Source: an uncultured archaeon (GTDB lineage: Archaea > Aenigmatarchaeota > Aenigmatarchaeia > QMZP01 > JACQNV01). Taken from it: a DNA stretch of 64,000 nucleotides. The stretch spans positions 78,207 through 142,206 of the forward strand of contig CAYPFW010000002.1 in the NCBI GenBank assembly GCA_964410585.1, read 5' to 3'. The notes beneath the pieces were generated by a model. The model saw nothing but the letters and a program-made list of their open reading frames with translations. It had not been told where the DNA came from and made no database searches. Positions 1-64,000 of this stretch are shown piece by piece. Position 1 is the stretch's first letter; each line of letters begins with the position of its first letter. The position numbers and the translations under genes were made by a program.

Positions 1-672
1 AAAAATCCAAGAAAAACATTACCGAAAGCGCTTGTAATTTCATTAATAATATCAACAATACTTTACATTTTAGTTTCTGTGGCATCTGTAGAAATTTTAG
101 GTGCTGAAAAACTGGCAGCATCAAAGGCTCCTTTGACAGAAGTTGTCACCAAAGCCATACCAAATGCCTCTCTCTTAATGTCTATAATTGCTTTGTTCGC
201 AACTGGAAATACTGTGCTTATTATCCTTATAGTTGTTTCAAGAATTCTATATGGAATGTCAAACCAACATTCCCTTCCAAAATTCTGTTCAGCTGTTGGA
301 AAAAGAGGAACTCCATATGTAGCAATAGCTCTTGTAGGTATAGTTACAGCTTTGTTTGCGGCTTTAGGTAACCTTAAGCTTATAGCATCAGTGACTGATT
401 TAGGTGTGTTTATTGCATACTTTTTTGTAAATTTGGCACTGATAAAATTGAGGTATAAAAAAGGATATATTGGAAGTGGTTTTAGGAGTCCGAGCATTGG
501 AAGGTTTCCTATCCTGGCTCTTTTTGGTTTGATAACATCAGTTATATTGTTTTTCTATTTTGATTTGTATGTTTGGTTTTTGGAACTATTATCAATAGTA
601 TTAGGATTCATAATCTATAGAGCTTTCAAAAGGAATCAGAAATACAAGTTATCTAAAAGATTTAGCACATGA
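1..672 (+). CDS. Amino acid permease (APC family), C-terminal part; the 5' end lies outside the window
   Basis: The open frame runs from position 1 (no stop) to 672. The product is polytopic and hydrophobic with a C-terminal layout typical of an APC permease (e.g. ILIIVVSRILYGMS, FIAYFFVNLALIKLRYKK). Confidence 0.6.
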   Translation, partial: KNPRKTLPKALVISLIISTILYILVSVASVEILGAEKLAASKAPLTEVVTKAIPNASLLMSIIALFATGNTVLIILIVVSRILYGMSNQHSLPKFCSAVGKRGTPYVAIALVGIVTALFAALGNLKLIASVTDLGVFIAYFFVNLALIKLRYKKGYIGSGFRSPSIGRFPILALFGLITSVILFFYFDLYVWFLELLSIVLGFIIYRAFKRNQKYKLSKRFST

Positions 673-1074
673 GCTGCAGCAAAAGGCAAATGTTTTAGAT
701 TTTATTTTTTTTCTATAGCCGCCCTGATAAACCTTGCATGCGCAGTGTGCGCATTCTGTGAGTTTTGGTTCAATTGCAATTTCTATAAGATTGTCAAATT
801 TTGCCAGCAAATTTTTTACAAATGCTCTCCCCTGTGGAGTTAGAGTATATATTTTTTTATCTCTGTTACCTAGATCCTTTGAGAGTATGTATCTTTCGTT
901 TTCAAGCTTTCTCAAAAATGGATAAACGTTTCCGGCACTTATTTTTTTCTTCAACCTGCCTTCAAGGTTTTTGATTATTTCGTATCCATGTTTTGGTTTT
1001 TCGTTCAATAGAAGCAAAGTGTAAAGTTTAGTCAAACTCGTCATGTTTTCTAGAGAATCCTTTGTCCTTACCAT
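649..1074 (-). CDS. PadR-family winged-helix regulator fused to a C-terminal TRASH/YHS-like metal-binding domain
   Basis: The N-terminal region matches the PadR signature (KHGYEI...NVYPFLRKLE). The C-terminus CAHCAC-x19-FCCSSCAKSF matches the TRASH pattern C-x2-C-x19-C-C-x2-C. The gene is divergent from copA. Start chosen at the Met at 1074; alternative starts are 1044 or 1152. Confidence 0.6.
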   Translation of the reverse strand: MVRTKDSLENMTSLTKLYTLLLLNEKPKHGYEIIKNLEGRLKKKISAGNVYPFLRKLENERYILSKDLGNRDKKIYTLTPQGRAFVKNLLAKFDNLIEIAIEPKLTECAHCACKVYQGGYRKKIKSKTFAFCCSSCAKSFR

Positions 1075-1201
1075 AGAATAATATGGGAACCTTTTTATAT
1101 AAGCTTTCAAAATATAATATATCAAAATATGATATATATTAGTGGTTGTCAAGTTGGATGACTCTCTATTGTTGTGTAGAAAATGGTAAAATCATAGTCA
1201 T

Positions 1202-3538
1202 ATGACAACGGAAAAAGTCCAAATCAGGGTAGAGGGCATGCACTGTGCTAGCTGCGCAGCTAAAATAAAATCTGCTTTAAAAAAGGTTGATGGAATAAAA
1301 AATTCAAACGTAAATGCGCTTACTAAAATTGCGCTTGTAGAATTTGAAAGCAAAAAAATTGATTCTCATAAAATTATTAATTTGATAAAAGGTCTTGGTT
1401 ATAAACCTTTTCTAGAATCAGTAGACCAAGGTTCCACTGCCACAGATCCTGTTTGTGGAATGAAGATTGAGAAAAGTAAGTCAATAAAAAAAGAATTTGC
1501 TGGAAGAATATACTACTTTTGCTCTGAGGAATGTGTCAATAAGTTTGAGTCGCCTGAACAGGAATTAAAAAAAATGAAAAGAAGGGTCACAGTAGCCCTT
1601 TCTGGTGTGCTTTTCCTCGGAATAATTCGTGTAATAGCAATGTTCGCTTTGGCTGCAGGTGCCTCAATTGTGACATGGGTTCCAATACCAAGTCTTCCAT
1701 ATTTCACTTGGGGTGTTTGGCTCTTTTTGATAACAACGCCAATCCAGTTTATCGGTGGTTGGGGATTCTATAAAGGCGCATACACAGCTTTGGTGAACAA
1801 AAGAATAAACATGGATATTCTGATAACAATTGGTACTCTAACAGCTTACATATACAGCGTTTTTGTTGTTTTCTTCCCAAACGTTTTGCCTGTAGACGAA
1901 ACTAATGTTTACTTTGAAGTTTCTGCTGTCATAATAGCTTTTGTTCTGCTTGGAAAATTTATGGAAGATTATATGAAAAGAAGGACGTCTGCTGCTGTCA
2001 GAAAATTAATGGATATGCGGCCGCAGACTGCAACAGTGATAAGAAATGGGAAGGAAAAAGAAATTCAGGCTGACCAAATTGTTGTCGGTGATATAATTGT
2101 TGTAAGGCCTGGGGAAAAAATACCAACGGATGGAATTATAGTAAGTGGATACACTTCAATAGATGAGTCAATGGTGACAGGAGAGAGCATACCAGTTGAA
2201 AAAGAAAAAGGCGATGAAGTCATTGGTGCGACTGTGAACAAGCATGGTTTGATAAAATTTGAAGCGACAAAAATTGGTGCAGAAACGACATTGATGCAGA
2301 TTGTGAAAATGGTTGAAGAGGCCCAGGGATCGAGTGCGCCAATACAAAGACTTGCAGACAAAGTTTCCAGCTATTTTGTGCCAGCTGTAATCGGAATTGC
2401 TGTTTTGTCATTTTTAGTTTGGTATTTAGTTTTAGGTAACTTCACTCTTGGTCTTCTATCGTTTATAGCTGTTTTGATAATTTCTTGTCCATGTGCTCTG
2501 GGGATAGCGACACCTGCGGCGCTTATGGTTGGTGTTGGAAAAGGAGCAGAGAGCGGCATTTTGATAAGAGGTGGAGAGTATTTGGAACGGACACAGAAAT
2601 TGAACACGATTATTTTTGACAAAACAGGAACACTAACAAAAGGGCAACCTGTTGTCACTGATATTGTTTCAGAAAGCCCAAAAGACTTGATCAAGTTTGC
2701 TGTAATCGCAGAGAAAGGTTCAGAGCATCCTCTTGCAGATGCAGTAATGGAAAAAGCAGAAGAGATGAAAATAAAAATCCCAGACGCTGATAGGTTTGAG
2801 GCTGTTCCAGGGCATGGTGTGAAAGCTATTTTTGGAAAGAACAAGATATTTGTTGGAAACAGGAAACTGATGGCCAAAAATTCAATAGATATCAAGGCCT
2901 TTGAAAAAAGGATGGAAGGCCTGGAAAGTGAAGGGAAAACTGTGATGTTGGTTTCTTTGGATAAAAAAGTTCTGGGAATTGTTGCAATTGCAGACACTTT
3001 GAAAGAAACGTCGAAGGAAACAGTAAAACAGCTTTCTGATTTGGGTGTTCAAACAATTATGTTGACGGGCGACAATGAGAAAACAGCTAAATCAATTGCA
3101 AAAAGTGTTGGAATAGAAAATGTGATAGCAAATGTTTTGCCTGGAGAAAAAGCTAATGTTGTGAAAAAAATCCAAAAAGAGGGCAAGGTCGTTGCAATGG
3201 TTGGAGATGGGATAAATGATGCGCCTGCTTTAGCCCAAGCAGACATAGGAATAGCAATTGGTTCTGGGAGCGATGTTGCAAAAGAGACAGGTGGAATAAT
3301 CCTTGTAAAAGATAATCTTCTAGATGTTGTAACAGGTATCAAGCTAAGCAAGGCAACAATGAGAAAAATAAAACAAAATCTATTCTGGGCATTTGCCTAC
3401 AATGCAGCTGCAATACCAATCGCAGCTTTTGGAATGCTGAACCCAATAATAGCTGCAGCAGCAATGGCCTTGAGCTCGCTTACAGTTGTTGGAAATTCTG
3501 CGCTTCTGAAGAGGTATAAAATAAGAGTTGAGAATTGA
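1202..3538 (+). CDS. copA: Copper-exporting P1B-type ATPase (CopA-like) with an N-terminal HMA domain and a YHS/TRASH domain
   Basis: HMA motif [15 protein letters not shown]; YHS/TRASH motif DPVCGMKI...[12 protein letters not shown]; membrane CPC motif (SCPCALG); phosphorylation motif DKTGTLT; GDGINDAP hinge. Length 778 aa. Confidence 0.9.
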
Positions 3539-3593
3539 GAAGTTGGATATATAGTATTGTATATCAGAGTCTATCAATAACAATAAACAAGTA

Positions 3594-3715
3594 TACAGCG
3601 TGCACCAACTATAGTATCTAACATATGACTTGGATATTGATTAGTAGTTGAAACCAATACACAGCGTGCATCAATTAACAGCTCACCTATGCCACAACAT
3701 GCGTTAGATACTATA
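3594..3715. promoter_or_regulatory. Repeat-rich intergenic region between the convergent copA and a His-rich protein gene: two direct repeats ACAGCGTGCA(C/T)CAA and an 11-bp inverted repeat TAGTATCTAAC / GTTAGATACTA
   Basis: Direct repeats at 3594-3609 and 3659-3675. Inverted repeat arms at 3612-3622 and 3703-3713. The location is 3' of both genes, so this may be a bidirectional terminator or a small-RNA locus. Confidence 0.3.
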
Positions 3716-3719
3716 TATA

Positions 3720-4313
3720 CTAAGCTGACATAGAGGAATATTCTATTTCTATTTTGTCCTTATCTTTCATGAAATAGTTTTCAAAATCAGTGTTTGGTTT
3801 TCCATTAACAAACATTTTCACGCTGTTTTTGTCGTCGTTGCAGTAGTTAAATATGCAGCTTTTAGTGAATTGTTTTCCCCAGACTTTGAAAAAGAAATCC
3901 AATTTCATGTTTTGTTCTGTTGGATTTTGGTTTTCCAAATGGATAATATTATCTGCTTCATGAGTATGGACAGGCTGGTGAAAAGATGGGCTTAGGCCGA
4001 TATTTGCTGGTATTGTTTGGTCTTGTCCGTTTATTTTTATTGTAAGATGTGGATGCCAATGTATAGGTCCTTTAGGGACATCAGATTCTGATATGACATG
4101 TGTTGTTAAATCACCACTTCCATTGTTTGTAAACGCAAATATGCCAGCTGCAAGCGCAGCTATAACAACTGCAACCATGCCATATTTTAGAAATCCCTTT
4201 CCAGAAATTGAACTAGGTTTTTTAGCTCCTTCAGAATGTTTAGATTGTTTGTGCTGCTCTAAACCTCCCACATGTCCAAACTCCTTATCACATTTATCGC
4301 ATTTGAAACTCAT
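3720..4313 (-). CDS. Hypothetical membrane-anchored protein: N-terminal C2H2-like zinc ribbon, one TM helix, and an extracytoplasmic His-rich domain (possible metal binding)
   Basis: N-terminus CDKCDKEFGH...HKQSKH; one TM segment (MVAVVIAALAAGIFAF); His clusters HWHPH and HQPVHTHE. It sits next to copA. No family assignment from sequence alone. Confidence 0.4.
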   Translation of the reverse strand: MSFKCDKCDKEFGHVGGLEQHKQSKHSEGAKKPSSISGKGFLKYGMVAVVIAALAAGIFAFTNNGSGDLTTHVISESDVPKGPIHWHPHLTIKINGQDQTIPANIGLSPSFHQPVHTHEADNIIHLENQNPTEQNMKLDFFFKVWGKQFTKSCIFNYCNDDKNSVKMFVNGKPNTDFENYFMKDKDKIEIEYSSMSA

Positions 4314-4362
4314 AGGGCATATTGGATTTAGTATTATTTAAAACTTTACAAAACTAGTAAAT

Positions 4363-5118
4363 CTAATTTTTGTTTTCGTATTTCCTGATTTTAGCTCTTG
4401 CTGATCTGACATGTTTCTTGGTTTTTTGGACAGAAGCTGCGAAAGAATCAGCTTTCCTCTCTTCTTCTGTTCTCAAATGATGGAATTTTACAAGAGTTGA
4501 CATTGGGGAAAGGAACCTAAAAAATGTCAAGGATAGTTTTAGGGCAGATGTCTTCTCTTTTATGTGTGCAAGTTCGTGGAGAATAACAGCCTCTAATTCC
4601 TTCCTATTTAATATATCGAAAAGACCAACTGAAAGGAAGATGGCTGATTTGAAATGTCTGAAGGAAAAGGCAAGCGGATTGGCTTTGTCCAATGCGAAAA
4701 CTTTGGGCGGCCTTATATTTAGGTTTTTAGATGATTTTTTGATGAAACTCAATACCCATCCAGATTTTATCTGCCTCTCATTGTTTGTTTTTACATAGTA
4801 TAGTGGGATCACTATAAACCCAACCAAAGTTGATACCAAAAGCGTTGCAGGGAGCGACAGCAGTAGAAGGTTTACAAAATTGTTTGGTCCAGTATAGCAA
4901 CTAGAAACACAGAGCATGCCGCATGTTGTTTGTGTTGTGAAGAGCATGAGTGGATACAAAAGGAAAACAAGATGGGAATACAAAATAACTATTCTAGATT
5001 TGTTGGAAAAGCTAAGCCTTTTCAGCAAAAAAATAAGCGAAACAGCAAATGATATGGATAGAATTGAAAGTACAATTTTCGCCGGGTCTACAACTAGGCC
5101 AAAAAAACACCCTACCAT
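4363..5118 (-). CDS. BlaR1/M56-like membrane zinc metalloprotease (signal-transducer protease domain, no sensor domain)
   Basis: Several TM helices, then the HExxH motif (HELAHIKE) in the M56/M48 context. It lies immediately downstream of a BlaI-family repressor gene. Confidence 0.6.
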   Translation of the reverse strand: MVGCFFGLVVDPAKIVLSILSISFAVSLIFLLKRLSFSNKSRIVILYSHLVFLLYPLMLFTTQTTCGMLCVSSCYTGPNNFVNLLLLSLPATLLVSTLVGFIVIPLYYVKTNNERQIKSGWVLSFIKKSSKNLNIRPPKVFALDKANPLAFSFRHFKSAIFLSVGLFDILNRKELEAVILHELAHIKEKTSALKLSLTFFRFLSPMSTLVKFHHLRTEEERKADSFAASVQKTKKHVRSARAKIRKYENKN

Positions 5119-5148
5119 TTGCTAACCTCTTTATTTTCAATTGTATAT

Positions 5149-5206
5149 CGTTTCTCTTTGGGTACGGTATACTTTCTCTTTTTGAAAGAGAAAGGATAGC
5201 TCTACT
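5149..5206 (+). ncRNA. Copy A of a repeated intergenic element: 5' box TTTCTCTTTGGGTACGGTAT, a 10-bp hairpin CTTTCTCTTT/AAAGAGAAAG, and a 3' box GGATAGCTC
   Basis: Conserved ends shared with copies at 45038, 52489, 57647 and (opposite strand) 16098. The hairpin shows compensatory changes (CTC/GAG) relative to copy B (T/A). It lies between the blaI stop and the blaR1 start. Confidence 0.45.
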
Positions 5207-5576
5207 TTGAAAACTTTTCATTAAAGTAAGCGACAGCAGACTTGCCAAATGTGTCTATCATTTTCTCAACAAACTTGTCCATCATTGAATACTCAAAATC
5301 TTTCTTCGAAAGCACTGGTGAGTAAATGTAGTGATAGCCTCCCCTTCCTGGTAGAGCCTTTCTCTTCACTAACTTTTTTTCAAAAAGCCTATCTAAAATA
5401 ACAGCAACACTAGTCAAAGCAACTTTTTGGTCTTTTTTCACAATAGAATGAAGTTCCCTTACTTTTGCAGACTCCCTTTCCCAAAGTGCGTACAAAACCT
5501 TTGCCTCTAGTGGGCTTAGAAAAGCTTCTGCACCTTCTTTTTCAAATCGAATCTTGTTTATTTCCATACTTTTCAC
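5202..5576 (-). CDS. BlaI/MecI/CopY-family transcriptional repressor
   Basis: 124-aa winged-helix protein with the typical family layout (LSPLEAKVLYALWE...LTSVAVILDRLFEKKLVKR). It is paired with the downstream M56 protease. Confidence 0.65.
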   Translation of the reverse strand: MKSMEINKIRFEKEGAEAFLSPLEAKVLYALWERESAKVRELHSIVKKDQKVALTSVAVILDRLFEKKLVKRKALPGRGGYHYIYSPVLSKKDFEYSMMDKFVEKMIDTFGKSAVAYFNEKFSK

Positions 5577-5711
5577 ATCTGTTTATAATTCGCAGTAAAC
5601 TATTTAAGCTTTACAAATAATGTAAAGTATTTAAACACAAGCACCAAATATTAGATCAATACAAGCTTTACAAATTTTGTAAATATATCCCAAGAAAACT
5701 AATATGCATTT

Positions 5712-6230
5712 ATGAAAAAAGAGACGATAAAGTCAAATGGTCTATTAGACCATACAATAAAGGTGCTAAAAAAGAATTCAAAAACATTTTTAGTAGCCAC
5801 TGTTTTGTTTGGTCTTATATATACATTCATATATGGATTATGGCTTATCCCTGCAATAGGTTTTGGGTTCCATAGAGACTCAGCTGTTACAGTTTTGGAT
5901 TGGGCCTATTTGCCTCTAGTATCGCTGATGTCTGGTTCCTTGGTTACACTAATGAAATATAAATTAAATACAATGAGTACAAGTACAATTGGTGGATTTG
6001 GTGGTGTAGTAGCCGGTTTGGGTGCTGCTTCGTGCCCGGTTTGCCAAGGAGTGACCATAGCAGCTTTCGGTGGAAATATAGCTTTCCTCTCATTCGGCGA
6101 TTTCTCGCCATTTGTTTGGGTCTTCCAAGCAACTGCTGTTTTTATTCTCTGGATATCATTATATTTAACTGCAAATAATCTATATACAAATAATTGCATT
6201 GGGTGCATTTCAGGCAGAAAGCCTAGATAA
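5712..6230 (+). CDS. Hypothetical polytopic membrane protein with a CPVCQG motif
   Basis: About 4-5 predicted TM segments and a Gly-rich stretch GGFGGVVAGLGAASCPVCQG. No confident family. Confidence 0.35.
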   Translation: MKKETIKSNGLLDHTIKVLKKNSKTFLVATVLFGLIYTFIYGLWLIPAIGFGFHRDSAVTVLDWAYLPLVSLMSGSLVTLMKYKLNTMSTSTIGGFGGVVAGLGAASCPVCQGVTIAAFGGNIAFLSFGDFSPFVWVFQATAVFILWISLYLTANNLYTNNCIGCISGRKPR

Positions 6231-6232
6231 GT

Positions 6233-6967
6233 ATGGTAAAAGCAAAAAGCGTCAAAGAAGTAAAGGTCGCGAAGGATACAAAAACTAAAGAAAAAAATCT
6301 TTTGGACAGCAACATATTTTTAGTAGGAATAACAATAGTTGTCGCACTAGTTGTCATGAATCAGGTTTTAATTTCAACAACAGGCTTCGCAGTTGGCAGT
6401 TCAGGTACAATGGGTGAGATAAAGCTTACAGAAGGATTTATGTATGGCTCAAAAACAACATTAAAGCCTATGCCATTGGCGACAGGTGAACAGTCTAGAA
6501 TAGCTGGGTATGGATCAATTGTCAAACCCTTACCCACAATAAGCGATCTTCCAATAAAACCATCAACAGGCGATGTTGTTCAGGATTTGATAAATAATAT
6601 CATACCAACAGGAACACCGTGGTATGGCCAAGAAGCTGGAGTAAGCTTTGATGCTGCTGAACCGGCTGCTCAACTATGGGGAAAAGCAAGGGCCTTGGAA
6701 CTTACAACAGAACAAGAAGCAAGATGGGGTAGGATAGTAAACTCCTTCACCTGTGATTACTGCTGCGGCTCACCTCAAAGCCCAACAATAATAACAAGGT
6801 GTGGATGTGCTCATGCACAGGGAGCTTTGGGTATGGCTAGATGGTTCATAAAATATTATGGTGACAAGTATTCAGACGAAGAGATATATGGTGAAATGGC
6901 TAGATGGTACGCTGCTTGGTATCCGGGTCCAACTATTCAGAGAATAGCGTTGGAGATGTCTCAATAA
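6233..6967 (+). CDS. Hypothetical membrane-anchored protein with a C-terminal Cys cluster
   Basis: One N-terminal TM; a CDYCCGS...CGCAHAQG cysteine cluster; W/Y-rich C-terminus. Confidence 0.35.
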   Translation: MVKAKSVKEVKVAKDTKTKEKNLLDSNIFLVGITIVVALVVMNQVLISTTGFAVGSSGTMGEIKLTEGFMYGSKTTLKPMPLATGEQSRIAGYGSIVKPLPTISDLPIKPSTGDVVQDLINNIIPTGTPWYGQEAGVSFDAAEPAAQLWGKARALELTTEQEARWGRIVNSFTCDYCCGSPQSPTIITRCGCAHAQGALGMARWFIKYYGDKYSDEEIYGEMARWYAAWYPGPTIQRIALEMSQ

Positions 6968-7012
6968 TGAGTAACTAAAATATATATGGAGGGTTAGAGG
7001 AACCGGAAACAA

Positions 7013-7249
7013 TTGAACTGCAGGTTCCCTAAAATTATGGAAAATAAAAGTGTGCTATTGGTTGTTCTGATAGCAGCTTTGTTGGTAACAGTTGCATTGC
7101 AAACTGTCCAGCTCGTAGCATTGAATGCTGGAACATCTGCTGCAGCTATTAGTTTCCCAGCAGCAGGCAAATCAGCAGGAAGCGGTTCTGCTGGTTCATC
7201 TGGTCCAACAAGCTTACAGAACTTGCCAAGTATGGTTGGTGGATGTTAA
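7013..7249 (+). CDS. Small secreted/membrane Ala-Gly-Ser-rich protein
   Basis: 78 aa, N-terminal hydrophobic segment, low-complexity SAG-rich tail. Weak call. Confidence 0.25.
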   Translation: MNCRFPKIMENKSVLLVVLIAALLVTVALQTVQLVALNAGTSAAAISFPAAGKSAGSGSAGSSGPTSLQNLPSMVGGC

Positions 7250-7325
7250 TCTTAGGTAGCTATTAAAATAGAATAGCTCTATGCTTAACAATAGAACTTG
7301 AAGTAGTGTTAGATTATATAGAAAT

Positions 7326-8438
7326 ATGAAACTAAACAACAATTTGATATATGGGGTCTTGGCTCTTATTGTAGTTTTGTCTATAGTTAATGCTTATTTT
7401 GTTTCTGTCAGATCGCAAACTGTTATGGGTGCCATTGATAAAGCAAAAGAAGATGCAAGACCGGCTGACATAGAAGTGATCAAACTCACAGCTGACTGCT
7501 CAGATTGTTTTGATATAGAAAAGGTCTTGTCAGATTTGAAAAGCAAAAATGTAAATGTGAAAAAAGAAGAGAGTGTCAGTTTTTCATCTGACAGAGGGAA
7601 AGAACTAATTTCACAATTTGGTATAACCAAATTGCCTACACTAATTGTTTCTGGCGAGGTCAAAAAGCCAAGTATAGAGTCAATATGGAGTGATTGGGAG
7701 GAAAAAGAAGGAAAGTATGTTTTTAAAAATATCCTTCCACCATACACAAACTTACAAAACGAAGTTGTAGGAAAGGTTTCTGCAACAATTATTTTAGACT
7801 CCTCATGCCAAAAATGCGATGACTTTTCCCAGATTCTAAATGGTCTAAAGCAAACAGGTGTTGTTTTTTCAGAGGAAAAGAAATTGGAATACGCAACACC
7901 AGAAGCAAAAGATCTAATCACAAAACTTGATATTCAAAGAATACCTGCAATTGTTTTGAGTAAAAATATTATCGAGTATGCTGGTATGGAGCAATCCCTT
8001 CAACAAGTTGGTGCTAAAGAAAAAGATGGTTTCTTTGCTCTTCATGCACAGGTTCCTCCATACAGGGATGCGAAAACAAATGAATTGAAAGGTTTGGTAA
8101 AAGTAACTTATCTTTCAGATGCTTCTTGTAAATCGTGTTATGATGTAAACATAAACAAAGAAATACTTGCAAGATTTGGTTTGGCAATCACATTGGAGAA
8201 AAATTTAGATATAAATTCAACAGAGGGAGCTGGATTAGTTAAAACCTATAAAATAGAAAAAGCTCCAATAATTTTGGTTTCTCCTGAAGCTGATGTCTAT
8301 GATGTTTTCAAACAAGCCTGGCCTAGTGTTGGATCTGTTGAAGCAGATGGCTGGTTTGTGATGAGGAACCCAGAAATTTTAGGCGGATACAAAAACCTGA
8401 CATCAGGACAAGAGATTGCAGCCGCTGTCAACCAATGA
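7326..8438 (+). CDS. Membrane-anchored protein with three tandem thioredoxin-like CxxC domains
   Basis: Three repeats of about 110 aa, each with a CxxC motif (CSDC, CQKC, CKSC) followed about 60 aa later by a KLP/RIP/KAP-I(I/L)(V/L) cis-Pro-like motif. N-terminal signal anchor. Confidence 0.55.
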   Translation: MKLNNNLIYGVLALIVVLSIVNAYFVSVRSQTVMGAIDKAKEDARPADIEVIKLTADCSDCFDIEKVLSDLKSKNVNVKKEESVSFSSDRGKELISQFGITKLPTLIVSGEVKKPSIESIWSDWEEKEGKYVFKNILPPYTNLQNEVVGKVSATIILDSSCQKCDDFSQILNGLKQTGVVFSEEKKLEYATPEAKDLITKLDIQRIPAIVLSKNIIEYAGMEQSLQQVGAKEKDGFFALHAQVPPYRDAKTNELKGLVKVTYLSDASCKSCYDVNINKEILARFGLAITLEKNLDINSTEGAGLVKTYKIEKAPIILVSPEADVYDVFKQAWPSVGSVEADGWFVMRNPEILGGYKNLTSGQEIAAAVNQ

Positions 8439-8895
8439 TATGTCAGCAAAAATTTTAGTGATTAGTTCAATTGTTTTCCTTCTACTTATTTCAATAGGAA
8501 TACCTTTACAGCTTCAGCAAACTCAGACACAAAATTTTGAATTTGATAAACCAGTTGATGTTGTCACAAAATATTTTGAATCTTGGGATAAAAAAAATTG
8601 GGTTGAAATGTATTCCACAATTTCAGACGGATTTAAGAAAATAGAACCAACTGCACAAACTTTGGCTGATTTCAGAGAATATTCAGAGTCCCAGGCAATA
8701 GGTGGAGTACGAGTAATTTCGATAAATGAAAAATCAAATGATGGAAAGACAGCCGTTGTTGATTATTCAGTTGAATTCGAAACAAGTAAATGGAATAAAT
8801 TTGAAGGTACATTTACTTTGAAATTTAGACAGGGTGATATAATTCGGGGATGGAAGCTCATACACCCATATGGAAATAACGTTGATACATCATAA
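8416..8895 (+). CDS. Hypothetical membrane-anchored protein (true start may be the Met at 8440)
   Basis: N-terminal TM (ILVISSIVFLLLISIGI) followed by a soluble domain. No motif recognised. Confidence 0.35.
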   Translation: MQPLSTNDMSAKILVISSIVFLLLISIGIPLQLQQTQTQNFEFDKPVDVVTKYFESWDKKNWVEMYSTISDGFKKIEPTAQTLADFREYSESQAIGGVRVISINEKSNDGKTAVVDYSVEFETSKWNKFEGTFTLKFRQGDIIRGWKLIHPYGNNVDTS

Positions 8896-9939
8896 CAGTT
8901 TTTCCATATCCAAAACCAAGCAAGATAGGCTATATTCATCACCGAGGGCTTCTCCAGTTGTTGAGTTGTAGAATTCGAAAAAACCGTTTTTTGTTGATTC
9001 CAAAGATTTTTCATATAAAAGTTCAGCTGCTTCTGTAAGATTGTAGTTTAGTAGGCCTTTGAAAACAAACCAGTTTATTGGTATCCATGTTGCACCTCTC
9101 CAAGGACTTGCTGAATCAAAGCCCTTTTCAGAAAATGAAAGAGATGGAATGGGATATTCTGTCCAAAACTCTTCTTGATTTAAAAGATGTTTGTTGACAA
9201 GGTCTTGAGCTTGGGATTTTGAGAGAATGTTTGCAAAAAGCGGCATAAAGATGGATGGTGTGAGCTTGTCATCTATTTGAGAAAATAGGTTTTTCGTTTT
9301 GTCATAAAGGTGTTGTTTTATTGCCTCTTTTGTGTATTCGTATTTCCTTTTGTAAAATGCCTGCTCAACTCCGATTATTTTTGAAATTTCGATCATGGAT
9401 TTCAAACTCTCTAAATAAACACAGTTAAAAAAAACATCCTTGACATCGAAATATCCTCTTTGTAGAAAAAGGCTATCATTGTAGTCTGTGTTTTTATATG
9501 ATTCTACTATTTCTTTTTGCCTATTTGAGTAGAAAAAAGTCTCATTTGGATGGATTATCGAAAGGATATTTTTTGAATAGGTATCTCTTACAGTTGAAAG
9601 CCATTTGTAATACTTGTCTAATTTTGAATAGATTTTTTGTAGGAAAGTTTCATTTCTTGAAACATTGAATACTTGAAGAGCTGAATATGCAAAAAGAGGG
9701 GGCGCAGTTAGCTTGTTTTCCTGTGTGATTTTTCCTTCTGGGAGCTGGAGATTGAAAATGCTTACTATCTCCTTCTCAGCTGACTTTGGGTCAAAATGCC
9801 TTAGAACAATTGAATTCAAACAAGAAGCGAAAGCTGATTGTTTTTGGTTTTTTGCAGACAGTGTGAATTGTTGACCTGATTCAATTCGTCTGTTTTCGAG
9901 AAATATTTTTTCTATTTCTGAAATAGCTGAAAGCTCCAT
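8890..9939 (-). CDS. Six-hairpin glycoside hydrolase-like protein (GH63/GH37/GDE-like catalytic domain), possibly N-terminally truncated
   Basis: C-terminal region SASPWRGATWIPINWFVFKGL resembles alpha/alpha-barrel glucosidases. At 349 aa it is short for a full enzyme. Its 5' end overlaps the upstream PLD gene by 59 nt. Confidence 0.35.
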   Translation of the reverse strand: MELSAISEIEKIFLENRRIESGQQFTLSAKNQKQSAFASCLNSIVLRHFDPKSAEKEIVSIFNLQLPEGKITQENKLTAPPLFAYSALQVFNVSRNETFLQKIYSKLDKYYKWLSTVRDTYSKNILSIIHPNETFFYSNRQKEIVESYKNTDYNDSLFLQRGYFDVKDVFFNCVYLESLKSMIEISKIIGVEQAFYKRKYEYTKEAIKQHLYDKTKNLFSQIDDKLTPSIFMPLFANILSKSQAQDLVNKHLLNQEEFWTEYPIPSLSFSEKGFDSASPWRGATWIPINWFVFKGLLNYNLTEAAELLYEKSLESTKNGFFEFYNSTTGEALGDEYSLSCLVLDMEKLL

Positions 9940-11092
9940 ATAATATTATTGTCGCTGCAATAATAATAACCAATTCTGTCCCTCTGGATACAATCTTTCC
10001 AGTTAGTTCTTGTTGTGTTGTTTGAATTGGTGAATCACTGAAATCTTTTTTAAACAAACTGGAAAAATAGCCTGCAACTCCACCTTCTATTATAACACCA
10101 GCTTCCCTGTTTCTTTTTGGCGAGTTTTCATTCCAATTTATGCTTGAGATTAAAATTCTCTTGTCATCAACTATGACGCCTTTATTGTGGATTTTATCAA
10201 CTCCAAGCACTTGCAAATTAGCCAACTTAACTTCTAAATCCAATTTTTCTTTTTGTGCTATTTGATTTAGAAAATTGGCTGTGTTCAAGTTGCTGTTTGG
10301 ATCAGATTCTTCAATATTATAATTTGTCGAATCCAAAAGAATTTTCACTTCTATTCCCTGTCTAGCTTTTTCCAAAACTTTTTCTAAGAACAAATTTGGT
10401 TTTGGCTTGTTTTTTGTTCCCCAATTTTTGTAAATATAAAATTGCTCGATGTATATTGATTTGTTAGCTGAATCAAGAAGAGAAATAATGCCTTCAGTCG
10501 CAGTATCTGGAGCGAAAATTGCTTGGATATCTACTTTATATTTTTCGATTTGGGTTTCTGGAAAATTGGTTTTTGTGTTGTCTAAAAAGTAGTCGTCTAA
10601 CTTGCAATTAAATTCTTCTGATTTCTCAAAGTCTTTGTTGAAAACTTTTTTGAACTCTTTTTGGATTTCTTTATCTTCAATAATTGCTCCCCACCCTCTG
10701 TTTTTTGAGAACCCAAGACCCAAATTTTCAGATGAAACCAAAACCTTGTCGCCTACTAAATATTTCGCATGCAGGAATTTTTCAGGCCCATTAAAAAGCC
10801 TCACTTCAGCGCCTTTCTCTTCCAAATTACACAGTATTTTTTCCTCTATTTCCTTCATTCCGCCAACAGGAGACTTTTCAACTAGAACCTTGTCTGCTTT
10901 GGGGGAAACAAAATTTAGTATTTCTGGACTTGTGAATTCGTATACTGAGATATTGAACGAATTTTCGGTATCTGCAAAATAGTAAAGTGCTGACAGGCTA
11001 TTTTCAGGCGAGGAAAAAACAGATACTTCTGCTGCATATGCTGATTGTAAAAACAAAAGTGAAAACAGTAAGGCCGAAAATAAAAATTTCAT
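9881..11092 (-). CDS. Phospholipase D-family protein (two HKD motifs), secreted with a C-terminal TM anchor
   Basis: HKD motifs HAKYLVGDKVLVSSENLG and HNKGVIVDDKRILISSINWNENS; N-terminal signal peptide; C-terminal hydrophobic segment. Confidence 0.75.
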   Translation of the reverse strand: MKFLFSALLFSLLFLQSAYAAEVSVFSSPENSLSALYYFADTENSFNISVYEFTSPEILNFVSPKADKVLVEKSPVGGMKEIEEKILCNLEEKGAEVRLFNGPEKFLHAKYLVGDKVLVSSENLGLGFSKNRGWGAIIEDKEIQKEFKKVFNKDFEKSEEFNCKLDDYFLDNTKTNFPETQIEKYKVDIQAIFAPDTATEGIISLLDSANKSIYIEQFYIYKNWGTKNKPKPNLFLEKVLEKARQGIEVKILLDSTNYNIEESDPNSNLNTANFLNQIAQKEKLDLEVKLANLQVLGVDKIHNKGVIVDDKRILISSINWNENSPKRNREAGVIIEGGVAGYFSSLFKKDFSDSPIQTTQQELTGKIVSRGTELVIIIAATIILYGAFSYFRNRKNISRKQTN

Positions 11093-11120
11093 TTATATAT
11101 TATCAATCTCAATCTTTAAA

Positions 11121-11537
11121 ATGGGGTTAGCTAGATACGAGAGGCGAATTCTAAAACAAAAAATAAAGAATAAAGAGGGAGAAAGGGAGCCAAAAAACCT
11201 AAAAAAGGCAAACTATTTGATAGTTGGTGCGATTGTTTTAATGGTGAGTGTCTTAGGATATACTTTCACTGGATACACTGTTGGGAAAAACAGCTATGAC
11301 AATTTTGCTAAATGCCTTTCTGAAAGCTCCAGGCTTTATGTATCAGCTAATTGTGAAGAGTGCGAAAAACAAAAAGAGTTATTTGGGTCATCTTCTCAGT
11401 ATATTGATTATGCTGAGTGTGTTGAAGGAATGTGCCAAGAGATTGGAGTCTATCCTACTTGGGAAATTAGGGGTAAGCTTTATTCTGGTCTTCAAAGCCT
11501 TGAAAAACTCTCTGAATTATCTGGTTGTAGGCTGTAG
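11121..11537 (+). CDS. Membrane-anchored thioredoxin-like protein of the VKOR-associated type
   Basis: One TM, then CEECEKQKELFG...YAECVEGMCQEIGVYPTWEIRGKLYSG, which matches the CxxC...C...C...GYPTW(I/E)I pattern of VKOR-fused thioredoxin domains. Confidence 0.55.
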   Translation: MGLARYERRILKQKIKNKEGEREPKNLKKANYLIVGAIVLMVSVLGYTFTGYTVGKNSYDNFAKCLSESSRLYVSANCEECEKQKELFGSSSQYIDYAECVEGMCQEIGVYPTWEIRGKLYSGLQSLEKLSELSGCRL

Positions 11538-11592
11538 TACAAATATAAATTTGTGAGATGCTAATATAGACTATTCTTATTTTAGGGGGCAT

Positions 11593-12222
11593 ATGGATCA
11601 CCAGGAAATTCAAAAGTTTTATTCTGAAAGGAAGGAAAATATCCAAAAAAGGCTTGAGGAGTTTTCTCAGATAAAAACAAAAAGTGAAAGGGATATTTTC
11701 GCTGAACTTTGTTTTTGTTTATTGACACCACAATCAAAGGCTAGGAATTGTTGGTCTTCGATTCTTGCTTTGAAGGCATCTGGCGCGCTTTACACTGGAA
11801 GGCCTGAAAACATAAGGCAGGTTTTGCACAAACAGGTTAGGTTCCACAACAACAAGGCAAGGTATATTGTCGAGAGCAGGAAAAAGGTCTTGGAAAATGG
11901 GTTTAATTGGAAGCAGTTTTTTGAAAAACACCCAAAGGAGATGAGAGAGTGGCTTGTTGAAAATGTCAAAGGCATGGGATACAAAGAAGCTTCACACTTT
12001 TTGAGGAACATTGGGTTCAGAGAATTGGCTATTTTGGATAGACATATTTTGAAAAACCTTGTCAAATGCAAAGCAATAGATGGAGTGCCTAAAACCTTAG
12101 GAAAGCCGCAGTATTTAGAGATAGAGGACAAGTTCAAAGATTTTTCGCAAAAAGTTGGGATACATATGGATGAGCTGGATTTGCTTTTTTGGTCGCTTGA
12201 AACAGGGGAGGTTTTCAAGTAA
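11593..12222 (+). CDS. ogg: 8-oxoguanine DNA glycosylase/AP lyase, archaeal Ogg2 type (HhH-GPD)
   Basis: About 209 aa with the same layout as archaeal Ogg; HhH-GPD core (VKGMGYKEASHFLRNIGF...LDRH). Confidence 0.7.
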   Translation: MDHQEIQKFYSERKENIQKRLEEFSQIKTKSERDIFAELCFCLLTPQSKARNCWSSILALKASGALYTGRPENIRQVLHKQVRFHNNKARYIVESRKKVLENGFNWKQFFEKHPKEMREWLVENVKGMGYKEASHFLRNIGFRELAILDRHILKNLVKCKAIDGVPKTLGKPQYLEIEDKFKDFSQKVGIHMDELDLLFWSLETGEVFK

Positions 12223-12251
12223 ATTTATAAACTAGTAGAATAATTTAGTGT

Positions 12252-12491
12252 ATGGCAAAATCTGTTACAGTGTTTTCGACAACAACCTGTCCTTGGTGTG
12301 TAAAAGTCAAAGAGTTTTTGAAACAAAACAATGTCAAATACACTGAAAAGAACGTAGGCGAAGACCAAGAAGCAGCAGACTACATGATTGAAAAAACAGG
12401 CCAAATGGGTGTGCCTGTGACAGAAATTGATGGTAAGTTTATTGTTGGTTTTGATGTTAGCAGCTTGAAGAAAGCTTTGGGGCTTAAATAG
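12252..12491 (+). CDS. Glutaredoxin/NrdH-like small redoxin
   Basis: 79 aa with a TCPWC active site and a thioredoxin fold. Confidence 0.75.
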   Translation: MAKSVTVFSTTTCPWCVKVKEFLKQNNVKYTEKNVGEDQEAADYMIEKTGQMGVPVTEIDGKFIVGFDVSSLKKALGLK

Positions 12492-12594
12492 ACTGTTTCT
12501 AAAACACCGGAAAATTCACAAAACATGCGATAAGTTAATAAAAACAATTGAAATCCAAACAATAAACTAATAAAACTTTGCACCAAATAAAGGG

Positions 12595-12996
12595 ATGGCA
12601 GAAAAGATTAGAAAGCTTTTGATTGTAGAAGACGAACCTGATTTACGTTCTCTGTATTCGATACACTTTAGTAAAAGAGGATATAAAGTAGAGACAGCTG
12701 GTTCTGGTCCAGAAGCAATAGCAAAGATAAGAGGTTATACAGAAACAGATAGACCAGATGGTTTCCTAGTTGATATTTGGTTGCCAGATGAAAGTGGATA
12801 TGGTGTCATTGGGTCAATAAGACAAAACCCAGCAACTAAGCATCAACCTGTGATTGCCATGTCAGCTACTACAGAGGCAAACTTGAAAAAAGCAGTAGAT
12901 GCCGGTGCCAATGCTACTTATAGAAAACCATTTGAATTTAAAGAAGTTGCTGCCCATATTGAAGGGCTTATTTCTGAATTGGATGGAGTAGAGTAG
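12595..12996 (+). CDS. Stand-alone response-regulator receiver (CheY-like) domain
   Basis: Acidic pocket LLIVEDE; phospho-acceptor context FLVDIWLPD; downstream S/T and YRKPF. No output domain. Confidence 0.7.
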   Translation: MAEKIRKLLIVEDEPDLRSLYSIHFSKRGYKVETAGSGPEAIAKIRGYTETDRPDGFLVDIWLPDESGYGVIGSIRQNPATKHQPVIAMSATTEANLKKAVDAGANATYRKPFEFKEVAAHIEGLISELDGVE

Positions 12997-13042
12997 GATA
13001 GAATTTGGCTTTATTTCTTGAAATTGATTTGACATTCTCATA

Positions 13043-13160
13043 TATAACACTGTTATACACCTCTACTTCATGTGGAATTTGGTTCAGTTGGTTTGTTTTT
13101 GCACGTTTTTCCAAAATTTGGTTGATTTTCCCACAAAACTACATATATAACACTGTTATA
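13043..13160. promoter_or_regulatory. Two identical 15-bp palindromes TATAACAcTGTTATA, 103 bp apart, in the long 5' region of the RNR gene
   Basis: Perfect inverted repeats at 13043-13057 and 13146-13160, each embedded in CATATATAACACTGTTATA. The RNR start is at 13394. The RNR product carries an NrdR-like Zn-ribbon plus ATP-cone N-terminus. Confidence 0.4.
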
Positions 13161-13393
13161 TCCTACTTTTCTCCCGAAAAATAGCCCTTTACATACACTG
13201 ATTTCCCCCAGGACCAACAAACAGAAAATCTATACTAAAGTATCTACATATTTATATATAATCAATCACAAAGTTCTAAACACAGTATCTTGTGTTAGCT
13301 CAACTAGCCAACACAATATCTTGTATATTGTCAATTTTAATACTTCTCAGAGGCAAATGCTTCTAAAAGTATATAGAGTGGGGGTAAAAGAAT

Positions 13394-16105
13394 ATGAAAT
13401 GTCCTTTTTGCAGTCATCCAGAAACAAAGGTTATAGATAAAAGAGAGTCTGAAGAAGACTCAAACAGAAGAAGAAGGGAATGCCTTTCATGTGGCAAGCG
13501 CTTCACAACATACGAAAAGCTTGAGTTAAGCTCATCCAAAAAAGTCGACAAATTAGTGAAAAGAGATGGAAGAATAGCTGATTTTGATGCCTCAAGAATA
13601 GAGTCTGCAATTTTCAAGGCAGCAAAGGCAGTTGGTGGTACTGATAGAGAAAGGGCAAAAAAACTAGCAGACGAAGTAATGGAGCAAGTCAACAAAAAGT
13701 TCCTAGGGAAAAAAGACCTCCCAACAGTAGAAGACATCCAAGACATTGTTGAAAAAGTCCTCATCGAAAATGGTCATGCAAAAACAGCAAAGGCCTACAT
13801 CATTTACAGGCAAGAGCGTGCAGAGCTAAGAAATGAAAAAAGAAGAATCTTGGAAAAAGAAGATGTTGACGATGTTGACAAAGTTTTCGACCTAAATGCA
13901 CTTAGAGTTTTGAAATCCAGATATTTGCGAAAAGACGAAAACGGCAAGCTAATCGAAACCCCAAAGCAACTTTTTACTAGGGTAGCAACACATGGAGCGC
14001 TTCCAGATATTTTGTATGACCCTCAATTATACGACATCTCAAAATCTCAGCAACAGCACCCAAAAGAATCTTTCGATCCAAAAACAAACCACGAAAAATA
14101 CAGCATAGGAAAATACAAACTAAACCAATATCACCTGGATGCTTTCAAAAGAATGTATGATAGGTTCAACAAAAATCACCAAATGAAATTCTCATGGTCC
14201 CAGGTTTTGGAAAAGCTTTCAAAAGGTGAACTAAGTTCTTATGAAAAAAATATCACAGAGTTCTATGACATAATGGTCAACAGACAGTTCATGCCAAACA
14301 CACCGGCTATAGCTAATTTTGGAACAGTTCTAGGAATGGGCTCTGCTTGCTTTGTTTTGGGAATAAGAGACTCAATAGACGATATAATGGAAAAATTAAA
14401 ACATGCAGCAGTCATCTTCAAATCAGGCGGCGGAGTCGGCTACAACTTCTCACACCTAAGGCCTGAAGGCGATTTGGTTTCTTCAACATGCGGTCTTGCA
14501 TCTGGTCCCTTGTCTTTCATGTCTATGTTCGACAAAATGACAGAGGTCATCAAACAAGGTGGTATTCGCCGAGGCGCAAACATGGGAATAATGAACTCAG
14601 ATCACCCAGATATTGAAAAATTCATAACAGCAAAAGCAGGCAACAAGGCCTTCAAAAACTTCAACATCTCAGTAAATATCCAACCAGACTTTTGGCAATA
14701 CTATGAAAAAAATGAGCCCTATCCTTTAAGAAATCCAAGAGACGGAACAGTTGTCAAAACAGTTAATTCACGGATGCTTTTTGACAAAATAGTTTACCAG
14801 GCATGGGAATCAGCAGAGCCAGGAGTCATCTTTTCAGACAAAGTAAATGAATACAATCCTTTATACGAATCAATGGGCCCAATTGAAACAACAAATCCTT
14901 GCGGTGAGGTACTCTTGTATCCAAACGAGTCATGCAACCTAGGATCAATAAACGTCTGGGCTTTTGTCAAAGAAGATGTGGATGGAAATGTTTCCTTTGA
15001 TTGGGAAAACTTAGCCCGCGTCTCTCGGTTAGGAGAAAAATTCCTGGACAATGTCATCGAAGTAAACAAGTGGCCTCTACAAGACATAGAAGACATGGCC
15101 TTGAACACAAGAAAAACAGGCCTTGGTGTCATGGGAGTTGGCGACCTTTTGTATGAATTAGGTCTTCCTTATAATACAGATGAAGGCAGAAACTTCATGG
15201 AGAGGCTGATGGAATTTGTCAACTTCTACTCAAAAGTCGAAGGCATCGAACTTGCAAGAACAAGAGGACCTTTCCTATACTACGACAAAAGCTTCTATTC
15301 TGAAGGTAAGCTTCCTTTTGCTGGTTTCTACGACAAAAAATCCTGGAGAATGGACTGGAACCAAATAGTCGACGGCGTCCAAAAACATGGAGTAAGGAAT
15401 GCATTCACAATTGTCGTCGCTCCAACAGGATCAATATCAATGATAGCAGGCTGCTCTTCAGGCATTGAACCTGTCTATTCTTTGGTTTTCGAGAAAAATG
15501 TGAAAGTCGGTTCCTTCTACTATGTGAATCCTATATTCGAAAAATGGATGAGAAGAGAAGGCTTATTCGACGAAAAACTAGTAGAAGATGTAAATGCAAA
15601 CAAAGGAACAGTCAGAAGAGTCGGCTATATTCCAAGAAAATTCAAGGAAATGTTTATCACAGCAATGGACACAACGCCAGAAGACCATATAAGAGCCTTG
15701 GCAGCATTCCAAAAATGGGTTGACTCATCGATCTCAAAAACAAACAACTTCCCGGCAGATGCAACAGTTGAGGATATGAGACAATCTTATCTCCTTGCAT
15801 ACAAGCTAGGATGCAAAGATGTAACTGTGTTTAGAGACACATCAATAAAGGACCAGGTCTTGGTTTCAGGCGTTAAAAAGTCTGAAAAACACGCAGCTGA
15901 CACTGGTTTGAAACCTCAGTTAGGAAAAGAATGGACACCAGAACAACCAATAGCAGTTTCAACAAGTGGTAGTTTCTACCAACAACCAAAAGTAACTACA
16001 AACTTTGGGGAAAAGCCAAAAGTCTGCCCATCTTGTGGATCTGAAACCAAAAGAGAAGAAGGCTGTGTATCTTGCCCTGGCTGCGGTTGGGGCATGTGTA
16101 GCTAG
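13394..16105 (+). CDS. nrdJ: Class II (adenosylcobalamin-dependent) ribonucleotide reductase NrdJ with an N-terminal NrdR-like zinc ribbon plus ATP-cone and a C-terminal zinc ribbon
   Basis: N-terminus MKCPFCSHPETKVIDKRES...RRRECLSCGKRFTTYE matches the NrdR Zn ribbon; ATP-cone (VKRDGRIADFDASRIESAI). Catalytic core hallmarks: NPCGE (nt region 14881-14941), the LGSIN context, and the C-terminal CPSCGS...CVSCPGCG ribbon. Length 903 aa. Confidence 0.85.
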   Translation: MKCPFCSHPETKVIDKRESEEDSNRRRRECLSCGKRFTTYEKLELSSSKKVDKLVKRDGRIADFDASRIESAIFKAAKAVGGTDRERAKKLADEVMEQVNKKFLGKKDLPTVEDIQDIVEKVLIENGHAKTAKAYIIYRQERAELRNEKRRILEKEDVDDVDKVFDLNALRVLKSRYLRKDENGKLIETPKQLFTRVATHGALPDILYDPQLYDISKSQQQHPKESFDPKTNHEKYSIGKYKLNQYHLDAFKRMYDRFNKNHQMKFSWSQVLEKLSKGELSSYEKNITEFYDIMVNRQFMPNTPAIANFGTVLGMGSACFVLGIRDSIDDIMEKLKHAAVIFKSGGGVGYNFSHLRPEGDLVSSTCGLASGPLSFMSMFDKMTEVIKQGGIRRGANMGIMNSDHPDIEKFITAKAGNKAFKNFNISVNIQPDFWQYYEKNEPYPLRNPRDGTVVKTVNSRMLFDKIVYQAWESAEPGVIFSDKVNEYNPLYESMGPIETTNPCGEVLLYPNESCNLGSINVWAFVKEDVDGNVSFDWENLARVSRLGEKFLDNVIEVNKWPLQDIEDMALNTRKTGLGVMGVGDLLYELGLPYNTDEGRNFMERLMEFVNFYSKVEGIELARTRGPFLYYDKSFYSEGKLPFAGFYDKKSWRMDWNQIVDGVQKHGVRNAFTIVVAPTGSISMIAGCSSGIEPVYSLVFEKNVKVGSFYYVNPIFEKWMRREGLFDEKLVEDVNANKGTVRRVGYIPRKFKEMFITAMDTTPEDHIRALAAFQKWVDSSISKTNNFPADATVEDMRQSYLLAYKLGCKDVTVFRDTSIKDQVLVSGVKKSEKHAADTGLKPQLGKEWTPEQPIAVSTSGSFYQQPKVTTNFGEKPKVCPSCGSETKREEGCVSCPGCGWGMCS

Positions 16106-16228
16106 CCTTTTCCGGCAGTCCCCGCTTGCTCAAAAGGCTCGTGTCTCCAACTAGCAGAGTGAACTGTTAATAGTTCACAGACATCTCTGCATCATCTCCC
16201 GAGAGATGCAGATACCGTACCCAAAAAA
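16098..16228 (-). ncRNA. Copy E of the repeated intergenic element (reverse orientation) with a GC-rich insert of about 100 nt between the conserved ends
   Basis: On the minus strand the 5' end reads TTTTTTGGGTACGGTAT (plus 16212-16228) and the 3' end reads GAAAAGGCTAGC (plus 16098-16112, overlapping the RNR stop codon). The interior is GC-rich with hairpins (TCTGCATC...GATGCAGA). Confidence 0.4.
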
Positions 16229-16354
16229 CTACATTACAAAAGTGGAAGGCGTAATTTTTTCGAGCTTGCAAGCGAAGAAAAAATAGCCTCATGTTTTGGT
16301 TAAGCTTTTGGATAAAAGGTTAAGTCTGGGGTTCTCATCCAAAAAGAAAAAGTT

Positions 16355-16618
16355 ATGGGTTTGGAAATCTACATAGGTATTTTTGGAGCTTGCTTAATCC
16401 TGTTTTCATGGATTTTTGAGACAGTAAAATCTTTCCGCGAGCACAAGGCTCTTATTGATTTAAAATTTTCAATAATAAATCTGTTCGCAGTTTCCTCACT
16501 TTCTTTCTACAGTTATTTTGTTAAAGATTCTCTTTTTATTTTCTTGAATTTGGCGATTTTTGCGATTGTTGTTGTGGAAATAATTCTAGCAATTCATCTC
16601 AAAAAACATCGCATATAA
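16355..16618 (+). CDS. Small hydrophobic membrane protein (2-3 TM)
   Basis: 87-aa, entirely hydrophobic ORF. Confidence 0.35.
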   Translation: MGLEIYIGIFGACLILFSWIFETVKSFREHKALIDLKFSIINLFAVSSLSFYSYFVKDSLFIFLNLAIFAIVVVEIILAIHLKKHRI

Positions 16619-16640
16619 ACTGTGTAAAACAAATATTAAC

Positions 16641-17900
16641 ATGAAAAAAATCTTCCTTTCTATTTTTTTGGTTTTGTTTCTTGCAACAACAGTCTCGGCC
16701 TCAAAATATTTTGCACCAACAGACGACTACACAAACCAAACATTCTCAGCCTCCTCGCTTGAAATAGGTGATGTTATTTCAGATGGCCAAGATTTAGGAA
16801 ACACAACATCTGTTCAGTTTTCTACATCAGATGCCCTAAAACTTGCTTTCAAAATCGACAGCACAAAAGACCTCAATTTAAGAGAGCTAAAAATCCAGTT
16901 TTCCCCAGACAAAACAGTGATTGATAAGGGCTCATCAAACATCGATACCTATACTTTGTATGTTCCAAATTCAAACAACGGAAAAGGCATTTTCATCTGT
17001 CCTCAAGCCAAAATTTTGGATGAAGTAAACAAACAGTGTTCGGGAATAAAAAAAATCTTCGAGCCTTTTCCACAAACAGTGCTTTCTGAGACTCCGGTTT
17101 TTGTTGAAATAAATTCAGGCTCCTATTCTGTTTCTGGACTAAAATCAGGTGGCATCGGCCTTCTTTCATCTGAAGACAAACCAGAAAATCAAACAGCTAT
17201 TGCAGGAAATTCGCCGCCTTCGATCCAACTTCTTTCTCCAAAAAACTCAGAAAAAATTTCATCTGATTTTTCCTTTAGGTGCAAAGCAGCAGATGATAAA
17301 GGCTTGCGTCTAATAGAGCTCTATTCAAATGTTAATGGTCCAATGAGCCTTTTGTCCAGAAAGCCAACTGGAAACTTAGAAGATGTTTTAGAATTCCAAC
17401 AACAAAAACCAAAAGCGGGCACATACAGCTGGTATTGCTTGGTTTTAGATGATATAAGCCAGGAAACAAAATCAGAAATCCAATCCTTTGTTGTAGAAGA
17501 TCAGCCATCAATCTGCGCAGAAGATTGGATATGCTCCCCTTTCCAACCTTTGAAATGTGATGTTGGTCACCAAACAAGGACATGCACAGATAAAAATACT
17601 TGTGGTACAGTTCAATTCAAACCAGATGAAGTCAGAGACTGTCAATCAAAGTGTCAGGAAAAATGGTCTTGTACAGATTGGTCTGATCAAAGAGGCTGTG
17701 GAACACGTACATGCAAAGACGAAAACCAGTGCGACAATTCCCAATACCAAACAGAAAAGCCAAAAGAATTTTCAGAGTGCGTAGATCAAGTAGTAGATCA
17801 GCCAACACCAACAAGCCCTCTTATCCTCGGTGTGATAATAGCCGTGATATTGGTTTTATTTTTATTTTTTGTCCTAAAGAGAAAAAAGCAAATTGAATAA
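16641..17900 (+). CDS. Secreted surface protein with a membrane-proximal Cys-rich repeat module and a C-terminal TM anchor
   Basis: Signal peptide. Two copies of the module C-x4-W-x-C-x6-8-C-x3-5-QTR/TRT-C-x4-6-C; C-terminal TM ILGVIIAVILVLFLFFVL plus a KRKK stop-transfer tail. Shares the Cys module with the 1047-aa protein downstream. Confidence 0.5.
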   Translation: MKKIFLSIFLVLFLATTVSASKYFAPTDDYTNQTFSASSLEIGDVISDGQDLGNTTSVQFSTSDALKLAFKIDSTKDLNLRELKIQFSPDKTVIDKGSSNIDTYTLYVPNSNNGKGIFICPQAKILDEVNKQCSGIKKIFEPFPQTVLSETPVFVEINSGSYSVSGLKSGGIGLLSSEDKPENQTAIAGNSPPSIQLLSPKNSEKISSDFSFRCKAADDKGLRLIELYSNVNGPMSLLSRKPTGNLEDVLEFQQQKPKAGTYSWYCLVLDDISQETKSEIQSFVVEDQPSICAEDWICSPFQPLKCDVGHQTRTCTDKNTCGTVQFKPDEVRDCQSKCQEKWSCTDWSDQRGCGTRTCKDENQCDNSQYQTEKPKEFSECVDQVVDQPTPTSPLILGVIIAVILVLFLFFVLKRKKQIE

Positions 17901-17985
17901 TGTGTGATTGGTTAAATTTTCCTATTAAATCAAGTAGTATATAGCCCCCATAATACCTATATATAGGCTCATATAATAATAGTAT

Positions 17986-20900
17986 ATGAGGGGCAAGTTT
18001 CTTTTACCTATATTTCTACTATTCCTAATCCCGGTAGTCCAATCCCAAACATGTGGAAACAATTTGTGCGAATATAATATTTACGAATTTACAAACGGTG
18101 CTCTCAAAACAATCCCAATTTCACCAACGCAGGCAGCAACAGTATCAATGGCCTATAATTCAACAGACAGCATCATACTTAATGTAAATGGTTTTCCTAT
18201 AACTCTTTCAAGGGGCTCGGTTTCATCTGTGCCTAATTCATCTGGCTTGCAGACAATTAACATAAGAGTAGAAGACATAGATGACACAGCCAAAACAGCT
18301 AAATTAGCCTTCGGGGAAAATTCCATATCTTGTAGGTCTGATTGCTTTCTAACGCATAGACTAAGGGTTTCTCAAACCCAACTTCCATCGTACAATTCAA
18401 AAATAGATTGTAGTTCAAATACATGCTTTCTTACATGGCAAGATGGAACAATGATTTATGGGAGTGTTTATGGTAATACACCTAGTCAGCCACAGCAATA
18501 TTTACTCTCAACAAACGTACCAGGTATTAATCTTGAATCAAAAGTAAAAGAGGGTGGAAGTAAGGCACTTATAGTTTGGAGAAATTCCTTTTTTCACCCA
18601 AATCTTCGAAGACCATTCAATGATATTTATGGGGTTCTATTTGACGCCAATGGTCCAATTCAATCAGCACCCATAGCAATCTCTAATAGTACATCGTCAC
18701 CGTTTTTTAAAAGCTTAGGCAGTTTGGCTTTTGACTCAATTTCTAATTACTGGTTAGTTGCTTGGACAGATGCAAGACCCTTAGAGTGGCAATTTTCCAA
18801 TGGAACCAAATCAATAAGATATGATCAGCAGATAATGGGTGCTTTTGTAAACACACAAGGTTCAGTTGGATCAGATGGAAATATTGGAAATCAGGAAACT
18901 GTTCACTCTTTCAATCCAAATTTATTTTTTGATAGGGCATCTGGTCAATACATTCTCTCCTGGTATTCTCCAGGTCAACAAGGCAACGACATAAAAGTTA
19001 CAATATTAAACAAGAATGGAATTGCCCTATTGCAAAATTTTGTTTATCAACAGCAAGCAGACCAAGCAAACCCAGTGGTTAAGAAGGGTAATCCCCATCC
19101 CTTGCTTGTATTCGATGATTTAGTTTCTGCAATCCCTAGTGTGTTTGGACAATTCCTTGGCATAAGATACAATCCAACTGGTCCTCTAGTTCCTGTAAAC
19201 ATTTCATTTTCTAAAGACCAAATAATCAGTGAGCCTGGGTTTGGTCCTGATCTATTTTTCAATTCAAAATCAAATGAATTTGTTCAAGCCTGGTCGCTGA
19301 GCGATAGAATTATACTAAAAAGAATGGATCTAACAGGTGCAGAACTTTCAAGGACAACAATAGAAGGCTATTCCAGACCCTCAATAGGCTATTTAGAATC
19401 AGCAGACAAATATGTGATAGCTGTTGATAGAATAGATAGGCTACCATCTCAAATATATTTGATATTCCTTGACAAAAATTTGAAAGAAGTTTCTATATCA
19501 TCACAGCCAACACCAGCAGTGGGCAGATATACTGCACCAAAAGATGCAGCAACAAAAACATTTTCTGCAACTGATATAGCTGCGAATAGACCTGTAGTAG
19601 ATGGCGAAAATTTAACAACAAACACTGTTTTAGTTTTCAAAAATCCTTCAAATCAACCAAAGCTAAAAGTTGGAATAAAGCCTGCTCAAGGTCCGGTTAA
19701 TTTGTCAAATGTTGTTATAGAATCAAGTGATACAGCAACAGTTGTAAGAGGTTTGTCTGGTTTAGCAAATGTGGAAACAACACACAGTTTGTTTTTACAA
19801 AACGCAAATAATGGTCTAGGCTTGTTTGTATGTCCAACTGCAACAACACTTCCAGAAGTTGTGCAGACTTGCGCAAACAAAGTTGAGTTCACTTCAATAC
19901 CTTCTGTAAATGGTACACTCTCAGTCAATTTCACAGATTCGACAAACTCTACATACCTTGTAGATGGTTTGCAAGGCACAGGAATAGGTTTGATCCAATC
20001 AACACAAAACATAACTTCCCTGAATGTATCAATAGATGGCAGCAAAGTGGTTGGAGAACCTCTTAATTTTAGAGCAAACTATACCAAAAATTCTGTGCCA
20101 ATATCAAATGCTTCTTGTACAATCCTATTTTCAACAGCACCAAATGGCCCTTTCAACATGACAGCCTCTAATAGCACATATGTTTTCAACAGGACTTTTG
20201 CTGATGCAGGAACATACCAAGCAACAGTAGAGTGCTCAAAAGCAAATGAAACAACAAAAAACCAAATTGAATCTTTCACAATTCTAGCCGGTGTTGCAAA
20301 AGCCCCTGTGGTTTTGTTGCAATCCCCTCAAAACAACTTTAATTCACCTAATAATTCAATCACATTCACATGCTTTGCATCTGATACAGAAAACATAAAA
20401 GCAATAGATTTGTTTGCGAACACAGACGGTGCATGGGGATTCAAAAACACACAAACAACACAACCTGTGAAAAACTTCACAGCAACCTTTACCTTAGACA
20501 ATGTACCAAATGGCCAATATCAATGGAATTGTAGGGCAGCAAATGATAAAAATGCTCTGGGTTTTGCCCCAGCAAACTTTACATTTTCAGTCAATGCTCC
20601 AACAATCCCAGATTGTAAAACAACAGACTGGGTATGCAATTCAGAATGGTTCCCAGCAGACGCATCTTGTGAGCCAGGCACAACTCAAACAAGGGCTTGT
20701 CCGCCACCAACAAACTGCAAAAACTCAGATGCAGTAAAACCAACTGACATCGACACAAAAATTTGCTCGAATGTTGCGTGTATAGCCACAGATTATCAAT
20801 GTTTAGCTTGGTCGGAATGTTCTGACAAAGGTCAACAAACAAGATCATGTAGTTTAAAGTCTGGTTTGACATGTTTTGGAAGTCCATCTAAAACAGAAAG

Positions 20901-21129
20901 CCAAACATGCACACCTCCAGGCAATCCTTTCTTGTTGATAGGAATAGTGATAATAATTGTTTTAGGAGTTGTTGGTGCATTCTTCTACTTCCATAGAAAA
21001 GCAAAAACAGCCGATGAAGAAGAAACACTATACCAAGAAGAAAACACAGACGAAAGCGGCGAGCCTTCCTATGACCAAGGCGAATATCCACCAGAAGAAG
21101 GTGGAGACGCTGGAGAAGAAGAGAAATAG
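17986..21129 (+). CDS. Large (1047 aa) surface protein: Thr/Ser/Asn-rich ectodomain, the same Cys-rich stalk module, TM anchor, acidic cytoplasmic tail
   Basis: Signal peptide; ectodomain with many N-x-S/T sequons; C-terminal modules CKTTDWVC...QTRAC and CIATDYQC...QQTRSC; TM LLIGIVIIIVLGVVGAFFYF; D/E-rich tail. Confidence 0.5.
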   Translation: MRGKFLLPIFLLFLIPVVQSQTCGNNLCEYNIYEFTNGALKTIPISPTQAATVSMAYNSTDSIILNVNGFPITLSRGSVSSVPNSSGLQTINIRVEDIDDTAKTAKLAFGENSISCRSDCFLTHRLRVSQTQLPSYNSKIDCSSNTCFLTWQDGTMIYGSVYGNTPSQPQQYLLSTNVPGINLESKVKEGGSKALIVWRNSFFHPNLRRPFNDIYGVLFDANGPIQSAPIAISNSTSSPFFKSLGSLAFDSISNYWLVAWTDARPLEWQFSNGTKSIRYDQQIMGAFVNTQGSVGSDGNIGNQETVHSFNPNLFFDRASGQYILSWYSPGQQGNDIKVTILNKNGIALLQNFVYQQQADQANPVVKKGNPHPLLVFDDLVSAIPSVFGQFLGIRYNPTGPLVPVNISFSKDQIISEPGFGPDLFFNSKSNEFVQAWSLSDRIILKRMDLTGAELSRTTIEGYSRPSIGYLESADKYVIAVDRIDRLPSQIYLIFLDKNLKEVSISSQPTPAVGRYTAPKDAATKTFSATDIAANRPVVDGENLTTNTVLVFKNPSNQPKLKVGIKPAQGPVNLSNVVIESSDTATVVRGLSGLANVETTHSLFLQNANNGLGLFVCPTATTLPEVVQTCANKVEFTSIPSVNGTLSVNFTDSTNSTYLVDGLQGTGIGLIQSTQNITSLNVSIDGSKVVGEPLNFRANYTKNSVPISNASCTILFSTAPNGPFNMTASNSTYVFNRTFADAGTYQATVECSKANETTKNQIESFTILAGVAKAPVVLLQSPQNNFNSPNNSITFTCFASDTENIKAIDLFANTDGAWGFKNTQTTQPVKNFTATFTLDNVPNGQYQWNCRAANDKNALGFAPANFTFSVNAPTIPDCKTTDWVCNSEWFPADASCEPGTTQTRACPPPTNCKNSDAVKPTDIDTKICSNVACIATDYQCLAWSECSDKGQQTRSCSLKSGLTCFGSPSKTESQTCTPPGNPFLLIGIVIIIVLGVVGAFFYFHRKAKTADEEETLYQEENTDESGEPSYDQGEYPPEEGGDAGEEEK

Positions 21130-21148
21130 ATTTCTATCAATTGGGTTT

Positions 21149-21748
21149 TTATTTCTTGAAAAGTTTTTGAATAGATCTGTACATGTCAAGTCTAATTTTA
21201 TAGAAATCAGCAACACTATTATCTATCTTAAAATCTCTGAGCATATCTGCATGTCCGCCTTCATGACTATCTAAAAAAATGTGCCTCTCAAGATAGTATT
21301 TGAACTCGGGAAGACCCTTTGCTTTCCAGATTTTTGCAGTAAGGATTTTAGTGAATATTCCAGGTAATTCATTTTCACGAGAGACAATAGACATAACCCT
21401 GGTTTTGTTAGGCAGAGATGTGACCTTTTTGATGTAATCTTCGCCTGCTTTTTTAATATCTGGAAATTTTTCCATTAGTCCATATTTATCAATAAAATGC
21501 CACAGAAATTGAGAGTGATCCCCTGGTTTACTATGTCCTCCAAAAGATAAGTTATTTGTATTCAATTCTTCATCAGCCATTTTTCTAAGCGAGGAGTTCT
21601 TTGGGTTTAGTTTTACTGTTAGTCTTAAAGAATCTGCAAATTCTAGTGCTGAAAATGCAGAAAGAATCATTAGTTTTTGTAAATCTTCCTCTTCCAAAGA
21701 TTCCCAATTTAAGCTGAGGATTTCTCTAACTATTGATTTATAATCCAT
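21149..21748 (-). CDS. Hypothetical protein, possibly a heme-oxygenase-like/DUF3050-type metal-binding fold
   Basis: Motif HIFLDSHEGGHADML; no further assignment possible. Confidence 0.3.
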   Translation of the reverse strand: MDYKSIVREILSLNWESLEEEDLQKLMILSAFSALEFADSLRLTVKLNPKNSSLRKMADEELNTNNLSFGGHSKPGDHSQFLWHFIDKYGLMEKFPDIKKAGEDYIKKVTSLPNKTRVMSIVSRENELPGIFTKILTAKIWKAKGLPEFKYYLERHIFLDSHEGGHADMLRDFKIDNSVADFYKIRLDMYRSIQKLFKK

Positions 21749-21854
21749 ATGAGAAATAATTACATGTGCCCCTTTTTGAATCTTTTTTAGTTTGGTTGAG
21801 AATAAAAATTAACTAAAACTACAAAATTAAAAAAAATAAAAGAAAAAGAGAATC

Positions 21855-22145
21855 TTATCCAAATAGACTTGCTAATCCTTCAACAGATTCTTCTTTTGGC
21901 TTTTCTTCTTTCTTTTCTTCAGCTTTTGCTGGACCAGCTGCGTGTCCTGATGCTGCAGGTGCTGCTGCTACAACAGCTTGTTTAACTGCTTCTTCTATGT
22001 TTACACCGTTTAATGAAGCAACCAATGCTTTAACCTGTGCAGGGTCTGCTTTTTCTCCAGTAGCTTCAACTACCTTTGAAACATTGTGTTCATTTAGTTC
22101 TTTTCCAGCCGAGTGAAGTAAAAGCACTCCATATACATAGTTCAT
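21855..22145 (-). CDS. rpl12: Ribosomal stalk protein aP1 (L12e)
   Basis: [19 protein letters not shown]...; Ala-rich hinge; acidic C-terminus [12 protein letters not shown]. Confidence 0.9.
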
Positions 22146-22211
22146 ATGTGTCCTCCAAATTTATTGGTTTAATTGGTTCAAACATTTATAAATATTAATA
22201 GGCTTCCAACA

Positions 22212-23045
22212 TTATTTGTTCAGAGCTTTTTCGAGCGCTGTAGCCTCAGCCTGCGCTTTTGCTAATATTGGTCCTACAGTTTCCTTTGTCAAATATCCAA
22301 CTTTAACTGCAAGCGCCTGCGCCTCTGAATATCCTTTTGATAAGAATATTTTAATGTTGTCTTCTGTGTAATAGTTTATTTTCACAGATAAGTTCAAACC
22401 TTCTGTGTATGCAAGTTTCAAATCATCCAAATACTTTTCAGCAGGAACAAAGAGTATGTCTTTGTTGTATATCAATCCTTGATCCCATGCAGCAACAAGA
22501 TCCAAACCAATCTCCATTGGCTGTATCCCAAGCTTTGTCATAACTCCAGCAACTTCTGCTGAGAGCACATCGCCTTTTTTCGCAACAACAGAATCTTTTT
22601 TAACAACAATCTTTCCGTTTTCAACAGCTGCAGTTATCTTTGCTCTTTGAAGCTCTCCAATAGCTGGTCCTGCAGGAAGTGAAGTTGGTCCAGCTGGCAC
22701 AACAATATCCTCAGGTGCTACATCGCCTGCATTTGCAAATGCCTTTGACTTTGATTTTTGCATCACAGCTGCAAGCTCAAATGGGTTTGAATTGCTCAAA
22801 AGCAAAGCAGGTTGTCCTGTCATTAAAGGTATCAATCCTTTCAAATCCTTTTTAGATTTTTCCAATGCAATTTTTATCAATCTTCTTTTAACAACTCTAA
22901 CCTTTGCTTTTCCTTTTAGTTTTTGTTTGATATTCATCAAATCCCTTGCAGGAAGCTTGTAGAGGTTAAGTATACCTACAACTGAGTGTTTCTCAATCTC
23001 TTTTCCAACATCTTCAACTGTTTTTACTTTCAATTCATTGACCAT
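22212..23045 (-). CDS. rpl10: Ribosomal stalk protein aP0 (L10)
   Basis: Gene order L1-P0-P1. 277-aa product with the typical L10/P0 N-terminal region. Confidence 0.85.
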   Translation of the reverse strand: MVNELKVKTVEDVGKEIEKHSVVGILNLYKLPARDLMNIKQKLKGKAKVRVVKRRLIKIALEKSKKDLKGLIPLMTGQPALLLSNSNPFELAAVMQKSKSKAFANAGDVAPEDIVVPAGPTSLPAGPAIGELQRAKITAAVENGKIVVKKDSVVAKKGDVLSAEVAGVMTKLGIQPMEIGLDLVAAWDQGLIYNKDILFVPAEKYLDDLKLAYTEGLNLSVKINYYTEDNIKIFLSKGYSEAQALAVKVGYLTKETVGPILAKAQAEATALEKALNK

Positions 23046-23046
23046 A

Positions 23047-23685
23047 CTACTTCAACTGTGACAAGTCCAGTTTAATCGGTTTTCCCATTGTCAGTTTTAG
23101 ATAAGCATTTTTGATATTTGCTATTCCTTTTGGCATTTTGTCTTTTACAAAATGAAGCACAGCATCTGCGTTTTTTGCTATGTCCTCGTCTTTCATTTCT
23201 TCTGTACCAACCCTAACCTGTATTGTAGGTGTCTCTTTTATTCTGATTTTAATTGTTTTTTTAGCTGCCATGAAAAATGGCTTTAATTCTCCAGCAGGTG
23301 GAACTGGTTTTGGAACCTTATCCCTTGGACCAAGAACAGTACCTAAAGTCTTACCGATAGTAGGCATCAGAGGAGCTTCTCCAAAAAAGAAATCAACTTG
23401 GCTCGCATACTGTTTCAATTTTTTCTTGTCGGATGCAAGGCTACCTAACTCTGCTTTTGTTATAATCAAATCAGCTTTCTCTGCTTTTGCCTTTGCCTCT
23501 AAAACATCAACAAATATACCTATTTTTGGTTCTTTTCCCCTTCCTGCAGGGAGAACAAATTCAGAGCTTATTCTATTTTCTGGTTTCTTCAAATCCAAAG
23601 CTCTCAAATTAATAATTAGATCAAAAGTCTGATTGAACTTCCTTTTCTTAGAATTCTCTCTTGCTTGTTTTATTTGTTCCATCAT
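23047..23685 (-). CDS. rpl1: 50S ribosomal protein L1
   Basis: MEQIKQARENSKKRKFNQTFDLIINL... is typical of L1. The ORF extends to 23706; start chosen at the MME Met. Confidence 0.85.
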   Translation of the reverse strand: MMEQIKQARENSKKRKFNQTFDLIINLRALDLKKPENRISSEFVLPAGRGKEPKIGIFVDVLEAKAKAEKADLIITKAELGSLASDKKKLKQYASQVDFFFGEAPLMPTIGKTLGTVLGPRDKVPKPVPPAGELKPFFMAAKKTIKIRIKETPTIQVRVGTEEMKDEDIAKNADAVLHFVKDKMPKGIANIKNAYLKLTMGKPIKLDLSQLK

Positions 23686-23790
23686 ATAACGTCGCCTCAA
23701 TAGCAACTCCTGCTACTCAGGTAAACCTGTCTCGCAGTAAATCTATAGATTATAGAACCAACGCTTATAAAGCTATGCTGCTTCAAAAAA

Positions 23791-24654
23791 CTATTTTATT
23801 ATGAGTTCAAGTGCTTCGTTTATATTACTTACTTCTACAACATCCAAACCACTTATAGAAGTAGTTTCGCCATCAGGAACATAAAATGTGCTCACACCAT
23901 ATCTTTTAGCTGCTTCTGCTTTTGCAGAAACACCACCAACTTTTCCAATATTTCCACTACCTTCAATAGTTCCGGTCATCATAGAATCTGTGTCCATGTT
24001 TTTGTTTTCAAGAGCAGCATACATTGTGACTGTGACAGCTGCACCAGCAGATGGCCCATCTAAAACAACAAGATCTTTGTCTTCGTTTACAAAGCTGACA
24101 GTTATGTCTTTTTTAGACAAATCAATTCCAGTCAGCTGAGAGGCAACCTCAGAAGCTGTTCTAATAGAAGCTGTTGCGCCGCTCTGCAAATCAACTCCTT
24201 TGATATTCACTGAAAGAATTCCAGTTCCTTTGGAGATCTTAACATTCATTGGAATAACAACACCTGTGCTGTCACTTTTTACACCAACTGCAAAATAGTT
24301 TTTAATTGTTGGGGTAAGGGCCTCTATCTCATTCTTTGCGACCTCTAAATTAAGCTCCGTTTGTCCAAGTTGCCTGCTTAGGTTTGAAATTTGACTTGCC
24401 TTTTTAGCTACATCTGTTTGTAAATCAACAATATTGTTTTCTAGTCCATCAATTTTAACATTCAAGTTGTTTATTGTTGAATTTTGTTCGAATACAATTC
24501 CTCTTAATCCCAAAATTGTTTGAGTTTGGTTATTGATGACATTTGTCTTCTGTACACTGTCTAAATAAAATACAGAAGTAGATAAGCCTAAAGCAATAAT
24601 TACAACAACAAAAATCACACGAACATTATCTATTGGTTGTTTGTTTTTCGCCAT
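23791..24654 (-). CDS. Membrane-anchored S16 (Lon C-terminal proteolytic domain) peptidase
   Basis: N-terminal TM; coiled-coil linker; catalytic motifs GPSAG (Ser) and KVGGVSAKAEAAKRYG (Lys) of the Lon protease domain. It is inserted between rpl11 and rpl1. Confidence 0.65.
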   Translation of the reverse strand: MAKNKQPIDNVRVIFVVVIIALGLSTSVFYLDSVQKTNVINNQTQTILGLRGIVFEQNSTINNLNVKIDGLENNIVDLQTDVAKKASQISNLSRQLGQTELNLEVAKNEIEALTPTIKNYFAVGVKSDSTGVVIPMNVKISKGTGILSVNIKGVDLQSGATASIRTASEVASQLTGIDLSKKDITVSFVNEDKDLVVLDGPSAGAAVTVTMYAALENKNMDTDSMMTGTIEGSGNIGKVGGVSAKAEAAKRYGVSTFYVPDGETTSISGLDVVEVSNINEALELIIK

Positions 24655-24780
24655 GATATCTAATTGATATAAACCATTTATATTTTTTAGCCTTTAGATG
24701 GGCTAGCTTTTATGAAAAAGTAAATACTGAGATAAAAAAATCAATTTGCATTTACCTATTATCCAAACCTTAAGAGACTA

Positions 24781-25344
24781 TCACTTACCTTTCTTTACTT
24801 TCCTTTTCTTTTCCTCTTTTTTAGCTTCAGGAGGAGGCGTTTTTGCAGCTGGTGCTGCAGGTGTCGCAGCTGCTGTTGTAGCAGCAGGTGTTGCAGCTAC
24901 AGCATCTTTCTTTTTCTCGCCTGGTTTGACTATTGGCACATTTTCTTCGCCAACATAAACAGCCATGCTTCTAGCTGTTCCAACAATTTGATTATAAAAA
25001 GAATCTTCATCTGATCCAAATTTAGCCTTTGCTATCTTCCTTGCTTGTTCTGGTTTTAATTTTCCAATCCATCCTTTCCCAGCTTCGCCAGATCCTTTCG
25101 GGACACCAGCTTCTTTTGCAATCAAAGCAGATGCAGGAGGTGTTCCAACATCTATATTGAATGTCTTATCAGAATTAACAGTAACTTTGACAGGGACTTG
25201 CATGCCTTTTAGCTCTGCTGTTTTCTTGTTTATCTCTTCGACAACCTTTCCTATAGGCACACCCAAAGGGCCCAATGCGGGGCCAAGCGGCGGTGCTGCC
25301 GTTGCTTTTCCACCTTCTACAATAACTGAAACAGATTGTCCCAT
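24781..25344 (-). CDS. rpl11: 50S ribosomal protein L11 with an unusual Ala/Thr/Pro/Lys-rich C-terminal extension of about 40 aa
   Basis: Core VKVTVNSDKTFNIDVGTPPASALIAKEAG is typical of L11. Tail AATPAATTAAATPAAPAAKTPPPEAKKEEKKRKVKKGK. Confidence 0.85.
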   Translation of the reverse strand: MGQSVSVIVEGGKATAAPPLGPALGPLGVPIGKVVEEINKKTAELKGMQVPVKVTVNSDKTFNIDVGTPPASALIAKEAGVPKGSGEAGKGWIGKLKPEQARKIAKAKFGSDEDSFYNQIVGTARSMAVYVGEENVPIVKPGEKKKDAVAATPAATTAAATPAAPAAKTPPPEAKKEEKKRKVKKGK

Positions 25345-25458
25345 AATCTAAATAGCCTTTAATCACTATTGTATACCTTTACTATTTATAAGTTTGTTTT
25401 AGAGCAATTCTTTTAGAAATAGAATAAAACTAAAAATAGGAAGAAAAATAAACTTCCT

Positions 25459-25857
25459 TTAAGCTTGTTTTTCAGGTTGTTTGTCTCCAAGTCTTTCTCT
25501 TGTATATCTGCCTAGGTTTGTTACAGCTCTAGTTATTTTTGGATCTTTTAAGCTTGCAGCTATAAGTCTTAGGAGCTCATCTTGTCTATAAGCAACATCT
25601 CTTAGAGCAGCAGTTTCTGCAGATAGGTCTTTATCAGCACTACCTAAATCTCTTATTTGATCATCATAAGCACCTTGATTAACTTTTCCTCTCAAAGCAG
25701 CGTCTGTTCTGCTTTCAAGTTCTCTGAAAGCACCATCTGCTTGACCTGCTAAAGACTCTAGTGCAGGATAAACACCTTTACCCTTATCTAATTTTACATA
25801 TGTCCTTGGCTGTGTGCCTTGAGGAACTTCAGATTGTTTTCTTGCCATAAACATCAC
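25459..25857 (-). CDS. Hypothetical protein (Arg/Ala/Asp/Leu-rich), first in transcription order... last of a compositionally atypical three-gene operon
   Basis: Composition differs from the K/N/I-rich proteome around it; predicted helical; no motif recognised. Confidence 0.4.
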   Translation of the reverse strand: MMFMARKQSEVPQGTQPRTYVKLDKGKGVYPALESLAGQADGAFRELESRTDAALRGKVNQGAYDDQIRDLGSADKDLSAETAALRDVAYRQDELLRLIAASLKDPKITRAVTNLGRYTRERLGDKQPEKQA

Positions 25858-25931
25858 CTTAAACTACTCTTTAATATACCACTAAGATATATAAGCTTAT
25901 TTGTTACTATCCTATAGTTTTAAAAACCTTT

Positions 25932-26849
25932 CTACTTAATGTACCTTCTTCTTGCTTCCTTTACTTTTTGTTGAAGAGCCTCATCACCTAGAGATCTGGC
26001 AAACGATTCGAATAGATCAAGCATATCTCCCCTGAAATCTGAAGCTTCCACAACTGGCTGAGATGGAGTTGCTGGCTCCTGCTTTGCAGCTTCCAATTTT
26101 TCAAGTGCTTCTGCAACTTCTCCAGCCTTTCTTTCAGCTTTTTCCAAACCTTCATTTACTGTTCTCAATCTTAATTCATATCCTTCAATGGCGCCTCTGA
26201 CTCCTGGTTGTGTCTCTGTTCCCTGAAGCTCTAAATCAATTTCTGCAATAGAAGCTCGTGCGTCTTGGAGTTCTTTTCTTAGTCCAGAATTTCCATCTTC
26301 GCCATACAATTCTAATCTCAATCTCTTGACTTCTTCTGGAACTCCAGTATACCTTCTTAATTCTTCTAAATATCCCCGGACTCTTACAAGCAATCCTGGA
26401 TTTTGCTCGTCTCCGCGAATTATTTTTAGCAGTTCAGTTGCATCTGCATTTAGGCTTTGTAAAGTTTGTGTTTCTGGTTCTACTGCTCCTAAATCAACCA
26501 AAGGCGCCTCTTTATTTCCCTCTGCTGTCTGTTCTAATTTTTCCAGCCTTTTTTTCAAATCTTCCAAAGCTTCTGGCAAACTTTCATATCCAGCTGAAAA
26601 ATCTGCTGGTTTCAATTCTTCTATTTTTGCATCTTCAGGTATTCCAAGAAGCCTGCGAAAAAAACCAATTGGAGCAAGATAGTCTTTAACAGCATTTGTT
26701 GCATATTCTCTAACTTTACCAGGGAAAATTTGCATCACATCTTTTAAGTATTGGAAAGAAACAAAGTTTGCATTTACGAAATCCTTCACTTGACTTCCAG
26801 TGACATATTTTGGTTTAGGTTGTTCTTCTGTCATTTTACCCACCTTCAA
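25932..26849 (-). CDS. Hypothetical coiled-coil protein (Glu/Leu/Arg/Ala-rich), middle gene of the atypical operon
   Basis: 305 aa, long heptad-like E/L/R/K stretches. 14-nt overlap with the upstream gene suggests translational coupling. Confidence 0.4.
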   Translation of the reverse strand: MKVGKMTEEQPKPKYVTGSQVKDFVNANFVSFQYLKDVMQIFPGKVREYATNAVKDYLAPIGFFRRLLGIPEDAKIEELKPADFSAGYESLPEALEDLKKRLEKLEQTAEGNKEAPLVDLGAVEPETQTLQSLNADATELLKIIRGDEQNPGLLVRVRGYLEELRRYTGVPEEVKRLRLELYGEDGNSGLRKELQDARASIAEIDLELQGTETQPGVRGAIEGYELRLRTVNEGLEKAERKAGEVAEALEKLEAAKQEPATPSQPVVEASDFRGDMLDLFESFARSLGDEALQQKVKEARRRYIK

Positions 26850-28473
26850 AAAGATCGTCTACGAATTTCTTTGGATCAACAGGTCCACCTTCAACGCTAA
26901 GATCATCGTCTGCTGGTGCTGGTTTTGGAGCTGGCTTAGGTGCTGCCGGAGCTTTTGGTTTTGGTGAAGGTTTTGAAGCACCTCCTGTTCTTGGTGGAGC
27001 TTCAGCTTCACGTCTTCGAGGTGGCGCTCCTCTTTCAGGTTCTTGTGCTCTGTATCCAGTCAAAGCTGAGATTACTGAGCCACCAAGTTCTTGTAATCTA
27101 GTAGCATATCTTCCAAGTTCTTCTCTAATTCCGCCAAAAGCGCTTGACACAGCAGTATCTACAGACCTTTGGTCAACTGGTATTGTTCTTCCTTTCAAAG
27201 AATTATCAACAGCTTTTCTAACAGAATCTTCATCAACAAGAACTGTCCTTCCTCTAAGCGCAGCATCAACGGCTCTGTTAACTGATTCTGGATCAACTGG
27301 TACAGATCTTCTTTCCATCTCTGCATCAATTGCTGCTTTCACAGCTGCTGCAATTGGTTGAATATTAACATCTACTGTTCTTCCTTCCATTGCTTTTTCA
27401 ACAGCGCTTTTCACAGCGTCATCTAATCCTCTTAGGTCAATAGGAACTCTTCTATCCCCAAAAGCAGCATCTACAGCAGCCGCCACATAAGAATTTATTT
27501 TTTCCTGATCAACACCAAGTGTCCTCCCATCAAATGCTTTGTCTACAGATGTTTTCACAGAATTTGGATCAATTGATATTTGTCTATCTCTGAAATAATT
27601 TCCAAGAGCTTCTGAAACAGCAGAAGTAAGCGCTGTTCTATCTGTTGGTTCTTTTCCTTTCAGTGCTTCTTCAACAGCTTTTTTCAGTGCTTCTGAATCT
27701 ACAGAAAATGTTTTCCCCTGAAGAGCAGCATCAACTGCAGTTTTAATATCTGCATACAATTCATTTCGATCAACTTTAGCAGTGACTCCCCTTGCTGCTT
27801 CTGAAAATATTTGTGAAAGTCTATTATAATCAATTTGTTGTCCTTGTGCTGTTGCTAGCTTTCTTATTTCCACTAAATCTGTTTCTGAAAGTCCATATCT
27901 TTTTTCTAAAAGTTGGTTTGCCAAACCGCCAACTTGATCCAACTTTCCTATTGCCTCACCAAGTTTTTGTACAAGTGCGTCAACGTCTTGTGTTTTTGTG
28001 TGACTTGGTTCTGTGGCTTCTGTCGCAGGTTTTGATTGAGCTTCTTTTATTTGATCAAGACAATTTCTAACTTCCTCAAAAATTGCAACCATGAAAATGT
28101 CGCTTGCTCCTGTTGCTATTTTTTCTATTTGTTCTGTTTTTCCCCAGAAAGCATCCGCCAAAATTTGATATCCTTTTTCTATTTGATTTGCCCAAGATTC
28201 CATTCCCTTAACTGCTCTAGCTAATTGAGTCTCATATGGTTTGTCTTGTGCTGCAAGTATTTTTGCAATTTCTAAGTCAGATAAATAACCATTAATTCGA
28301 TCAAGAACTCTTGGAACCCTTTCATCTCCTCTTTCCATTGCCCTTCTAAACCTGGGGTGTTGTGTTGTTAATTTATATAATCTCCTATACACACCTTCTA
28401 GTCTTTCAATTGGTCCTGTGCCTTCTATTCCTGCTTCTTCGAATAAGAACTGGTATAAAGTCCTTTCTGCCAT
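26836..28473 (-). CDS. Hypothetical 545-aa protein with about ten tandem 19-22-aa repeats [V/I]D-x2-SV-x2-AVD-x-AL-x-GRT and a Pro/Ala/Lys-rich C-terminal tail
   Basis: Repeat region spans roughly aa 205-440 (nt about 27150-27860). Tail APKPAPKPAPADDD. Local GC about 42% against about 32% in the flanks. Confidence 0.45.
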   Translation of the reverse strand: MAERTLYQFLFEEAGIEGTGPIERLEGVYRRLYKLTTQHPRFRRAMERGDERVPRVLDRINGYLSDLEIAKILAAQDKPYETQLARAVKGMESWANQIEKGYQILADAFWGKTEQIEKIATGASDIFMVAIFEEVRNCLDQIKEAQSKPATEATEPSHTKTQDVDALVQKLGEAIGKLDQVGGLANQLLEKRYGLSETDLVEIRKLATAQGQQIDYNRLSQIFSEAARGVTAKVDRNELYADIKTAVDAALQGKTFSVDSEALKKAVEEALKGKEPTDRTALTSAVSEALGNYFRDRQISIDPNSVKTSVDKAFDGRTLGVDQEKINSYVAAAVDAAFGDRRVPIDLRGLDDAVKSAVEKAMEGRTVDVNIQPIAAAVKAAIDAEMERRSVPVDPESVNRAVDAALRGRTVLVDEDSVRKAVDNSLKGRTIPVDQRSVDTAVSSAFGGIREELGRYATRLQELGGSVISALTGYRAQEPERGAPPRRREAEAPPRTGGASKPSPKPKAPAAPKPAPKPAPADDDLSVEGGPVDPKKFVDDLFEGG

Positions 28474-28559
28474 AATTACCCATCAGTGGTATTTAACTTA
28501 ATTTATCGCAGTAAGTCTTTTAAAGGGAAAGCTAAAAAACCGTAAAACTTAAATAGGGT

Positions 28560-29435
28560 ATGATAGACGTTCACTGTCATTTGGAGCAAAAACAATATGA
28601 TTTGGATAGAGACAAAGTTATAGAAGCCTGCAAAAAAAGCCTGAAAGTAGTTGTTTCATCTTGTGCAAATCCAAAAGACCTGGATCTTTCTTTGGAAATG
28701 GTTGAAAGGCACAAGGGTTTTGTCTTCCTAGCAACTGGTTTGCATCCTGAGTATATCAAAGAAATTTCTGAAAAAGAAAAAGACGAATATTTGGAAAAAA
28801 TAAAAGAAAATAAAAATAAAATTGTGGCTGTCGGCGAAATTGGTTTAGATTATTTTTGGATTTCAGATACTGTTTTGCAGAAAAAGCAGCAAGAACAATT
28901 TAGAGAACTTATCAGATTTTCAAAAGAAATCAAAAAACCTCTTGTCATACACTCCAGAAATTCAAATGAGGATTTAGTGAAAATTTTAGAGGCCGAAGAT
29001 GCGAAGAAAGTCATCCTCCATATGTTCAATGGAAAAGATTTATTGAATAAAGTTGTTGAAAACAACTGGCTTATTTCAATCAGCTACCTAATCAAACGAA
29101 GCAAAGACTATAGAAAAATCGCAAAACTGCTTCCTCTGGAAAATATTGTTTTGGAAACAGATGCGCCGTGGAACGGAATTCAACTACCTGAAAAAGACTT
29201 TTCAGAAATTTTTTTGAAAGAAAACTTAAGTGTTCTAGGGAATTTACCAACTAACCAATTGAAAGAACCACTATCCATGAAAATAAAAGATGGCTGGATC
29301 ACCTTGCGAAATACACCTTTGGCAATCAGACCAGCAGCAGAAAAAATCGCAGAAGAGAAAGGCCTTCCTTTCGAAGAGGTCTGGAAAAAGTGCGGCGAAA
29401 ACGCAGAGAAGTTTTTTGGTCTGTCTAAAGGCTGA
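28560..29435 (+). CDS. TatD-family metal-dependent hydrolase/DNase
   Basis: N-terminus MIDVHCHL; GEIGLDY motif; later His/Asp positions fit the TatD fold. Confidence 0.75.
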   Translation: MIDVHCHLEQKQYDLDRDKVIEACKKSLKVVVSSCANPKDLDLSLEMVERHKGFVFLATGLHPEYIKEISEKEKDEYLEKIKENKNKIVAVGEIGLDYFWISDTVLQKKQQEQFRELIRFSKEIKKPLVIHSRNSNEDLVKILEAEDAKKVILHMFNGKDLLNKVVENNWLISISYLIKRSKDYRKIAKLLPLENIVLETDAPWNGIQLPEKDFSEIFLKENLSVLGNLPTNQLKEPLSMKIKDGWITLRNTPLAIRPAAEKIAEEKGLPFEEVWKKCGENAEKFFGLSKG

Positions 29436-29829
29436 CACTGCTTCTTGCCCCACAAACTTCACATTTCAAAAATAAAAATCTGTCTTCTTTTTCTAATTTT
29501 GAGTCAGGCTTTCCGCACTCAGGGCAATAAACATATTTTTTCAAGTAGAGTTCAATTTTTTTATCAACCGCCTGTTTGAAAAATTTCCCAATTACAACAA
29601 GTCTTTTCCCTTCCAATTCACCAGAAGTCGCCAGTTCTTTAACTAAAAATTTCATCAAGTGGTTTGGATCCCTTCGCATTGCTTGTGCGATGTCAACAAA
29701 ATTAACAATTGTTGTTTTCAAGCCAGTTGGCTGAATTTGAACTTCAGGTAAAACAAATCTGCTTGCTTCTTCTGTTCTTTTAGGAAGCTTCTCGTATGCT
29801 GCTTTCAGCATTTCTTCATAATTAGACAT
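29425..29829 (-). CDS. eif2b: Translation initiation factor aIF2 beta subunit
   Basis: C-terminal zinc ribbon YVYCPECGKPDS...FLKCEVCGA and a conserved N-domain. Confidence 0.8.
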   Translation of the reverse strand: MSNYEEMLKAAYEKLPKRTEEASRFVLPEVQIQPTGLKTTIVNFVDIAQAMRRDPNHLMKFLVKELATSGELEGKRLVVIGKFFKQAVDKKIELYLKKYVYCPECGKPDSKLEKEDRFLFLKCEVCGARSSVSL

Positions 29830-30134
29830 AAGTGTAATTGAATATGGTGTTATAAAAAGATACTTTCCAAAAAAATTCAGAAAAAACAGTAGTCTTTATA
29901 TATCTTATTTCCAAGTATAACACAGTTAATTTGGAAGTAGTGAATTACTTTCAGGAATTTTCAATAGCCGGATTGGTTTAGTTGCTGGGGAGCAGCTAAG
30001 CTAAGAAACAACCAATAGAAAATAAGTTTCAAATGCAATTGGGGAATTGCTTTTGAGATTTCGGGGAATTAAGATCGTGCTAATTTTTGTTAAAACTAAT
30101 TATAAAACTTAGGAGTATATTTAAAAAGGATTTC

Positions 30135-30199
30135 TATACTGCAGTATATACTTTCCAGTATAGGCGTTCTTTTCGAGTTGGCGATTATAACATAATCGC
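30135..30199. promoter_or_regulatory. Palindromes in the ftsZ 5' region: TATACTGCAGTATA (30135-30148) and GCGATTATaacATAATCGC (30181-30199, overlapping a TTATAA TATA-like box)
   Basis: Perfect inverted repeats 26-90 bp upstream of the ftsZ ATG at 30225; strong SD-like GAGGGGGG at 30211. Confidence 0.35.
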
Positions 30200-30224
30200 T
30201 TTTCACTCATGAGGGGGGTAAAAA

Positions 30225-31355
30225 ATGAATTCGCTTATACAATCGGCCTTTGAAAGGGTCGCAGCTGGAACATCTTCAGGTCCTGTTAAATCAGAGCCTG
30301 TTGTAACACCTGAACAATTGAAAGCATTAGCTCAAGAGTTTGGGATAGAAGCAAAGGATGCAAAAATAGTTGTAGTTGGTGCAGGCGGAGGCGGTAACAA
30401 CACAGTGACAAGGCTCGCTAACATGGGAGTCACGGGGGCAAAAACAATAGCAATGAACACAGACATGAAACACTTAGCTGTCTCAAAAGCAGATCAAAGG
30501 CTTCTCATAGGAAAAGAATTGACAAGAGGCCTTGGTGCAGGCGGTTATCCAGACATAGGCAGACGCGCAGCAGAAGAAAGTGAAAGAGAAATCAAACAGG
30601 CAATACAAGGTGCTGATATGCTTTATGTTGTTGGTGGTCTTGGTGGTGGAACAGGAACAGGCTCCCTTCCAGTAATTGCAAAATATGGAAAAGAAATGGG
30701 TGCTATTGTAATAGGCACAGTCACAATGCCTTTCAAAATCGAAGGAACAAGAATGAGAAAAGCAGAAGAAGGCTTGCAACTATTAAGACAAGTCTCTGAC
30801 ACATCAATTGTGATACAGAATGACAAGCTTCTAAGGTTCGCAGGCGATCTTCCAATTGAACAGGCTTTTCAGTTGGCCGACAATCTAATTGCAACAATGT
30901 TGAAAGGCGTCACAGAAACAATTGCAACACCTTCTCTTGTCAACCTAGATTATGCAGATGTTCGAGCTATAATGCATTCTGGTGGTGTCGCAGCAGTTGG
31001 TTTTGGAGAATCAAATACAAAAAACAGAGCAGAAGATGCAGCAATAAAGGCATTGACAAACCCGCTTTTGGAAGTAGACTACGCAGGCGGTTCAGGCGCG
31101 CTCTTGCACATCACAGGTGGCAAGGATCTAAAACTTGATGAAGTCAATTTAGTTGGTGAATATGTTTCAAGCCAATTAGACGACGATGCACAAGTCATTT
31201 GGGGAACAAGGATAGATCCAGCAATGACAGGAAAAATAAGGGTGATCACAATAATCACAGGCGTCAAATCACCATACATCTTAGCTCCTGTTGAAAAGCA
31301 AAGAGAAGTCCAAAGAAATTTCCAACAAGAACTGGGGATTGATTTGCTTGCCTAG
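30225..31355 (+). CDS. ftsZ: Cell division GTPase FtsZ
   Basis: Tubulin signature GGGTGTG; N-terminal [10 protein letters not shown]; 376 aa. Confidence 0.9.
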
Positions 31356-31391
31356 TTGTAGATTTTATTTTTATCTACAATTCTTAGAAAG

Positions 31392-32087
31392 CTATTCTGA
31401 TCTCAGAATAGCGTTCCTTATTTTTTCATAAACTAACTCATTGTACAAAATTCCAGCATGTCCTATTCCTTCAAGCTCTAAACTGTCAGGTGCATCTGTG
31501 CTTCCAGAACTTTTTGCAGGTACAATCCAATCACCTTCTCCATACAAATTAATTTTTCTTGTGCCATTAAGTGATTGCCGAGATTTCAAATCCCTCAAAA
31601 ATTTGCTTCCAGGCAAAAGCTGCCTGCCAGATGGAGTCATTATACCTAACCATGCTACATAGGTCCCATCATATGGACAAGAAAGATAAATTGCAGTTCT
31701 AACCCTCTCTCCAATTCCAGGAAGTTTAGTCAAACCATCCACTATAAGGGCGCCCATACTGTGACCCAAAAGATCAAGTTCGCCTTCTGGTTGTTTTGCT
31801 TTTATTTGTTCAGCTACTTCATGAGTTGATTCTTCTATGTCTCTCAAAAAATTATAGCTTATAGGGTCTAGTCTTATTCTATCTCTTTGAAGTCTGTCCC
31901 TAAGCGGTCTAAATGGTCCTATTCCCCACTGTGCATACCCATGGACAGCATAAATAGTTCCCCTAGAACTATAGCGAGGATCAGATCCTTGATCAATAAC
32001 ACTTGCAGCGTGATCTACAGCATTTCTTAAAATAGCTTGAGGTTCGGTTAATCCACTGCTTATTGGATCTCTTTCCAATCCCTTCAT
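31392..32087 (-). CDS. Alpha/beta-hydrolase fold lipase/esterase-like protein
   Basis: GxSxG nucleophile elbow (LLGHSMGAL); 231 aa. Confidence 0.55.
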   Translation of the reverse strand: MKGLERDPISSGLTEPQAILRNAVDHAASVIDQGSDPRYSSRGTIYAVHGYAQWGIGPFRPLRDRLQRDRIRLDPISYNFLRDIEESTHEVAEQIKAKQPEGELDLLGHSMGALIVDGLTKLPGIGERVRTAIYLSCPYDGTYVAWLGIMTPSGRQLLPGSKFLRDLKSRQSLNGTRKINLYGEGDWIVPAKSSGSTDAPDSLELEGIGHAGILYNELVYEKIRNAILRSE

Positions 32088-32173
32088 CTTAATTTTTGTG
32101 TCAGCAAAAATAAATACCTTATCGAAACCGAGTTATTCAATATTTATATATAAGGAAAACATACCTTGTAGAT

Positions 32174-32629
32174 ATGGCGCGAATGTACTCTCGTAAAAAA
32201 GGAAAATCAGGTTCAAAAAAACCAATGGAAAAAATAGCTCCATGGGTTTCATATTCACCAAAAGAAATAGAGGAAGTCATAGTCAAACACGCAAACCAAG
32301 GCATGCAGTCTGCGAAAATTGGTTTGGTTTTGAGGGATAAATACGGCATTCCGTCTGCTCGTTTACAAACAGGCAAAAAAGTCTCAAAAACTTTGAAAGA
32401 AAGAAACGTCTACCCAAAACTTCCAGAAGATCTTTTAAATTTGCTGAAAAGATCTGTGAATCTTTATGATCATCTAAAAAACAACAAAAAAGACTACACT
32501 TCTAAGAGAGGTTTGGAAATAACAGAATCAAAAATCAGGAAGCTTTCCAACTATTACAAGGAAACAAAAGTCCTTCCACCAAGCTGGAAATACAATGCAG
32601 ACGAGGCAAGATTGCTCGTGAAAGGATAA
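32174..32629 (+). CDS. rps15: 30S ribosomal protein S15 (uS15; S13e type)
   Basis: MARMYSRKKGKSGSKKP...YSPKEIEEVIVK... has the typical archaeal S15 N- and C-terminal domains. Confidence 0.85.
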   Translation: MARMYSRKKGKSGSKKPMEKIAPWVSYSPKEIEEVIVKHANQGMQSAKIGLVLRDKYGIPSARLQTGKKVSKTLKERNVYPKLPEDLLNLLKRSVNLYDHLKNNKKDYTSKRGLEITESKIRKLSNYYKETKVLPPSWKYNADEARLLVKG

Positions 32630-32652
32630 GAAGCCTTTTCTTAATAATCAAT

Positions 32653-33357
32653 ATGACAAAAGATAGACAAAGGCATCTAGTTTTATTCGACATAGGTGCA
32701 GTCCTTTTACATTTAGATTTTGAGAGATTCTACAAAGCAGCCTCTTCTTTGTCTTCTAGATACAGAACACAAGAAGGTTTCAAAGAAGCTTATGCATCTA
32801 GCAAACTAGAGTCTGATTTTATGAAAGGCCTATTAAACTCAGACGATTTTTTGGACAAACTAAGAGGTCTAATTGATCCAAACAGAGAAGTTTCTTCTGA
32901 AGAACTAAAAGAAATTTTCAGCTATCGTTTAGGGAAGCCAGTCGATGATGTTGTCAAGTTAAAAAAGAGGCTTCGGCTTGCTGGATATTCCGTAGGCATA
33001 TTCTCAAACACAACTGTTCTTGATTTTGCAGTATTCCAAAGATATCCGGATATGCTCGAAGCAACTGGTCCCTCTATATACTCATTCCAAAATCAATCCC
33101 TGAAGCCAGAGCCAAAAATGTATGGACTGATAAAAGGCTTTGATTCTGTCACATTTATCGACGACAAGGAAAGCTATCTAAGAACAGGAGTAGAGCAATT
33201 TGGTTGGAACGGTATACTTTTCACGCCGTTTATAGATAGGTCGGAGGCAATTAGGGCTGTTCACACAGATACTTCTAAACCGCAAGAAAGGTTTAGAATT
33301 GCAAATTCTGTAGGAGAATTAGAGGATTCCTTGAGACATTTTGGAATACAAATCTGA
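32653..33357 (+). CDS. HAD-superfamily hydrolase-like protein
   Basis: Motif I-like LVLFDIGAVL and a C-terminal FIDDK motif. Confidence 0.4.
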   Translation: MTKDRQRHLVLFDIGAVLLHLDFERFYKAASSLSSRYRTQEGFKEAYASSKLESDFMKGLLNSDDFLDKLRGLIDPNREVSSEELKEIFSYRLGKPVDDVVKLKKRLRLAGYSVGIFSNTTVLDFAVFQRYPDMLEATGPSIYSFQNQSLKPEPKMYGLIKGFDSVTFIDDKESYLRTGVEQFGWNGILFTPFIDRSEAIRAVHTDTSKPQERFRIANSVGELEDSLRHFGIQI

Positions 33358-33390
33358 AACTACTTATTTACTTCTCTCTAATCTTATTCT

Positions 33391-35328
33391 ATGGACAAAT
33401 CTGGAATCTCTTCCCTAGACTTGAAGTTTTTGAAAAAAGAACTCCTCAAAAACCTAGCTGGAGGCATCTTCAAAAAAGTTTACCAGTACCAAGGAATAGA
33501 CGGTTACCAATTTATTTTTGAAATATACTCTCCAATATCAAAAGAAGAAAAAAACCTTTTTTTGTATGTAGACAAATCAAAAATCTACTTGACAAAGTCA
33601 AAACAAGATGCCCCAACTGAGCCGCCATCTTTTTGCATGTTCCTTCGAAAAAATCTTTCAGGACAAAAAATCAGGGACATTTGCCAATATAAATTTGATA
33701 GAATTCTTGAAATACATACAGATGAAAACATTTTGATATTCGAGTTTTTTTCAAGGGGTAATGTCATACTCTGCGATTCATTTAAAAAAATAATCATGCC
33801 TTTGGATTTGCAGTCTTGGAAAGATAGGCAAATAAAACCAAAACTCCCTTACAAATACCCGCCAACATCTTCAGATCCTTTTGAATTGGATTTGCAAGAG
33901 CTGATAAGCTTAGCTTCAAAAACAGAAAAAAATCTAGCGAGTTTTTTAGCTGTGAGTTTAGGTCTTGGTGGCGATTATGCAAATGAAGTCTGCAAGCTTG
34001 CTAATCTTGATCCACAGAAACCAGCAAATAGAGCCTCTTTGGAAGACCTTGCAATCCTACACAAAACAATTGAGAACCTAGGAAAAAGAGAGCCAAGCCC
34101 AGCAATTTATGAAAACTTCATCTCGCCTTTTCCCTTAGAAATTTTCAAAGACAAAAAACCAAAATCTGGGCCATCGTTTTCAGAAGCACTTGAAGAATTT
34201 TTCTCGGGAAAAGAAGAGGGAAAAATAAAGTCAATTCAAGAAAAAGAAGAAAGGAGTCAGGAAGAAAAAGTCCAAAGGATTTTAGAATCAAGAAAGCAAG
34301 CAGTTGAAAAACACGAAAAAGCAGAGCAGGAGCTAAAACAAATAGCAGACGATATTTACAACAACTACCAGTTTGTTGATTCTATCCTTCTCCAAATAAA
34401 AAAAGCAATTTTCTCAGGAAAAACTTGGCCCGAAATAAAACAAGAAATGCAAAAACTTCCAGAATCAAAATCAATAAAGGAGATAAGAGAAAAAGAAGGC
34501 ATTGTTGTAGTTGTTTTGTCTGGAAAACCAATTAACCTAGACTTCAGAAAATCAGTCGAAGAAAATGCAGCTAGATTTTACGAAAACGTAAAACATGAGA
34601 GGTCGAAGAAAGAGGGGGCTATTTTGTCTTTGGAAAAAACTGTTCAAGAGGAGAAAAAACCGGAGACAAAAATCCCAGTGAAAAGGCCGAGGAAAAAATG
34701 GTATGAAAAGTTTAGATGGTTTTTCTCTTCATCTGGTTTTTTGGTTGTTGCAGGTAGGGATGCAAAAGACAATGAAAACATAGTCAAAAAGCATGCAGAG
34801 TCTCAAGATCTTTTATTCCATGCAGACATCCATGGGGCTGCTTTTGTTCTAATAAAGTCCCAAAACAAGCCAATAGATGAAATAACAATAAAAGAAGCTT
34901 CTGAATTTTCAGCTGCTAATTCCAAGGCATGGGCAAAAAATATCGGCTCAGTTGATGTGTTTTCGTTTAAACCAGAGCAAGCAACAAAACCTGTACACCT
35001 CCCTAAAGGTTCTTTTGTAATAGAAGGCCCAAGGCAATGGTTTAAGGATTTGGAACTAAAACTATCTATAGGTGTGAAAATAGATAGGGAAAAAAACACA
35101 GCCTCTGTTGTCTCGGGCCCAGTCATGTCTGCGAGAAAATATTCCACGTATTTTTTGACAATAAAACCAGGATACAAAGAATCCTTAGACCTTTCAAGGG
35201 ATATAAAAAACAAACTTCTACTAAAATCAAAACCAGAGGACAAGTTTTTGATAGATAAAATACCTTTGGAAGACATACAGAGATGCATACCCTCTGGAAA
35301 AGGAGATATCGAAGAAGGCGGATTATGA
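33391..35328 (+). CDS. NFACT-family protein (Rqc2/NEMF/FbpA homolog; ribosome quality control)
   Basis: NFACT-N (MDKSGISSLDLKFLKKEL...), central coiled coil, and an NFACT-R-like region (LLFHADIHGAAFVLIK). Confidence 0.7.
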   Translation: MDKSGISSLDLKFLKKELLKNLAGGIFKKVYQYQGIDGYQFIFEIYSPISKEEKNLFLYVDKSKIYLTKSKQDAPTEPPSFCMFLRKNLSGQKIRDICQYKFDRILEIHTDENILIFEFFSRGNVILCDSFKKIIMPLDLQSWKDRQIKPKLPYKYPPTSSDPFELDLQELISLASKTEKNLASFLAVSLGLGGDYANEVCKLANLDPQKPANRASLEDLAILHKTIENLGKREPSPAIYENFISPFPLEIFKDKKPKSGPSFSEALEEFFSGKEEGKIKSIQEKEERSQEEKVQRILESRKQAVEKHEKAEQELKQIADDIYNNYQFVDSILLQIKKAIFSGKTWPEIKQEMQKLPESKSIKEIREKEGIVVVVLSGKPINLDFRKSVEENAARFYENVKHERSKKEGAILSLEKTVQEEKKPETKIPVKRPRKKWYEKFRWFFSSSGFLVVAGRDAKDNENIVKKHAESQDLLFHADIHGAAFVLIKSQNKPIDEITIKEASEFSAANSKAWAKNIGSVDVFSFKPEQATKPVHLPKGSFVIEGPRQWFKDLELKLSIGVKIDREKNTASVVSGPVMSARKYSTYFLTIKPGYKESLDLSRDIKNKLLLKSKPEDKFLIDKIPLEDIQRCIPSGKGDIEEGGL

Positions 35329-35840
35329 TAGACGAAGAGGAATATGTTGACATAGTTGATGAAAACGATATAGTTATTGGGAAAGAAACAAAAGAAAACA
35401 AAATAAAGAAAAATCTGATAAGCAGAAATGTTATAATATTCGTTGTGGATAAAAACAAAAACCTATTTATCACAAAAAGGTCGCCCCATAAAAGAACGTG
35501 CCCAAATATGTATGATGTATCTGCTGTTGGTAATATAAAATCTGGTGAGAGTCCAGAGAAAGCCGCTGAAAGAGAATTGAAAGAGGAGCTTAATATAAAA
35601 TGTGACTTGAAATTTTTTGGTAAGCTTCTTAACGAGTTTTATGATGGTGATTTGTTTTTAAGATATTATAGCTATGTTTTTCTAGGAACACATCATGGAG
35701 ATATAAAGTTGGGTACTGAATTAACAGAACTGAAAAAAGTTGCATGGAAAGATGTGAAAAGCTTGGTTAGTAGTAACAAAGATCAATTTACCCCTGGTTT
35801 TTTAAAAGATTTTGAGCTTGTTAAGGAGCATTTAAAATGA
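35325..35840 (+). CDS. NUDIX-fold protein, possibly a type-1 isopentenyl-diphosphate isomerase
   Basis: Nudix box GNIKSGESPEKAAERELKEELNI; the preceding KRSPHKRTCPNMYD resembles the IDI-1 Cys region. Adjacent to the DGGGP synthase gene. Confidence 0.5.
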   Translation: MIDEEEYVDIVDENDIVIGKETKENKIKKNLISRNVIIFVVDKNKNLFITKRSPHKRTCPNMYDVSAVGNIKSGESPEKAAERELKEELNIKCDLKFFGKLLNEFYDGDLFLRYYSYVFLGTHHGDIKLGTELTELKKVAWKDVKSLVSSNKDQFTPGFLKDFELVKEHLK

Positions 35841-36658
35841 ACGCATACTTAGAAATTTTGAGGCCAACAGTTTGTTTGATGACTGTGTTAGCTCTGGTAG
35901 TTGGTGGAATAGTCTCACAATCGCTTGTTTTTCCTCAATTGATTTTTGCAATCCTCGCAGGCTTCCTGATAACAGGCGGCGGTAACATAATCAACGACTA
36001 TTTTGATGTTGAAACAGATCGGATAAACTCACCAAACAGGCCTATACCTTCTGGGAGATTTCCGAAAAAATTTGCCTTGCCATATTTTGCAATTGTAAAT
36101 ATTTTGGGTCTTGTGTTTGCTTATTTAATAAACACAAATTTCTTGCTGATAGCTGTTGTGAATTTTGTAGTTTCAACAATCTATTCATGGAAACTCAAAA
36201 CAACACCTTTAGTTGGGAATATAGCAGTGAGCTATTTGGGTGCTGTCTCTTTTTTCGCAGCTGGTTTAATTTCAATGAGCTTTTCCCAAACTTTGGCTCA
36301 TCCTGTTTTCATCCTTGCTGTCATTGGTTTTTTTGGCACTTTGGCTCGGGAAATTTTGAAAGACATCCGCGATGTTAGAGGCGACAAAGCAATTGGCGCA
36401 AAAACTTTACCAATCATAACCTCAGAAAAAATAGCGAGTATAGTTGCAAATGTTTCTTTGGTTGTTGGAATCCTGCTCCTGTTCATACCTTTTATTTTTG
36501 GAATGTTCAAAATCGTTTATTTGGCTTCTCTTATTCCAGCTGTTTTAGTTTGCTTGTATACATTTTTGAAGCCTCCAGAAAAAGCAGAGAAATTTGTCAA
36601 GCTCGCGATCTTCCTTGTTTTCTTGGCGTTTATTTTGGGAAGTTTGGTTCAATCCTAA
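35837..36658 (+). CDS. UbiA-family prenyltransferase, probable digeranylgeranylglyceryl phosphate (DGGGP) synthase
   Basis: Asp-rich motif NDYFDVETDRINSPNRP; 8-9 TM helices. Confidence 0.75.
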   Translation: MNAYLEILRPTVCLMTVLALVVGGIVSQSLVFPQLIFAILAGFLITGGGNIINDYFDVETDRINSPNRPIPSGRFPKKFALPYFAIVNILGLVFAYLINTNFLLIAVVNFVVSTIYSWKLKTTPLVGNIAVSYLGAVSFFAAGLISMSFSQTLAHPVFILAVIGFFGTLAREILKDIRDVRGDKAIGAKTLPIITSEKIASIVANVSLVVGILLLFIPFIFGMFKIVYLASLIPAVLVCLYTFLKPPEKAEKFVKLAIFLVFLAFILGSLVQS

Positions 36659-36688
36659 GAATAAAAAGCTTATTTTTCAACAACTAGA

Positions 36689-37417
36689 ATGAGATTTCCA
36701 ATAGTTGTCAAAAGAGGATTTGGCGAGCATATCGAATACTCAAATTTATCAGCCGGCCTTCAAGAATCATTGAGAGATTTGGGTGTTTTAGATCCAAAAA
36801 CAAATCAACCTCGGCAAAATTATTTTGATCTTGAAATAGCTGAAACTCCTTTGGTTGTGTGTTTGAATGAATTTTTTGACCTAACTCCACAATTTCACAT
36901 TGGTTGTTCACTTGATGAAAGGCCTCCGAGTTTTAGTTTTTTAGCCTCTTCAGGATCATATGAAACAAGAGAAGGCAAATTTCATTTATCTTATACAAGA
37001 CACCTAAAATGGGATGTTTTTGCATGCGGTGATTTTTTGAGAAATGATCAAGGTCATAGGGATCTACATGCCACTGCATCTGCTTTCAACGACAGAAAAA
37101 ATTATGTAGAAGGTATATCAGTTGGTTGGCACGGTTGGTCTGGTGAAATGATTGGGGATAGGAAATCTGGATTCTATGGCGATAGAGTTTATTTGGAAAT
37201 GGATGCACAGAGACCAGAAAGATCAAAGCTTGTTTATCAGGAAAAATTAGAGCCTAAATTGAGGGCTCTTATAGAAGGCAATTTACCACAAGGTCAGGAT
37301 TATCCTGTTTCCGATGCTATTTTTTCATTGATGAAAATGGCAAGCAGAGTTTTCGCAACAAAATTAGATGTTGATTCTAACAGACAGAAAATAGAAAAAG
37401 CATGCGAGGGACTTTAG
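36689..37417 (+). CDS. Hypothetical protein in the lipid cluster
   Basis: 242 aa, no motif recognised. Confidence 0.3.
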   Translation: MRFPIVVKRGFGEHIEYSNLSAGLQESLRDLGVLDPKTNQPRQNYFDLEIAETPLVVCLNEFFDLTPQFHIGCSLDERPPSFSFLASSGSYETREGKFHLSYTRHLKWDVFACGDFLRNDQGHRDLHATASAFNDRKNYVEGISVGWHGWSGEMIGDRKSGFYGDRVYLEMDAQRPERSKLVYQEKLEPKLRALIEGNLPQGQDYPVSDAIFSLMKMASRVFATKLDVDSNRQKIEKACEGL

Positions 37418-38286
37418 AACTCATATATTTCCGGACCAATCTGCCCAAACATGACGATCCTTTTCTTTGGTTTTGTTGCAAACTTTTTGTAGACCATTGA
37501 AAGCTCGTCTTCTCTCTTCTTTCTTATCCAATCTGTCTCACCTTGTTTGTAGCTTTTTCCATATTGCTGTCCCCTATGCAAAAGCATGCTCCTGAAGGAT
37601 GCAGCAATCAAAAAAATCAATTCTTTATCGCTCCAAGTCGAGCTCATTGATCCATTCTGCGCATACAAAAAGCTGTTCCCTTCTAATTTTCCAGGCAACC
37701 AAAGACCTTCGTTCACTTGACCCTTTGTGTGTTTTACAATCACATTTGCATTTGGCAATTTTTCAAACTCTGAATTGTGTGTTGCCCATTCAGAAGAATA
37801 ATCAATCAAAACAAAAAGCTCAAATTTGTTTTTTGATGTCTCTTTTTCCAGGCTTTCCAAGGCCTTCCTGAAAATATCAGCGTGTGGATACTTCATGTTT
37901 TCCAAATCGCCGACAAACCTGAGCCTAATATTGTTTTCTTCTGCAAATTTTTTGTAGACACCAACCTCTTGAACAAGTGCATCAATAATTTCTTTGTAAT
38001 TGTCCCTGACTCTGTGCTTTTGTCCAGTTGTCAAAACATAGAACCTTTTTGCTCCAAGAAGATTCAATAAATGAACAAGCCTCAAAATAAACAGTCCACC
38101 ATCAAAATAAGCTTCCCAGCCTTTCAAGTCTGTTGAAGTCCTTGTTCCGTCTGTGAGTTCATACATTACAAGGTCTTCTATCTCTTTTTTCCTGTCTTTT
38201 ATCTCCAATTTCTCGAGCCACTCATCGAAAATTTTTTGGGCTTCTTCCTTTGATATAAATTTGGGTAGTTTTGCCTCCATATCCAA
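37414..38286 (-). CDS. cis-Prenyltransferase (UPP synthase family)-like protein, N-terminal motif degenerate
   Basis: NIRLRFVGDLENMKYPHADIFRKALES...LFVLIDYSSEW resembles the UPPS central region. The canonical DGNRRWA motif is not clearly present. Confidence 0.45.
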   Translation of the reverse strand: MDMEAKLPKFISKEEAQKIFDEWLEKLEIKDRKKEIEDLVMYELTDGTRTSTDLKGWEAYFDGGLFILRLVHLLNLLGAKRFYVLTTGQKHRVRDNYKEIIDALVQEVGVYKKFAEENNIRLRFVGDLENMKYPHADIFRKALESLEKETSKNKFELFVLIDYSSEWATHNSEFEKLPNANVIVKHTKGQVNEGLWLPGKLEGNSFLYAQNGSMSSTWSDKELIFLIAASFRSMLLHRGQQYGKSYKQGETDWIRKKREDELSMVYKKFATKPKKRIVMFGQIGPEIYEF

Positions 38287-38304
38287 ATGTATTAAAATTG
38301 GGGT

Positions 38305-39363
38305 TTATATAATTCCCGTTTTCCTGCAAATCTCTAGAACAAGTTTTTCATCCAAAGGTTTTTCATCTAAAATCGTGTACCTCTTCCTCGTGTTTTTTGC
38401 TTCCAAAAAAGCTTTTACCAAAACGTCTTGGGGAATTTTTAAATCAGCTGCTTTTGTCGGCGCGCCGAGATCTGAAAGCAGATTTTTTATTTTTTGCCAG
38501 TTGGCTAGTTGTTTCAATTGTTGTCCTGAAAAGCTCTGGTTATTCTCTGGTTTTTGTGACTCTAAAAAACTACCTTGTAAATAGGAAAAAAATATCGTCC
38601 CAATTCCAACCTGTTCACCGTGCAAACCAAATGGGCCAAGCCTGTCCAAAGCATGTGAAAACATATGTTCAGCACCAGAAGCAGGCCTTGAAGAACCGTG
38701 CAATGTCATAGCCATGCCAGAGAAAATCAAAGACCAAACTAGGTTCTTCATTCCTTTTTCTGTTTTATTTTTTATCTCTTCAACAGAAGAAGAAACCAAA
38801 TCAGCGCACATCAAAGAAAGGTTGGCTATTGGTTCAGAATACTCTTCACCTTTTTTTGCACCAAGCCTCCAGTCAAAAATTGAAGTATATTTGGAAATTA
38901 TGTCAGCAGCCCCAGAAGCAGTTGTCCTGTATGGTGATTTTGAAAGTATATCCAAATCAGCGACAACGCCAAAGGGCGTAGTTGCCTGAATAGAAGAATA
39001 TTTTCCATCAACTGTCAAAGAAACATTTTCTGAGACAATCCCATCATGTGCGCAGGCAGTTGGTACAGAAATAAATGGGATAGCTTTCCTGTGTGCTGCT
39101 AATTTTCCAACATCAATTACCTTTCCCCCACCAACAGAAATTATGCAATCTGCTTCTTCTTTCTCAACCTTTTCAACCTCTTCCATTGTAGAGTCTTTTA
39201 CAACTATAATTTTGCCTTTGAGAAGCTCTCTTATCCTTTCTCCTGCAATTTCTTTCGTTATAGAATCAGCAACTACGAGCGGTTTCTTTCCTTCTACAAC
39301 TTCGCCTATTTTTTCTATTGCCCCGCCTTCAACAAGAACTTTTCTCGGTAGCCTAGACATCAT
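38305..39363 (-). CDS. egsA: Glycerol-1-phosphate dehydrogenase [NAD(P)+] (archaeal ether-lipid backbone)
   Basis: Fe-ADH/DHQS-like fold with GGGKVIDVGK and DGIVSENVSLTVDGK.. has typical G1PDH signatures; 352 aa. Confidence 0.8.
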   Translation of the reverse strand: MMSRLPRKVLVEGGAIEKIGEVVEGKKPLVVADSITKEIAGERIRELLKGKIIVVKDSTMEEVEKVEKEEADCIISVGGGKVIDVGKLAAHRKAIPFISVPTACAHDGIVSENVSLTVDGKYSSIQATTPFGVVADLDILSKSPYRTTASGAADIISKYTSIFDWRLGAKKGEEYSEPIANLSLMCADLVSSSVEEIKNKTEKGMKNLVWSLIFSGMAMTLHGSSRPASGAEHMFSHALDRLGPFGLHGEQVGIGTIFFSYLQGSFLESQKPENNQSFSGQQLKQLANWQKIKNLLSDLGAPTKAADLKIPQDVLVKAFLEAKNTRKRYTILDEKPLDEKLVLEICRKTGII

Positions 39364-39638
39364 ACGATTTCCACTCTTCCCAAAATCATCTGCCGCAAAG
39401 GACAGCTATTCATAATACTAAACCAATTCCTTAAATACGTTTACTGCACTTTAGTCCTTGTTTAGGGACAAATCAAAACCAGCAAAAGGCGAAACATTTA
39501 TAAATCAAAACAGCATATAGTAAATAGTTATTTGCAAACATCTGCACAATGTGTTTTTGTTTTGCAGTTGGATCTTTTGGTCCAACAAAGTTTAAAACCG
39601 AAATTAAGCTCAATTAAGGTTTTAAAGGGGGAAATTAT

Positions 39639-39944
39639 ATGGCGAAAAAATCAAAAAGAGCAGCTAAAAAATATTATTCCCTACACAAGGGAAGCAAAGA
39701 AGTTGCTGTTTTCACAGGAAGACAGCCTAGACAAGCAGCTTTAAAAGCAGCAAGCAGGGGCCACACAGACATAAGATTGAGAGAAAGAGGCCGAAGAAAC
39801 AGGGACGGTACATACACTGTCCACAAATTCAAAGGAAGCAGAAAACAAGTTGCTTCACCAGCTGACAGACCAGATTGGTTACCAGCAAAGGTTTGGAAAG
39901 CCAATGTAAAAAAGCTTGGTGTCGACAGAGTTAAAAAATTATAA
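39639..39944 (+). CDS. Chromosomal protein MC1
   Basis: VFTGRQPRQAALKAASRG...IRLRERG...VHKFKG...PDWLPAKV aligns with Methanosarcina MC1. Confidence 0.8.
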   Translation: MAKKSKRAAKKYYSLHKGSKEVAVFTGRQPRQAALKAASRGHTDIRLRERGRRNRDGTYTVHKFKGSRKQVASPADRPDWLPAKVWKANVKKLGVDRVKKL

Positions 39945-39995
39945 GTTTATAAAATTTGAGGACGTTATGTCCTCAGATTTATTTTTCTATTTCTA

Positions 39996-40427
39996 ATGAA
40001 AACTTTTAAAAAACCTTCTGCTGCAGCTACAGTTGCTGTTTTTGCAAAAGACACAAATTCTTTCCTATTGATCCGAAGACAAAAAAATCCATTCAAAGGA
40101 AAATATGCCTTTCCAGGCGGCTTCTTAGATACTGACAAAGAAGACCTCTACCAAACAGCTGTTAGAGAATTAAAAGAAGAGACAGGTGTAAAAATAGGCA
40201 GAAACAACCTCAGACTTATTGATGTTAGGTCTGGGCCAAAACGCGATCCAAGAGGACACGTCGTTGATGTCGGCTTCATTTGTATTCTAGAAAAAGCACC
40301 AAAATTAAAAAGAGGAGATGAAATCCCAGTTTGGGTTCATGTGAATAAAATTGATAGGTTAGATTTTGCTTTTGACCACAAATTGTTTTGGAAAAATCTA
40401 AAAGCTTACCTAAACAACCAAAAATAG
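39996..40427 (+). CDS. NUDIX hydrolase
   Basis: Nudix box GKYAFPGGFLDTDKEDLYQTAVRELKEETGV. Confidence 0.8.
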   Translation: MKTFKKPSAAATVAVFAKDTNSFLLIRRQKNPFKGKYAFPGGFLDTDKEDLYQTAVRELKEETGVKIGRNNLRLIDVRSGPKRDPRGHVVDVGFICILEKAPKLKRGDEIPVWVHVNKIDRLDFAFDHKLFWKNLKAYLNNQK

Positions 40428-41261
40428 CAAACCCCCATACAGAGCAGTCGCCAAAACAGCAAGTATGAAAACAGGTGCAAACCTTATTCCTTCTTTGATG
40501 TAAACAAATCTTTTTGTCTTTTTTAGTTTTGCCAGTTCTTTTTTAGTCAGTCCTCTCCACTTGTCCTGAACCAAAACATCGCCTTCTCTTAGATCTTTTG
40601 TCGAAATTTTTTTCACAAAGACCTTGCTTTCAATTACCTTTGTATATTGGACAAAGAAAAATAGGGCATAGAGGATGCCAACAGCTGAATAAAAGTGGAA
40701 AAGGAAGGCAGAAGTCAAACCAAAATAAAAAGTGAAAACAATTAAGACAGCAAAAAACAAACCTGTGACCCCGTATATACTTTTCCTATTTTTTCTAAGT
40801 GAAGAAGAAAATTCCTTCCCGACTTTTTTATTTTTTGCCCCCAAAACAATTGTATAGGCAAGTATGTAGAAAAGGGATATTAGAAACAAATTGAAAATCA
40901 AAGCCAAATAAAATGGGATATTTGATGAAAAACCGCCAAGGAAAAGCATGCTCTCTTTGTCTGGAAAAAGAAAACCCATTGCCCCAAGTAGCCAAGCATC
41001 ACCATCTCCCCACTGCTTTGTGAAATACAAACCCATGCCAAGAGCCAAAAACAAAAGTCCAAATAAAACAGAATTTGTAATTATCAGCAAATTTCCTGTA
41101 TATGCTGCAAAAATTCCTCTGATGGCCAACGCAGAAATAATCATGCCATATGGAAGCCAATCTGCAAATTCAGTGTACCTCAAATCAAAATAAGCAGCTG
41201 CACCAAATCCAAGTATACCAATTGCAAACAAAATAATCTCGATCATGCTATATATATTCAT
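40410..41261 (-). CDS. A24-family prepilin peptidase-like membrane protein (PibD/FlaK-like)
   Basis: Polytopic, with candidate catalytic Asp contexts AAYFDLRYTEFAD and WGDGDAWLLG. Confidence 0.45.
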   Translation of the reverse strand: MNIYSMIEIILFAIGILGFGAAAYFDLRYTEFADWLPYGMIISALAIRGIFAAYTGNLLIITNSVLFGLLFLALGMGLYFTKQWGDGDAWLLGAMGFLFPDKESMLFLGGFSSNIPFYLALIFNLFLISLFYILAYTIVLGAKNKKVGKEFSSSLRKNRKSIYGVTGLFFAVLIVFTFYFGLTSAFLFHFYSAVGILYALFFFVQYTKVIESKVFVKKISTKDLREGDVLVQDKWRGLTKKELAKLKKTKRFVYIKEGIRFAPVFILAVLATALYGGLLFLVV

Positions 41262-41278
41262 CTGATCGAATAAATAAT

Positions 41279-41968
41279 ATGGATGTAGTCAAACCAATTG
41301 GTGATTCATGGAGATTTTGCAAATCACATAGATCAATTTTCTATCCAGGCATTGTTTCTGCTTTGATGACTTTGATTATCTTAGCATCTTATGGATTTCC
41401 AGTTACTAATTTTAATCCTCAAAACATCAACACATTTCTCATCATTGCTGTGACAATTATAAGCTTGGTTGTTTCCAGTTTCACTGCTCTTTGGACAGTT
41501 TCAATTGTAAATTCTGGGGGGAAAAAATCAGCATCTCAAGCAGCAAGTGAGGCCCTATCTAGGTTGCCATCTGCTATAGGGGGTAGTATTCTGCTATCGC
41601 TTATCCTGGTTGCGGGTTTTGTTGCACTAATTATACCTGGAATATATCTCATGGTTAGATTGATCTTTTTCTATCAATCCATAATAATTGATAAGAATGG
41701 TGCTATTCCATCCCTTAAACAGAGTTGGAATTTAATAAAAGGAAAATGGTGGGATACTTTCGGCTTTTTGATACTCTTGACTCTAGCATCTTTTGTGTTT
41801 TTGATTCCATACTATGGACTTTTCTTTATGTCGCTGATTAGCGCCTCTTTTATCTTCGGAATACTCTCATTCATCTACATGGCAGCAATTTCAATCTTCC
41901 TAACACCATTCATATACGGAGCGTTTACGTTCTATTATTTGGAAATAAGAAAGGAGCGCAAAAAGTAA
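41279..41968 (+). CDS. Hypothetical polytopic membrane protein
   Basis: 6 predicted TM segments; no motif. Confidence 0.35.
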   Translation: MDVVKPIGDSWRFCKSHRSIFYPGIVSALMTLIILASYGFPVTNFNPQNINTFLIIAVTIISLVVSSFTALWTVSIVNSGGKKSASQAASEALSRLPSAIGGSILLSLILVAGFVALIIPGIYLMVRLIFFYQSIIIDKNGAIPSLKQSWNLIKGKWWDTFGFLILLTLASFVFLIPYYGLFFMSLISASFIFGILSFIYMAAISIFLTPFIYGAFTFYYLEIRKERKK

Positions 41969-41997
41969 CTTTATATAAAACAAAAAGAATAAAGAGT

Positions 41998-43356
41998 ATG
42001 AGGCAACTGTATTTGATTCTGGTCTTGCTTTTGATACCTTCGCTTGTTTTAGCAGAACCTGTCGAAATATCTATCAATCCTCAAAGTGCAACAATTGAAT
42101 ATAGGAGAGAGTCTAATTTCACTCTCGAAGTCACAAACAACCAAAACTTCACAGACACCTTTACCTTTAAACACATTGGAGCATATTCTCAGTGGGTTTC
42201 CTATTACAATACAACGGTAACTGTCAAAAATAACTCAAAGGAAAACATTACCTTTGTAATCTTCCCTACAAACGATATAGGAAAATATGTTTATCAGCTA
42301 ACAACTCAATCCAAAAAAAATTCATCTGTGAATGATACACAGGATTTGGCTTTCACAGTTTTCCATCCAGAAGGCGTGCTTTTGAAAGAGTATTATCCTA
42401 GATGGCAAGGAAAAATCTTCCCAAACTTCTTTGTTAAAACAGTTGAAAAAAGGCTAGTCACAGTTTTAATGGAAATAATAGACCAAAATGGAAAAATTGT
42501 TGAGAAAACAAGCGCCTCAAAAGAGATAGATGGCGAGGGCAATGTATTTGAGTTTGTTGAGATAGGAAGCTTGGATCCAGGAAAGTATACTCTAAAATCC
42601 CAAATAGAAGGCACATCAGTTGTAAAAGAGCAGGAAATAGAAATAGAATCAAATGAAAGTGTAAAGATTGATAGAAAAGTTGATTCTAACCCACTTTTCC
42701 AAGAAGTGAAAATCTCAATCACCAATTTAGGGAACACACCTCAAAAAAATTACCAAGTCTTTGAAACTTTGGGTGTAGGAACACCAGTTAACTTTATTAC
42801 AAAATTCTCAGGTTTGGAAAAACTTGATGATCAAATAAAATATGAATTTAAAGTAGCAGAACTAAAACCAGGTGACACAGTTGAAATTGTTTATAGGATA
42901 GAATATTGGCAGGGAATGTTAATAACCCTGATATTAATAATAATTGCATTAGGTGTTATGATTTGGTACGTGAACAGGCTGAGAAATCCAAGGATAAGGA
43001 AGAAGTATTTGAAAAAGAAAACTGGGTTTACTGTTGTCCTAGAAATAAGAGGATCAATGTTCAACGACTTGAAGAACGTAACTATCAGAGATTGGGTAAG
43101 CCCGCTTGCTAAGGTTAAGCAAAATTTTGAGACCTTAAAACCAGTTGTTAGAGGCTCTGATGTTGGCACAGAGCTGATATGGAAGCTCGGTGATTTGGCT
43201 AAAGGCGAGGACAGAGTCATCCACTACGATATAGAGCCTGTTCAATTGAGTACGATAAAATTAGACAAAGCCTGGATGCGATACTCTAAGACAGAAGATA
43301 AACAATACAAGAAGTTTTCTAATGTAATTGTGGTGGACGCATCTAACAGTGCCTAA
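41998..43356 (+). CDS. Secreted protein with signal peptide, beta-rich ectodomain and C-terminal TM anchor
   Basis: N-terminal signal; TM LITLILIIIALGVMIWYV near the C-terminus. Confidence 0.4.
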   Translation: MRQLYLILVLLLIPSLVLAEPVEISINPQSATIEYRRESNFTLEVTNNQNFTDTFTFKHIGAYSQWVSYYNTTVTVKNNSKENITFVIFPTNDIGKYVYQLTTQSKKNSSVNDTQDLAFTVFHPEGVLLKEYYPRWQGKIFPNFFVKTVEKRLVTVLMEIIDQNGKIVEKTSASKEIDGEGNVFEFVEIGSLDPGKYTLKSQIEGTSVVKEQEIEIESNESVKIDRKVDSNPLFQEVKISITNLGNTPQKNYQVFETLGVGTPVNFITKFSGLEKLDDQIKYEFKVAELKPGDTVEIVYRIEYWQGMLITLILIIIALGVMIWYVNRLRNPRIRKKYLKKKTGFTVVLEIRGSMFNDLKNVTIRDWVSPLAKVKQNFETLKPVVRGSDVGTELIWKLGDLAKGEDRVIHYDIEPVQLSTIKLDKAWMRYSKTEDKQYKKFSNVIVVDASNSA

Positions 43357-43368
43357 TTTTCGATTTCT

Positions 43369-44028
43369 ATGAATACAAATAGTGAAGCAAAAAGAATTCT
43401 GTGTTTTGGTGATTCGAATACATGGGGCCATGTGCCAATGGGAATGGCGAAGAAAAGATATTCAATCAAAGAGCGCTGGCCTGGAATTCTACAAAAGAAG
43501 TTGGGTAAAAGCTACGAGGTAATAGAAGAAGGTTTAGGTGGAAGGCTTACAGCTTTTGATGACCCAAGGCCAGAATTCCCTGAAAGAAATGGGTTGAAAA
43601 GCCTTCCTGCTATTTTAGAAACACATCTACCTTTAGATCTTGTGATAATCATGCTAGGGACGCCAGATACAAAAGAAATGCTTGGTTTTGATGTGAACAA
43701 AATAAAAGAGGGGATGAAGAAATTGATTTTGACAGTCAAGGATTTTAAAACACTGGATGGAACCTCACCCCCGAAAATTTTGATCGTTGTTCCGCCAATA
43801 GTCGATGACCAAGCTGGCTTCGCATCAAAACTGTTCAAAGGCGGCACTGCAAAATCAAAACAACTTGTAGACTCTTATAAAAAACTGGCAGAGGAAGAAA
43901 ACATCTTTTACCTAAATCCAACAGACCAAATAAAAGTTGACAAAGAAGACGGTGTACATATCGATTCTGGGGGACATAGGAAATTGTCTGAGTTGGTTTA
44001 CAGGAAAGTTTTGGAGATAGGTCTATGA
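43369..44028 (+). CDS. SGNH/GDSL-family hydrolase
   Basis: Block I LCFGDSNTWG; 219 aa. Confidence 0.75.
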   Translation: MNTNSEAKRILCFGDSNTWGHVPMGMAKKRYSIKERWPGILQKKLGKSYEVIEEGLGGRLTAFDDPRPEFPERNGLKSLPAILETHLPLDLVIIMLGTPDTKEMLGFDVNKIKEGMKKLILTVKDFKTLDGTSPPKILIVVPPIVDDQAGFASKLFKGGTAKSKQLVDSYKKLAEEENIFYLNPTDQIKVDKEDGVHIDSGGHRKLSELVYRKVLEIGL

Positions 44029-44107
44029 AAAAGAAATGCATTCTTTGTGGTTGTCCAGATCATTGTCTAGTTGGTTGTATAAAACACAAGAGGGGAAAAC
44101 ATAAACA

Positions 44108-44413
44108 CTAAGACACAAAAACATTTCTAAGTTTCTCAGTGAAAATGCTTCTTGGATACACTTTGCATCCCACTTCTTTTGCTTTTCTTATCAGCTCTGC
44201 ATTTTTATGTGAGCAAAATCCCAAAACCTTTTCTGGGAACCTTTTGGCAATATCAAAGCTTCCCTCTTCTTCCAAATCTAAAATTAGGTGGTCAAATTCG
44301 CCAACTAAACCATCGGGCGAATTAACAAACTCAAAATCTGCACCAAGCCTTTTCAACTCAGCCTCAATTTTCGCCCTGAAAAAGAGATCTTTGACAAAAA
44401 CTAGAATTTTCAT
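44108..44413 (-). CDS. Hypothetical small protein (possibly a receiver-like fold)
   Basis: 101 aa, MKILVFVKD... alternating beta/alpha pattern; weak. Confidence 0.3.
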   Translation of the reverse strand: MKILVFVKDLFFRAKIEAELKRLGADFEFVNSPDGLVGEFDHLILDLEEEGSFDIAKRFPEKVLGFCSHKNAELIRKAKEVGCKVYPRSIFTEKLRNVFVS

Positions 44414-44433
44414 AAAAACCTCATGATAGAAAA

Positions 44434-44688
44434 TCAGTAAACAGTGCTTCTATGATCTATTTTAACAATTCCAAGAAGATTGTTGCCCTTATCAACCTCA
44501 TATAAAATCCTATAATCACCAACTCTGACTCTGTAAATATTTTCAGTATATCCTTCAATTTTCTTCACTTCTTGTGGAAATGGGTTGCTTCTAAGTTCCT
44601 CTATCTTGTTGAGAATTCTCTCAGCTAATTTTTTATCTATTCTTTTGAAGAACTTTAGTGCTTGACTAGAATATCGTACTGTGAACAT
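44434..44688 (-). CDS. RelE/ParE-family type II toxin
   Basis: 84 aa, ...YRVRVGDYRILYEVDKGNNLLGIVKIDHR matches the RelE/ParE C-terminal signature. Confidence 0.65.
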   Translation of the reverse strand: MFTVRYSSQALKFFKRIDKKLAERILNKIEELRSNPFPQEVKKIEGYTENIYRVRVGDYRILYEVDKGNNLLGIVKIDHRSTVY

Positions 44689-44882
44689 TACAATCCTAAT
44701 TCTTTTTTTAGTTGCTCGTGAGAAATGAGTTTGCCTGAAGATTTCTCTTTCCTGTAAGCTAATAGTGACTCATAGTCGTCTTCAGTCATTATACTATCTA
44801 TATCTACCATATGATCTTTTATTTCGTGTATTTCTTTCTCTATTTTGTTCAATTTTTCCAAAACCATTTGTTGGGTGTCCAT
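44688..44882 (-). CDS. Putative antitoxin partner of the RelE/ParE toxin
   Basis: 64-aa acidic helical protein; its stop overlaps the toxin start (ATGA junction at 44688). Confidence 0.5.
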   Translation of the reverse strand: MDTQQMVLEKLNKIEKEIHEIKDHMVDIDSIMTEDDYESLLAYRKEKSSGKLISHEQLKKELGL

Positions 44883-45037
44883 ATGGTTAATAATTGTTCA
44901 GTGTATATAAATAATTTCTGATGATCATTCGACTAAAAAATAAAAAATCCCGGGAGTGAGACACTCGAAAAGTTGGTAAACCAACAATTTATCGAATTCG
45001 TGGCTCAGTTCTTTGAACAGACCGCTTATGTATAATA

Positions 45038-45090
45038 GTTTTCTTTGGGTACGGTAGACTTTCTTTTTCTAAAAGAAAGGCTAGCACTCA
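45038..45090 (+). ncRNA. Copy B of the repeated intergenic element: 5' box TTTTCTTTGGGTACGGTAGA, 9-bp hairpin CTTTCTTTT/AAAAGAAAG (loop TCT), 3' box GCTAGCACTC; followed by a 110-nt GC-rich stretch (45091-45200)
   Basis: Near-identical ends to copies A, D and E. The adjacent GC-rich segment contains long-range complementary blocks (TATCGG/CCGATCG). Confidence 0.45.
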
Positions 45091-45272
45091 CGACCTATCG
45101 GTGTCTGAACGATTGCGTTTGGCAAATGCTAAACTGCACGCGCCTACAGCCGATCGCTCTAAGCCACTGGGCTACCCCGGGATTGTATTATTTGCAACGA
45201 GTGATTTATATTAGTTTTTGGATGAGCAACTCAATCAACGCTTTTAATCCAATATATTCAACTAATTATATG

Positions 45273-46439
45273 AAATTTGTGATATTCCACGGGTCTTTTG
45301 GGAGTCCTGAAGGCAATTGGTTTCCAGAGCTGAAAGAAAAACTGGAGCATTTTGGTCAAGTTGTCCTTATTCCAAAATTCCCTGTAGACAGTTGGAATGA
45401 GCTGACAAATAACCCAAAAAAACAATTGAATCAAAGCCTTGAAAGCTGGCTCAAAGAGTTTGAAAGAATCCAAAAAACTTTCAAAAAAGACGAAAAACTC
45501 TGCCTTGTTGGTCACTCTCTTGGTTGTCTTTTCATCCTCCATGTTGTATCAAAATACAATATCAGCCTTGACAGTGCAATTTTTGTCTCACCCTTTCTGG
45601 AAAAACTAAACAAACAGTGGCAAATAGATTTAGTGAATAAAACATTTTACAAAACAGACTTTGATTTCAAAAAACTGAAAGCCTCAATCCCAGTTTCCTA
45701 TGTTTTGTATTCAGACAATGATCCATATGTTGACAAAAAATATGCTTTGGATTTTGCTGAAAAAACAGGAAGCTCGGTGATTTTTGTGAAAAGTGCGGGA
45801 CACATGAATGCTGAAGTCAACCTAAATGAGTTTCCTCTTGTCTACGAGCTTTGCAAAACAAGGCTCGATCTTTCCCTATACCAAAGCTACCTTGCACATA
45901 GAAGGGAGCTGTTCTCAGTCGACTACACAAAGGGAAAAACAGAAGAGATAGTTTTCATCGATCCAAAAGAAATAATTGACGAGGGTGTCTTCCATTTCAG
46001 GAATCTCAAAAAATCAGGCTTCTGCACATTCTACACTGCACTGGATTTCTCAGACCCAGAATCAATATACATGAAAGAAGCAAGAAAGGCGGCAAAAAGA
46101 ATCAAAGATCTGACTCGAGTTTTCATAGTAAACGATCTCGCGGACTTGGAAAAAGAAAATATTAGGAAACAAATCAAACTTGACATAGAATCGGGCATCC
46201 GCGTATATTTCTGCATGTTTGGTTCAGTAAAAGATTTGTCAGAACCTGATTTTGGTATTTGGGACGAAGACTATTTGTGCATTGTTAACTTTGACAAAAA
46301 CAAAGTGACAGGTGTCAAATTGACAAGCCGGGAAAAAGATATATCAGAAGCATTGAAGTGGAAGGAAAAAATTCTGAGCAAAGCAACAAAAATAAATTCA
46401 GAAAAAGATATAGAAGATTTTAGGAGAAAACATGAGTGA
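45273..46439 (+). CDS. Serine hydrolase (RBBP9/YdeN-like alpha/beta fold) fused to a C-terminal domain of unknown function
   Basis: MKFVIFHGSFGSPEGNW..., nucleophile elbow VGHSLGC, C-terminal GHMNAE. The listed ORF start at 45045 is rejected because that region is the GC-rich non-coding segment. Confidence 0.6.
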   Translation, partial: KFVIFHGSFGSPEGNWFPELKEKLEHFGQVVLIPKFPVDSWNELTNNPKKQLNQSLESWLKEFERIQKTFKKDEKLCLVGHSLGCLFILHVVSKYNISLDSAIFVSPFLEKLNKQWQIDLVNKTFYKTDFDFKKLKASIPVSYVLYSDNDPYVDKKYALDFAEKTGSSVIFVKSAGHMNAEVNLNEFPLVYELCKTRLDLSLYQSYLAHRRELFSVDYTKGKTEEIVFIDPKEIIDEGVFHFRNLKKSGFCTFYTALDFSDPESIYMKEARKAAKRIKDLTRVFIVNDLADLEKENIRKQIKLDIESGIRVYFCMFGSVKDLSEPDFGIWDEDYLCIVNFDKNKVTGVKLTSREKDISEALKWKEKILSKATKINSEKDIEDFRRKHE

Positions 46440-46746
46440 ATTCATCATCATCTTAACAACAACAGACTCTGAAGAAAAAGCAGACAAAATAGCCTCTCAT
46501 CTTCTAGAAAAAAGGCTTGCGGCTTGCGTGCAAATTTTTCCGATAAAAAGCTATTATAGATGGAAGGGAAAAATAGAAAATTCGAGTGAATTCGCCCTTT
46601 TCATCAAAACTAAAAAGCCAAAATACAAAGACGTTGAAAAAGAAATAAAATCAGTCCACTCATACGAGACTCCAGAAATAATTTCTATACCAATTTTAGA
46701 CGGAAGTAAGGACTACCTAAGTTGGTTATCAAAAGAAGTAGGGTAG
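46432..46746 (+). CDS. cutA: CutA1 divalent-cation tolerance protein
   Basis: 104 aa; ...KRLAACVQIFPIKSYYRWKGKIE... has the typical CutA layout. Confidence 0.75.
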   Translation: MSEFIIILTTTDSEEKADKIASHLLEKRLAACVQIFPIKSYYRWKGKIENSSEFALFIKTKKPKYKDVEKEIKSVHSYETPEIISIPILDGSKDYLSWLSKEVG

Positions 46747-46748
46747 CT

Positions 46749-47078
46749 ATGAGAATATGGGATATAAATCCAGAAAAACTTTGTCGAAACCATCTTCTAG
46801 GTGAACATAGGGAATTACACGCTATTTGGTCCATACTCACCAAAAGCAAACGCGGATATTCAAAACACCCTGAAACCTTAAGGTGGAAAGGCAAACTAAA
46901 AGCCCTTTACATAAGGCACGAAAAACTTTCCAGAGAAATTAAAAAAAGAGGCTATACTCACAAATCTTCTCTAGACAAAAAATTGGCTTCTGGATCAGGA
47001 GTACAAAAAGAATTTTTACAATCCTGCTCTAAACAAAAACTAATATTAAAAAGGAAAGGATGCGATTGTAAAGTTTGA
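46749..47078 (+). CDS. Pyrimidine-dimer DNA glycosylase (endonuclease V/DenV-like) family protein
   Basis: WDINPEKLCRNHLLGEHRELHAI...HPETLRW resembles the T4 endoV-family motif QHLMAEYREL. Confidence 0.45.
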   Translation: MRIWDINPEKLCRNHLLGEHRELHAIWSILTKSKRGYSKHPETLRWKGKLKALYIRHEKLSREIKKRGYTHKSSLDKKLASGSGVQKEFLQSCSKQKLILKRKGCDCKV

Positions 47079-47082
47079 GAAA

Positions 47083-47778
47083 CTATTTCTCCAAAACCTT
47101 CTTGGCCTTGTTCAACCTCTCATGTGTGTCTGTTGTTAGCCATGTAGTTTGAAACTTAAATCCATATAGCCTTCCCACTCCAGCGATTTTGGGGAAAACA
47201 TCCTTTTCAATAGAAGACTTTCCTTCTGGAAGCAAATCCAAAGCTTCTTTCTCAAGTATATACAGGCCAGCATTTGCAAAGTTTGAAGGCGCGTCTTCTG
47301 GTTTTGGCTTCTCAACAAACCTCAGTATTTTCTCACCTTCCAATTCAACAACACCAAACTGTGACGTGTCCTCGACTTCAACAAGAGCCAATGTAGCCAA
47401 TGCCTTGTTCTTCTTGTGATGTTCAAGCATTTTTGTTATGTCAACATCCTTTATTTCGTCTCCGTTGCACATAACAAATGTCGAGTCAAAATTTCTAGAA
47501 GCTAGTTTCAAAGCCCCTCCTGTCCCAAGCTCCTCTTGTTCTTGAGAATAAATAATTTCCGAACCTTTCCAATTAGATTCAAAGTGTTTCTTGATTTGCT
47601 CTGACAAATATCCAACACCAAGAACAATTGTTTTCACTCCATGCTTTTTCATCAATTCGATATTATATTCTAAAATAGGCCTTCCGTTCACAGGCACCAT
47701 AACCTTCTGTGTATCATATGTAAGCGGCCTTAACCTTGTTCCCTTTCCCCCACAAAGAATGAAAGCTTTTGTTAGCAT
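47083..47778 (-). CDS. Sugar-phosphate nucleotidyltransferase (NDP-sugar pyrophosphorylase)
   Basis: N-terminus AFILCGGKGTRLRPLT signature. Confidence 0.8.
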   Translation of the reverse strand: MLTKAFILCGGKGTRLRPLTYDTQKVMVPVNGRPILEYNIELMKKHGVKTIVLGVGYLSEQIKKHFESNWKGSEIIYSQEQEELGTGGALKLASRNFDSTFVMCNGDEIKDVDITKMLEHHKKNKALATLALVEVEDTSQFGVVELEGEKILRFVEKPKPEDAPSNFANAGLYILEKEALDLLPEGKSSIEKDVFPKIAGVGRLYGFKFQTTWLTTDTHERLNKAKKVLEK

Positions 47779-47807
47779 AGGTGATATTGAAGAACGAAGT
47801 ATATAAA

Positions 47808-48065
47808 TTATTTACTAAAAAACTTGACCAGCAAACACGACAATAGGTACGCATAAATAAGATGGGAAATGAAAAGGACAAAGAGACCAAATCCATCCAT
47901 TGTGTAGTTCCAGTAAAAATAGAAAATTGGGAAGTTGATTATTGTGCCGAAAAAAGTGATGTAGTTGCTGAAGTATAGACCAACGCCAACAGCAAGCTTC
48001 CATTTATTTGGAACAAAAAACTTAATCCAAGGATTCCTTTTCCACAATGGTTTTTTCTCTTTCAT
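47808..48065 (-). CDS. Small membrane protein
   Basis: 85 aa, two hydrophobic helices. Confidence 0.3.
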   Translation of the reverse strand: MKEKKPLWKRNPWIKFFVPNKWKLAVGVGLYFSNYITFFGTIINFPIFYFYWNYTMDGFGLFVLFISHLIYAYLLSCLLVKFFSK

Positions 48066-48092
48066 ATAATATATGTCCTAGGCAAATAAAAA

Positions 48093-49358
48093 TTAAACTT
48101 CCTTTTCCCACTTCTCCCCCCTATTTGAAGAAAACAACTCATAGAATGCTGAATAAACATATATGCCTAGTATAGCTATCGTATACGGAAAGAAAAACGC
48201 GAGCGCGAAAATGACTTCTATTGTTATTTTTTTGGAAAATTTAATTAAAGACAGGATGGCAAAGGCATAGCTCATAGAGAAAACAATTATCACAAGCACG
48301 TTCAATGTGTTAGTTAGATAGATTCCTGCTCCTATTTTGTATATGAAATCTACCATTCCATATGGTGTCAGCCACTTGAAAAAATAAACAAAAACATCAT
48401 ATGAAATAAAGTCGCCTTTTGAAAAAAAGTATTCAATATAGCCGCCAAAAATCTGGTACAAGACAATGGGCAAATACAAAAACGCGTGTATGAACCAATA
48501 CAATTGTGTTGGTATAGAATAGAAGCCAACAGCAGATTTCTTGAACAAAATGTCGCTGTGTTTTCTAATAACTTGAAGGGTCCCTCTATTCCATCTTGTT
48601 CTTTGTTTAATCAAACCAGAAAATTTTTGCGGTACCCTTGTATATGCAATAGAATTTGGAACCATTTTTATTTTGTGCCCAGCCTTTCTCAAATACATGC
48701 ATATATCATAATCTTCAACTGCGCTATCGCCTCTAAAACCGCCAACAGAAAGGAAAGCCGACTTCCTAAAAGCACTGAACCCCGGGACTATACAAGAGCC
48801 ATTTACTTTGTCAACAACATATCTCCAAGAAGATGATATAGCATATTCAAATTGTTGGATCCAGTTTAGGACGCTGGTTCTCCTTTTTACCCTAAGCGTT
48901 GTCGAAACAGCTCCAACATTCTCATCTAAAAATGGCTGGGTCAAATTCTCCAGGGAGCCCCTTTCTATTTCTGTGTCTGCATCAAGAACAGCTACTAAGC
49001 TATATTTACAATGCTTAATCCCAAGGTTGACTGCCAAACCCTTGCCTTTGTGTTCGCCTTCTATTAGTTTTACGTTTTTGTTTTTAGCTGAAATTCCCTT
49101 TACAATTTCAGCTGTCCTATCTGTTGATCCATCATTCACAACAATTATTTCTATATCCTCTGAATATCCAGAATTTAGGATGCTTCTTATCGCAGATTCT
49201 ATATTCTCCTCCTCGTTGTGTGCTGGGATAACTATAGAAATTGGTTGTTTGTTTTCTTTATTTTTTCTCGAAGATGGAACCAAAAACAAGATTAACCAAG
49301 ACGCATATAGAACCGTCAATATAACCATTATCGGTATCAAAAGAAAATCAACTGACAT
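48093..49358 (-). CDS. Family 2 glycosyltransferase (processive, membrane-integrated)
   Basis: ISIVIPAHNEE, DADTE, QRTRWNRG (Q-x2-RW) plus N- and C-terminal TM helices. Confidence 0.8.
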   Translation of the reverse strand: MSVDFLLIPIMVILTVLYASWLILFLVPSSRKNKENKQPISIVIPAHNEEENIESAIRSILNSGYSEDIEIIVVNDGSTDRTAEIVKGISAKNKNVKLIEGEHKGKGLAVNLGIKHCKYSLVAVLDADTEIERGSLENLTQPFLDENVGAVSTTLRVKRRTSVLNWIQQFEYAISSSWRYVVDKVNGSCIVPGFSAFRKSAFLSVGGFRGDSAVEDYDICMYLRKAGHKIKMVPNSIAYTRVPQKFSGLIKQRTRWNRGTLQVIRKHSDILFKKSAVGFYSIPTQLYWFIHAFLYLPIVLYQIFGGYIEYFFSKGDFISYDVFVYFFKWLTPYGMVDFIYKIGAGIYLTNTLNVLVIIVFSMSYAFAILSLIKFSKKITIEVIFALAFFFPYTIAILGIYVYSAFYELFSSNRGEKWEKEV

Positions 49359-49388
49359 AAGTGTAATCGTGTATCCAGATTAAAATAT

Positions 49389-50705
49389 CTACTCTGAAGT
49401 CTTTTTCCTGCTAAACAATTTTTTAAAGAACTCAGCTATCGATATGCTTCCCATTTTTGGTGTCCTTATCCATCCTCCTTTAAAGCCGAAGACAGCTTTG
49501 AAGAAAGCTATCATGTTTGTGAATGAGAGGATTATACCAATAATCATCGAAGAAATGAAAAGTTTTACAAAATCAGCGCCTTTGCTTGTTTTCCAAATGA
49601 CCTCTGCCTCATCTGATCTATATAATCCAATGGCTATCAAAAACACAAAGCCAGATGTATATCCTATTGTGATAAGGAATTTTATTAAGTCTGAAAGCGC
49701 TAGAGGTGTTGGCGGAGTTAGAACCCAACCCAGTTGTCCTGTGAGAGCAACAAGAAAAACAATTGGAGCTGTTATGTATGATGAAGTGATATATGTGAGC
49801 ATACCTCTTTGACCCATACTGAAGTTTTTGCTGAAAAATATCTGTCTCCACCTATCCATGAAGACTCTTGTGATCCCATATGCCCACCTCATTTGCTGCT
49901 TCAAAAAGCTTCGAAGGCTGAAAGGCACTTCACCTGGAACAACGAGATTGTGTAGGTAAAGGCTCCTGTATCCTTTTTCAAGCAAAACAACAGAAAGGTC
50001 TGCGTCCTCTGTTATGCTTTTTTGGTTCCATCCACCTGCTTCCAAAAGGACAGATTTTTTAATTGCCCCACCTGTACCGCAAAAGAAAGCAGCATTCATC
50101 TTATAGCTTATTGGCATTATGCAGTTGTGGTATATCATCAAAAGTATTGCAGCAAATTTCGAAACAATATTTGTATTGTAATTGACAAATCCCATCCTTG
50201 ATTGAACAATTGCTGTTTTAGAATCATTCGCAAAAGGTGTCACAAGTTTCCTTAGAAAATTCCTGTTTGGAACAAAATCAGAATCAAAAATGCAGATTAT
50301 ATCTCCTTTTGTGTGCGGCAGAACAGCGTTTAGGGCTCCTGGTTTAAATCCCTCCCTTGTTGCCCTTCTTATCAATTTAACTTGGTTTTTTCCCTTGACA
50401 TATTTGTCGAGGATTTTTTTTGTCAGAGGATCTGTGCTGTCATCTGCAACTATAATATCAAACTTGTTTTTTGGATAGTTGAATTTCAGACATTTTTTGA
50501 CACATCTTATTGCAACAGGATCGTTGTATACAGGTATTTGTATGGTGACTTTAGGAAGATCTATGTCTCTTATTTTGTTGAACGTGTATCTAGGAAGCTT
50601 TGCAGCTATCGCAGTGAAGCCGAGAACATAGTAGAGTATAGAGAAAAATATGATTGGGATTAGTAATGCTTGGTAAATCAAAAGGTTAATTATGTATATT
50701 TCCAT
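49389..50705 (-). CDS. Family 2 glycosyltransferase (processive, membrane-integrated), second paralog
   Basis: VTIQIPVYNDP, DSD, QQMRWAYG. The ORF extends to 50726; the Met at 50705 is preferred. Confidence 0.75.
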   Translation of the reverse strand: MEIYIINLLIYQALLIPIIFFSILYYVLGFTAIAAKLPRYTFNKIRDIDLPKVTIQIPVYNDPVAIRCVKKCLKFNYPKNKFDIIVADDSTDPLTKKILDKYVKGKNQVKLIRRATREGFKPGALNAVLPHTKGDIICIFDSDFVPNRNFLRKLVTPFANDSKTAIVQSRMGFVNYNTNIVSKFAAILLMIYHNCIMPISYKMNAAFFCGTGGAIKKSVLLEAGGWNQKSITEDADLSVVLLEKGYRSLYLHNLVVPGEVPFSLRSFLKQQMRWAYGITRVFMDRWRQIFFSKNFSMGQRGMLTYITSSYITAPIVFLVALTGQLGWVLTPPTPLALSDLIKFLITIGYTSGFVFLIAIGLYRSDEAEVIWKTSKGADFVKLFISSMIIGIILSFTNMIAFFKAVFGFKGGWIRTPKMGSISIAEFFKKLFSRKKTSE

Positions 50706-50737
50706 AATATAGTTAGGTCGACCCAATATATGTCTTT

Positions 50738-51481
50738 CTATTCGCCACTTAGTGTAGAATTAGTTGTTTTATTTGTTGTATCATTCGATATGTTAGTTAC
50801 ATTAATGGAAGATTTGATGCTGGTCTGATTTTCTGGGCACGATATATTCAGGTTTTGGCACACAATTCCCTCTAATTTAGTTTCGTTTGTGAGGCTTCTG
50901 TATACATCGCTTCCTATAACAAGAGAAGGCGCGCTTTCAATTTGGTGGCTTTTTACAAGTGTCTGCACAAGGTTGTTTTTTACATCCTTATCAACTGCAT
51001 ATGTGAATATTTTTTCCCTGTCTATTGATTTTATGCTTTCTAAAACAGCTTCCTGTGTCCTGCAATCTGTGCATGGGAATGAGTAGTAGTAAAGTATGGA
51101 CAGGGAAGGGCTTTCGCAATTCTCTTTTATTGATGATTTCAATAGCCAAGCTCGAATAGAAAGTGTGCTGTATAGTTCTTTCAATTCATTGAATTTTGAG
51201 TCTGTGCTTTCTGCACGTATATCGTTTGATATTGATTCCAACTTAGATGCAATTGTTGAGGAGAGAGATTGTAGAACAGCGCAGCTAGACTCCCCACTCA
51301 AGCTTAAAAGTATAAGCTCTTGCTGCTGGTTTTCAATGTCTGCTTTAATAGAAGCCAAATCCCTTTCCAAAGATTGTGAGAGATTTTGTTGTATGTTCAC
51401 GCCTGTGAAAATTCCAGCGACATAAAGTACAACAGAAAGAAATGCTGTGAATACGTATACTGCTTTCATTCCCATATACAA
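50738..51481 (-). CDS. Hypothetical membrane-anchored protein with a CxxC (thioredoxin-like) motif
   Basis: N-terminal TM, coiled-coil region, YYYSFPCTDCRTQ. Confidence 0.35.
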   Translation of the reverse strand: MYMGMKAVYVFTAFLSVVLYVAGIFTGVNIQQNLSQSLERDLASIKADIENQQQELILLSLSGESSCAVLQSLSSTIASKLESISNDIRAESTDSKFNELKELYSTLSIRAWLLKSSIKENCESPSLSILYYYSFPCTDCRTQEAVLESIKSIDREKIFTYAVDKDVKNNLVQTLVKSHQIESAPSLVIGSDVYRSLTNETKLEGIVCQNLNISCPENQTSIKSSINVTNISNDTTNKTTNSTLSGE

Positions 51482-51485
51482 TATA

Positions 51486-52478
51486 TTAGAATAGGCTTTT
51501 TATAATAAGCGTGCCATAGCTGCCCTTTGGAAGCTCGAAGGAAATACTAAGCTTCTTATTTTTGTTTATTTCGTCTTCTCCTATTTTCCAGGAAACTCTT
51601 TTAGGGAAAACCAAAAAATCCCTTTCATCTCCCGGAAAGCTTATTTCTTTGAAAATATTTTTGAAGTCCTCGAGTTTAATGCCTTCTTTTTTTAGTAGCT
51701 TTTGGATATTTTTCTTTATTTTTGGATAGCTCTCCAATCTTGTTGCAAATCCAACAACCGGAATTTTAAAGTTAGATGTTTTTTCAGACGCCGATTCCAT
51801 AACATAAGATCTTGCCAGTGTATTCCACAAATAGGACTGGTAAGAGTTCACAAAAAGCATCTTCAAGTTTTTAGGCAAGCACTCTAAAGCGCCTTGAAAA
51901 TCATTTGGGTTTTTGCCCAAATATTCTAATACTTTATTCTCCCATTGACCTTTGTTTTTCACAAACAGGTTAACAGCGGCCTCGAAATCTTTTTTAACCA
52001 AGTATTTGCCAATTAAATGGTTCTTTTTGGTCAGTCCAAATCTCTGCTCATCAAAAAGGTTTACAACACCCCTTTTTAGTTTTTCTATTCTTTTATCCAA
52101 TCCTCTAATGTCCTTTTTGAACAAATCTCTTACAACTATTTCAAACCTATTTCCCTTCAAATCCTTTGTTTCAATCCTTCTGTTGTTTTTGTCAAGGTTA
52201 GAGAGCTCAACATCTTTTATTTGTATTTTTTTCAAAACTTCTTCAGAAACTCTCCAAGCTGAAACTGTTTGGTAGGTAACAGCATTTTTGTCTTTCAATC
52301 CAACATATGAAAACCGATTTGTAGAGACGCCGCATTTTTTAGCCAATAGATCCAAAACCTTGAACAGTTCCCAATTTTTTTTCTTCAAAGTAAACCAAGT
52401 ATACTCGCCCTCGCCAATTGGTTTTTTAGAAACAATTTCTTTGACAATGAAATCTTCTGGGAGTTGTTTGATTTTCAT
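51486..52478 (-). CDS. truD: tRNA pseudouridine(13) synthase TruD/Pus7-like
   Basis: N-terminus LPEDFIVKEI; catalytic Asp context VGLKDKNAVT. Confidence 0.7.
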   Translation of the reverse strand: MKIKQLPEDFIVKEIVSKKPIGEGEYTWFTLKKKNWELFKVLDLLAKKCGVSTNRFSYVGLKDKNAVTYQTVSAWRVSEEVLKKIQIKDVELSNLDKNNRRIETKDLKGNRFEIVVRDLFKKDIRGLDKRIEKLKRGVVNLFDEQRFGLTKKNHLIGKYLVKKDFEAAVNLFVKNKGQWENKVLEYLGKNPNDFQGALECLPKNLKMLFVNSYQSYLWNTLARSYVMESASEKTSNFKIPVVGFATRLESYPKIKKNIQKLLKKEGIKLEDFKNIFKEISFPGDERDFLVFPKRVSWKIGEDEINKNKKLSISFELPKGSYGTLIIKSLF

Positions 52479-52488
52479 ATTTGAATAT

Positions 52489-52533
52489 TATTTTTCTTTA
52501 TGTACGGCTCTCTTTCTTTTTCTAAAAGAAATA
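52489..52533 (+). ncRNA. Copy C of the repeated intergenic element (degenerate: TTTTTCTTTATGTACGGCTC plus 8-bp hairpin TTTCTTTT/AAAAGAAA)
   Basis: Matches copy B over CTTTCTTTTTCTAAAAGAAA; the 3' box is lost. It sits 11-55 bp upstream of the truD start. Confidence 0.35.
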
Positions 52534-52537
52534 ATAA

Positions 52538-53191
52538 TTACACAAATCCTAAAATATCTGATATCCTCTCCAACTCGGGTCCAGATGTTTGGAAACCAAC
52601 TAATAAACCGGATGAATTTGTAATGACCCCAGATTTTACGTAAGAATATCCGAAATTCACAGTTGCTGGTCCTGATTTAACTTTCAAAACATCTTCCAAA
52701 ACTCTTTGCTCATGTTCAGTGATGTTCTTTGCAGTTAAGCATCCTTTATTATTGGCCGCTCCATATGTTCCAACTAAGTCTATTCCAAAAATTGTTGATA
52801 TTTCTGTCTTCACACCAAGGAAATCCTGTATCTTATTTTTTTGATAAGCCAATTTTTCTGATATCAGGCACCCTTTATCATTTGCCAAAACAAGGTTACC
52901 CAAGGCTGTATGCCTTCCCTCCAAAACAAGCACATTTGCCTGCTTTTTCAAGCTTTCCAATTCCCTGTTTCTTATGATTTCAGGGACAAGTATACCATTT
53001 GAATTTCCAGCGCAAAATATTCCTGGAAGGTCTGTACCAGAGATTTTGTTTTGGATAATTTTTACATTTAGTGCTTCGTGTAATTTGTCTGCCTCTTTCT
53101 TCATTACTTCGCCAACTAAACAATATCCATCAGTAGCAAAGGCATAGAGTCCTATGTTCGGATCATTGCTAAAGGCCAATTTATCGATCAT
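52538..53191 (-). CDS. eif6: Translation initiation factor 6 (aIF6)
   Basis: Pentein-fold repeats with ALGN and repeated G-[ST]-x-N motifs; 217 aa. Confidence 0.75.
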   Translation of the reverse strand: MIDKLAFSNDPNIGLYAFATDGYCLVGEVMKKEADKLHEALNVKIIQNKISGTDLPGIFCAGNSNGILVPEIIRNRELESLKKQANVLVLEGRHTALGNLVLANDKGCLISEKLAYQKNKIQDFLGVKTEISTIFGIDLVGTYGAANNKGCLTAKNITEHEQRVLEDVLKVKSGPATVNFGYSYVKSGVITNSSGLLVGFQTSGPELERISDILGFV

Positions 53192-53221
53192 ATCGGTTCT
53201 TTTAATTTATTAGTTTAAATA

Positions 53222-53905
53222 TTGAGCATGAGAGCTACATACAACCATTTGGCAGAGAATTATGATTTGAGGCAGGATAATCCAGCAACAAGACTACTCA
53301 GGAAAAAAGAAGAAGCTTTGATAAGAAGGTTTTCTAAAGGAATGGTTTTGGACCTTGGTTGTGGTACAGGAGCTCATTTGACTCTTGTTGAAAATTCAAT
53401 TGGTTTGGACATTTCAGAAAAAATGCTCAAAAAAGCAAAATCAAAAAGCAAGCCTCTGACCCAAGGAAACATTGAAAGTCTTCCAATAAAACCAAATTCC
53501 TTTGATTCTGTTTTCTGTTTTTATTCTACATTAAACATGGTAGATTTAGAAAAATCCTCTGAACAAATATCTAGAACATTAAAAACAAATGGGAAGATAA
53601 TAATTTCAGTAGTTAGCGTAAATGATATTGATGATTATAGATCATCTCCAGAAAACAAAATAAAAAAATTTAGGTTGGAGGGAAAACCAGTAAACATGAG
53701 GCTCTTCGAGAAGGAGGAAGTTGCTGAGGCTTTTCAAAAATTGGGACTAAAGCTTGTATATTTCAATTCAATCTTTAGGACACAGACTCCTAGATGGGGA
53801 AACTTCCAAAAATATTCTTTTTTTGAAAAATTAAAACTAAAAACAGAATGCGTTTTTCCAAAGAAATGGGGAAGGATCTACTTGATGGTTTTCAGTAAAA
53901 TCTAG
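53222..53905 (+). CDS. Class I SAM-dependent methyltransferase
   Basis: Motif I VLDLGCGTGAH. Confidence 0.75.
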   Translation: MSMRATYNHLAENYDLRQDNPATRLLRKKEEALIRRFSKGMVLDLGCGTGAHLTLVENSIGLDISEKMLKKAKSKSKPLTQGNIESLPIKPNSFDSVFCFYSTLNMVDLEKSSEQISRTLKTNGKIIISVVSVNDIDDYRSSPENKIKKFRLEGKPVNMRLFEKEEVAEAFQKLGLKLVYFNSIFRTQTPRWGNFQKYSFFEKLKLKTECVFPKKWGRIYLMVFSKI

Positions 53906-54870
53906 TCCTTCAACATTTTCTTAAAATTTTCTATTAAAGGCACAGGTGTTGGGTCTGTTTTATATTCCAAAGCCAGGAAATAGCTGATCCAATCTCCAAG
54001 ATAAATGGTTGTTATTAACTTCTCCAGAAAATTGTCTCCAGAAACATCTATGTATATTGATTCTATTTTGTTTTCAAGAGCTAGTTTTTTAACAACAACC
54101 ATTCTTTTTCTGACCATTTTATAGTCTTCTTCATCTTTCAAAAAAACAAAAGCAAAGTTCCCTTTTGGATTTATAATACCATTTATCTCATTGTGGTTGT
54201 GCTCAGGAAACACATTACAGAAGGCCATTGTTTTTGCGTTTTCGTTGATGTTTATTTTCCATTTGTATGCTGCAGCTTTCAGCCTTTCTGAAGAATAAAT
54301 TATTGGAACTTTATTTACCAAACTTTTGGAGATGCTTCTTGCTTTTTCTTCTAAATTCAAACTTCTCATTTTGGTTTCTAATTTTTCAATAATTTCCTTC
54401 TGGTTTTCCACAAGCCCGGAGTTTTCCAATACACCAAGCATGGAGAAAAACTGGTAGCAGTAAGACATCCTCGGTTGGATAGTTTCAGGTATTTTTATAA
54501 TGGGGCTTTTTCCTGTAGCTAATTTTTCGAGCTGTCCTCCATATGTTAAAACAACACAATTTAATTTTCTTTCAAGAGCTTGATTGTATGCTTCTAGTGT
54601 TTCTTCTGTGTTCCCAGAATAGCTTACAATAAAAAGAAGCGTTTTGTTGTCCAAAAAATTAGGGAGTTGATAATCCTTTAAAGTGAAAATTGGGATTTTA
54701 GATGAAGATAGGTAAGATTTCAAAATCTCTCCACCAAGGCCGCTTCCACCCATGCCTGCAATAGCAATCTTATCAACACCATTTATTTTTACACCTTTAG
54801 CAAGTTTATAGCCTTCTATAACCTGTTTATGTATCTCTTTTAGTGCAGAATACATGTTTAGACTGTCAAT
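53902..54870 (-). CDS. SIS-domain bifunctional phosphoglucose/phosphomannose isomerase
   Basis: DKIAIAGMGGSGLGGEIL SIS motif plus a second SIS half. The ORF extends to 54942, overlapping the upstream gene, so an internal Met start is preferred. Confidence 0.65.
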   Translation of the reverse strand: MDSLNMYSALKEIHKQVIEGYKLAKGVKINGVDKIAIAGMGGSGLGGEILKSYLSSSKIPIFTLKDYQLPNFLDNKTLLFIVSYSGNTEETLEAYNQALERKLNCVVLTYGGQLEKLATGKSPIIKIPETIQPRMSYCYQFFSMLGVLENSGLVENQKEIIEKLETKMRSLNLEEKARSISKSLVNKVPIIYSSERLKAAAYKWKININENAKTMAFCNVFPEHNHNEINGIINPKGNFAFVFLKDEEDYKMVRKRMVVVKKLALENKIESIYIDVSGDNFLEKLITTIYLGDWISYFLALEYKTDPTPVPLIENFKKMLKD

Positions 54871-54892
54871 CATAGAAAGAGTTAGCAAATGA

Positions 54893-55735
54893 CTATTTAA
54901 CCAATTTCCTAAATTCTGCTTCCACAACAACATGATAAACATTCGGCGCGTAATCTTTCACAATTTTCTTCTCCAAAACTTTGTCCAGTCTGAACCCATT
55001 TTCTTTTGCTGATTTTTCCAAATTTTTCAGAGGTTTGTCCCAAAGTTCTTTTTTTGAAAAAATATTGTGATAGACAATGATTCCTCTATCTTTCAAAAAT
55101 CCAAAAGCTGATGGAAGGAATTTGTCTGTCCCTGGAAAATATCCCATTAAAACTCTATCTGCCTTATGTGGGATTTTGGTTTTCCTGCAGTCCCCGTATA
55201 TCGGTTCTATATTTTTTATTTTGTTTAACCTAACATTTTCAACAAGATAGTCAAAGGCTGTTTTGTTCTTCTCAATTGAGTAAATTTTCTCAGTGTTTGT
55301 GTATTTGGCCAAATTTAGGGAAAAGTATCCGATCCCGGCAAACATATCAACAATAATTTCGCCTGGTTTTATTTTTTCCAAGAGCCTTTTCCTCTCTAAA
55401 AGGTTTCCTTTTGAAAACATTATTTTAGAAACATCAATTTTGTAAAAAATTCCGTTTTCCTTGTGTATGGTTTCTGTTGTTTTACCAAGCAAAATTTTCA
55501 ATTTAGGCTTCCTGAATTCTCCAGAAACTTGTTTTATTTCGCAAACAGTTTTTATGTATGGAAGAAGCTTCTGCGAAGCCGCTGCTATCTGTTTTTTCTG
55601 TTTCAATATTTTGATTTTGGAGAGCTTTAGAAGAAGTATATCTCCAATAATTTGATAAGAAGATGGTAGAAGTTTAGAATCAATTTTTGTAAGCTCGGAA
55701 AGTTTTTCCTTAAAGGACATAATATAGCTTGACAC
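54893..55735 (-). CDS. Trm5/Taw2-family (Met-10+ like) tRNA methyltransferase
   Basis: IVDMFAGIGYFSLNLAK motif I; about 280 aa. Confidence 0.7.
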   Translation of the reverse strand: MSSYIMSFKEKLSELTKIDSKLLPSSYQIIGDILLLKLSKIKILKQKKQIAAASQKLLPYIKTVCEIKQVSGEFRKPKLKILLGKTTETIHKENGIFYKIDVSKIMFSKGNLLERKRLLEKIKPGEIIVDMFAGIGYFSLNLAKYTNTEKIYSIEKNKTAFDYLVENVRLNKIKNIEPIYGDCRKTKIPHKADRVLMGYFPGTDKFLPSAFGFLKDRGIIVYHNIFSKKELWDKPLKNLEKSAKENGFRLDKVLEKKIVKDYAPNVYHVVVEAEFRKLVK

Positions 55736-55776
55736 ATCTTTTCGATCTTAATACTAAAGATATGTCCAATTGTTAA

Positions 55777-56268
55777 TTATTTTTTCTCTTCTGTTTTTGG
55801 CTTAGCAGCCTGTTTTGCTTCTGGTTTTGGTTGAATCTTATGTTCTTCTTTCTTTTCTTGTGTTGGTTTTGCCGAAGCCTCAGAACCATCCTCTTTTTTC
55901 TTTTTGAATTCCTCGAGTTCTTTCTTTTCTTCTGATGTAAGAGGAGCTTGTTCACCTTTCTTTCCAAGAAGCTTTTCCTTCAAAGTCTTTTTAACTTCTT
56001 TTGGTTTCATTTTTTCATCTGGTAGAAGAACATTGACAACAGGTCCGTCCTTTATTGCTTTTACTTGTATTTTTCCAGGAACCCACTTTGAGCCACTCTG
56101 GTGAAGGAATTGGTTTATTCCACTGGATATTTTGACATCCTCTGCTTTCATGTGCCTGTAGAAATATGCTCTTATAGCATTTGCTGCAGCTGTGTGCCTT
56201 TTTAATTTGGGCCTGTCTATCCAACTCTTCTTCAATGGAACTGTCAATAATTTCTCTTCAATAGCCAT
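55777..56268 (-). CDS. rpl31e: 50S ribosomal protein L31e with a Lys-rich C-terminal extension
   Basis: MAIEEKLLTVPLKK...RAYFYRHMK...; K/E-rich tail. Confidence 0.8.
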   Translation of the reverse strand: MAIEEKLLTVPLKKSWIDRPKLKRHTAAANAIRAYFYRHMKAEDVKISSGINQFLHQSGSKWVPGKIQVKAIKDGPVVNVLLPDEKMKPKEVKKTLKEKLLGKKGEQAPLTSEEKKELEEFKKKKEDGSEASAKPTQEKKEEHKIQPKPEAKQAAKPKTEEKK

Positions 56269-56269
56269 A

Positions 56270-56440
56270 CTAAACCTTTAGTTTGCTCTTCCTCCAATGT
56301 TTTACTTCGTTGACTCTTATTCTTCTTGATCGTGCCCTTTTAAGGCTGAACTTTTTGATGTCTGCCCATCTTGGAGCTGACCTAGATTTGCCTAATTTAA
56401 TTAGTTTCTTCTTTTTTCCAGATGTCTTATTTCTTCCCAT
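56270..56440 (-). CDS. rpl39e: 50S ribosomal protein L39e
   Basis: Manual translation of the minus strand gives MGRNKTSGKKKKLIKLGKSRSAPRWADIKKFSLKRARSRRIRVNEVKHWRKSKLKV (56 aa); it is not in the supplied ORF track. Confidence 0.75.
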   Translation of the reverse strand: MGRNKTSGKKKKLIKLGKSRSAPRWADIKKFSLKRARSRRIRVNEVKHWRKSKLKV

Positions 56441-56534
56441 AACCTCTTATCCTAAAAGGTTAATCAAAACAGGAGGCTAAAATTTTCCTCAGTTAGCTTC
56501 GGAAAATTTTTAAACGCCTTCCACGACTAACCCT

Positions 56535-56804
56535 TCAGCGAAATTTAATATTAAAGTCTTTTTTTCCAGCTTGGAGCATTTGTAAAACCTGTTTCATTTG
56601 CTCATCTGTTATTTGTGACTGGATTTTGCCTGATTGAACAAGTTGAATCAAATATAACTCAACTTGGCCTGCTAATTGAGGGTTTACGAGCTTTACTCTG
56701 TTTATCCTCTCAAATGCTTCCTTATCTAATATGGAAGTCAAAACTTTTTTTTTCATTTCCTCCAGTTGCTTCATTTGTTCTGGAGTTATCTGATCTTCTC
56801 CCAT
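56535..56804 (-). CDS. PDCD5/TFAR19-like DNA-binding protein
   Basis: 89 aa, ...LVNPQLAGQVELYLIQLVQSGK... has the typical layout. Confidence 0.65.
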   Translation of the reverse strand: MGEDQITPEQMKQLEEMKKKVLTSILDKEAFERINRVKLVNPQLAGQVELYLIQLVQSGKIQSQITDEQMKQVLQMLQAGKKDFNIKFR

Positions 56805-56805
56805 A

Positions 56806-57237
56806 TTAAGATGAAAGTGTTTTTGCTGTTTCGTTTAAAAGTGATATTCCTTTCTTGTTTAATTTTCTTCCAAGCACTTTTCCCTTTTCATTTTTCTGTA
56901 AATCTAAATATCCTGCTTTTTGCATCTGACCCATTATTGTCCTTATTACCTTTCCAGACCCTGGGAATTTGTGCTCTGGTTTATGTCCTCTATTTTTCCT
57001 TCCACCATAAACTTTCCTAAGCCTGTTCACACCAATTCCTGGCTCCAAATAAAGTTTTCTAAATAAGCTTGCAGCTCTCAAATACCACCAATTGCTTTGT
57101 GTAGGCGGCCTTTGCTTGCTTGTGCCTGTTTTGACATAGCTAGCCCATTCTGGTTTTTTGAATTCCTGCATTTTTTCCAGCTTTTCAGCTAAGCTGTTTA
57201 TCAAATTTTGCGTGTCAACGTCTTTCACAGATACCAT
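56806..57237 (-). CDS. rps19e: 30S ribosomal protein S19e
   Basis: 143 aa; ...YLRAASLFRKLYL...GGRKNRG.... Confidence 0.8.
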   Translation of the reverse strand: MVSVKDVDTQNLINSLAEKLEKMQEFKKPEWASYVKTGTSKQRPPTQSNWWYLRAASLFRKLYLEPGIGVNRLRKVYGGRKNRGHKPEHKFPGSGKVIRTIMGQMQKAGYLDLQKNEKGKVLGRKLNKKGISLLNETAKTLSS

Positions 57238-57252
57238 ATATCTCCATTATAT

Positions 57253-57609
57253 TCAATTTGCTCTTTTTAAATGTTTTTTGGCTGCTTTTTCCCTCCTATA
57301 AGGAAATCTTATCTTTTTTCCGCATTCTTTGCACAAAACTTCAACTGCTTTCTGTTTAGTGTTTGCCCTGTGCACAGAGTTTACCCCAGGGACAAGATAG
57401 GATTTGCAGTGTTTGCAAAATTTTCTTTTGAGTTCTTTTTGAATCTTGACATTGTATCTCATGCCAATTTTTCTGGCCAATTCAACATACCTGTTTGCAT
57501 ATTTTTTGTTTTCCTTGAATTCTTTTTCAGCTAAATCGAAAAGGATTGCTATTCTTTCTTTTGCTATGTCTGTTTGCCATTTTGGCTTATCTCTATTTCT
57601 GCGATCCAT
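57253..57609 (-). CDS. rnp4: RNase P protein subunit Rpp21 (Rpr2/RNP4)
   Basis: Zinc ribbon CKHCKSY...CKECGKK and a basic N-terminal helix. Confidence 0.7.
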   Translation of the reverse strand: MDRRNRDKPKWQTDIAKERIAILFDLAEKEFKENKKYANRYVELARKIGMRYNVKIQKELKRKFCKHCKSYLVPGVNSVHRANTKQKAVEVLCKECGKKIRFPYRREKAAKKHLKRAN

Positions 57610-57646
57610 AGGTAAATAGAATTAGTTGCTTATGATTTGTATCCTA

Positions 57647-57930
57647 GTTTTCTTTGGGGTACCTTACCACTTTCTTTTTCGTGTCTCCTCTTTGCAAAGT
57701 TGACACGAGATCAGTGTCTCAGCAATGCAATGGACACTGAGACATCTCATCATCCAATATACTCTGTGAGATGCTGATTGAGTGAGCAACAGCGAACTCC
57801 TGATACAGAAACTGATCCGCAGATCAGTTTCCAGCTACGACTGTGCTCACTGCTCATGTGCTGTTGCACATGACATCTCGTCATCTCTTACACCGGCGAG
57901 ATGCCGATCTAAAAGAAAGGGGTTAGACTC
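57647..57930 (+). ncRNA. Copy D of the repeated element: conserved ends (TTTTCTTTGGGGTACCTTACCACTTTCTTTTTC ... TCTAAAAGAAAGGGGTTAGACTC) enclosing a 227-nt GC-rich structured insert (57681-57907)
   Basis: The two hairpin arms of the short copies are here separated by an insert rich in inverted repeats (GTGTCTCAGCAATGCAATGGACACTGAGAC) and two GACATCTC(A/G)TCATC motifs. The supplied ORF 57782-58024 lies inside and is considered spurious. Confidence 0.45.
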
Positions 57931-58360
57931 TTTTCAAAATAATACCGCCAGCTCCGCGTGCTGCGAAATTGTGCATAATATCTGCAATAGAATTCACAAT
58001 GCCATCTGCTTCCCACGCTTTTAGTTTTATTTCTTCAGGCTCCAAGACTTCAACACTAGAAGGGCCATAGTTCATTGCAACAAAAACAAGCCTTTCATAG
58101 CCTTCAGTCAACACCTCTAATTCAACTACATATGAATAGGCTTCTGGAACATTTGGAAATGGCTTTTCCACTTTTCTTGATTCTTTCCAGTCTATTTTAG
58201 AAAGCAAAACGCCTTTTTCATTCTCGAGTTTCTGGACGTGTTTTTGCAAAGCATCCTTGGCAGCTTCTTCGTTTATCGCCATGACCTCGATAAACATCTG
58301 TGACCTTATCCATCCATCCTTCATTTTTTGCTTTACGATGTCTTTGATGTCTTTGCTCAT
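57923..58360 (-). CDS. Hypothetical protein
   Basis: 145 aa, no motif recognised; its stop overlaps the 3' box of element D. Confidence 0.35.
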   Translation of the reverse strand: MSKDIKDIVKQKMKDGWIRSQMFIEVMAINEEAAKDALQKHVQKLENEKGVLLSKIDWKESRKVEKPFPNVPEAYSYVVELEVLTEGYERLVFVAMNYGPSSVEVLEPEEIKLKAWEADGIVNSIADIMHNFAARGAGGIILKRV

Positions 58361-58381
58361 ATGCCAAGTATTAATTTCAAA

Positions 58382-58456
58382 TTATATAAATGGGGTTACC
58401 CGGATTTGAACCGGGGTCGGACGCTCCCAAGGCGCCAATCCTAAGCCAAGCTAGAC
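58382..58456 (-). tRNA. tRNA-Pro (anticodon UGG)
   Basis: Cloverleaf: acceptor GGGGTTA/TAACCCC, anticodon stem GGCGC/GCGTC with loop CTTGGGA, T-loop TTCAAAT, discriminator A; 75 nt, no encoded CCA. Confidence 0.85.
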
Positions 58457-58664
58457 GATAACCCCATATATCTAAAGGATTTATTCTTATTGTTTTAAAT
58501 AGTAATATATGAATATGGATCAGATGATTTCTACCTTAGAAACCGCTCTTATAGAATGTGGATACTGTGGAGCAAAAAATTTTAAAAGTACATGCGCAGA
58601 AATGTCTTACAAAACTTGTTCTAGGTGTTTGGGATCTTTGAAAATTTAAGCTTTTTTATTAAAA

Positions 58665-59762
58665 ATGTGTATGTACCTTGAATATGTAAGAACTTACCTT
58701 TCAGCAGATGAAAGGTTGACAGAAAAACAAAGAGACAGGCTAGCTCAAAGAATCATTAGATGGGCAGAAGATAATGATGTAAGAGACATAAGTAGATTGC
58801 ATGACAAGCTTGTTGATTGGATCGATCAGCCTTCGATTCAAGAGGAGAAATTTGAAAATGTTGAACATCCATTGGATAATGATGGCGATGTCAACCTTTT
58901 AGAAGACCCAAAATCACAAACACCTGTTGATTTGTTTGTTATAGGAGAACGAGAGATACTAACTGGAGACCAACTGAGGGGAATGATACTTGAGGAAAGT
59001 CCAGAATTGTCTGGTATTGCCTCTGTCATATTGCCTGAGAGCAGAGTTGTTGGCGACAATGTAGATTTAGATGGAATTGAAAACAGACTTAGAGGTATTG
59101 TTCCAAGAATCAAATGTGGTAAACTTCTTATCCCACAAAAACAAGTTCTGTGTATACGTTTTGATGAAAGTGGAAATTTGCAGATAGCCTACAAAAGAGG
59201 CTATCAGGATGACAGAGTCAATGAGGCTCTGAGGCTTTATTCTGAATTATTGACAGTCCAGGAAATAGGCCCTAGAATAGGTGTGAGCCCATCAACAGTT
59301 TGCACTTGGCTGTACAAGGATATGGGCCTGATGCCGGCACGCGACCTAAAAGTTGCAAGACAAATACAAACAGCAGTGAAACTTTTTGATGAAGGCAAGG
59401 AAGTACAGGAAATTATGGATATAATGAAATCGACACAGACAACTGTCTGGAGATGGTTGAATAGAGCTGGTGTTGAGTTCAACTCAAGGGGACCAGAACC
59501 TTGGGTATATGAGACTAAAGTCAGACTCAGTTTGTCGGATTTAGATGAAATATATTCCCAAATAAATCCAACTTTTAGACAAAGAAACAACTACAGGGAA
59601 ATTTTCAAATACATAAAAAATTTTGAGAAAGAAAACAAAAGAGGTCCAAGCAGAGATGAAATTTCAGATGCTCTTGGTGTTGATCCTTGGAAGACGCTTC
59701 AAGTTTTTGTTGAATATGGGATCTTAGAAAAAAGAAGGCTCCCAAGACGATTTTATGTCTAA
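58665..59762 (+). CDS. Hypothetical protein with multiple helix-turn-helix-like segments
   Basis: Three HTH-like stretches (GVSPSTVCTWLYKD, TTVWRWLNRAGVEF, ISDALGVDPWKTLQVFVEYGIL). It is flanked by tRNA-Pro and tRNA-Thr. Confidence 0.35.
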   Translation: MCMYLEYVRTYLSADERLTEKQRDRLAQRIIRWAEDNDVRDISRLHDKLVDWIDQPSIQEEKFENVEHPLDNDGDVNLLEDPKSQTPVDLFVIGEREILTGDQLRGMILEESPELSGIASVILPESRVVGDNVDLDGIENRLRGIVPRIKCGKLLIPQKQVLCIRFDESGNLQIAYKRGYQDDRVNEALRLYSELLTVQEIGPRIGVSPSTVCTWLYKDMGLMPARDLKVARQIQTAVKLFDEGKEVQEIMDIMKSTQTTVWRWLNRAGVEFNSRGPEPWVYETKVRLSLSDLDEIYSQINPTFRQRNNYREIFKYIKNFEKENKRGPSRDEISDALGVDPWKTLQVFVEYGILEKRRLPRRFYV

Positions 59763-59763
59763 A

Positions 59764-59850
59764 AGCCCCAAGGGAGAATTGAACTCCCAACCTACAGTTT
59801 ACGAAAATCGACATACAAATTCTGTCGCTCTACCATTGAGCTACTGAGGC
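59764..59850 (-). tRNA. tRNA-Thr (anticodon CGU) interrupted by a 15-nt intron at the non-canonical position 30/31
   Basis: Exon 1 = 59822-59850, intron = 59807-59821 (AATTTGTATGTCGAT), exon 2 = 59764-59806. The spliced product has anticodon stem ACAGT/ACTGT, loop TTCGTAA, T-loop TTCAATT, discriminator U. The splice sites sit in 3-nt bulges (AG^A and AT^T) flanking a perfect 4-bp helix CGAC/GTCG (relaxed BHB). Confidence 0.7.
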
Positions 59851-59898
59851 ACATATAATTATCAGATAATCGCATTTTATAAATACCGAAAACTAATT

Positions 59899-60411
59899 TT
59901 GTTTATGTCAGCTGAGTGTCTTTTTTGCAAAATAGTGAAAGGGGAAGTACCATCTTTCAAGGTTTATGAGGATTCCAAAACATTGGCTTTTTTTGATATA
60001 AATCCAAGAAACCCAGGACATACTTTGGTCATACCAAAGTCGCATCATGAAGTGCTTTTGACTGTGGGGGAAGAAGAAGGTTCTGCGCTTTTTTCTGCAG
60101 TGAAAAAGGTTTCGATTGCCTTGAAAAACAGCTTGAAGGCAGATGGTTTGTCTATTCTACAAAACAATGGTGAGGCAGCTGGCCAAGTTGTAGGTCATGT
60201 TCACTTTCATGTCATCCCTCGCTTCAATTCAGAAAGGCCAGTTGCATTGGAGGCTCTTTTGCCTGTCAAGAAACCAGCATCACAGGAAGCAATGCAGCAG
60301 CTAGTTAGCACAGTAAAAGCAGGCTTTGGTGGACCTGTTGAAAAGCCAAAAGAAGAAAAACCAGCTGAAAAAAAACCAGAAAAAAAGAAAGATATGTTTG
60401 ATTTTAAATGA
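59899..60411 (+). CDS. HIT-family (histidine triad) nucleotide hydrolase with a Lys/Glu-rich C-terminal tail
   Basis: HVHFHVIPR triad motif; 170 aa. Confidence 0.8.
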   Translation: MFMSAECLFCKIVKGEVPSFKVYEDSKTLAFFDINPRNPGHTLVIPKSHHEVLLTVGEEEGSALFSAVKKVSIALKNSLKADGLSILQNNGEAAGQVVGHVHFHVIPRFNSERPVALEALLPVKKPASQEAMQQLVSTVKAGFGGPVEKPKEEKPAEKKPEKKKDMFDFK

Positions 60412-60413
60412 GA

Positions 60414-60544
60414 TGCGCTAGCCGAGATTCGAACTCGGGTCACAGCCTTGGCAAGGTTATACACTTCTTGAATTTTTCTTAAAGTTCTGTATTCTACCAA
60501 GGTACAAACCTTTTTACAGAAAAGGCTTACTATACTACTAGCGC
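60414..60544 (-). tRNA. tRNA-like locus with intact acceptor/T-arm ends but about 55 extra internal nucleotides (multi-intron tRNA, isotype unresolved, or a pseudo-tRNA)
   Basis: 5' end GCGCTAG-TA-GTAT; 3' end CCGAG-TTCGAAT-CTCGG-CTAGCGC-A with perfect 7-bp acceptor complementarity. A candidate D-loop intron (minus-strand nt 16-45 of the locus) gives D-arm GTAT-AGTGGTAGA-ATAC and a BHB-like helix GTAT/GTAC followed by a 9-bp intron hairpin. The anticodon region could not be resolved with a single further intron. Confidence 0.4.
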
Positions 60545-60611
60545 TTTAATTCAAAGTATTATTATTCAGACTATTTAAAAACCTACACTAGAAAACTCAA
60601 TAATCTACTGA

Positions 60612-60917
60612 TTAAGAAAGCAACATCCACTCCAAATACTCTTTTGTCCTGCGGCATTTGTCTTCCTGTGCCCTGCATTCATCTCTTATTTGAATAAGCC
60701 TTCCCAGTCTTTGATTTTCTTCATTGAATAAAATAGAAAATTCTCTCTGACCTTCTAATATCCTATTTTGGTATTCCTGTAAATGCCTAAAAGATTCCTG
60801 CGCCATATCATCTACCATTGCTGCTTTTGAGGCCCAAGAAGCTCCTTGTTTTCCGTAAAGTTTTATTCCATCCTCTACAGAAGTTTGTCTACTTTGATAA
60901 ACATCAAGAACTGTCAT
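60612..60917 (-). CDS. Hypothetical small protein in the iron-permease operon
   Basis: 101 aa, C-terminal CRAQEDKC. Confidence 0.3.
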   Translation of the reverse strand: MTVLDVYQSRQTSVEDGIKLYGKQGASWASKAAMVDDMAQESFRHLQEYQNRILEGQREFSILFNEENQRLGRLIQIRDECRAQEDKCRRTKEYLEWMLLS

Positions 60918-60918
60918 T

Positions 60919-61788
60919 TTATTCTCCTTTAATTTTTGTCCTTACAATTTCCCTAAAAGAAATCTGTTTGTATATTCTTACAAAAAATCCACCAACAATA
61001 ATCCAATATAGAAGATATCCAGCAACTCTCAGATTTTCAGGATCTCCATCATATCCAACAAGCGCCTTTGCAATTGATCCCAATGTGCCTTTTTCATGCA
61101 ATATGTCTGTCTTTTCCAATGGATTTATATTGTATGCTTTTTCTCCCCAAAAACCAAAATCGTATCCTAAGCCTTCGCCAGCCTCTATCAATTCATGTAT
61201 TCCGTAACCAAACAACCCAGCTGCAAAAACTATCAGAAGAACTCCAGTGTATTTGAAAAATTCTTTCAAAGGAAGTCTTACTGTTCCCTTTAGCAAAACA
61301 AAGGCAAGCAGGAAAACAACAACAGCTCCAAGTGCTGTTCCCCAAATTGTGCCAGATGCATCTGCTGTGTATGTTGCAGTTAGGAAAAGAACAGTTTCAA
61401 TACCTTCCCTAAATATGACAATGAAAGACAAAATAGCTACACCAAGCAAATATTTTGCTGACACAAAATTATCTATCTTTTTCTGCAGGTTTTCCCTTAT
61501 ATTTTTTGCATTTTTGGCCATCCAAAATATCATTGTTGTTAAAACAATTGTTGCAAACAAGCTTGCCACACCCTCAAACAATTGGGCTGAAACACCTTCC
61601 AAGGTTCCGTATGTAACAATCAATCCATAACCTATAGCTAAGCTCAAGAAGATCGCAACAGTAGAACCAATCCACACATACTTTTTCACTTCCGGCCTTC
61701 CAATTTTTATGAGATATGCAACAATAATTGCTATGATTAGAGCAGCTTCCAAACCTTCTCTAAACATTATAAGGAAAGGTGCTAACAT
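60919..61788 (-). CDS. FTR1/EfeU-family high-affinity iron permease
   Basis: Two RExxE motifs (FREGLEA, FREGIET) in a 7-TM protein. Confidence 0.75.
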   Translation of the reverse strand: MLAPFLIMFREGLEAALIIAIIVAYLIKIGRPEVKKYVWIGSTVAIFLSLAIGYGLIVTYGTLEGVSAQLFEGVASLFATIVLTTMIFWMAKNAKNIRENLQKKIDNFVSAKYLLGVAILSFIVIFREGIETVLFLTATYTADASGTIWGTALGAVVVFLLAFVLLKGTVRLPLKEFFKYTGVLLIVFAAGLFGYGIHELIEAGEGLGYDFGFWGEKAYNINPLEKTDILHEKGTLGSIAKALVGYDGDPENLRVAGYLLYWIIVGGFFVRIYKQISFREIVRTKIKGE

Positions 61789-62567
61789 TATGATCTCCTC
61801 GATAGCTGATGACTAATTTCATGCTTTTGAAGTCTGTCAAACTCTTTTCTAGAAAGAGATTGCCTAGCCTTTGGAATAAGAACATTTTCTTCTTTGTCTA
61901 TGTGTGGCTGTATAACGCGTATTATTTCATTTGAAATTTTCTTTAAGTGATCAGGACTTTTTTCATATGAGTCTACTGCAAGTTTTAGTTCTAAGAATTT
62001 TTTCCTCATAAAATTGTGTTCAGAGATAAGCTCTTCAACAATTTTCTTTTCTTTGGTAGCCATAGCCTTAAACAGTGTTTGTTCCTCTTCTTTGAAATGC
62101 TGTGTAAGGGTTTTGTTAAAAAAATCAGAAGCCTCAATAAGCTGTTTTTTAGACTTAAGTTTTGCTGAACTGTATTTGTTTAGAACCTTTATTTTTTCAA
62201 TTATAACTTCTGTTTCGTGTTCAATTGCATTAACTGAAGGCATTGCTGACCACTCATTAATTTTATGTTGGCATGCAAAGCCGCAGAACTTTGATACATG
62301 GGACCTCATTATATCGAGTAGTGGTCTCATTGTTTCCTTGTTTACGCTATACATCCTGCTCTTTCCGTCTATCGAGAAATCAACGAATCCGTGATCTTTC
62401 AGAAGTTTTAGGTGATGTGAAACTAGGCTCTGTTCAAGATTAAGTTTTCTAGAAATTTCATTAACAGTTAAATCTTTGTCTAAAATTAGATTCAGGATAG
62501 AAAGTCTATTCCTATCTGCAAGCACTGCAAAAAACTCTTCGCATATGTTTGAGTTCATATGAACCAA
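61788..62567 (-). CDS. ArsR/SmtB-family HTH regulator fused to a hemerythrin-like (HHE) cation-binding domain
   Basis: N-terminal wHTH (RLSILNLIL...LTVNEISRKLNLEQSLVSHHLKLLKDHGFV); C-terminal His/Glu motifs (TQHFKEEEQ, ISEHNFMRKKFLE, IQPHIDKEEN) typical of hemerythrin-like domains. Confidence 0.55.
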   Translation of the reverse strand: MVHMNSNICEEFFAVLADRNRLSILNLILDKDLTVNEISRKLNLEQSLVSHHLKLLKDHGFVDFSIDGKSRMYSVNKETMRPLLDIMRSHVSKFCGFACQHKINEWSAMPSVNAIEHETEVIIEKIKVLNKYSSAKLKSKKQLIEASDFFNKTLTQHFKEEEQTLFKAMATKEKKIVEELISEHNFMRKKFLELKLAVDSYEKSPDHLKKISNEIIRVIQPHIDKEENVLIPKARQSLSRKEFDRLQKHEISHQLSRRS

Positions 62568-62788
62568 TATTCATATGAAGGATATATAAAGTTATCTGTC
62601 TTCTAAAAAGAAATGGGAAAGGATCAGTTGTTCCTTTCCAGTTCCTTGATCCTTTCGGCAACTCCTTGTGCCTCTTTTTCGAGGTTTTCTTTGTATTCTT
62701 TTAAGATTTCTATCTTTTCATCCTTTGTAAGGAATCCCCTAGACCCGCAAAAACTTGTGTCACAATACATACGTCCTCCTTCCGAAAA

Positions 62789-62853
62789 CATCGGATATAC
62801 GATATTATTAGGCGAAGGTACTTATAAACATATCGTATATACGATATTCGACA
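62789..62853. promoter_or_regulatory. Candidate operator: perfect 20-bp palindrome AATATCGTATATACGATATT (62832-62851) plus a half-site copy GGATATACGATATT (62794-62807), in the divergent promoter region between the ArsR-hemerythrin operon and a PadR-like gene
   Basis: Direct reading of the sequence; located 30-90 bp upstream of the PadR-like start at 62882. Confidence 0.4.
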
Positions 62854-62881
62854 ATTTAAATATCGCCTACCCAATATATGT

Positions 62882-63175
62882 ATGAAAAAAGAAGAAGCAT
62901 GTGATATGAGAGGATTTTTATCATTTTTGATTCTGCTTCTACTATCAAAAAAATCAATGAGCGGGAAGGAAATAACAAAGGAGATAGAGAAAAGAAAGGG
63001 TTGTAAACCCAGTCCAGGAACAATTTATCCCGCACTAAAATCTCTAAAATCTTGCGGTTTTTTAAAAGAGAGGAAAAGCGGAAAGGAAATTAGTTACACT
63101 TTAACAGATGATGGTAGAAGAGCTCTAAAAATAGCAAAGGAGCAGTTCTGTAAAACCTTCATGGAATTTTTCTAA
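62882..63175 (+). CDS. PadR-family transcriptional regulator (short type)
   Basis: 97 aa; LSFLILLLLSKKSMSGKEI...GTIYPALKSLKSCGFLK winged-helix signature. Confidence 0.6.
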   Translation: MKKEEACDMRGFLSFLILLLLSKKSMSGKEITKEIEKRKGCKPSPGTIYPALKSLKSCGFLKERKSGKEISYTLTDDGRRALKIAKEQFCKTFMEFF

Positions 63176-63177
63176 TT

Positions 63178-63657
63178 CTACATGTTCAGAATCCACATAA
63201 AGTAATTAAGAATAATTGCAAAGCTAACCCATGCTATGTATGGTATAAGGAGGTAAGCTGAATTTTTACTTATTTTCCAAAATTGTCTTATTGTTAAGAA
63301 AATGAAACCCCACAAAACGAATATCTCTATAAAAGAAATGAATGGGTTCCTCAAACCAAAGAACAGGAAAGACCATGTTATATTTAGCAGAAGTTGGACA
63401 GAAAAAAGGGATATTCCGGTTTTAACCTTTGGACTCTTGTAACCATCTTTAATAGTCAAATAGAGAGAAATTCCCATTAGAAGAAAAAGTGAGGTCCATA
63501 CCAAAGGGAAGACTGCGTTTGGTGGAATAAATGATGGCTTGGAAAGAGTAAGATACCACTCCCTCAATCCAGTGTATGTGAAAACAGCTCCCACAACACC
63601 TGCTAACTGACAGATAATAAGCGAAAGTATTAATTTGATGATGTTCTCAAGCTTCAT
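63178..63657 (-). CDS. tspO: TspO/MBR-family tryptophan-rich membrane protein
   Basis: Five TM helices; W-rich motifs (PLVWTSLFLLMG, WSFLFFG), the typical TspO pattern. Confidence 0.7.
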   Translation of the reverse strand: MKLENIIKLILSLIICQLAGVVGAVFTYTGLREWYLTLSKPSFIPPNAVFPLVWTSLFLLMGISLYLTIKDGYKSPKVKTGISLFSVQLLLNITWSFLFFGLRNPFISFIEIFVLWGFIFLTIRQFWKISKNSAYLLIPYIAWVSFAIILNYFMWILNM

Positions 63658-63765
63658 ACAATATTTATTTTGATCTGTTATAAATCACTGCTATTAATTA
63701 GGATAGCGGAAAATTGGAAAGCTGCTCTAGTTAATTGTATAAATACGCAATACAATACCCTTTCA

Positions 63766-64000
63766 TGACTGTTTATTCTCATTCTAGACTGTCGACATTT
63801 GAACATTGTCAGTACAAGTTTAAACTAAAATATTTGGATAAAGTGGAGACAGAAGTTGAAAAGACAGTAGAGGCTTTTCTAGGAACACTTGTCCATGAAA
63901 CTTTAGAAAAGCTCTATAAGGATTTGAAATTTGAAAAATTAAATAGTTTAGATGAGCTTTTAGATTGGTTTAATTCTGAATGGGCAAAAAGGTGGAACAG
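63766..64000 (+). CDS. PD-(D/E)XK nuclease-superfamily protein (RecB/Cas4-like N-terminal region), 3' end outside the window
   Basis: N-terminus YSHSRLSTFEHCQYKFKLKYLDKVE...GTLVHETLEKLY is typical of PD-(D/E)XK/AddB-type nucleases; truncated by the window end. Confidence 0.5.

Follow-up and report, generated by a model that had tools for sequence, protein, structure and literature searches.

Which tRNA is encoded on the minus strand at positions 59764..59850 of the 64,000-nt stretch of DNA analysed here (the window), and where is its gene interrupted? The locus was matched by the Rfam tRNA model (RF00005) with 51.5 bits (E = 3.8e-08; gathering score 29), in an alignment that left a 24-nt block in the anticodon arm unaligned. 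Together with the intron mode of ARAGORN (-i) and the identity to the tRNA-Thr(CGU) gene of a member of the Aenigmatarchaeota (locus L008), this match supports an intron-containing tRNA-Thr(CGU) gene with a pre-tRNA body of 87 nt, the minus-strand sequence of which, written as exon, intron and exon, is GCCTCAGTAGCTCAATGGTAGAGCGACAG-AATTTGTATGTCGAT-TTTCGTAAACTGTAGGTTGGGAGTTCAATTCTCCCTTGGGGCT. The 87 nt recur unchanged in assemblies from three sequencing runs (ERR4904390, ERR4904392 and ERR3478686), so the locus is not an assembly artefact. [quoted passage not shown]

All 15-nt excisions between positions 26/27 and 43/44 were enumerated. Removal at 30/31 was the only one that combined five paired anticodon-stem positions (ACAGU/ACUGU, 5 bp) with a loop bearing U33 and a purine at position 37, yielding the 7-nt loop UUCGUAA with anticodon CGU and A37. 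Excision at 39/40 also left five paired stem positions, but its loop, AUUUGUA, carries U37. The earlier note had judged an intron at the canonical 37/38 site to be a poor reading, and indeed this excision gave a mismatched stem (ACAGA/ACUGU, with A opposite A) and the loop AUUUGUA with U37, and no BHB was present at that register. What the same note had proposed in its place, namely the 15 nt AATTTGTATGTCGAT at plus-strand coordinates 59807-59821 lying after position 30, with stem ACAGT/ACTGT, loop TTCGTAA and anticodon CGU, is what the enumeration returned, and the coordinates proved exact; the discriminator U, also claimed there, is read at 59764. Shifting the gap would alter the mature sequence, since A30 and U45 (index numbering) are different bases.

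The 5′ exon (59822..59850, minus strand; tRNA positions 1-30, index 1-29), delimited by the enumeration and the ortholog alignment, holds the 5′ strand of the acceptor stem, the D-arm, G26 and the ACAG of the anticodon stem. The 15-nt intron AAUUUGUAUGUCGAU (59807..59821, minus strand) is placed between standard positions 30 and 31 by the enumeration, by a gap against seven orthologs and by the register of the BHB; we infer that it is removed by splicing. The 3′ exon (59764..59806, minus strand; positions 31-73), for which folding energies were considered besides the enumeration and the ortholog alignment, comprises U31, the loop UUCGUAA, ACUGU, the variable loop AGGUU, the T-arm, the 3′ strand of the acceptor stem and the discriminator. 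The anticodon CGU, which reads ACG (threonine), lies at 59801..59803 (minus strand; acg on the plus strand) and was obtained both with ARAGORN and by the enumeration. The predicted mature tRNA is 72 nt long, with no encoded CCA, and its junction would read ...ACAG|UUUCGUAA... or, in a longer form, ...GCGACAG|UUUCGUAAACUGU....

Orthologous genes were sought with the query AGAGCGACAG-N(0-30)-TTCGTAAACTGT in one genome per prokaryotic species. The 31 loci that matched were all tRNA-Thr(CGU) genes, intron-less at this point, each with a gap of 1 nt between the two halves of the query. The nucleotide in the gap was T in 31/31 cases (ACAG-T-TTCG) and A in none, exactly what excision at 30/31 predicts. 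The two loci nearest to the predicted mature tRNA were L008 (66/72 identical positions) and L016, from the Micrarchaeota (65/72). When the window pre-tRNA and seven orthologs were aligned with MAFFT, a clean 15-nt gap opened between ACAG and TTTCGT. Synteny also supports orthology with the tRNA-Thr(CGU) of relatives: in L008 and L013 a homolog of the MJ0538-family gene of the window lies close to the tRNA gene, and the tRNA gene of L009 adjoins a HIT-protein gene 57% identical to the one in the window.

The scan brought up two further observations. Four of the matching loci (L014, L015, L017 and L023) belong to bacteria (Omnitrophota and Planctomycetia), and their tRNA-Thr(CGU) genes share with the archaeal ones an identical 23-nt string covering the D-stem and the anticodon arm; this string is therefore not diagnostic of lineage. 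The loci L001-L006, L010-L012, L018-L022 and L025-L031 are tRNA-Thr(CGU) genes of Methanomassiliicoccaceae. Their anticodon arm is identical, the sequence immediately 5′ of AGAGC is not that of a tRNA, and ARAGORN failed on these genes or miscalled them; the sequences indicate a D-loop intron conserved across the family.

The BHB was examined using the published geometry (PMC4090602, PMC3239211), that is, a 4-bp central helix (H) flanked by 3-nt bulges on opposite strands, with the cuts after the second nucleotide of each bulge. A strict scan found a single complete h-B-H-B-h′ arrangement in the whole 87 nt, at the 30/31 register (index 21-48; 59803..59830, minus strand). In index numbering, all four pairs of H are formed (C24-G42, G25-C41, A26-U40 and C27-G39; CGAC/GUCG, index 24-27 with 39-42), the inner helix h′ has 2 bp (A31-U38 and U32-A37) closing the loop UUGU, and the outer helix h has 3 bp, one of them G.U (G21-C48, A22-U47 and G23.U46). 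The cuts fall after the second nucleotide of the 5′ bulge (A28 G29^A30) and of the 3′ bulge (A43 U44^U45). The scan thus reproduced the perfect CGAC/GTCG helix and the cuts within 3-nt bulges (AG^A and AT^T) that the earlier note had described. That note had called the motif relaxed; by the definition of PMC3239211, in which the strict motif is 3-4-3 hBHBh′, it is formally strict, with flanking helices of minimal size. When the intron was shuffled 200,000 times, 4/4 pairs in H and two or more in h′ came up at this register in 0.2% of the trials, and random introns of 36% GC reached the same pairing in 0.08%; chance alone is thus a poor account of the motif. The scanner is conservative, for it missed two introns of relatives with relaxed motifs, that at the canonical site of L038 (H 3/4) and the second intron of L009 (4-nt bulge). 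Intron-containing copies homologous to this 30/31 intron, which might have provided covariation for the BHB, were found neither in the genome scan, nor in a metagenome scan, nor among 12 HIT-linked loci; the two matches that the metagenome scan returned for exon-anchored copies were chance matches in non-tRNA sequence.

Energetically the motif is not the favoured fold of the free RNA. The BHB conformer was calculated at -16.2 kcal/mol, against -22.2 for a cloverleaf with the intron left open and -25.3 for the minimum free energy structure, so that it lies 6-9 kcal/mol above the competing folds. In the free-RNA ensemble three pairs of H had probabilities of about 0.71 while C24-G42 reached 0.15; those of h and h′ stayed below 0.01, and a competing A28-U38 pair had a probability of 0.68. 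To form, the BHB must recruit one strand from each of two tRNA stems, 3′ in the D-stem and 5′ in the anticodon stem, so both of these have to melt. With the D-stem retained and H reduced to 3 bp, a conformer resembling a relaxed HBh′ motif came to -20.3 kcal/mol. In either conformer the endonuclease would have to capture or induce the structure.

Other placements of the boundaries were weighed against this evidence. Intron-aware ARAGORN, which the earlier note had suggested as a check, upheld a tRNA-Thr(cgt) with a 15-nt intron but shifted the boundaries 1 nt 3′, removing AUUUGUAUGUCGAUU between positions 31 and 32. The anticodon remains CGU on these boundaries, but the stem becomes ACAGA/ACUGU with A opposite A at 31:39 and thus only four paired positions, and the mature cloverleaf is weaker by 1.7 kcal/mol (-23.2 against -24.9 for the 30/31 product). 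An A at position 31 is moreover found in 0/31 orthologs, and cuts after the third nucleotide of each bulge lie outside BHB geometry, for which ARAGORN has no model. The 30/31 boundaries thus suit the mature stem and the BHB better, and those drawn by ARAGORN are very unlikely to be the ones used. Still further from the data are a tRNA-Gln(UUG) with a canonical 37/38 intron, for which it can be said that the excision is arithmetically possible, and a tRNA-Lys(UUU) that lacks an intron and has a long variable arm, which is the default output of ARAGORN. The latter candidate, tRNA-Lys(ttt), was rejected for its A33, its G.A pair and an extra arm that is long and unpaired; the former meets the defects of the 37/38 product described above, the strict scan finding no 4-bp H there. 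The body of the tRNA is in addition orthologous to tRNA-Thr(CGU). Enumeration, orthologs and alignment effectively refute both of these assignments.

It might also be supposed that the 15 nt are an insertion that is never spliced out, having turned the tRNA into a pseudogene with a fortuitous BHB-like pairing. The low stability of the BHB conformer and of its flanking helices speaks for this, as does the ease with which loose candidates arise by chance (22 partial BHB-like arrangements in the same 87 nt); the 30/31 intron is, besides, unique to the organism of the window. Yet the complete motif stands at precisely the register that the mature tRNA dictates, a coincidence with a frequency of 0.002 among shuffled introns; the exons fold into a flawless cloverleaf with the identity to L008 given above; and relatives routinely bear non-canonical introns in the orthologous gene. 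A TATA-box-like element, TTTATAAA (59876..59883, minus strand), read from the sequence as a putative archaeal promoter, sits 26-33 nt upstream of tRNA position 1. The 40 nt upstream of the gene are conserved in L038, the closest relative. The intact exons and this conserved promoter region argue for a live gene, and loss of function through the insertion appears improbable, if less so than the misplaced boundaries. A tRNA-Thr(CGU) spliced at 30/31 thus remains the preferred reading.

The window has a G+C content of 36.6%. Its genes for L31e, S19e, Rpr2 (a subunit of RNase P), TYW2/Trm5 and TruD are archaeal, and the HIT protein encoded next to the tRNA gene has its best named homologs in Candidatus Aenigmarchaeota; on these grounds the host is, judging from its genes, an Aenigmarchaeota-like archaeon of the DPANN group. 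The gene order is common to loci such as L043 (Trm5, L31e, dsDNA-bind, S19e, Rpr2, MJ0538, a gap and HIT), so the region is orthologous. Genes for tRNA maturation are clustered on the minus strand at 51486-57609 (TruD at 51486-52478, TYW2/Trm5 at 54893-55735 and Rpr2 at 57253-57609), beside the two tRNA genes of the window, the second being a tRNA-Pro(UGG) at 58390-58466 (minus strand). No hidden or partial tRNAs beyond these two came up when the entire window was scanned with Rfam at permissive settings. Between them, at 58671-59762 on the plus strand, lies an ORF for a 363-aa protein with HTH_23/HTH_7-type helix-turn-helix domains; its stop codon comes within 2 nt of the tRNA-Thr 3′ end. Among 5.8 billion proteins this product matched only itself (an ORFan), and neither L043 nor L044, both syntenic, has the ORF. 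One copy of an imperfect 15-nt direct repeat lies just upstream of it (58630-58644) and the other within its 3′ end (59717-59731), and the ORF may have been inserted here. A repeat search for att-like tRNA duplications around it returned only short, unconvincing two-copy repeats.

The syntenic tRNA-Thr gene was then compared among relatives, ranked by the identity of the neighbouring HIT protein to that of the window. The closest, L038 (85%), has at 299-409 (minus strand) an orthologous tRNA-Thr(CGU) with 38 nt inserted at 37/38 (H 3/4, h of 5) and lacks the 30/31 intron. Its intron is unrelated in sequence to that of the window, which implies independent gain or loss at a short evolutionary distance. 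In L044 (60%) the tRNA-Thr(CGU) carries 26 nt in the D-loop (H 4/4, h′ of 2); this gene and an adjacent tRNA-Pro(UGG) occupy 2733-2831 and 2863-2968 (plus strand), the latter having a 39-nt insertion in its T-loop. L046 and L047 (59%) have a tRNA-Thr(GGU) with 31 nt at the D-loop site of L044 (1053-1156, minus strand, in L046). This intron and that of L044 are similar in sequence (CCTC..TTCC...GGCAGTYAA), and the similarity suggests that the two D-loop introns are related although housed in different isoacceptors. In L049 to L051 (58%), tRNA-Thr(CGU) (1222-1276, minus strand, in L049/L050; 207-261, minus strand, in L051) has about 47 nt inserted in the T-loop. Beside the gene of L049/L050 stands a tRNA-Pro-like gene (1370-1430, plus strand) whose D-arm is nearly absent in the Rfam alignment (32 bits). 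L009 (57%) has two non-canonical introns in its tRNA-Thr(CGU) (5916-6144, plus strand), one of 104 nt at 15/16, whose BHB is strict and has an inner helix of 10 bp, the other of about 51 nt at 59/60 with UUCG/CGAA as H; the gene was detected neither by ARAGORN nor by the Rfam tRNA model at E<=0.1. The genes of L008, L013 and L016 are intron-less. The stretch N-N-N-G-U-UUCGUAA is contiguous in all these relatives; the 30/31 intron, being found in none of them, is therefore specific to the organism of the window. A very recent, lineage-specific gain of this intron, in a syntenic orthologous gene whose intron configuration differs in almost every sampled relative, can be proposed tentatively, at somewhat less than even odds.

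The processing that the gene would undergo follows the established steps of archaeal tRNA splicing. The pre-tRNA would be transcribed from the TATA-like promoter and its ends processed, and CCA would be added post-transcriptionally, since none is encoded. GAG-CGAC (the 3′ strand of the D-stem, G26 and the first bases of the anticodon stem) would pair transiently with the GUCG at the 3′ end of the intron, and also with U32-U33-C34 of the 3′ exon, completing the BHB. The endonuclease EndA would then cut at G30^A and U^U31, leaving a 2′,3′-cyclic phosphate and a 5′-OH; an RtcB-type ligase would join the exons, after which the D-stem and the anticodon stem would refold normally. In this layout h derives entirely from the exons (G22-A23-G24 with U32-U33-C34), and the intron is as small as the layout allows: of its 15 nt, 8 form h′ (2 bp) with the tetraloop that it closes, 4 belong to H, and the bulges take 1 and 2 nt. 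Genes for EndA or RtcB were found neither in the 64 kb by a phmmer search with an approximate Methanocaldococcus-type (M. jannaschii) EndA query and a motif screen, which is a weak test, nor by Pfam in 20 of its ORFs.

The site itself has precedents. The earlier note over-rated its novelty, as 30/31 is among the established non-canonical intron positions (PMC4090602). The tRNAs of Thermoproteales (Crenarchaeota) have non-canonical BHB introns at positions that include 29/30 and 30/31 (Marck & Grosjean 2003, Sugahara 2008, reviewed in PMC4090602). The window intron is like these in lying in the 5′ strand of the anticodon stem at 30/31, in having 3-nt bulges flanking a 4-bp helix, in a motif built partly from exon sequence and in the variable intron positions of its orthologs; it differs in its minimum size (15 nt) and in its host, which is not a TACK hyperthermophile but a DPANN archaeon of low GC. 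The split tRNA-Lys(CUU) of Nanoarchaeum equitans (also a DPANN archaeon) and Staphylothermus (PMC4090602) shares the break point 30/31 and the BHB-dependent joining, but consists of two separate transcripts joined in trans, whereas the tRNA-Thr gene is contiguous with an intron in cis. ARMAN-2 (Micrarchaeota), another DPANN host with short non-canonical tRNA introns (13 nt at 59/60), cuts them with an epsilon2 EndA of broad specificity, and its genome holds both strict and relaxed BHBs (PMC3239211). The ARMAN-2 introns lie at 53/54 and 59/60 and their cleavage was demonstrated in vitro, whereas cleavage of the window intron is predicted from sequence. Finally, tRNA gene disruption is increased in several DPANN lineages with an alpha4 EndA bearing the L3 loop (PMC5829648), where, as here, disrupted tRNA genes are numerous and are overlooked by standard predictors. 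The species set of that study is without Aenigmarchaeota, and turnover of intron positions at one orthologous locus is not described in it.

The gene adds an intron of a known type and leaves the known splicing mechanism unchanged; its main value is for annotation, along with a modest evolutionary point. Default gene finders misannotate it (ARAGORN reports tRNA-Lys(UUU)), so that pipelines depending on them would assign the wrong amino acid, and in the relatives they also overlook the majority of the tRNA-Thr and tRNA-Pro genes that are interrupted. As a consequence, the tRNA sets of Aenigmarchaeota MAGs look incomplete unless BHB-aware tools are used. The locus also offers a clean example of an anticodon-stem intron of minimal length in a DPANN archaeon. 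The comparison of sequences indicates that intron positions turn over rapidly at a single orthologous tRNA locus within Aenigmarchaeota, which fits the reported co-evolution of tRNA disruption with splicing endonucleases of broad specificity. Should the recent gain proposed above be true, the 15-nt intron would be a minimal one, with its outer helix drawn entirely from exon bases, and the Aenigmarchaeota clade would be a second natural system, after Thermoproteales, in which to follow, over short evolutionary distances, the gain, loss and relocation of BHB introns.

Follow-up and report, generated by a model that had tools for sequence, protein, structure and literature searches.

The locus is a 131-nt stretch of the minus strand that carries both ends of a tRNA, and it was analysed within the whole 64-kb stretch of DNA in which it lies (the window). 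Positions inside the locus are numbered so that locus nt n corresponds to window position 60545 - n. On the minus strand the locus starts with GCGCTAG-TA-GTAT and ends with CCGAG-TTCGAAT-CTCGG-CTAGCGC-A. The acceptor strands GCGCTAG (locus nt 1-7) and CTAGCGC (124-130) are fully complementary over 7 bp, the T arm CCGAG-TTCGAAT-CTCGG is canonical, the discriminator base is A and CCA is absent from the gene sequence. Re-reading the sequence reproduced the minus-strand sequence, the perfect 7-nt acceptor strands and the T arm exactly as a first-pass annotation of this DNA had described them. Its estimate of about 55 nt of extra internal sequence was low, as the count is 60 nt in two 30-nt segments. 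The locus abuts the stop of a HIT-family gene, as had also been noted; this gene is convergent, and 2 nt separate the end of its stop at 60411 from the 3' end of the tRNA.

Standard finders passed over the locus. ARAGORN with default settings reported no tRNA at 60414-60544 and two tRNAs elsewhere in the window (58390-58466 and 59764-59850), and Rfam at the gathering score recovered the same two tRNAs and left the locus uncalled (RF00005). When 60350-60620 (271 bases) was searched with Rfam at E <= 10 there was no tRNA match, just a T-arm fragment under tmRNA. This silence would be expected if 60 nt of intron interrupt both the D arm and the anticodon stem. Both strands of the window were also scanned for a T arm combined with U8 and an acceptor strand that pairs fully with its partner at a distance; the only matches were the locus, both known tRNAs and a single AT-rich stretch within a UbiA-family ORF. 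The 131-nt RNA folded with z = -4.2 relative to dinucleotide shuffles. Two other metagenome assemblies from the same population carried an identical locus, and no other copies were obtained. The organism is present in sequencing runs ERR4904390 and ERR4904392.

The genes at this site are, in order, a tRNA-Pro, a helix-turn-helix (HTH) gene with a resolvase-like domain, an intron-containing tRNA-Thr, the HIT gene and the locus, so that the HTH gene sits between two neighbouring tRNAs. The tRNA at 59764-59850, which ARAGORN by default calls Lys(UUU), was wrongly typed: removing a 15-nt intron at 30/31 (helix CGAC/GUCG) gives a perfect ACAGU/ACUGU stem and a tRNA-Thr(CGU). Upstream of the locus the TATA-like box TTTAAATA would be an archaeal promoter element, judging from its register, which is that of the boxes at the two neighbouring tRNA genes (TTTATAAA at -33 to -26 and TTTAAA at -34 to -29). 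T-rich tracts lie 3' of the tRNA gene. The window encodes the archaeal ribosomal proteins L1, L10/P0, L11, S15, S19e and L31e together with aIF2-beta, eIF6, RNase P Rpp21, TruD and Trm5/TYW2, and homologs of its HIT and FTR1 proteins, where named, were mostly from Candidatus Aenigmarchaeota. No tRNA_int_endo domain or splicing ligase gene was found among the 60 ORFs of the window. The features of the proposed gene are collected in Table 1.

Table 1. Features of the proposed tRNA-Gly(GCC) gene in window coordinates, with intron 1 in its 30-nt register.
Feature	Position	Strand	Description
TATA-like box TTTAAATA	60572..60579	minus	-35 to -28 from the mature 5' end
pre-tRNA-Gly(GCC) gene, whole	60414..60544	minus	131 nt; predicted spliced form 71 nt, ARAGORN tRNA-Gly(gcc)
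Exon 1	60530..60544	minus	tRNA 1-15: acceptor GCGCUAG, U8 A9, D-stem GUAU, A14 G15
Intron 1	60500..60529	minus	locus 16-45, 30 nt, D-loop 15/16, relaxed HBh'
Exon 2	60487..60499	minus	tRNA 16-29: U16, G18 G19 U20 A21, GAAU, A26, C27 A28 G29
Intron 2	60457..60486	minus	locus 59-88, 30 nt, 29/30 in the 5' strand of the anticodon stem, near-canonical hBHBh'
Exon 3, 5' part	within 60414..60456	minus	CC, anticodon loop UUGCCAA, GGCUG, variable loop UGAC
Exon 3, 3' part	within 60414..60456	minus	T arm CCGAG-UUCGAAU-CUCGG, acceptor CUAGCGC, A73; exon 3 is tRNA 30-73
Anticodon GCC	60450..60452	minus	locus 93-95

Reconstruction of the spliced tRNA

The anticodon arm was reconstructed from the 3' side. 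C48 is set by the T stem, and the sequence just before it can accommodate a variable loop of 4 nt, UGAC. This places GGCUG (locus 98-102) as the 3' strand of the anticodon stem and UUGCCAA (91-97) as the loop, which provides U33, the anticodon GCC, A37 and A38. The 5' strand of the stem is required to read [CU][AG]GCC ending at locus 90, and the sole supply of such a strand is C56 A57 G58 joined to C89 C90, so that locus 59-88, exactly 30 nt, has to be removed. This second intron was derived solely from completion of the anticodon stem (CAG plus CC against GGCUG), and its splicing motif was examined afterwards. The first-pass annotation could not rebuild a consistent anticodon arm and left the isotype unresolved; removing the second intron along with the D-loop intron it had described gives a tRNA-Gly(GCC).

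The product reads GCGCUAG UA GUAU AGUGGUA GAAU A CAGCC UUGCCAA GGCUG UGAC CCGAG UUCGAAU CUCGG CUAGCGC A (71 nt), with predicted exon joints ...GUAUAG/UGGUAGAAUACAG/CCUUGCCAAGG... in the 30-nt register of intron 1, and ARAGORN called the in silico spliced sequence as tRNA-Gly(gcc). Apart from one D-stem pair (A12xA23) every feature of the cloverleaf test was present: a 7-bp acceptor, A14, G18 G19 and A21, a 5-bp anticodon stem, U33 with a purine at 37, and a UUCRAnY T loop. The product carries G1-C72, C2-G71, G3-C70, A73, C35 and C36 along with the anticodon GCC. We take C2-G71, G3-C70, A73, C35 and C36 to be the archaeal glycine identity set recognized by GlyRS, and they would presumably serve that role in this lineage.

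The D stem of the mature tRNA is weak, consisting of G10.U25, U11-A24, the A12xA23 mismatch and U13.G22. A canonical D arm, GTAT-AGTGGTAGA-ATAC, had been proposed earlier. This arm is probably mis-registered, as the anticodon stem begins at nt 27 with the C that closes ATAC. GTAT and GAAT probably form the true D stem, as in other 71-nt archaeal tRNA-Gly(GCC), with ATAC acting as the exon strand of the intron 2 helix. By nearest-neighbour energy the competing GUAU/AUAC pairing is more stable than the D stem (-22.6 vs -19.8 kcal/mol). RNAfold preferred a long hairpin over the cloverleaf for the mature tRNA because CCUUGCCAAGG is self-complementary, and this sequence is common to all family members. 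The CCTTG/CAAGG pairing, considered incompatible with the rest of the tRNA in the earlier reading, is accounted for by this same self-complementary Gly(GCC) anticodon arm and by the outer helix of intron 2.

Splicing motifs of the two introns

Archaeal splice sites are located in a bulge-helix-bulge (BHB) in which a 4-bp helix lies between two 3-nt bulges (PMC4090602). At the canonical site this helix takes in anticodon bases 34-35, which puts each cut 2 nt 3' of a helix strand (PMC4090602). Intron 2 has a central helix of four Watson-Crick pairs, AUAC (53-56) with GUAU (83-86), and both cuts lie 2 nt 3' of it. Its bulges are A57 G58 A59 (AGA) and A87 A88 C89 (AAC), its inner helix is 5 bp (60-64/78-82) and its outer helix is 9 bp (43-51/91-99), pairing exon 2 with exon 3. 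An A52.C90 mismatch adjoins the 3' bulge. In the unconstrained centroid fold of the precursor both the inner helix and the central helix were formed, along with the 5' bulge of 3 nt and 8 of the 9 pairs of the outer helix; in the minimum free energy (MFE) fold the outer helix was complete and the inner helix was present, and the central helix was missing. Position 29/30 is an established non-canonical intron position and D-arm positions are likewise documented (PMC4090602).

Intron 1 was present as the first-pass annotation had proposed it, with the intron at locus 16-45, a GTAT/GTAC helix, cuts 2 nt 3' of it and a 9-bp hairpin. The central helix pairs GUAU (10-13) with GUAC (40-43), the cuts fall after G15 and U45, the bulge is AGU and the inner 9-bp hairpin spans 17-25/31-39. 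Inspection of the fold and motif of the locus found no outer helix for intron 1, leaving the relaxed HBh' form. The GUAU at locus 10-13 has a double role, as the 5' strand of the D stem and as the exon strand of the intron 1 helix. The precursor conformation that holds both intron motifs lies 9 kcal/mol above the MFE. The intron 1 hairpin was not repeated elsewhere in the window.

Both introns thus have the boundaries of a BHB-intron tRNA gene, intron 2 as hBHBh' with one A.C mismatch and intron 1 as HBh'; the accepted relaxed forms of the motif are hBH and HBh' (PMC4090602, PMC5829648). The same BHB rule was applied to a tRNA gene of a related genome (L009), where it found a canonical 37/38 intron with helix CUUC/GAAG and a cut after A37, which validates our implementation of the rule.

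Statistical tests and alternative readings

All BHB-like candidates in the locus were collected and every non-overlapping set of one to three was passed through a strict cloverleaf filter. BHB-like helices alone were unremarkable, with 12 in the real sequence compared to a mean of 11.3 in shuffles. Only two candidate sets restored a strict cloverleaf, both giving Gly(GCC) and both containing intron 2; the D-loop intron proposed earlier belongs to one of them. No solution was found in any of 3000 sequences in which the internal 97 nt were shuffled. The exceptional feature of the locus is the conjunction of BHB motifs with a cloverleaf and not the helices alone.

The locus was also scored in a way that ignored BHB motifs, using a family profile built from 100 distinct intron-less archaeal tRNA-Gly(GCC) genes from GTDB genomes. 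The 1.5 million one- or two-deletion schemes of the locus gave about 305,000 distinct products, and among these the two BHB solutions ranked 2nd (28-nt intron 1) and 10th (30-nt intron 1). The top 15 products were all 1-2-nt variants of the same two-intron architecture. The solutions scored 65.4 and 62.7 bits, within the range of the genuine family (43.9-72.8, median 66). The unspliced locus scored 41.9 bits via exon 3 alone, and the similarity of exon 3 to the family is built into the search pattern, with the 5' 29 nt lying outside that pattern. The product was identical to a Woesearchaeota tRNA-Gly(GCC) (L114) at 65 of 71 positions, and its D-arm layout matched 71-nt members of the family such as L106 (GTTT-AGCGGTA-GAAT-T). 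ARAGORN made 109,582 tRNA calls of many isotypes on the 304,810 distinct deletion products, indicating that it accepts far too many sequences when the acceptor and T arm are given, and it was dropped as a discriminator.

The second solution is the same gene with a 28-nt intron 1 (locus 17-44, window 60501-60528, insertion at 16/17). It is shifted by 1 nt at each end of the intron, has a central helix UAUA/UGUA and joins the exons as AGU/UUGG rather than AG/UGG, giving a 73-nt mature tRNA with the D-loop AGUUUGGUA. This register cleared the same BHB and cloverleaf filters as the 30-nt register and scored higher on the family profile (65.4 vs 62.7 bits, rank 2 vs 10), although the profile is biased towards its 73-nt product as 73-nt members dominate the profile. 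D-loops AGUUUGGUA are present in genuine archaeal tRNA-Gly(GCC) genes, for example L028, but the AGUGGUA loop of the 71-nt form is also common among them. Sequence does not decide the register, because U39 can pair in either the helix 10-14/39-43 or the hairpin 17-39. We regard the 28-nt register as a tentative possibility, somewhat short of an even chance.

The earlier suggestion that the locus is a decayed tRNA or integration-site remnant found little in its favor. A tRNA-Gly pseudogene, or the remnant of a recombination or integration event that is no longer processed, could explain the position at a synteny breakpoint, the HTH/resolvase-like gene inserted between the neighbouring tRNAs and the A12xA23 mismatch in the D stem, but drift is very unlikely to have left two intact splicing motifs (0 of 3000 shuffles) in a tRNA whose acceptor, T and anticodon stems are perfect and whose loops are canonical. 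The promoter box is in register and both acceptor strands are present. Even with 3 mismatches tolerated, the 25-nt 3' end occurs a single time in the 64-kb window, so that no second copy of the kind expected at an integration site was seen there. The window also contains no other decoder of GGU/GGC and, to our knowledge, every archaeon requires GCC or an equivalent decoder for these codons. We consider such a remnant very unlikely.

It is extremely unlikely that the locus encodes another tRNA with one large intron or a long variable arm, such as the Gln(CUG) with a 65-nt intron, Leu(AAG) and Tyr models that ARAGORN in intron mode drew on the unspliced or half-spliced sequence, as none of these cleared the strict cloverleaf and BHB filter or reached family-profile scores close to those of the Gly products. 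In the Gln model the D stem is 3 bp long and lacks G18 G19, position 37 is a pyrimidine and the junctions (locus 29/30 and 94/95) lie outside the BHB-like candidates; in the Leu and Tyr models the anticodon stems contain mismatches, the 'introns' of 10-14 nt (10 nt for Leu(AAG)) have no motif and the variable arms are implausible. No arrangement as a class II tRNA (Leu/Ser, with a 3-7 bp variable arm before the T stem) passed, which leaves the long variable arm raised in the first-pass annotation without support. The multi-intron tRNA it had listed as another option is backed by the two-intron Gly(GCC) solution.

Together these data make it very probable that the locus is a functional tRNA-Gly(GCC) gene of a DPANN (Aenigmarchaeota-like) archaeon that contains two 30-nt protein-spliced introns. 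Archaeal tRNAs are spliced by a splicing endonuclease and an RtcB-type ligase. Transcription of the two-intron tRNA-Gly(GCC) gene would begin from the TATA-box promoter about 30 nt upstream, and the 131-nt precursor is predicted from its sequence and folding to place each exon-intron junction in a BHB-type motif. By analogy with known archaeal splicing, the endonuclease would cut 2 nt 3' of each central-helix strand and the ligase would join the three exons. The expected output is a 71-nt tRNA (73 nt in the alternative register), to which CCA would be added post-transcriptionally as it is not encoded in the gene.

Relatives and comparison with known systems

Comparison with orthologous loci had been proposed as a check on the locus, and GTDB, metagenome and synteny searches returned no intron-carrying ortholog. 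A GTDB scan with the exact anticodon loop, T arm and acceptor gave 0 matches. A relaxed pattern gave at least 120 loci, nearly all intron-less among the matches listed, and no ortholog with the same introns was among the at least 120 relaxed-pattern matches listed; the Gly(GCC) genes of two Aenigmarchaeota genomes among these matches (L020 and L126) were intron-less. Metagenome scans for an insertion at 29/30 in tRNA-Gly(GCC) gave 0 matches and then 6 unrelated ones, and 12 synteny look-ups with the HIT and FTR1 neighbours yielded no intron-bearing tRNA-Gly(GCC) ortholog. The lack of an intron-containing ortholog precluded a covariation test on the tRNA-Gly(GCC) gene itself.

In relatives the HIT gene was adjacent to a tRNA-Gly(UCC) on the other strand or to no tRNA, and no tRNA lay beside the homolog of ORF101 (the FTR1 neighbour) in any relative examined. 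The locus is thus at a synteny breakpoint, as relatives keep either the FTR1 block or the HIT block and never with a tRNA-Gly(GCC) between. The HIT protein of L009 is 60% identical, and its gene is directly followed by a tRNA-Gly(UCC) that is interrupted three times, by introns at 29/30 and 37/38 and by one in the T-loop. The helix of its 29/30 intron, ACAC/GUGU, is a compensated version of AUAC/GUAU. A tRNA-Gly(UCC) with a 91-nt insertion in L005 was searched for a clean BHB solution and none was found. Other tRNAs of this and related groups were also disrupted. Orthologs of the tRNA at 59764-59850 were Thr(CGU) genes whose intron lies at another position, the canonical one in L004 and the D-loop in L009, L132 has a tRNA-Pro with a D-loop intron, and D-arm introns occur in the tRNA-Gly(GCC) of the DPANN genomes L112, L123 and L127.

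A wider reading would make the 29/30 intron an old, lineage-wide trait of Aenigmarchaeota glycine tRNAs that the GCC and UCC genes share by descent or by intron transposition, with the heavy load of tRNA introns at this rearrangement-prone site reflecting selection for disrupted genes that protect against tRNA-integrating elements. We offer this as speculation that is rather unlikely to be right.

As ARAGORN and Rfam both miss the gene, the genome would be annotated without a tRNA-Gly(GCC). For reduced DPANN genomes, gaps of this sort can give rise to false claims that tRNAs are missing, that codons are reassigned or that the organism depends on a host. DPANN archaea have multi-intron tRNAs and specificity-loop endonucleases, and their incomplete tRNA sets have been attributed to undetected disrupted genes (PMC5829648). 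The two-intron tRNA-Gly(GCC) gene would bring an Aenigmarchaeota-like lineage into the group of archaea that have multi-intron tRNAs, and from it the splicing endonuclease of that lineage is predicted to tolerate relaxed motifs at sites other than the anticodon loop.

Split and permuted tRNA genes are found in Nanoarchaeum equitans, Caldivirga and Thermofilum. They share with the gene studied here the endonuclease motif logic by which a tRNA is assembled from pieces. Neither trans-splicing nor permutation is needed for the tRNA-Gly(GCC), since its pieces are contiguous, in order and on one strand. A closer likeness is the L009 tRNA-Gly(UCC) (4798-4992), which is also a HIT-adjacent glycine tRNA with a 29/30 intron of the same geometry and a covarying helix. 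In contrast to the gene described here it is the other isoacceptor, lies on the opposite strand relative to HIT and has its further introns at 37/38 and in the T-loop rather than in the D-loop; its intron sequences could not be aligned with those of the tRNA-Gly(GCC).

Multiple-intron archaeal tRNA genes were reportedly described by Sugahara et al. in 2008. Multi-intron genes with non-canonical BHB introns occur in Thermoproteales, Nanoarchaeota, ARMAN/Micrarchaeota and other DPANN archaea (PMC4090602, PMC4033280). Methanopyrus kandleri pre-tRNA-Glu(UUC) combines a relaxed HBh' intron in the D-loop with a canonical intron (PMC5829648). Like that precursor, the tRNA-Gly(GCC) would have two introns, one of them an HBh' in the D-loop, and would need an endonuclease that tolerates a missing outer helix, whereas its second intron interrupts the anticodon stem at 29/30 and does not lie at 37/38. 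The gene resembles the known multi-intron genes in having collinear exons, short 30-nt introns, a 4-bp helix that is cut 2 nt 3' of each strand, and a strict motif alongside a relaxed (HBh') one, both at documented positions, and in being invisible to standard finders. It differs from them in its Aenigmarchaeota-like host and in the pairing of a D-loop with a 29/30 intron in a tRNA-Gly(GCC), and no published description of multi-intron tRNA genes in such a lineage was found in the literature searched. Genes of this kind are already well described in tiny archaea and no new mechanism is revealed; the value of this one lies mainly in annotation, through an essential tRNA that was missed and a neighbour that was mis-typed, and in pointing to a lineage rich in non-canonical tRNA introns.

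Gene order around the tRNA-Gly and HTH genes

Comparison of the window at 60414-60917 with loci L136-L141, L004, L005 and L009 of relatives showed that two conserved gene blocks meet at the tRNA-Gly gene. In relatives that have the FTR1/ORF101 block, a different gene came next and there was no tRNA. Among relatives that have the HIT block, L005 and L009 carried a tRNA-Gly(UCC) after HIT on the opposite strand, and no tRNA was found downstream of HIT in L004.

The 365-aa HTH_23/HTH_7 gene was flanked exactly by tRNA-Pro and tRNA-Thr, one on each side. The relatives L008 and L009 retained the order MJ0538 - tRNA - HIT without this gene, suggesting that the HTH_23/HTH_7 gene is an insertion beside tRNA genes.

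Features of the window and of related loci
Feature	Location	Strand	Description
365-aa protein	window 58665-59762	+	HTH_23 and resolvase-type HTH_7 domains
tRNA-Thr(CGU) intron	window 59807-59821 (15 nt)	-	insertion point 30/31; central helix CGAC/GUCG
tRNA-Gly(UCC) gene	L009 4798-4992 (195 nt)	+	three introns
tRNA-Gly(UCC)	L005 4571-4732	+	91-nt insertion directly 3' of the anticodon loop; L006 identical

Reassignment of a tRNA and a probable chance match

ARAGORN in default mode called window 59764-59850 (-) an 87-nt Lys(UUU) tRNA. This identity was rejected: the gene is a tRNA-Thr(CGU) with a non-canonical intron. Removal of the 15-nt intron produced a perfect ACAGU/ACUGU stem with the loop UUCGUAA. 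Thr(CGU) orthologs were detected in L004 and L009, with intron positions that differed from 30/31. A further candidate at window 36490-36667 (+), an AT-rich segment, fitted a loose geometry of a T arm plus a distant acceptor. It was rejected because the segment falls within a UbiA-family ORF and showed no other tRNA features, and we take the geometry as a chance match.

tRNA-Gly(UCC) introns and hairpins in relatives

The L009 tRNA-Gly(UCC) introns measured 36 nt (29/30), 56 nt (37/38) and 32 nt (T-loop), and in-silico splicing resulted in a clean 71-nt tRNA. The L005 insertion folded into two hairpin domains; bulge-helix-bulge geometry was not found at its ends when it was modeled as one intron, two nested introns or two adjacent introns.

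In L004, an 85%-identical relative, the hairpin TAAGCCTTTTTGAAAAAGGCTTA was observed directly past the HIT stop (971-1000, +). It closely resembled the inner hairpin of intron 1, the D-loop intron of the tRNA-Gly(GCC) gene (TAAGCCTTTTCTGTAAAAAGGTTTG), and a similar hairpin, AGCCTTTT...AAAAGGCT, was present inside the L009 37/38 intron. The motif was not repeated within the 64-kb window. This likeness may be coincidental, given the AT-rich sequence, or may stem from a common origin.

tRNA-Gly(GCC) genes in other genomes

In three GC-rich JGI metagenome contigs (L144, L145, L146), a bacterial-type tRNA-Gly(GCC) was represented by its 3' portion alone, which began at the anticodon arm and ran to the 3' end; a recognizable 5' half was not found upstream. 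These partial genes look like attachment-site remnants. The tRNA-Gly(GCC) genes of L112, L123 and L127 (GTDB DPANN/archaeal MAGs) were 87-90 nt long with D-arm insertions of 15-18 nt, and these insertions are non-canonical introns in other DPANN-type genomes.
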